Shown: piece by piece, positions 1 through 9,413 of the stretch | How the letters are laid out: every line of letters begins with the position of its first letter | How positions within the stretch are numbered: the first letter of the stretch is position 1 | Virus record (IMG/VR): IMGVR_UViG_2740892050_000004 | Strand: one strand, 5' to 3' | Length of the DNA stretch: 9,413 nucleotides | DNA from: a virus | Lineage: Duplodnaviria; Heunggongvirae; Uroviricota; Caudoviricetes | Notes under the pieces: model-generated | The model's input: only the letters and a program-made list of their open reading frames with translations | Database searches by the model: none | Told to the model about the DNA's origin: nothing | Made by a program: the position numbers and the translations under genes

Positions 1-322
1 TATGACTGAAAAAGATATTCCGCATGATGGCTGGATAACTGTATCAATCACAATCCACTTCATTTACTTTCCTTGTTTATGCCTTGCTGGTGATGTTCTG
101 AAAAGTATAAATGATATTTTTGAATTAAACCATAGAGCAGAATTATTTTTCTGATGTTGTTTATTGTTTATTTAAATACAGGGTGGTTTATATCTCGTCT
201 TGTAGTTTATCCATGCATATCTGCTTGATAATCAGGTTTTTATTTAAGGTATGGTTTTGTGTTTTTTCTGTATTACATGTCAGGTATTTTAAAGAATTAT
301 TTTTCAGATGGTGGAAAGAACC

Positions 323-511
323 ATGGCATTTAAACACTATGATGTTGTCAGGGCGGCGCCGCCGTCAGATCTTGCGGAAAAGCTGACACATAAACTGAAA
401 GAGGGCTGGCAGCCGTTTGGTAGTCCGGTGGCCATAACCCCTTATACCCTGATGCAGGCGATTGCAGCAGAAGGTGATGTGGTGGTCAGTGGTGCAACTG
501 AGCCGGAGTGA
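323..511 (+). CDS. small conserved phage protein, probably DUF1737 family (62 aa)
   Basis: ORF in the six-frame track (308-511). I prefer the internal ATG at 323 (MAFKHYDVVRA...) because GGAA lies a few nt upstream, whereas the ATG at 308 has no SD. Size and sequence resemble the small DUF1737-type proteins found next to lysis genes in lambdoid prophages (family assignment from memory). Confidence 0.55.
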   Translation: MAFKHYDVVRAAPPSDLAEKLTHKLKEGWQPFGSPVAITPYTLMQAIAAEGDVVVSGATEPE

Positions 512-749
512 TACTACGTCATCGTACTGGCCCGGCATTCTAGGCCATAAAGGACAGTCTGGCAGTGGGACTAAATGCACTGACGCTGACGGATATTACC
601 AAAAATGCAACGTATGGCGTTGAGATAGAAAGTCTGGTGCTGGAGATAAATGTACCGGCATCATCATAAAAAGTGAGCCAGTCAAATGGAAGGTATCGTT
701 AAACTCACCGGTAGTGTCAGTGGATCGTCTGAGACGCTTGCATGAGTTA

Positions 750-786
750 TCAGAGCCATCAGTAGTTAACTGGTGGCTTTTTTATT
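750..786 (+). terminator. Rho-independent terminator upstream of the holin gene (candidate tR-prime-like late terminator)
   Basis: Stem GCCATCAG (755-762) pairs with CTGGTGGC (770-777), one G-U wobble, 7-nt loop, followed by TTTTTTATT (778-786). It lies about 35 nt upstream of the holin start. Confidence 0.5.
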
Positions 787-818
787 GTTGTCAGCTTCCG
801 GATAACGGGAGACGGGGT

Positions 819-1034
819 ATGGACCAGATGGAAAAAATCACAACAGGTGTGTCATACACCACGTCAGCGGTGGGAACGGGCTACTGGTTCCTGCAGTTGC
901 TGGACAGGGTTTCCCCGTCTCAGTGGGCGGCAATAGGCGTGCTGGGGAGTCTGCTGTTTGGGCTGCTGACATATCTGACTAACCTGTATTTCAAAATCAG
1001 AGAGGACCGTCGTAAGGCGGCACGGGGAGAGTAA
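819..1034 (+). CDS. S: class II holin, pinholin of the phage 21 S21 / Qin EssQ type (71 aa), dual-start motif
   Basis: Protein [71 protein letters not shown] has two TM helices and a charged C-terminal tail, and closely resembles the S21 pinholin as I recall it. Two in-frame ATGs at 819 and 828. A GGGAGA/CGGGG purine-rich stretch lies upstream. The long 5' extension in the ORF track (714) is not supported by an RBS and spans the terminator. Confidence 0.9.
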
Positions 1035-1038
1035 TTCA

Positions 1039-1389
1039 ATGACTCAAAACTATGAACTGATTGTGAAAGGGATCCGCAATTTTGAGAATAAAGTTACGGT
1101 AACTTTAGCGTTACGGGACAAAAAACGCTTTGACGGTGAAATTTTTGACCTGGACATCTCGCTGGACCGTGTTGAAGGTGCCGCGCTGGAGTTTTATGAG
1201 GCAGCAGCCAGAAGGAGCATCAGACAGGTCTTCCTGGATGTTGCTGCCGCGTTATGTGAAGGGGATGAGCAGTCGCCGGAAAAGCGCCCCGTAATTTTAG
1301 AGGCGCAGAATGTATGGATAACCTACAAAGGAAAGCTACCGGGAAGAATTACTGGTTCTCTGAAGACTCCTCCGGAATCACAACCTTAA
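1039..1389 (+). CDS. hypothetical protein between holin and endolysin (116 aa), possibly YdfR-like
   Basis: ATG at 1039 lies 4 nt after the holin stop, with GGAGAG 8 nt upstream. The ORF is uninterrupted. No TM segment, signal peptide or catalytic motif recognised. The position matches the uncharacterised ydfR slot of the Qin prophage lysis cassette (from memory, homology unverified). Confidence 0.6.
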   Translation: MTQNYELIVKGIRNFENKVTVTLALRDKKRFDGEIFDLDISLDRVEGAALEFYEAAARRSIRQVFLDVAAALCEGDEQSPEKRPVILEAQNVWITYKGKLPGRITGSLKTPPESQP

Positions 1390-1452
1390 GTCACTGACCG
1401 GAACAGATAAACCTGTCCGTGGGCAGAAACCGATAAATCCTGATAAATATCC

Positions 1453-1986
1453 ATGAACGCAAAAATCAGATACGGCCTGTCGGCTGCCGTTCTGGCACTG
1501 ATTGCCGTCGGTGCGCCCGCGCCTGATATTCTCGACCAGTTTCTGGATGAAAAAGAAGGTAACCACACAACGGCATACCGCGATGGGTCCGGCATCTGGA
1601 CCATCTGTCGGGGGGCCACGATGGTGGATGGAAAACCCGTTTTTCCCGGTATGAAACTGTCGAAGGAAAAATGCGACCAGGTCAACGCCATTGAGCGTGA
1701 TAAGGCGCTGGCATGGGTGGAGCGCAATATTAAAGTACCACTGACCGAACCACAAAAAGCGGGTATAGCGTCATTCTGTCCCTATAACATTGGCCCCGGT
1801 AAGTGTTTCCCGTCGACGTTTTATAAGCGGCTGAATGCCGGTGATCGTAAGGGCGCATGCGAGGCGATTCGCTGGTGGATAAAAGATGGTGGGCGCGATT
1901 GCCGCATACGTTCAAATAACTGCTATGGACAGGTTATTCGTCGTGACCAGGAAAGCGCATTAGCCTGTTGGGGGATAGAGCAGTGA
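1453..1986 (+). CDS. R: SAR endolysin, T4-lysozyme-like (GH24) muramidase with N-terminal signal-anchor-release domain
   Basis: N-terminus has a weakly hydrophobic Gly/Ala-rich segment ([17 protein letters not shown]) typical of SAR domains. Catalytic E-x8-D-x5-T triad is present in [17 protein letters not shown]-terminal region resembles the R21 / P1 Lyz family. No obvious SD upstream. Confidence 0.9.
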
Positions 1987-2444
1987 GCAGAGTCGCCGCG
2001 ATTATTTATGCTTTGGTTATCTGCATCATCGTCTGCCTGTCGTGGGCGGTCAATCATTACCGTGATAACGCCATCGCCTACAAAGAACAGCGTGATAAAA
2101 AAGTCAGTGAGCTGAAGCAGTCGATCGCCACCATCGCTGACATGCAGCAGCGTCAGCGTGATGTTGCTGCACTCGATGCAAAGTACTCGAGAGAATTAGC
2201 CAATGCGAAAGCTGAAAATGAAACTCTGCGCGCTGATGTTGCCGCTGGTCGTCGTCGGTTGCACATCAAAGCAGTCTGTCAGTCAGTGCGTGAAGCCACC
2301 ACCGCCTCCGGCGTGGATAATGCAGCCTCCCCCCGACTGGCAGACACCGCTGAACGGGATTATTTCACCCTCAGAGAGAGGCTGATCACTATGCAAAAAC
2401 AACTGGAAGGAACCCAGAAGTATATTAATGAGCAGTGCAGATAG
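1983..2444 (+). CDS. Rz: Rz i-spanin (inner-membrane spanin subunit)
   Basis: Protein [29 protein letters not shown]...[13 protein letters not shown] has an N-terminal TM helix and coiled-coil periplasmic domain. The N- and C-terminal parts are near-identical to lambda Rz as I recall it. I place the start at GTG 1983, overlapping the endolysin stop (GTGA), rather than the TTG at 1968 used by the ORF track. Confidence 0.85.
2203..2385 (+). CDS. Rz1: Rz1 o-spanin (outer-membrane lipoprotein spanin subunit), embedded in the +1 frame of Rz
   Basis: 60-aa ORF wholly inside Rz. Lipobox LVVVGC with the Cys at position 20, and a proline-rich mature region ([15 protein letters not shown]) characteristic of lambda Rz1. 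Confidence 0.85.
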
Positions 2445-2447
2445 AGC

Positions 2448-2465
2448 TGCCCATATCGATGGGCA
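2448..2465. terminator. hairpin between convergent Rz and bor genes (possible weak bidirectional terminator)
   Basis: TGCCCAT (2448-2454) pairs with ATGGGCA (2459-2465) around a 4-nt loop. It sits in the 31-bp gap between two convergent stop codons. No U-tract on either side, so efficiency is doubtful. Confidence 0.3.
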
Positions 2466-2475
2466 ACTCATGCAA

Positions 2476-2769
2476 TTATTGTGAGCAATACACACGCGCT
2501 TCCAGTGGAGTATAAATGCCTAAAGTAATAAAACCGAGAAATCCATTTACGAATGTTTGCTGGGTTTCTGTTTTAACAACATTTTCTGCGCCGCCACAAA
2601 TTTTGGCTGCATCAACAGTTTTCTCCTGTCCAATTCCCGAAACGAAGAAATGATGGGTGATGGTTTCCTTTGGTGTTACTGCTGTCGGTTTGTTTCCAAC
2701 AGTAAACGTCTGTTGAGCACATCCTGTAATAAGCATTGCCAGAGCGGCAGAAAACAACATTTTTTTCAT
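2476..2769 (-). CDS. bor: Bor/Iss family outer-membrane lipoprotein (serum resistance, lysogenic-conversion moron), 97 aa
   Basis: Protein MKKMLFSAALAMLITGCAQQTFTVGNKPTAVTPKETITHHFFVSGIGQEKTVDAAKICGGAENVVKTETQQTFVNGFLGFITLGIYTPLEARVYCSQ has a lipobox LITGC and is near-identical to lambda Bor / plasmid Iss as I recall them. SD AGGA lies 7 nt upstream of the MKKM start. An in-frame upstream ATG at 2784 (MQDNKMKKM...) would give the 102-aa Iss-style annotation, but it falls inside the SD. Confidence 0.9.
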   Translation of the reverse strand: MKKMLFSAALAMLITGCAQQTFTVGNKPTAVTPKETITHHFFVSGIGQEKTVDAAKICGGAENVVKTETQQTFVNGFLGFITLGIYTPLEARVYCSQ

Positions 2770-2949
2770 CTTATTATCCTGCATTGTTAAAAACGGCAGA
2801 ATCCTATGTGACAACAATTAAACGATAGTTAAATGGATTGATGAAAATTAAAACTATATAGGTGGATGCTCAGCCTATCGGAGGTAGTCAGGATTTGAAT
2901 GTCAGTCTGTTGTCGGCATTCTGGCAATGCAATTTGGATAAAGCGGGGA

Positions 2950-3072
2950 TTAAAAAGATAGAGGCGAGCCGGTCAGGTAGAAATGAATCAGGCTCAAAGT
3001 GAAGCGGAAAAGGTCTGTGGCACAAGCTGATGCAGCCATAATTACAGCCTGATGATTTGTGGAATGAAACAT
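2950..3072 (-). CDS. candidate small protein (40 aa, hydrophobic core) upstream of bor
   Basis: Minus-strand ATG (plus 3070-3072) is preceded by a perfect AGGAGG (plus 3079-3084) with a 6-nt spacer. Product is MFHSTNHQAVIMAASACATDLFRFTLSLIHFYLTGSPLSF, TAA stop at 2950-2952. Too short for the ORF track. No homology known to me. Confidence 0.25.
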   Translation of the reverse strand: MFHSTNHQAVIMAASACATDLFRFTLSLIHFYLTGSPLSF

Positions 3073-3152
3073 GTTGAACCTCCTTAATTGATGTTATTCG
3101 AGTGATGAAGGCATTCTGTCCTTCTATAGTGTCCAGTAAATCAAACAGGAAA

Positions 3153-3174
3153 CTTGTCCAACGTGTTGGACAAG
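3153..3174. promoter_or_regulatory. perfect 10-bp inverted repeat with 2-bp spacer (candidate operator / protein-binding site)
   Basis: CTTGTCCAAC-GT-GTTGGACAAG at 3153-3174, in the non-coding region between bor and HNH. No U-tract follows, so a terminator is unlikely. Confidence 0.3.
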
Positions 3175-3187
3175 CCTCTCCATTAGT

Positions 3188-3208
3188 GAGTTGTATTGAT
3201 CACAACTC
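3188..3208. promoter_or_regulatory. second inverted repeat, 7-bp arms with 7-nt spacer
   Basis: GAGTTGT-ATTGATC-ACAACTC at 3188-3208, 14 bp downstream of the first palindrome and about 90 bp upstream of the HNH start. Confidence 0.2.
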
Positions 3209-3294
3209 TACAAAGAATTCATTACTGGGTAGATGAAAATAGTTTCACTATGAATGGAGGAGGCTATGTCGGTGGCTTCTTCATTGGAGTACAT

Positions 3295-3645
3295 ATGCCC
3301 CCACGAATCCCACGCGCCTGCCGTAAGCGTGGATGTGCAGGTACAACCACAGACAGTTCTGGTTACTGCGATAAACATCGTGGCGAAGGATGGGTACAGC
3401 ATCAACGCGGACTGAGCCGCCACCAGCGTGGCTATGGCTCGAAATGGGATGCCATACGTGCGCGCATACTGAAGCGTGATAATCATCTGTGTCAGAACTG
3501 CCTGCGCAATGGGAGAGCCGTTGAAGCCAGAACTGTGGACCACATCATTCCGAAAGCTCATGGTGGCACGGATGCAGACAGTAACCTGCAGAGTCTGTGC
3601 TGGCCCTGTCATAAAGCAAAAACAGCGCGCGAACGCATCAATTGA
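3295..3645 (+). CDS. HNH homing-type endonuclease associated with the terminase (HK97 gp74-like), 116 aa
   Basis: HNH/zinc-finger motif in CQNCLRNGRAVEARTVDHIIPKAHGGTDADSNLQSLCWPCHKAKT, with further Cys/His pairs in the N-terminal part. Start at ATG 3295 has GGAG 5 nt upstream. The position immediately upstream of terS is typical for HK97-like cos phages. Confidence 0.85.
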   Translation: MPPRIPRACRKRGCAGTTTDSSGYCDKHRGEGWVQHQRGLSRHQRGYGSKWDAIRARILKRDNHLCQNCLRNGRAVEARTVDHIIPKAHGGTDADSNLQSLCWPCHKAKTARERIN

Positions 3646-3660
3646 TAACAGTTCCCATCT

Positions 3661-3760
3661 GTAGGGGAGGGGCAGGCCAAATCTCTGCAACCCTGGCTGC
3701 TCAGTACCGCCGCCTGACCTTTCCTCGCATCGCCGCAGGTTCGAAAACTTTTTTTTGGAA
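3661..3760. other. candidate cos (cohesive-end) region between HNH and small terminase genes
   Basis: 148-bp non-coding gap with a G-rich block (GTAGGGGAGGGGCAGGCC), a CCGCCGCCTGACCT segment reminiscent of lambdoid cosN-type sequence, and a T8 tract. In HK97-like phages cos lies between the HNH gene and terS. The exact cut site cannot be assigned from sequence alone. Confidence 0.25.
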
Positions 3761-3792
3761 TGTGATTAAATGATTGATAGGTAAAACCGATT

Positions 3793-4275
3793 ATGTCTGG
3801 ACCCCCGAAAACCCCGCCACGCCTGCATTTGATACGAGGCAACCCCTCAAAGCGGCCAGTTAAAGACCTCAAAAAAACCGCTAAAAAGGATGAAAAAGGT
3901 CTCCCTAAAATTCCGCAACATTTAGGGGCGCAGGGGAAGTACTGGTTCAGGCGAATGGCGGAAGAGCTGAATGCGGAAGGGATCATTTCTCAGCTTGATG
4001 CGCGTGCGCTTGAGCTACTGGTGGAAGCCTATACCGAATACCGGCATCACTGCGAAACACTCGATGTTGAGGGGTACACCTACCGCTCGAAAACGCAGAA
4101 CGGTGATGTGCTGATTAAGGCACACCCGGCTGCTGCGATGAAAGCGGATGCCTGGAAGCGGATCCGGGCGATGCTTGCAGAATTTGGTATGTCACCGGCA
4201 AGCCGGGCAAAAGTAAATACCGCCGGACCGGATAATGTTGATCCGCTGGCAGAGCTTTTAAAAGCGAGAGACTGA
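3793..4275 (+). CDS. terminase small subunit (P27 / HK97 gp1 family)
   Basis: N-terminus MSGPPKTPPRLHLIRGNPSKRP is typical of P27-family small terminases. Its stop overlaps the large terminase start (TGATG). Confidence 0.85.
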   Translation: MSGPPKTPPRLHLIRGNPSKRPVKDLKKTAKKDEKGLPKIPQHLGAQGKYWFRRMAEELNAEGIISQLDARALELLVEAYTEYRHHCETLDVEGYTYRSKTQNGDVLIKAHPAAAMKADAWKRIRAMLAEFGMSPASRAKVNTAGPDNVDPLAELLKARD

Positions 4276-6032
4276 TGGCAAAAGTGGCTGACGGGATCCG
4301 CTACGCCGAACGTGTTGTTGCAGGAGAAATTGTTGCTGGCGAATTTGTCCGCCTGGCCTGCCAGCGTTTTCTTGATGATCTGAAGTACGGCGAAAAGCGG
4401 GGGATTTATTTCAGTGAACCCCGTGCGCAGCACATCCTGAATTTCTACAAATTTGTGCCTCATGTAAAAGGGGCACTGGCAGGCCAGCCCATTGAGTTGA
4501 TGGACTGGCATGTATTTATCCTCATTAATATTTTTGGTTTTGTCATTCCGCTGGTCAATGAAGAAACCGGGGAAGTTGTCATGCGCAGCGATGGCAGCGG
4601 ACGTCCGGTGATGGTGCGCCGGTTCCGGACGGCGTACAACGAAGTCGCCCGTAAAAACGCAAAATCAACCCTGTCATCGGGTATCGGCCTGTATATGACG
4701 GGGGCAGATAGTGAAGGCGGAGCTGAGGTGTATTCAGCCGCAACCACGCGTGACCAGGCCAGAATCGTGTTTGAAGACGCCAAAAATATGGTCAGAAAAG
4801 CCCGGTCGACACTCGGGCGGTTGTTTGATTTCAACAAGCTGGCGATTTACCAGGAGCAGAGCGCATCAAAATTTGAACCGCTTTCCTCGGATGCAAACAA
4901 CCTGGACGGTCTGAACATCCACTGCGCCATTATTGATGAGCTGCATGCACATAAAACCCGCGACGTGTGGGACGTTCTGGAAACGGCAACCGGTGCCCGT
5001 CTGCAGTCCCTGTTATTTGGTATCACCACGGCTGGCTTTAACAAGGAAGGGATTTGTTACGAGCAGCGTGATTACGCCATCAAGGTATTGCGAGGCTATA
5101 ACAGCGACGTGGAGGGCGCTGTAAAAGACGACTCTTACTTTGCGATCATTTACACGCTTGATGAGGGAGATGATCCGTTTGATGAAACGGTCTGGCAGAA
5201 AGCGAATCCTGGCCTGGGCATCTGTAAACGCTGGGATGATCTGCGTCGTCTGGCGAAAAAAGCGAAGGAGCAGGTCTCTGCGCGGGTGAATTTTTTTACC
5301 AAACACATGAATGTGTGGGTCACTGCCGAATCTGCCTGGATGGATATGATTAAGTGGGAGAAGTGCGAATACATTGCTCCACAACATGAGCTGAAAACAT
5401 ATCCCATGTGGGTCGGCGTCGACCTTGCTCATAAGATTGATATCTGTGCGGCGGCAAAACTCTGGCGAACCGATAACGGACATGTTCATGCTGATTTTAA
5501 ATTCTGGCTTCCGGAAGGACGGCTGGAACGATGCTCGCGGCAGCAGGCAGAACTTTACCGGAAGTGGGCGGAGATGGATAAGCTCATCCTGACGGATGGT
5601 GATGTTATCGATCATGCTCAGATAAAAAGTGACTTACTGGAATGGATTGGCGGTGAAAACCTCAGGGAACTGGGATTTGACCCGTGGAGCGCAATGCAGT
5701 TCAGTCTGGCACTGGCTGAAGAAGGGATACCGCTGGTGGAGGTTCCGCAGACGGTCCGCAATCTGTCAGAGGCCATGAAGGAAACGGAATCACTGGTTTA
5801 TGCCGGGCGTTTCCATCACAGCAATCATCCGGTCATGAACTGGATGATGTCTAACGTTACTGTAAAACCGGACAAAAACGACAACATCTTCCCGAATAAA
5901 TCCACGCCGGAAGCCAAAATCGACGGCCCTGTTGCGCTTTTTACAGCCATGAGCCGCTTTCTGGTAAATGGCGGGGGCGTGAATGACTTTCTGTCCACGC
6001 TTGATCCTGATGAGGACCTGTTAATTCTGTGA
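4275..6032 (+). CDS. terminase large subunit (HK97 gp2-like ATPase/nuclease), 585 aa
   Basis: Deviant Walker A region EVARKNAKST, Walker B LNIHCAIIDELH, coupling motif GITTAG, and a C-terminal nuclease-domain-sized region. Translationally coupled to terS. Confidence 0.95.
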   Translation: MAKVADGIRYAERVVAGEIVAGEFVRLACQRFLDDLKYGEKRGIYFSEPRAQHILNFYKFVPHVKGALAGQPIELMDWHVFILINIFGFVIPLVNEETGEVVMRSDGSGRPVMVRRFRTAYNEVARKNAKSTLSSGIGLYMTGADSEGGAEVYSAATTRDQARIVFEDAKNMVRKARSTLGRLFDFNKLAIYQEQSASKFEPLSSDANNLDGLNIHCAIIDELHAHKTRDVWDVLETATGARLQSLLFGITTAGFNKEGICYEQRDYAIKVLRGYNSDVEGAVKDDSYFAIIYTLDEGDDPFDETVWQKANPGLGICKRWDDLRRLAKKAKEQVSARVNFFTKHMNVWVTAESAWMDMIKWEKCEYIAPQHELKTYPMWVGVDLAHKIDICAAAKLWRTDNGHVHADFKFWLPEGRLERCSRQQAELYRKWAEMDKLILTDGDVIDHAQIKSDLLEWIGGENLRELGFDPWSAMQFSLALAEEGIPLVEVPQTVRNLSEAMKETESLVYAGRFHHSNHPVMNWMMSNVTVKPDKNDNIFPNKSTPEAKIDGPVALFTAMSRFLVNGGGVNDFLSTLDPDEDLLIL

Positions 6033-6190
6033 AACAGCTTATTACTGATATGACCGGGCTGATCGGTTTCGGTCTGCTCACTGCTGGCGTTTATCTGTAT
6101 GCAGGTCTGCCAGCGTCTCTGATGCTGTCTGGCTGTTTGTTGCTGCTTTATGCACTGGTGGTGTCCATGAGGAGAAAACATGCTTCTTGA
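6029..6190 (+). CDS. candidate small membrane protein (53 codons, two hydrophobic helices) between terminase and portal
   Basis: GTG at 6029 overlaps the terL stop (GTGA), with GAGGA 11 nt upstream. Alternative ATG at 6050. Product VKQLITDMTGLIGFGLLTAGVYLYAGLPASLMLSGCLLLLYALVVSMRRKHAS, stop at 6188-6190 overlapping the portal start by 11 nt. It fills an otherwise unexplained 147-bp gap in a tightly packed module. Confidence 0.35.
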   Translation: MKQLITDMTGLIGFGLLTAGVYLYAGLPASLMLSGCLLLLYALVVSMRRKHAS

Positions 6191-7406
6191 TGCTCTGTTT
6201 CGCAGTGAGCCTCTGGAAAATCCCTCGGTTCCGGTAACCGGAGAGGCCGCAGAGACGGATAATATTTTTGCCCGGGATGTGTATGTCAGTCCGGAAACGT
6301 CCATGAGGCTGGCTGCTGTCTATGCCTGTATTTATGTTATTTCATCCAGTGTGGCTCAGATGCCCCTGCATGTGATGCGAAAAACGAATGAGCATGTTCA
6401 GCCGGCACGCGATCACCCGTTGTTCTGGCTCGTTCATGATGAACCGAATGCCTGGCAGACCAGCTATAAGTGGCGGGAACTGAAGCAGCGTCATGTGCTG
6501 GGGTGGGGCAATGGTTATACGTGGGTGAAACGTAATCGTCGTGGCGAGGTTACCAGTCTTGAATGCTGTATGCCATGGGAAACCACGTTACTTAACACCG
6601 GAGGGCGTCATACCTACGGTGTGTATAACGAAGAGGGTGCATTTGCGGTAAGTCCGGACGACATGATCCATATCAGGGCGCTGGGAAACAATCAGAAAAT
6701 GGGACTGAGTCCGATCATGCAGCATGCTGAAACCATTGGTATGGGAATGAGTGGTCAGCAGTATACCAGTGCTTTTTTTAACGGTAATGCCCGTCCTGCC
6801 GGGATTATTTCTGTGAAAAATGAACTGAACGAACAGAGTTGGAGCAGGCTCAAGAATATGTGGCAGCGGGCGGTGACAGCGCTTCGCAGCCAGGAAAATA
6901 AAACCATGTTGCTGCCTGCGCAACTGGATTACCGCGCTCTGACAGTTTCTCCGGTGGATGCTCAGATCATTGATATGACCAAGCTGAACCGGTCGATGAT
7001 TGCCGGGATTTTTAATGTCCCGGCGCACATGATTAATGACCTGGAAAAAGCCACATTTTCGAATATTACGCAGCAGGCGATTCAGTTTGTTCGCTACACG
7101 ATGATGCCCTGGGTTGCGAACTGGGAGCAGGAGCTTAACCGTCGCCTGTTTACCCGTACAGAACGGGCTGCCGGGTATTACGTTCGTTTCAACCTCACGG
7201 GGTTGCTCCGTGGGACCCCACAGGAGCGTGCGCAGTTCTATCACTTTGCCATTACAGATGGCTGGATGAGTCGGAATGAAGCCAGGGCATTTGAGGATAT
7301 GAACCCGGTTGACGGTCTGGATGAAATGCTGGTCAGCGTAAATGCAGCAAATCCGTTGAATAACTTTAAAGATACGAAAGGCAAAGAGGAAAAGAACGAT
7401 GAATGA
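6180..7406 (+). CDS. portal protein (HK97 family), 408 aa
   Basis: Size, position after terL and overall sequence character fit HK97-family portals. GAGGAG lies 6 nt upstream of the ATG. The stop overlaps the protease start. Confidence 0.95.
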   Translation: MLLDALFRSEPLENPSVPVTGEAAETDNIFARDVYVSPETSMRLAAVYACIYVISSSVAQMPLHVMRKTNEHVQPARDHPLFWLVHDEPNAWQTSYKWRELKQRHVLGWGNGYTWVKRNRRGEVTSLECCMPWETTLLNTGGRHTYGVYNEEGAFAVSPDDMIHIRALGNNQKMGLSPIMQHAETIGMGMSGQQYTSAFFNGNARPAGIISVKNELNEQSWSRLKNMWQRAVTALRSQENKTMLLPAQLDYRALTVSPVDAQIIDMTKLNRSMIAGIFNVPAHMINDLEKATFSNITQQAIQFVRYTMMPWVANWEQELNRRLFTRTERAAGYYVRFNLTGLLRGTPQERAQFYHFAITDGWMSRNEARAFEDMNPVDGLDEMLVSVNAANPLNNFKDTKGKEEKNDE

Positions 7407-7998
7407 CCGTGAAACGCGCTGTTACAGCGGGGAGGTGCGGGCGGAACAATATGATAATGCCCCGACCCACATTCTGGGCTATGGCTCGGTATTTAACAGT
7501 CGTTCAGAACCTCTGTGGGGATTTCGTGAAATCATCAAGCCGGGGGCTTTTGATGATGTACTGAATGATGATGTACGTGGCTTGTTTAATCATGATCCTA
7601 ATTTCATTCTCGGACGAAGTTCTGCCGGCACGTTGTCATTGTCGGTGGATGAACGCGGTTTACGTTATGACATTGTTGCACCGGATACTCCGACTATTTG
7701 TGACCTGGTGCTATCTCCAATGTTGCGTGGTGACATTAATCAGTCCTCGTTCGCGTTTCGTGTCGCCCGTGACGGAGAGAGCTGGTATGAAGACGACGAG
7801 GGGATTGTTATCCGGGAAATCACGCGCATTTCTCGTCTGTATGACGTCAGCCCGGTGACATATCCGGCCTATCAGGACGCAGACTCTGGTGTCCGCTCAA
7901 TGAAAGCCTGGCAGGAAGCGCGGGCGAGTGGTGCGCTGAAGAAAGCTGTTAACGAACGAATGGCGCGTGAGCGTCTTTTGACCCTTCTTAATGCATAA
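7399..7998 (+). CDS. prohead maturation protease (HK97 gp4 family, peptidase S78), 199 aa
   Basis: Candidate catalytic His in FNHDPNF and Ser in DINQSSFAF at positions matching the HK97 protease. ATG overlaps the portal stop by 8 nt (ATGAATGA), with GAGGA 8 nt upstream. Confidence 0.9.
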   Translation: MNDRETRCYSGEVRAEQYDNAPTHILGYGSVFNSRSEPLWGFREIIKPGAFDDVLNDDVRGLFNHDPNFILGRSSAGTLSLSVDERGLRYDIVAPDTPTICDLVLSPMLRGDINQSSFAFRVARDGESWYEDDEGIVIREITRISRLYDVSPVTYPAYQDADSGVRSMKAWQEARASGALKKAVNERMARERLLTLLNA

Positions 7999-8012
7999 GG
8001 ATACTACTGACG

Positions 8013-9230
8013 ATGAAACTTCATGAGATGAAGCAAAAACGAAACACCATTGCAAAGGATATGCGTGCACTGCATGAAAAAATTGGTGATAACGCATGGA
8101 CTGATGAGCAACGGGCAGAGTGGAACAGGGCGAAAGCTGAGCTGGATGCGCTGGATGAGCAAATCGCCCGTGAAGAAGAGTTGCGCCGTCAGGATCAGGC
8201 ATATGTGGATGAGTCCGGGCCGGAAGAGCGCCAGAATAATGAGGCGGAGAACGGGAAAAAGGCGGTGGAAGAGAAGCGCGCTGCGGCATTTAACCGTTTT
8301 CTGCGTGCCGGATTTGCAGAACTGAATGCTGAAGAGCGTAATCTGATGCGTGAACTGCGGGCTCAGAGTGTAACAACGGATTCTCAGGGCGGATATACGG
8401 TGCCCACGCAGATGCGTAACAAAATCATTGACACCATGAAGGCTTATGGCGGGATTGCCAGTGTGGCGCAACTTCTGACCACATCAACCGGGCAGGATAT
8501 CACCTGGTCAACGTCTGATGGCACGACTGAAGAGGGCGAACTGCTGGCGGAAAATACAGCCGCAACGGAACAGGATGTGACGTTCGGGACCGCTATTCTG
8601 GGGGCTAAAAAGCTGTCATCAAAAATAATTCGTGTGTCCAATGAGCTGCTCCAGGACAGTGGGGTGGATATTGAATCTTATCTGGCAAACCGTATTGCCC
8701 AGCGTATTGGTCGTGGAGAGGCAAAATATCTGGTTCAGGGGACCGGAACGGGATCACCGTTACAGCCAAAAGGGCTGGCAGCGTCGGTGACGGGAACCAT
8801 CCAGACTGTAGCCTCTGCCGCTTTCACCTGGAAAGAAATGAATGCCCTGAAACATGCCATTGATCCGGCATATCGTGGTGGGCCGAAATACCGCTGGGCA
8901 TTCAATGATGCCACATTGCAGACTATTGAAGAGATGGAGGATGGACAGAAACGCCCGTTATGGCTGCCGGATATTGCAGGCGGTACGCCGGCTACTGTGC
9001 TGGGGATCCCTTATGTTATTGATCAGGCTATTGACGGGATTGGTACCGGAAAAAAATTCATTTTCCTGGGGGATTTCAACCGCTTTATCATTCGCCGCGT
9101 TACTTATATGGAACTGAAACGTCTGGTTGAGCGTTATGCTGAGTTTGATCAGGTGGCATTTCTGGCTTTCCATCGTTTTGACTGTGTGCTGGAAGATGTG
9201 GCAGCCATCAAGGCGCTCACTGGCAAATAA
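8013..9230 (+). CDS. major capsid protein (HK97 fold) with N-terminal delta/scaffolding domain, 405 aa
   Basis: N-terminal ~100 aa are highly charged and coiled-coil-like (delta domain), followed by a typical HK97-family capsid body. It directly follows the protease. AAGGA upstream. Confidence 0.92.
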   Translation: MKLHEMKQKRNTIAKDMRALHEKIGDNAWTDEQRAEWNRAKAELDALDEQIAREEELRRQDQAYVDESGPEERQNNEAENGKKAVEEKRAAAFNRFLRAGFAELNAEERNLMRELRAQSVTTDSQGGYTVPTQMRNKIIDTMKAYGGIASVAQLLTTSTGQDITWSTSDGTTEEGELLAENTAATEQDVTFGTAILGAKKLSSKIIRVSNELLQDSGVDIESYLANRIAQRIGRGEAKYLVQGTGTGSPLQPKGLAASVTGTIQTVASAAFTWKEMNALKHAIDPAYRGGPKYRWAFNDATLQTIEEMEDGQKRPLWLPDIAGGTPATVLGIPYVIDQAIDGIGTGKKFIFLGDFNRFIIRRVTYMELKRLVERYAEFDQVAFLAFHRFDCVLEDVAAIKALTGK

Positions 9231-9249
9231 CCACTCGTTGTTCAGTTAC

Positions 9250-9273
9250 AGACCGCGCCGACGCGGTTTTTTT
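9250..9273 (+). terminator. Rho-independent terminator after the major capsid gene
   Basis: GC-rich stem ACCGCG (9252-9257) pairs with CGCGGT (9262-9267), extendable by A-U and G-U pairs, loop CCGA, followed by T7 (9267-9273). It lies 20 nt after the capsid stop. Confidence 0.65.
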
Positions 9274-9306
9274 ATGCCCGCACAGTGTTGCGGGCAGGAG
9301 TTTCTG

Positions 9307-9393
9307 ATGGCAGCAATAGTGGAAAAACTCAGGGCGCAGTGCCGTATTGGTAAGCGTCAACGGAGCACCGTATTGACGCTTATTTATTGGTGA
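9307..9393 (+). CDS. candidate 28-codon ORF downstream of capsid terminator (leader-peptide-like)
   Basis: ATG 9307 is preceded by AGGAG with a 6-nt spacer. Product MAAIVEKLRAQCRIGKRQRSTVLTLIYW, stop 9391-9393. It contains a hairpin (GCGTCAA 9354-9360 / TTGACGC 9373-9379) followed by TTATTTATT. Could be spurious or regulatory. Confidence 0.2.
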   Translation: MAAIVEKLRAQCRIGKRQRSTVLTLIYW

Positions 9394-9413
9394 GTACTAC
9401 GTTCCATGGCAGG

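Follow-up and report, generated by a model that had tools for sequence, protein, structure and literature searches.

The open reading frame at positions 1039 to 1389 (+ strand) of the DNA stretch analyzed here (9,413 nt from a virus of the Caudoviricetes, IMG/VR record IMGVR_UViG_2740892050_000004, in the following "the window") is, judged by comparison with related loci, a real and intact coding gene and not a chance reading frame. It encodes an already catalogued member of the DUF1327 (YdfR) family of unknown function, and thus no new entity. From the comparative data we infer that ydfR is an optional accessory cassette that is mobile in late operons, rather than a component of the lysis machinery. 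In the explanation that we prefer, and hold to be quite possible, the ORF is an intact DUF1327 gene of the late transcript, which serves as an accessory cassette and whose N-terminal domain docks on the N-terminal half of RNase E and/or on RNA. Roughly four of every five complete E. coli genomes contain a member of the gene family, which lies within one of the best-studied cassettes of phage biology.

Gene structure and neighborhood

The ATG of the ORF at 1039 follows the TAA of the holin gene (1032-1034) after four bases (ttca). Its stop codon (1387-1389) is separated by 63 nt (1390-1452) from the endolysin ATG at 1453. Sequence reading and junction comparison identify a Shine-Dalgarno sequence, GGGGAGAG (1024..1031, +), within the end of the holin gene, with its GGAG 9 nt 5' of the ydfR ATG. 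The coordinates, the 4-nt gap, the Shine-Dalgarno sequence of its own and the 63-nt spacer are therefore all as described in the first-pass annotation, which had been made from the sequence alone. The same annotation had named a pinholin and a SAR endolysin as neighbors, and Pfam matches bear this out. Upstream, an S21-type pinholin of 71 aa (819..1034, +) matches PF04971 (P21 holin S family, E 9e-33) and a PHROG for holins, and could start at Met1 (819) or Met4 (828). Downstream, a SAR-type endolysin R of 177 aa (1453..1986, +) matches the phage lysozyme family PF00959 (E 1e-24); its N-terminus is Gly/Ala-rich and weakly hydrophobic, and the E-8-D-5-T motif is present. Beyond the endolysin the window contains Rz/Rz1 and Bor, and then HNH, terminase, portal, protease and capsid genes. 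The entire window is 100% identical to a prophage in E. coli ST131 strains, e.g. JJ1886, O25b:H4.

The product of the ORF has 116 aa and is a soluble, acidic protein (13.1 kDa, pI 5.55). A hydropathy scan and a lipobox match gave no transmembrane segment, signal peptide or lipobox, as had been claimed. The maximal Kyte-Doolittle mean over 19 residues is 0.81, versus 1.7 for the holin and 1.87 for the N-terminus of the SAR endolysin.

Conservation of the reading frame and selection

Gene integrity was assessed in 80 IMG/VR loci that had been picked via ydfR itself. Disruption in close relatives had been named as an observation that would speak against the gene, and none was seen: the ORF was intact in all 78 loci whose frame stops within the locus, with lengths of 104, 114, 116, 183 or 268 aa. 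In all 74 ydfR-selected loci with upstream flank, the gap between the holin stop and the ydfR ATG was exactly 4 nt, and the DUF1327 gene of these Escherichia lambdoid (pro)phages was flanked by an S21-type holin and a SAR-type lysozyme.

For module A of the protein (codons 1-72, see below), the Nei-Gojobori method applied to 339 allele pairs gave a dN/dS of 0.25 with a dN of 0.235, which places the gene under purifying selection. The corresponding values for holin and endolysin from the same loci were 0.07 and 0.04. By this measure, the YdfR protein is constrained, yet diverges about six times faster than its lysis neighbors.

An embedded ORF in the +1 frame (1130-1294) is open in most alleles of both clades, and its stop-free run of 61 codons exceeds the codon-shuffle mean of 33 (P ~0.02). 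In 9/60 unique alleles this frame is interrupted, and in the K-12-type allele it is short (35 aa); we treated it as a by-product, probably of codon content.

Family membership and distribution

The first-pass annotation had left the product unassigned, which proved to be wrong, and had listed DUF1327 among the profiles worth searching. In Pfam, residues 1-112 align to positions 1-92 of the 93 positions of the DUF1327 model (PF07041) with an E-value of 7e-43 and 145.1 bits (cut-off 25). All core residues of the family (Y5, E6, V9, Y53-E54, A57, L72) are present in the window protein, and NCBI lists identical or 97% identical proteins under the name "YdfR family protein". The PHROG matches (406, 2091 and 1085) are all of unknown function. 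NCBIfam has no family for the product, Rfam gave no match in the window, and a PDB sequence search found nothing with the single sequence and only noise (E > 1) with the profile. A match to a 3128-aa protein with G2F repeats (E 8e-9) was treated as a beta-strand repeat artefact.

Identical copies of the gene are found in E. coli ST131 genomes, and megablast detected a match in 4234 of 5426 complete E. coli genomes, with up to six copies per genome. The 101 matching phage records are all from lambdoid phages of E. coli, including H-19B, BP-4795, Stx1a/Stx2c phages, mEp460 and Stx2 phage 86. The family is nevertheless narrow: 1.84 billion proteins include no more than 64 representatives of it at 50% identity. 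When one genome of each species was scanned, it was found in Escherichia and Shigella only, apart from two metagenome-assembled genomes that look contaminated.

In the Qin cryptic prophage of E. coli K-12, the gene order is essQ-ydfR-rrrQ-rzpQ; the earlier statement that ydfR occupies the same slot there is therefore correct. K-12 YdfR (b1555, P76160) shares with the window protein the family and the slot between holin and endolysin, and the N-terminal 72 residues are 81-82% identical. In contrast, the K-12 protein has 103 aa and an unrelated tail, with homology to the window ending at around codon 69. The stop codon of K-12 ydfR overlaps the endolysin start, whereas in the window module A is followed by module B and then by the 63-nt spacer.

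Modular organization of the protein

The DUF1327 core, here called module A, comprises codons 1-72 (1039..1254, +) and was delimited from the PF07041 match, the alignment and the AlphaFold2 (AF2) model. Within it, Y53, E54 and A57 do not vary, even at only 25% identity. Module A is followed by an acidic linker, CEGDEQS (codons 73-79, 1255..1275, +), in the vicinity of two mosaic breakpoints detected by blastn, at window position 1244 (approximately codon 69, K-12 type) and at position 1290 (approximately codon 84, 104-aa type). In the K-12 allele, all sequence after around codon 69 is replaced, and in another allele all sequence after codon 84, which results in the 104-aa form. Module B (codons 80-112, 1276..1374, +) has the sequence PEKRPVILEAQNVWITYKGKLPGRITGSLKTPP and was recognized by its cross-clade conservation, as it is 83-100% conserved across clades with a module A that is only about 50% identical. 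In protein P0145, module B is found behind a coiled-coil module, without module A. The window protein ends with an allele-specific tail (ESQP and stop, 1375..1389, +), at the point where homology to the long forms (176-296 aa) ceases (blastn homology ends at 1374 for locus L022 and at 1378 for locus L012).

Other alleles continue past codon 112, either with a coiled-coil module (176/183 aa), with a module of about 120 aa (268, 296 and 328 aa) or with another module (206 aa). The long proteins, such as gp05 of Stx2-converting phage 86 (268 aa), the 176/183-aa forms and the 296-aa form, have the same modules A and B and the same left junction as the window ORF. They add the coiled-coil and/or the C-terminal module of about 120 aa, often together with a convergent antisense gene, whereas the window allele stops after module B. 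The window ORF is the minimal form, consisting of modules A and B. Compared to the commonest 114-aa arrangement, the window allele lacks 292 nt, including a convergent antisense gene for a 90-aa protein.

Structure prediction followed by Foldseek, as proposed in the first-pass annotation, yielded a confident model for the N-terminal domain, with no specific neighbor. Modeled alone, module A reached a pLDDT of 84.8 and a pTM of 0.70, with predicted strands at residues 5-14, 18-27 and 33-43 and a helix at residues 50-73; AF2 confidence for module B was low (pLDDT < 50). Foldseek searches against the PDB and viral models returned nothing below an E-value of 0.02, and thus no informative structural neighbor. 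The window protein differs from a dsRBD, which is characterized by an alpha-beta-beta-beta-alpha order with an N-terminal helix and by a profile match. As far as the model goes, the structural evidence would neither help nor hurt a mechanism that involves RNase E or RNA.

The slot between holin and endolysin

A survey of synteny, also suggested at the outset, covered 79 loci with both holin (S) and endolysin (R), most of them chosen for a holin of at least 97% identity. The distance between S and R varied from 4 nt to 2125 nt, with one additional locus at 1 nt. In the 10 loci with a distance of 4 nt, the endolysin ATG is located exactly where ydfR has its ATG. Loci with a ydfR allele had S-R distances of 311-2125 nt. 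At distances of 596-1316 nt, there were also loci with a gene made of coiled-coil and C-terminal modules only, the same modules as those fused to long YdfR proteins. A single identical holin protein was associated with ydfR of clade A90 (17 loci), ydfR of clade A50 (15 loci), C-D module proteins (7 loci) and a directly adjacent endolysin (2 loci), and the window holin protein, or variants of it that differ in one residue, was found with all slot contents. The flanks are thus fixed, while the content is swapped, extended, truncated or absent, which marks the S-R slot as a recombination hot spot.

Two statements of the first-pass annotation gain support from the survey. The gene had been described as not belonging to the minimal lysis machinery, and 11 IMG/VR loci with an at least 97% identical holin indeed have the endolysin directly at the place of ydfR. 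It had also been called a conserved passenger of the slot between pinholin and SAR endolysin, which agrees with an intervening ORF that is recurrent but optional.

Genes with a coiled-coil and a C-terminal module in place of ydfR, next to the same holin, were observed in locus L029 (2846-3406), locus L060 (3220-3777) and locus L027 (1612-2256), and encode proteins of 185-214 aa. Locus L027 additionally carries a separate, divergent module A gene of 75 aa. No Pfam or PADLOC family was found for the coiled-coil and C-terminal modules of such genes.

The spacer between ydfR and the endolysin gene (1390..1452, +) was analyzed by junction comparison and blastn. Its part from 1398 to 1452 is homologous to the spacer of slot variants with an extra antisense gene, and positions 1428-1452 correspond to a conserved A/T-rich endolysin leader, aaccgataaatcctgataaatatcc, that has no Shine-Dalgarno sequence. 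In nearly every insert-bearing variant, the endolysin ATG is preceded by the same or a close A/T-rich leader, typically (a)accgataaatcctgataaatatcc. In variants with adjacent S and R, this leader is absent and the endolysin uses GGGGAGAG at the holin end, the sequence that serves ydfR in the window. Because the leader without Shine-Dalgarno sequence accompanies the inserts and GGGGAGAG is used when S and R are adjacent, the comparison suggests that inserts lower or re-wire the translation of the endolysin. A hairpin in the spacer (approximately 1400-1418) was set aside, as it is not conserved in related spacers.

Relatives outside the lysis cassette and convergent partners

The two remotest DUF1327 homologues consist essentially of module A alone (one of them with a short C-terminal extension) and are encoded in tail operons. 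P0176 (72 aa) is flanked by tail genes from families M and L, and P0170 (94 aa) by tail genes from families I and J. In both cases a small convergent antisense gene comes next, as it does in many S-R slots. For the two tail-operon loci (L094 and L095), the phage collection contained nothing close. DUF1327 should therefore be regarded as a mobile insert of late operons and not as a lysis-specific factor.

The convergent antisense genes encode proteins of 74-116 aa (L012 2411-2683, L022 1399-1665, L046 4037-4351, L094 696-1001 and L095 4282-4506). Among one another, these proteins have no detectable sequence similarity, and one is annotated as DUF1823. The window allele is without such a partner.

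Expression

A scan for the sigma-70 consensus only detected no sigma-70-like site on the + strand of window positions 1-3300, and on this strand neither promoter-like nor terminator-like sites flank the ORF. No reads were reported for K-12 ydfR in growing cells, i.e., the gene was silent (PMC13232886). These observations support the late, lysis-coupled expression that had been assumed initially, and ydfR is, as far as the sequence tells, probably expressed only from the late transcript.

A moron function had also been considered. Lambdoid morons (bor, lom and HK97 gp15) resemble ydfR as optional inserts between essential late genes with a patchy distribution, and the location of remote ydfR relatives between tail genes is likewise moron-like. 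A classical moron brings along a promoter and a terminator of its own, and the lysogen expresses it. In contrast, ydfR points in the direction of the late operon, begins 4 nt behind the holin stop and has no promoter-like site. The ORF therefore departs from a moron with regard to a promoter and terminator of its own and to expression in the lysogen.

Evidence for a possible interaction with RNase E and RNA

The first-pass annotation had described the gene as unstudied, which is outdated. We found one functional study of YdfR, on the K-12 protein (RNA Biol 2026, PMC13232886), which reports binding to the N-terminal half of RNase E and co-purification with RNA. A two-hybrid screen that used RNase G as the bait yielded codons 1-72 of K-12 ydfR three times, and YdfR 1-72 gave stronger two-hybrid signals with RNase E constructs (PMC13232886). 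Full-length YdfR was positive with Rne1-597, and with the short-linker fusion only Rne1-597 was positive, while Rne1-415, Rne1-498, full-length Rne and Rng were negative (PMC13232886). Chromosomally encoded Rne1-598-FLAG co-eluted with Strep-YdfR, and DNase-resistant nucleic acid was also co-purified (PMC13232886). As the co-purification was done without nuclease treatment, bridging by RNA is possible (PMC13232886). Over-production of YdfR changed few transcripts and did not slow growth (PMC13232886). The link to RNase E comes from a single study with an over-produced, tagged K-12 protein (PMC13232886).

We prefer the explanation by docking on RNase E and/or RNA because the window protein is 81-82% identical to residues 1-72 of K-12 YdfR, the part that was enough for a two-hybrid signal. 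By homology, the window protein may bind RNase E as well. As reported for K-12, the N-terminal domain would attach to the N-terminal half of RNase E, to RNA or to both, the phage would thereby adjust RNA decay late in infection, and the variable C-terminal modules would change what is recruited. Against this mechanism, the tail of the window protein (module B) differs from the K-12 tail, and the acidic pI of 5.55, not usual in proteins that bind RNA directly, speaks against simple RNA binding.

Other small proteins reported to bind RNase E, like YdfR, are Dip (gp37) of phage phiKZ, Srd of phage T4 and the host adaptor RapZ. T4 Srd contacts the N-terminal half of RNase E, as is reported for YdfR. 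A contact to the N-terminal half has also been reported for RapZ (PMC13232886).

A phenotype of the Keio ydfR mutant in an envelope screen was not used further, since a polar effect on the downstream endolysin gene rrrQ would be the simpler reading.

Alternative explanations

YdfR could instead be an accessory protein for counter-defense or exclusion that acts on another target than RNase E, so that the RNase E signal would be incidental. Fast-evolving, shuffled late proteins would then neutralize late-triggered abortive infection/defense, or block superinfecting phages. We consider this possible, but rather less probable than not. It would fit the presence/absence polymorphism and the shuffling of modules in a fixed slot, an amino-acid divergence six-fold above that of neighboring genes, confirmed hosts that are only Escherichia and Shigella, and the repeated pairing with a convergent small antisense gene in the slot as well as in tail operons. 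However, PADLOC contained no family at E <= 0.05 for the window protein and none for modules C, D and E (a weak match, PDC-S51 at 1.6e-5, concerned an antisense partner absent from the window), the dN/dS does not reach 1, and the antisense partner is missing from the window allele.

A role in lysis timing or regulation had been among the suggestions of the first-pass annotation. As a cytoplasmic regulator, YdfR would be an antiholin-like factor that binds the basic cytoplasmic tail of the holin, comparable to P1 LydB and T4 RIII, which are small soluble proteins like YdfR, with LydB encoded beside its holin. The gene begins 4 nt after the holin stop with its Shine-Dalgarno sequence inside the holin gene, the DUF1327 gene of E. 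coli phages occurs only beside S21-type holins, YdfR is acidic while the holin tail is basic, and the holin extension MDQ is without the lysine of the phage 21-type MKS. Yet the identical holin coexists with either of two YdfR clades that share only about 50% identity, with unrelated C-D proteins or with an empty slot, the remote DUF1327 genes are in tail operons, far from any holin, and Pfam and PHROG searches gave no sequence similarity to LydB or RIII. Separate-gene antiholins are recognized by homology or by co-variation with the holin, and the ORF shows neither; in both respects, and in having members outside lysis cassettes, YdfR is unlike LydB and RIII. The missing co-variation between holin and slot content, together with the two homologues in tail operons, disfavors a role in lysis timing, which we regard as unlikely. 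Still more doubtful, and in our estimate very improbable, is a translational spacer or coupling device, by which the strong Shine-Dalgarno sequence is moved off the endolysin and the SD-less leader lowers the R:S ratio, while the protein itself matters little. This would account for the SD-less R leader common to all, or nearly all, insert-bearing variants, for the use of GGGGAGAG by R in adjacent S-R variants and for the overlap of the K-12 ydfR stop with the R start. A pure spacer role is contradicted by the purifying selection on module A (dN/dS 0.25) and by the N-domain, confidently modeled as a folded unit; the invariance of Y53, E54 and A57 down to 25% identity and the homologues outside the lysis cassette also speak against it.

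If docking on RNase E and/or RNA, the explanation that we prefer, is true, YdfR would be a late-acting modulator of RNA decay in temperate coliphages, among them the Stx phages and the ST131 prophage of the window. A broader and speculative view, to which we give little credence, is that the S-R slot as a whole is a dedicated diversity locus for domain-shuffled late proteins, in which DUF1327 docks on RNase E/RNA, the C-terminal effectors are interchangeable and the convergent partner is maybe expressed in the lysogen. This would amount to an undescribed system for hijacking RNA decay or for counter-defense. Should the slot instead take part in an arms race, it would offer a new site for the search for counter-defense genes. 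The most interesting by-product of the analysis is the comparative view of the slot, in which the flanks are fixed, the modules shuffled and convergent partners frequent, and homologues also lie in tail operons; it concerns the YdfR family rather than the window ORF. For annotation, ORF 1039-1389 should not be labeled as a lysis gene.

Other features of the window

Several features near the lysis cassette and in the packaging region were observed in passing. A strong terminator-like hairpin with a 12-pair stem and a T-run is located at 752-780 (+), 39 nt 5' of the holin ATG. It lies within the late transcription unit, where Q-modified polymerase presumably reads through it. Further upstream, positions 308-511 (+) encode a stand-alone DUF1737 protein of 67 aa. 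At that place, upstream of the holin, Stx phages encode NanS-p, the N-terminal domain of which is DUF1737 (PMC10462455).

The dual-start extension of the window holin (819-830) reads Met-Asp-Gln and has no lysine, while phage 21-like and K-12-like alleles in other loci have Met-Lys-Ser. In the phage 21-type MKS extension, it is the lysine that turns the longer holin product into an antiholin.

An HNH endonuclease gene (PF01844; 3196-3645, +) is found directly 5' of the small terminase gene, as in HK97-like packaging modules. Finally, a strongly hydrophobic ORF of 53 aa (6029-6190, +) is located between the large terminase and portal genes and overlaps both; its counterpart in phage ON470612 is annotated as hypothetical.

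What the first reader, a model, noticed from the sequence alone, without database searches (positions are those of the whole stretch)
6029..6190. Hydrophobic micro-ORF filling the gap between large terminase and portal
Seen: every other junction in the head module overlaps or abuts (terS/terL by 1 nt, portal/protease by 8 nt), but terL and portal are separated by 147 nt. That gap holds a 53-codon frame starting at GTG overlapping the terL stop and ending 11 nt into the portal gene. Its product has two predicted hydrophobic helices and a basic C-terminal tail (RRKHAS). Inference: a small membrane protein expressed with the packaging genes, with no obvious role in head assembly. Possibilities are a membrane anchor for assembly, a superinfection-exclusion peptide or a holin-like protein.
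Basis: seen in the sequence. Interest (0 to 1): 0.45.

Follow-up and report, generated by a model that had tools for sequence, protein, structure and literature searches.

The report
Small membrane protein gene beside portal
The 53-codon frame between the large terminase and portal genes is a real, conserved phage gene for a tiny two-helix membrane protein that is inherited with the portal gene; it is already annotated as a hypothetical protein and nobody knows what it does.

Summary
The ORF at 6029-6190 (GTG start, 53 aa) fills the 147-nt terL-portal gap. Its start overlaps the terL stop (GTGA) and it ends 11 nt inside portal.

It is a real gene:
- A homologous hydrophobic ORF of 47-69 aa sits at the same junction in 55 of 56 portal-anchored loci from many gammaproteobacteria, and in a Ralstonia phage.
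- dN/dS is below 1 only in this frame.
- AlphaFold gives a helical hairpin (pLDDT 84).

It is not new as a sequence. RefSeq annotates the identical ORF as a hypothetical protein. It belongs to phrog_7105, is homologous to Pseudomonas phage D3 Orf3, and is related to phrog_502. Pfam DUF1056 is a positional look-alike in Gram-positive phages.

Three further findings:
- The ORF has no ribosome-binding site of its own in 44 of 45 loci, so it is probably translated by coupling to terL.
- The portal ribosome-binding site lies in its last codons, which partly explains the "basic tail".
- Recombination breakpoints fall about 50 nt before the terL stop, so the terL tail, the micro-ORF and portal travel as one block.

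HK97 and several other relatives lack it, so it is an accessory gene. Its function is unknown. My best guess (about 0.35) is a portal- or packaging-vertex-associated membrane factor. A holin role is unlikely.

The parts
6029..6190 (+). Micro-ORF coding sequence: 53 aa, GTG start, TGA stop at 6188-6190. It encodes a predicted two-helix inner-membrane hairpin.
   Evidence: ORF list and translation. phrog_7105 match, E 9.4e-20, full length. Identical ORF annotated in RefSeq as WP_000811487.1. Conserved frame and dN/dS below 1. AF2 hairpin.
6029..6032 (+). GTGA start/stop overlap with terL, the likely site of translational coupling (termination-reinitiation).
   Evidence: Most relatives have ATGA or GTGA at this point. 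Some Halomonas, Marinobacter and Pseudomonas versions start 3-12 nt after the terL stop. A Shine-Dalgarno-like core at -14..-7 is found in only 1 of 45 loci.
6050..6103 (+). Predicted transmembrane helix 1 (residues about 8-25). It contains the invariant G13 and G20 and the near-invariant G10 and Y22.
   Evidence: Alignments A3 and A4. AF2 helix 2-25. Hydropathy profile and helical-wheel angles.
6104..6112 (+). Tight turn (G26-L27-P28) with the invariant G26.
   Evidence: AF2 helix break at residue 26. G26 is invariant in 61 sequences.
6113..6166 (+). Predicted transmembrane helix 2 (residues about 29-46). It contains the invariant G35 and the near-invariant L31 and A42, which lie on one helical face.
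6169..6174 (+). Portal Shine-Dalgarno sequence GAGGAG, 5 nt before the portal ATG. It lies inside micro-ORF codons 47-49 (M-R-R).
   Evidence: Sequence. A Shine-Dalgarno-like core is present upstream of portal in 41 of 45 loci, always inside the micro-ORF 3' end.
5985..6032 (+). Last 15 codons of terL (DFLSTLDPDEDLLIL) plus the stop codon: an acidic tail that belongs to the co-inherited block.
   Evidence: The tail is conserved across two terL lineages that are otherwise 34-41% identical. Nucleotide identity between such pairs jumps from about 50% to 80-98% roughly 50 nt before the terL stop.
4275..6032 (+). Large terminase gene (upstream neighbour).
   Evidence: Pfam TerL_ATPase and TerL_nuclease.
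6180..7406 (+). Portal gene (downstream neighbour and co-inherited partner).
   Evidence: Pfam Phage_portal, E 1.9e-100. Micro-ORF identity tracks portal identity (Spearman 0.70) more than terL identity (0.46).

Best explanation
SHOWN. ORF 6029-6190 is a genuine late-operon gene. Its product is an approximately 53-aa hydrophobic helical hairpin. Small residues are invariant or nearly so on matching helix faces (G13 and G20 in helix 1; G35 and A42 in helix 2). G26 is invariant at the turn. Charged residues occur only at the two ends. This predicts a two-pass inner-membrane protein with both ends in the cytoplasm.

It belongs to a superfamily made up of phrog_7105, phrog_4810 (Pseudomonas phage D3 Orf3) and phrog_502. 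In every case examined, members are encoded exactly between a PF03354-type terL and a PF04860 portal.

It has no ribosome-binding site of its own, and its start overlaps the terL stop. It carries the portal ribosome-binding site in its last codons, and its stop lies inside portal. Recombination between divergent terL lineages occurs about 50 nt upstream of the terL stop, so the acidic terL C-terminal tail, the micro-ORF and portal are inherited as one block.

INFERRED. It is made in small amounts by ribosomes that reinitiate after terL, and it inserts into the cytoplasmic membrane.

INFERRED, SPECULATIVE. It acts together with the portal or packaging vertex at the membrane, for example by tethering or nucleating the portal ring or prohead. 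This would be the same logic as T4 gp40 for the membrane-bound gp20 initiator. It would be a lineage-specific accessory rather than a core component.

Confidence that it is a real conserved membrane-protein gene of the portal module is about 0.95. Confidence in the portal-associated membrane function is about 0.35.
For: - Gene reality: frame kept without indels at 46-62% identity. dN/dS 0.12-0.77 in frame against about 0.6-3.5 out of frame. Present in 55 of 56 portal-anchored loci across Enterobacterales, Halomonas, Marinobacter, Pseudomonas and Idiomarina, and in a Ralstonia phage. 79 of 80 close viral contigs keep the start and frame, and their substitutions are mostly synonymous.
- Membrane hairpin: AF2 helices 2-25 and 27-52, pLDDT 83.8. 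Hydropathy and charge layout. Invariant glycines.
- Family: phrog_7105 E 9e-20. All 32 members hit phrog_7105, 21 hit phrog_502 and 13 hit phrog_4810. hhalign against the D3 Orf3 family gives probability 96.5%, E 8e-10, score 47.6, against 13.3 +/- 3.2 for column-shuffled controls.
- Fixed position: searches anchored on four divergent members themselves again place the gene directly downstream of TerL. The next gene is a Pfam Phage_portal in three of them, and a cut, unannotated gene in the fourth.
- Coupling: Shine-Dalgarno-like core in 1 of 45 micro-ORFs against 41 of 45 portals. No promoter or terminator, and GC content like the neighbours.
- Portal linkage: the same portal (about 80% identical) plus micro-ORF is joined to two terL lineages. 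Breakpoints lie about 50 nt before the terL stop in four independent pairs. The terL tail is conserved with the portal lineage.
- Precedent: membrane-bound portal initiation in T4 depends on gp40 (PMC9958956).
Against: - There is no direct evidence of expression, membrane insertion or any partner.
- HK97, Aeromonas AsXd-1, Serratianator (terL 50% identical), Psymv2, Vibrio 19E33.1, a Staphylococcus PVL phage, Javan261, McSteamy and a 936-type phage all lack such a gene.
- The capsid-forming satellite EcCIEDL933 builds and fills HK97-type capsids without one. It therefore cannot be a general requirement of HK97-type assembly.
- It evolves much faster than portal (46-62% against 79-88% identity). 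That suits an accessory or conflict-related protein as well as it suits a structural partner.
- Co-inheritance with portal could simply reflect a recombination hotspot at the conserved terL tail.
- No portal N-terminal feature distinguishes portals that have the micro-ORF from those that lack it.
Confidence: 0.35

Rival explanations
1. A late-expressed membrane effector unrelated to head assembly. Examples would be a superinfection-exclusion or DNA-entry blocker, a modulator of lysis timing (holin- or antiholin-like), or another host-membrane takeover peptide that happens to be lodged at the terL-portal junction.
For: - Small two-TM proteins are typical of such functions.
- PHROGs files the related phrog_502 under 'moron, auxiliary metabolic gene and host takeover: membrane protein'.
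- Patchy distribution and fast evolution relative to portal fit an accessory or conflict gene.
- There are very weak, sub-threshold hits to Phage_holin_3_6 in 2 of 32 members (E 0.026).
Against: - It has no promoter, terminator or compositional signature of a moron.
- Lacking a Shine-Dalgarno sequence, it is probably made at low level, unlike holins.
- The window already has a complete lysis cassette with a class II holin.
- Its position next to portal is invariant in every case examined, whichever lysis or immunity genes the phage carries.
- It has no match in PADLOC.
- Known exclusion genes are expressed early or from the prophage (my own knowledge of T4 imm and HK97 gp15).
Confidence: 0.3
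2. A virion-associated hydrophobic peptide. It would be carried at or in the portal vertex or capsid and released on infection to help DNA cross the inner membrane, acting as a pilot or ejection protein.
For: - It is co-inherited and co-translated with portal.
- A low copy number would match a vertex-associated component.
- Small hydrophobic peptides are easily missed by virion mass spectrometry (my own knowledge).
Against: - No evidence of virion association was found in any paper retrieved.
- A fully hydrophobic hairpin with no soluble domain would need a chaperone or the membrane.
- HK97 and other relatives inject DNA without it.
Confidence: 0.1
3. Mainly a translational-coupling spacer. 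Its translation would carry ribosomes from terL across the gap and keep the portal ribosome-binding site accessible. The peptide itself would matter little.
For: - Start/stop overlap at both ends, no Shine-Dalgarno sequence of its own, and the portal Shine-Dalgarno sequence embedded in its 3' end.
- In HK97, terL and portal are directly coupled by a start/stop overlap.
Against: - Amino-acid-level constraint: dN/dS below 1 in this frame only, with five invariant positions (M1 and four glycines) across 61 sequences and fixed length.
- The same two-helix hydrophobic design recurs in families that barely share sequence: D3 Orf3, phrog_502 and DUF1056.
- No stable RNA structure needs unmasking (fold z-score -0.44), and there is no Rfam match.
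Confidence: 0.1
4. A lambda gpW-like head-completion ('head-tail joining') protein, as the position between terL and portal and the Pfam text for DUF1056 suggest.
For: - It has the same map position as lambda W, between A and B (my own knowledge).
- From my recollection, not checked here, the Pfam description of DUF1056 calls its members putative head-tail joining proteins. The tool output gives only 'Protein of unknown function (DUF1056)'.
Against: - No Pfam match of any kind, including gpW.
- The protein is hydrophobic throughout and is predicted to be a membrane hairpin, unlike soluble gpW.
- The module already encodes a head-tail connector and a head closure protein downstream.
Confidence: 0.03
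5. A chance open frame in a non-coding spacer.
For: It is short, starts at GTG and has no Shine-Dalgarno sequence of its own.
Against: Conservation, synteny and codon-level selection. The start is ATG in most relatives.
Confidence: 0.01

Closest known systems
RefSeq WP_000811487.1 'hypothetical protein' / PHROG phrog_7105 (unknown function)
   Same: PGAP annotates the ORF with the same coordinates, between terL and portal, in a locus whose micro-ORF region is 100% identical to the window. There is a full-length phrog_7105 match, E 9.4e-20. The region is present in 634 of 5426 complete E. coli genomes.
   Different: Nothing differs; this is the same gene. Neither resource assigns a function.
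Pseudomonas phage D3 Orf3 / PMG1_0003 (phrog_4810)
   Same: 54 aa and a two-helix hydrophobic design. It overlaps the terL stop by 4 nt and the portal start by 8 nt. The profile-profile match is significant and well above shuffled controls. 13 of 32 family members hit phrog_4810.
   Different: Only about 24% identical over 38 aligned columns. It has a different invariant C-terminal motif (FIRKGLTSE). It is associated with a ClpP-type protease and a portal only 28% identical. Its function is equally unknown.
phrog_502 'membrane protein' (e.g. the unannotated 61-aa ORF of Klebsiella phage Kp4882-1)
   Same: Same position between terL and portal and the same two-helix hydrophobic design. 21 of 32 family members cross-hit it (best E 2.8e-8).
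   Different: A separate PHROG with weaker similarity. Its PHROG category (moron / host takeover) follows the 'membrane protein' annotation, and no supporting experiment was found in the searches here.
Pfam DUF1056 (PF06341) = phrog_1142, in phages of Gram-positive hosts; seen here in a Streptococcus thermophilus cos phage
   Same: A 59-aa ORF with two hydrophobic helices lies in the terL-portal gap of S. thermophilus phage 115, where it is unannotated. The position and architecture are the same.
   Different: There is no Pfam hit for the window family. hhalign scores 12.5 against 10.2 +/- 2.2 for shuffled controls, which is not significant. Only sporadic weak cross-hits occur (2 of 32 members at 1.2e-4; Vibrio p41 at 1.2e-3). 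Homology is not shown.
T4 gp40 (factor required for the membrane-bound gp20 portal initiator)
   Same: It is the only established precedent for a phage factor that helps the portal assemble at the inner membrane (PMC9958956). The working hypothesis here uses the same logic.
   Different: T4 has a different head module and gene order, and gp40 is not encoded between terL and portal. This is a functional analogy only.
Class II holins / pinholins (e.g. lambdoid S21)
   Same: Small size, two predicted transmembrane helices, both ends predicted to be cytoplasmic, and a charged C-terminus.
   Different: - It is not in the lysis cassette, which in this window has its own class II holin.
- It has no Shine-Dalgarno sequence, so is probably made at low level.
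- It has no conserved dual-start motif; Met8 is not conserved.
- It has no significant holin family hit.
- The basic tail is partly explained by the portal Shine-Dalgarno sequence.
HK97 gp15 (inner-membrane superinfection-exclusion moron within the late region; my own knowledge)
   Same: A small membrane protein encoded among virion genes.
   Different: Morons carry their own promoter and terminator and are expressed from the prophage. None was found here, and GC content matches the neighbours. HK97 has no gene at the terL-portal junction.

Membership tests
phrog_7105 (terL-portal junction small hydrophobic protein) | Full-length profile match | tested here: met
   E 9.4e-20, residues 1-52 against profile positions 1-52 of 52. 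All 32 aligned relatives match.
phrog_7105 (terL-portal junction small hydrophobic protein) | Encoded between a PF03354/PF20441 terL and a PF04860 portal | tested here: met
   Window. 55 of 56 portal-anchored loci. Four member-anchored look-ups all place the gene directly downstream of TerL, and in three the next gene carries Pfam Phage_portal.
D3 Orf3 family (phrog_4810) | Detectable homology by profile-profile comparison, above compositional controls | tested here: met
   hhalign probability 96.5%, E 8e-10, score 47.6. The reversed control scores 17.5 and column-shuffled controls 13.3 +/- 3.2 (maximum 22.8).
Pfam DUF1056 (PF06341) | Match to the Pfam model at its gathering score | tested here: not met
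   No hit at E up to 1 for the window protein or for any of 32 relatives. The S. thermophilus gap ORF does match (37 bits against a cut-off of 22.2).
Pfam DUF1056 (PF06341) | Profile-profile similarity above shuffled controls | tested here: not met
   Score 12.5 against 10.2 +/- 2.2. The DUF1056 alignment used was shallow, with members at least 90% identical.
Class II holin / pinholin | Two transmembrane helices with both ends cytoplasmic | tested here: met
   AF2 hairpin. Charges occur only at the N- and C-termini. This is a prediction only.
Class II holin / pinholin | Located in the lysis cassette next to the endolysin | tested here: not met
   The lysis cassette (holin, lysozyme, Rz-like) lies at about 819-2444 in the window. 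The micro-ORF lies between terL and portal in every relative examined.
Class II holin / pinholin | Significant match to a holin family | tested here: not met
   The best result is Phage_holin_3_6 at E 0.026, in 2 of 32 members, below any threshold.
Class II holin / pinholin | Membrane permeabilisation on accumulation | not testable with these tools
   This needs expression and lysis assays. The absence of a Shine-Dalgarno sequence argues for low expression.
Moron (independently expressed lysogenic-conversion gene) | Own promoter and terminator, and atypical composition | tested here: not met
   No promoter-like or terminator-like site flanks the ORF. GC is 49.4% against 50.6-51.2% for the neighbouring genes.
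Lambda gpW-type head completion protein | Soluble small protein matching the gpW family | tested here: not met
   No Pfam hit. The protein is hydrophobic throughout.
Anti-phage defence / exclusion proteins (PADLOC) | Match to a known defence-system protein model | tested here: not met
   No match for the window protein. Only two chance-level hits (E 0.023 and 0.054) among 32 relatives.
T4 gp40-like portal assembly factor | Required for portal ring assembly at the inner membrane | not testable with these tools
   This is a functional definition and needs genetics and fractionation. Only the linkage to portal was shown here.

The most novel reading that the evidence does not exclude
The terL-tail / micro-ORF / portal block encodes a membrane-docking device. 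The two-pass hairpin would anchor the nascent portal ring, or the packaging vertex, to the cytoplasmic membrane, possibly through its basic cytoplasmic tail and the acidic surfaces of portal or the acidic TerL tail. If so, membrane-nucleated head assembly or packaging, so far documented essentially only for T4 (gp20/gp40), would be widespread among HK97-type phages of Gram-negative bacteria. It could also extend to Gram-positive bacteria through DUF1056-like analogues.
Probability: 0.2. Interest if true: 0.65.

Novelty: already known. Interest (0 to 1): 0.35.

Why it matters
The gene is in about one in nine complete E. coli genomes (634 of 5426). It has relatives or look-alikes at the same junction in phages of Enterobacterales, Pseudomonas, Halomonas, Vibrio, Ralstonia, Streptococcus and Lactobacillus. 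It has no Pfam family, and no described function turned up in the papers I could search.

It sits at the heart of the best-studied phage module. It is inherited together with portal and with the terL C-terminal tail, which I take to be the portal-docking end of terL. That makes it a cheap and well-defined knockout target for asking whether portal assembly or DNA packaging is membrane-associated outside T4.

There are also practical points for annotation. The ORF is missed in several deposited genomes (SfV, S. thermophilus phage 115, Pseudomonas SC_8). In SfV the portal start appears to be called too far upstream as a result.

Tried and rejected
- Pfam, NCBIfam and PADLOC scans of the protein and 32 relatives gave no significant family.
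- A PDB sequence search and a Foldseek search of the AF2 model against viral structures gave nothing significant. A bare helical hairpin is uninformative.
- The non-coding alternatives failed: no Rfam match, RNA fold z-score -0.44, and no promoter or terminator.
- The antisense 159-aa ORF 5825-6304 is open only in the window type. Relatives have stops in all reverse frames.
- Nine of the ten allowed literature searches found no description of the gene or of DUF1056 function: terminase/portal with transmembrane, small ORF, DUF1056, PHROG and RefSeq identifiers, small phage proteins. The D3 genome paper is not held.
- I hoped that the 'hypothetical gene 1792' of the capsid-forming satellite EcCIEDL933, whose mutation severely reduces transfer, might be an equivalent. 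In EDL933 the satellite's terL and portal are not adjacent, and its three small hypothetical proteins are all hydrophilic. This was a dead end. It also shows that an HK97-type capsid and packaging module can work without such a protein.
- I looked for Rosetta-stone fusions to portal or terL. The only candidate was one 131-aa frameshift-type fusion on a short contig (P0022), which is not informative.
- I looked for a portal N-terminal feature specific to portals that have the micro-ORF and found none.
- The search for related loci with the family alignment failed because no stretch was conserved enough.
Full report
OBSERVATION

The window carries a lambdoid-prophage late region: a lysis cassette, an iss/bor-like gene, HNH, terS, terL, portal, an S78 protease and the major capsid protein (Pfam; RefSeq annotation of an E. 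coli locus, L001, whose micro-ORF region is 100% identical and whose gene coordinates match the window's ORFs at an offset of 1051). terL is 4275-6032 and portal is 6180-7406, leaving 147 nt between them. The ORF 6029-6190 (GTG start, 53 aa) starts inside the terL stop (GTGA) and ends 11 nt inside portal.

IS IT A GENE?

Yes, on several independent lines of evidence.
- PGAP annotates exactly this ORF as hypothetical protein WP_000811487.1. The region occurs in 634 of 5426 complete E. coli genomes.
- The protein matches phrog_7105 over its full length (E 9.4e-20).
- Phages of Morganella, Edwardsiella, Shigella (SfV), Klebsiella, E. coli and Salmonella carry an ORF of 52-53 codons at the same junction. 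It is 46-62% identical with no indels, and 14 columns are invariant.
- For the divergent pairs where dS could be estimated, Nei-Gojobori dN/dS is 0.12-0.77 in the ORF frame, against about 0.6-3.5 in the two shifted frames.
- I ran a portal-anchored scan of one genome per species. It found a homologous hydrophobic ORF of 47-69 aa in 55 of 56 usable loci, including Halomonas, Marinobacter, Pseudomonas and Idiomarina, where portal is only 56-62% identical. The single exception is a degraded prophage of an endosymbiont in which terL is also broken.
- Of 80 closely related viral contigs, 79 keep the start codon and the open frame. L040 diverges over the first four codons next to a contig end. Of the 12 intact E. 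coli-type nucleotide alleles, 10 encode the identical peptide.
- Searches anchored on four divergent family members themselves again place the gene directly after TerL. The next gene is a Phage_portal in three cases and a cut, unannotated gene in the fourth. In one case the head module has an S49/ClpP-type protease.
- The non-coding alternatives fail: no Rfam match, no unusual RNA stability (z = -0.44), and the antisense ORF is not conserved.

WHAT THE PROTEIN LOOKS LIKE

AlphaFold2 with a 61-sequence alignment predicts two helices (residues 2-25 and 27-52) forming a hairpin, with mean pLDDT 83.8.
- Hydropathy is high from residue 3 to 46.
- Charges occur only at the ends: K2 and D7, then R48 R49 K50 H51.
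- M1, G13, G20, G26 and G35 are invariant across 61 sequences. G10, Y22, L31 and A42 are nearly so.
- G13 and G20 lie on one face of helix 1, and L31, G35 and A42 lie on one face of helix 2. This is what tight helix-helix packing would require.

The prediction is a two-pass inner-membrane protein with both ends in the cytoplasm. Membrane insertion itself is inferred, not shown.

HOW IT IS EXPRESSED (ANATOMY SHOWN, MECHANISM INFERRED)

No promoter-like or terminator-like site flanks the ORF, and its GC content matches its neighbours. It is therefore not a classic moron.

In 44 of 45 loci there is no Shine-Dalgarno-like core 7-14 nt before its start. In most of them the start overlaps the terL stop (ATGA or GTGA). 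In some Halomonas, Marinobacter and Pseudomonas versions it follows the stop by 3-12 nt. In contrast, 41 of 45 portal genes have such a core, and it always lies inside the last codons of the micro-ORF.

The likely consequence is low-level translation by ribosomes that terminate at terL and reinitiate. The 'basic tail' (R-R/G-K) is dual-coded with the purine-rich portal ribosome-binding site, so that feature is only partly a protein property.

MODULE LINKAGE

Portals of the Enterobacterales loci are all about 80% identical to the window's. Their terL genes fall into two lineages: 66-86% or only 34-41% identical over the last 300 residues. Micro-ORF identity follows portal (Spearman 0.70) more than terL (0.46).

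In four independent pairs that differ in terL lineage, nucleotide identity jumps from about 50% to 80-98% roughly 50 nt before the terL stop. The last about 15 residues of terL (DFLSxLDPD[DE][DE]LL[IF]L) are conserved with the portal lineage, not with the terL body.

So the acidic terL tail, the micro-ORF and portal are inherited as one block. In HK97 the TerL C-terminal (nuclease) domains sit directly under the portal clip (PMC10359639). That the extreme C-terminus of the large terminase contacts portal is my own knowledge from lambda gpA.

WIDER FAMILY AND DISTRIBUTION

- The family is homologous to Pseudomonas phage D3 Orf3 / PMG1_0003 (phrog_4810). That protein is 54 aa and has the same overlaps with terL and portal. 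hhalign gives probability 96.5% and score 47.6, against 13.3 +/- 3.2 for shuffled controls.
- It cross-hits phrog_502 'membrane protein', exemplified by an unannotated 61-aa ORF at the same junction in Klebsiella phage Kp4882-1.
- Further members or look-alikes at the same junction are in Vibrio phages K260 and p41, Pseudomonas phage SC_8, Ralstonia phage YO009_2 and Lactobacillus phage JNU_P1.
- In Streptococcus thermophilus phage 115, a 200-nt 'gap' holds an unannotated 59-aa two-helix ORF that is Pfam DUF1056 / phrog_1142. I could not show homology between DUF1056 and the window family. It is a positional and architectural analogue.
- The gene is absent from HK97 itself (terL and portal overlap directly), Aeromonas AsXd-1, Serratianator (although its terL is 50% identical), Psymv2, Vibrio 19E33.1, a Staphylococcus PVL phage, Javan261, McSteamy and a 936-type lactococcal phage, which has an HNH gene there.
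- The capsid-forming satellite EcCIEDL933 also has none.

The gene is therefore widespread but sporadic, and it cannot be a universal requirement of HK97-type assembly or packaging.

MECHANISM

What is shown:
- a conserved peptide under purifying selection;
- a predicted membrane hairpin;
- start and stop overlaps with both neighbours and no ribosome-binding site of its own (translational coupling is inferred from this);
- co-inheritance with portal and the terL tail.

From this I commit, with modest confidence (about 0.35), to a portal- or packaging-vertex-associated membrane factor. It would be a low-copy tether or nucleator that brings the portal ring or prohead initiation complex, or the packaging motor, to the cytoplasmic membrane. 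The only established precedent for such logic is T4, where the gp20 portal initiator assembles on the inner membrane with the help of gp40 (PMC9958956).

The rivals, with my confidence in each:
- An assembly-unrelated late membrane effector, for exclusion, lysis timing or host takeover (about 0.3). Patchy distribution and fast evolution favour it. The fixed position, the missing promoter and Shine-Dalgarno sequence, and the presence of a complete lysis cassette argue against it.
- A virion-borne pilot peptide (about 0.1).
- A coupling spacer whose peptide is secondary (about 0.1). The amino-acid-level constraint and the recurrence of the same hydrophobic design in barely related families argue against it.
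- A gpW-like head-completion protein (about 0.03). The hydropathy contradicts it.
- A chance ORF (about 0.01).

NOVELTY AND VERDICT

The ORF and its family are already in the databases as proteins of unknown function, and D3 Orf3 has been annotated for years.

What this analysis adds:
- the unification of three PHROG families;
- the invariance of the position;
- the lack of an own ribosome-binding site and the dual-coded portal Shine-Dalgarno sequence;
- the recombination breakpoint that ties the gene to portal and the terL tail.

No experimental information on function was found in the literature available to me. Interest is moderate (0.35). This is a well-defined, cheap-to-test 'known unknown' in a classic module, not a surprise in kind.

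Noticed in passing
window 5985-6032; loci L088-L147 at about 2300-2353: The last about 15 residues of terL (DFLSxLDPD[DE][DE]LL[IF]L) are conserved across two terL lineages that are otherwise only 34-41% identical. Pairwise nucleotide identity jumps from about 50% to 80-98% roughly 50 nt before the terL stop. This indicates a recurrent recombination junction inside the terL 3' end. It also suggests the acidic tail co-evolves with portal.
   Followed up: partly
L004 (SfV, NC_003444) 2289-2450: SfV carries the micro-ORF but does not annotate it. Its portal start is called at 2392, 48 nt upstream of the conserved GTG at 2440, so the annotated portal overlaps most of the micro-ORF. This is probably a mis-called start.
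   Followed up: partly
L155 (S. thermophilus phage 115) about 2705-2884; L320 (Pseudomonas SC_8) after 3486; L322 (Ralstonia YO009_2) 2820-2984; L323 (Klebsiella Kp4882-1) 3502-3687: Equivalent small two-helix ORFs at the terL-portal junction are unannotated in several deposited phage genomes. The S. thermophilus one is Pfam DUF1056.
   Followed up: yes
window 6169-6174: The portal Shine-Dalgarno sequence (GAGGAG) lies in codons 47-49 of the micro-ORF. Across 45 loci the portal ribosome-binding site is nearly always inside the micro-ORF 3' end, so the conserved R-R/G residues are dual-coded.
   Followed up: yes
window 5825-6304, minus strand: A 159-aa ATG ORF runs antisense across the whole feature. 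It is open only in the window type, and relatives have stops in every reverse frame over the micro-ORF. It is probably spurious.
   Followed up: partly
L124, L125, L127, L128, L131, L132 (Halomonas / Marinobacter loci): These homologues have extended basic, Pro/Ala/Lys-rich C-terminal tails (e.g. KRSPVPDPQKKTPAQPPRKR) beyond the hairpin. Their starts lie a few nt after the terL stop rather than overlapping it. A flexible cationic cytoplasmic tail might be the business end of the protein.
   Followed up: no
L142 (Candidatus Symbiopectobacterium endolongispinus): This is the only portal-anchored locus without an intact micro-ORF. The terL 3' end is also disrupted, and only the C-terminal two-thirds of the micro-ORF remains. 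That is consistent with prophage decay in an endosymbiont.
   Followed up: no
window 2476-2769 (minus strand), 819-2444 and 3295-3645: The window also carries an iss/bor-like serum-survival lipoprotein gene on the opposite strand, between the lysis cassette and the packaging genes. It has a class II holin, YdfR, lysozyme and Rz-like lysis cassette. An HNH endonuclease lies just upstream of the P27-family terS, the arrangement seen upstream of terS in several relatives examined here and, from my own knowledge, typical of HK97-type cos packaging modules.
   Followed up: no
L335 (E. coli EDL933, NZ_CP008957.1 1688124-1694760): The capsid-forming satellite EcCIEDL933 has the gene order capsid, protease, portal, connectors, HNH, terS, terL, so terL and portal are not adjacent. 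Its three small hypothetical proteins are hydrophilic. One of them may be the 'hypothetical gene 1792' whose mutation severely reduces transfer.
   Followed up: partly
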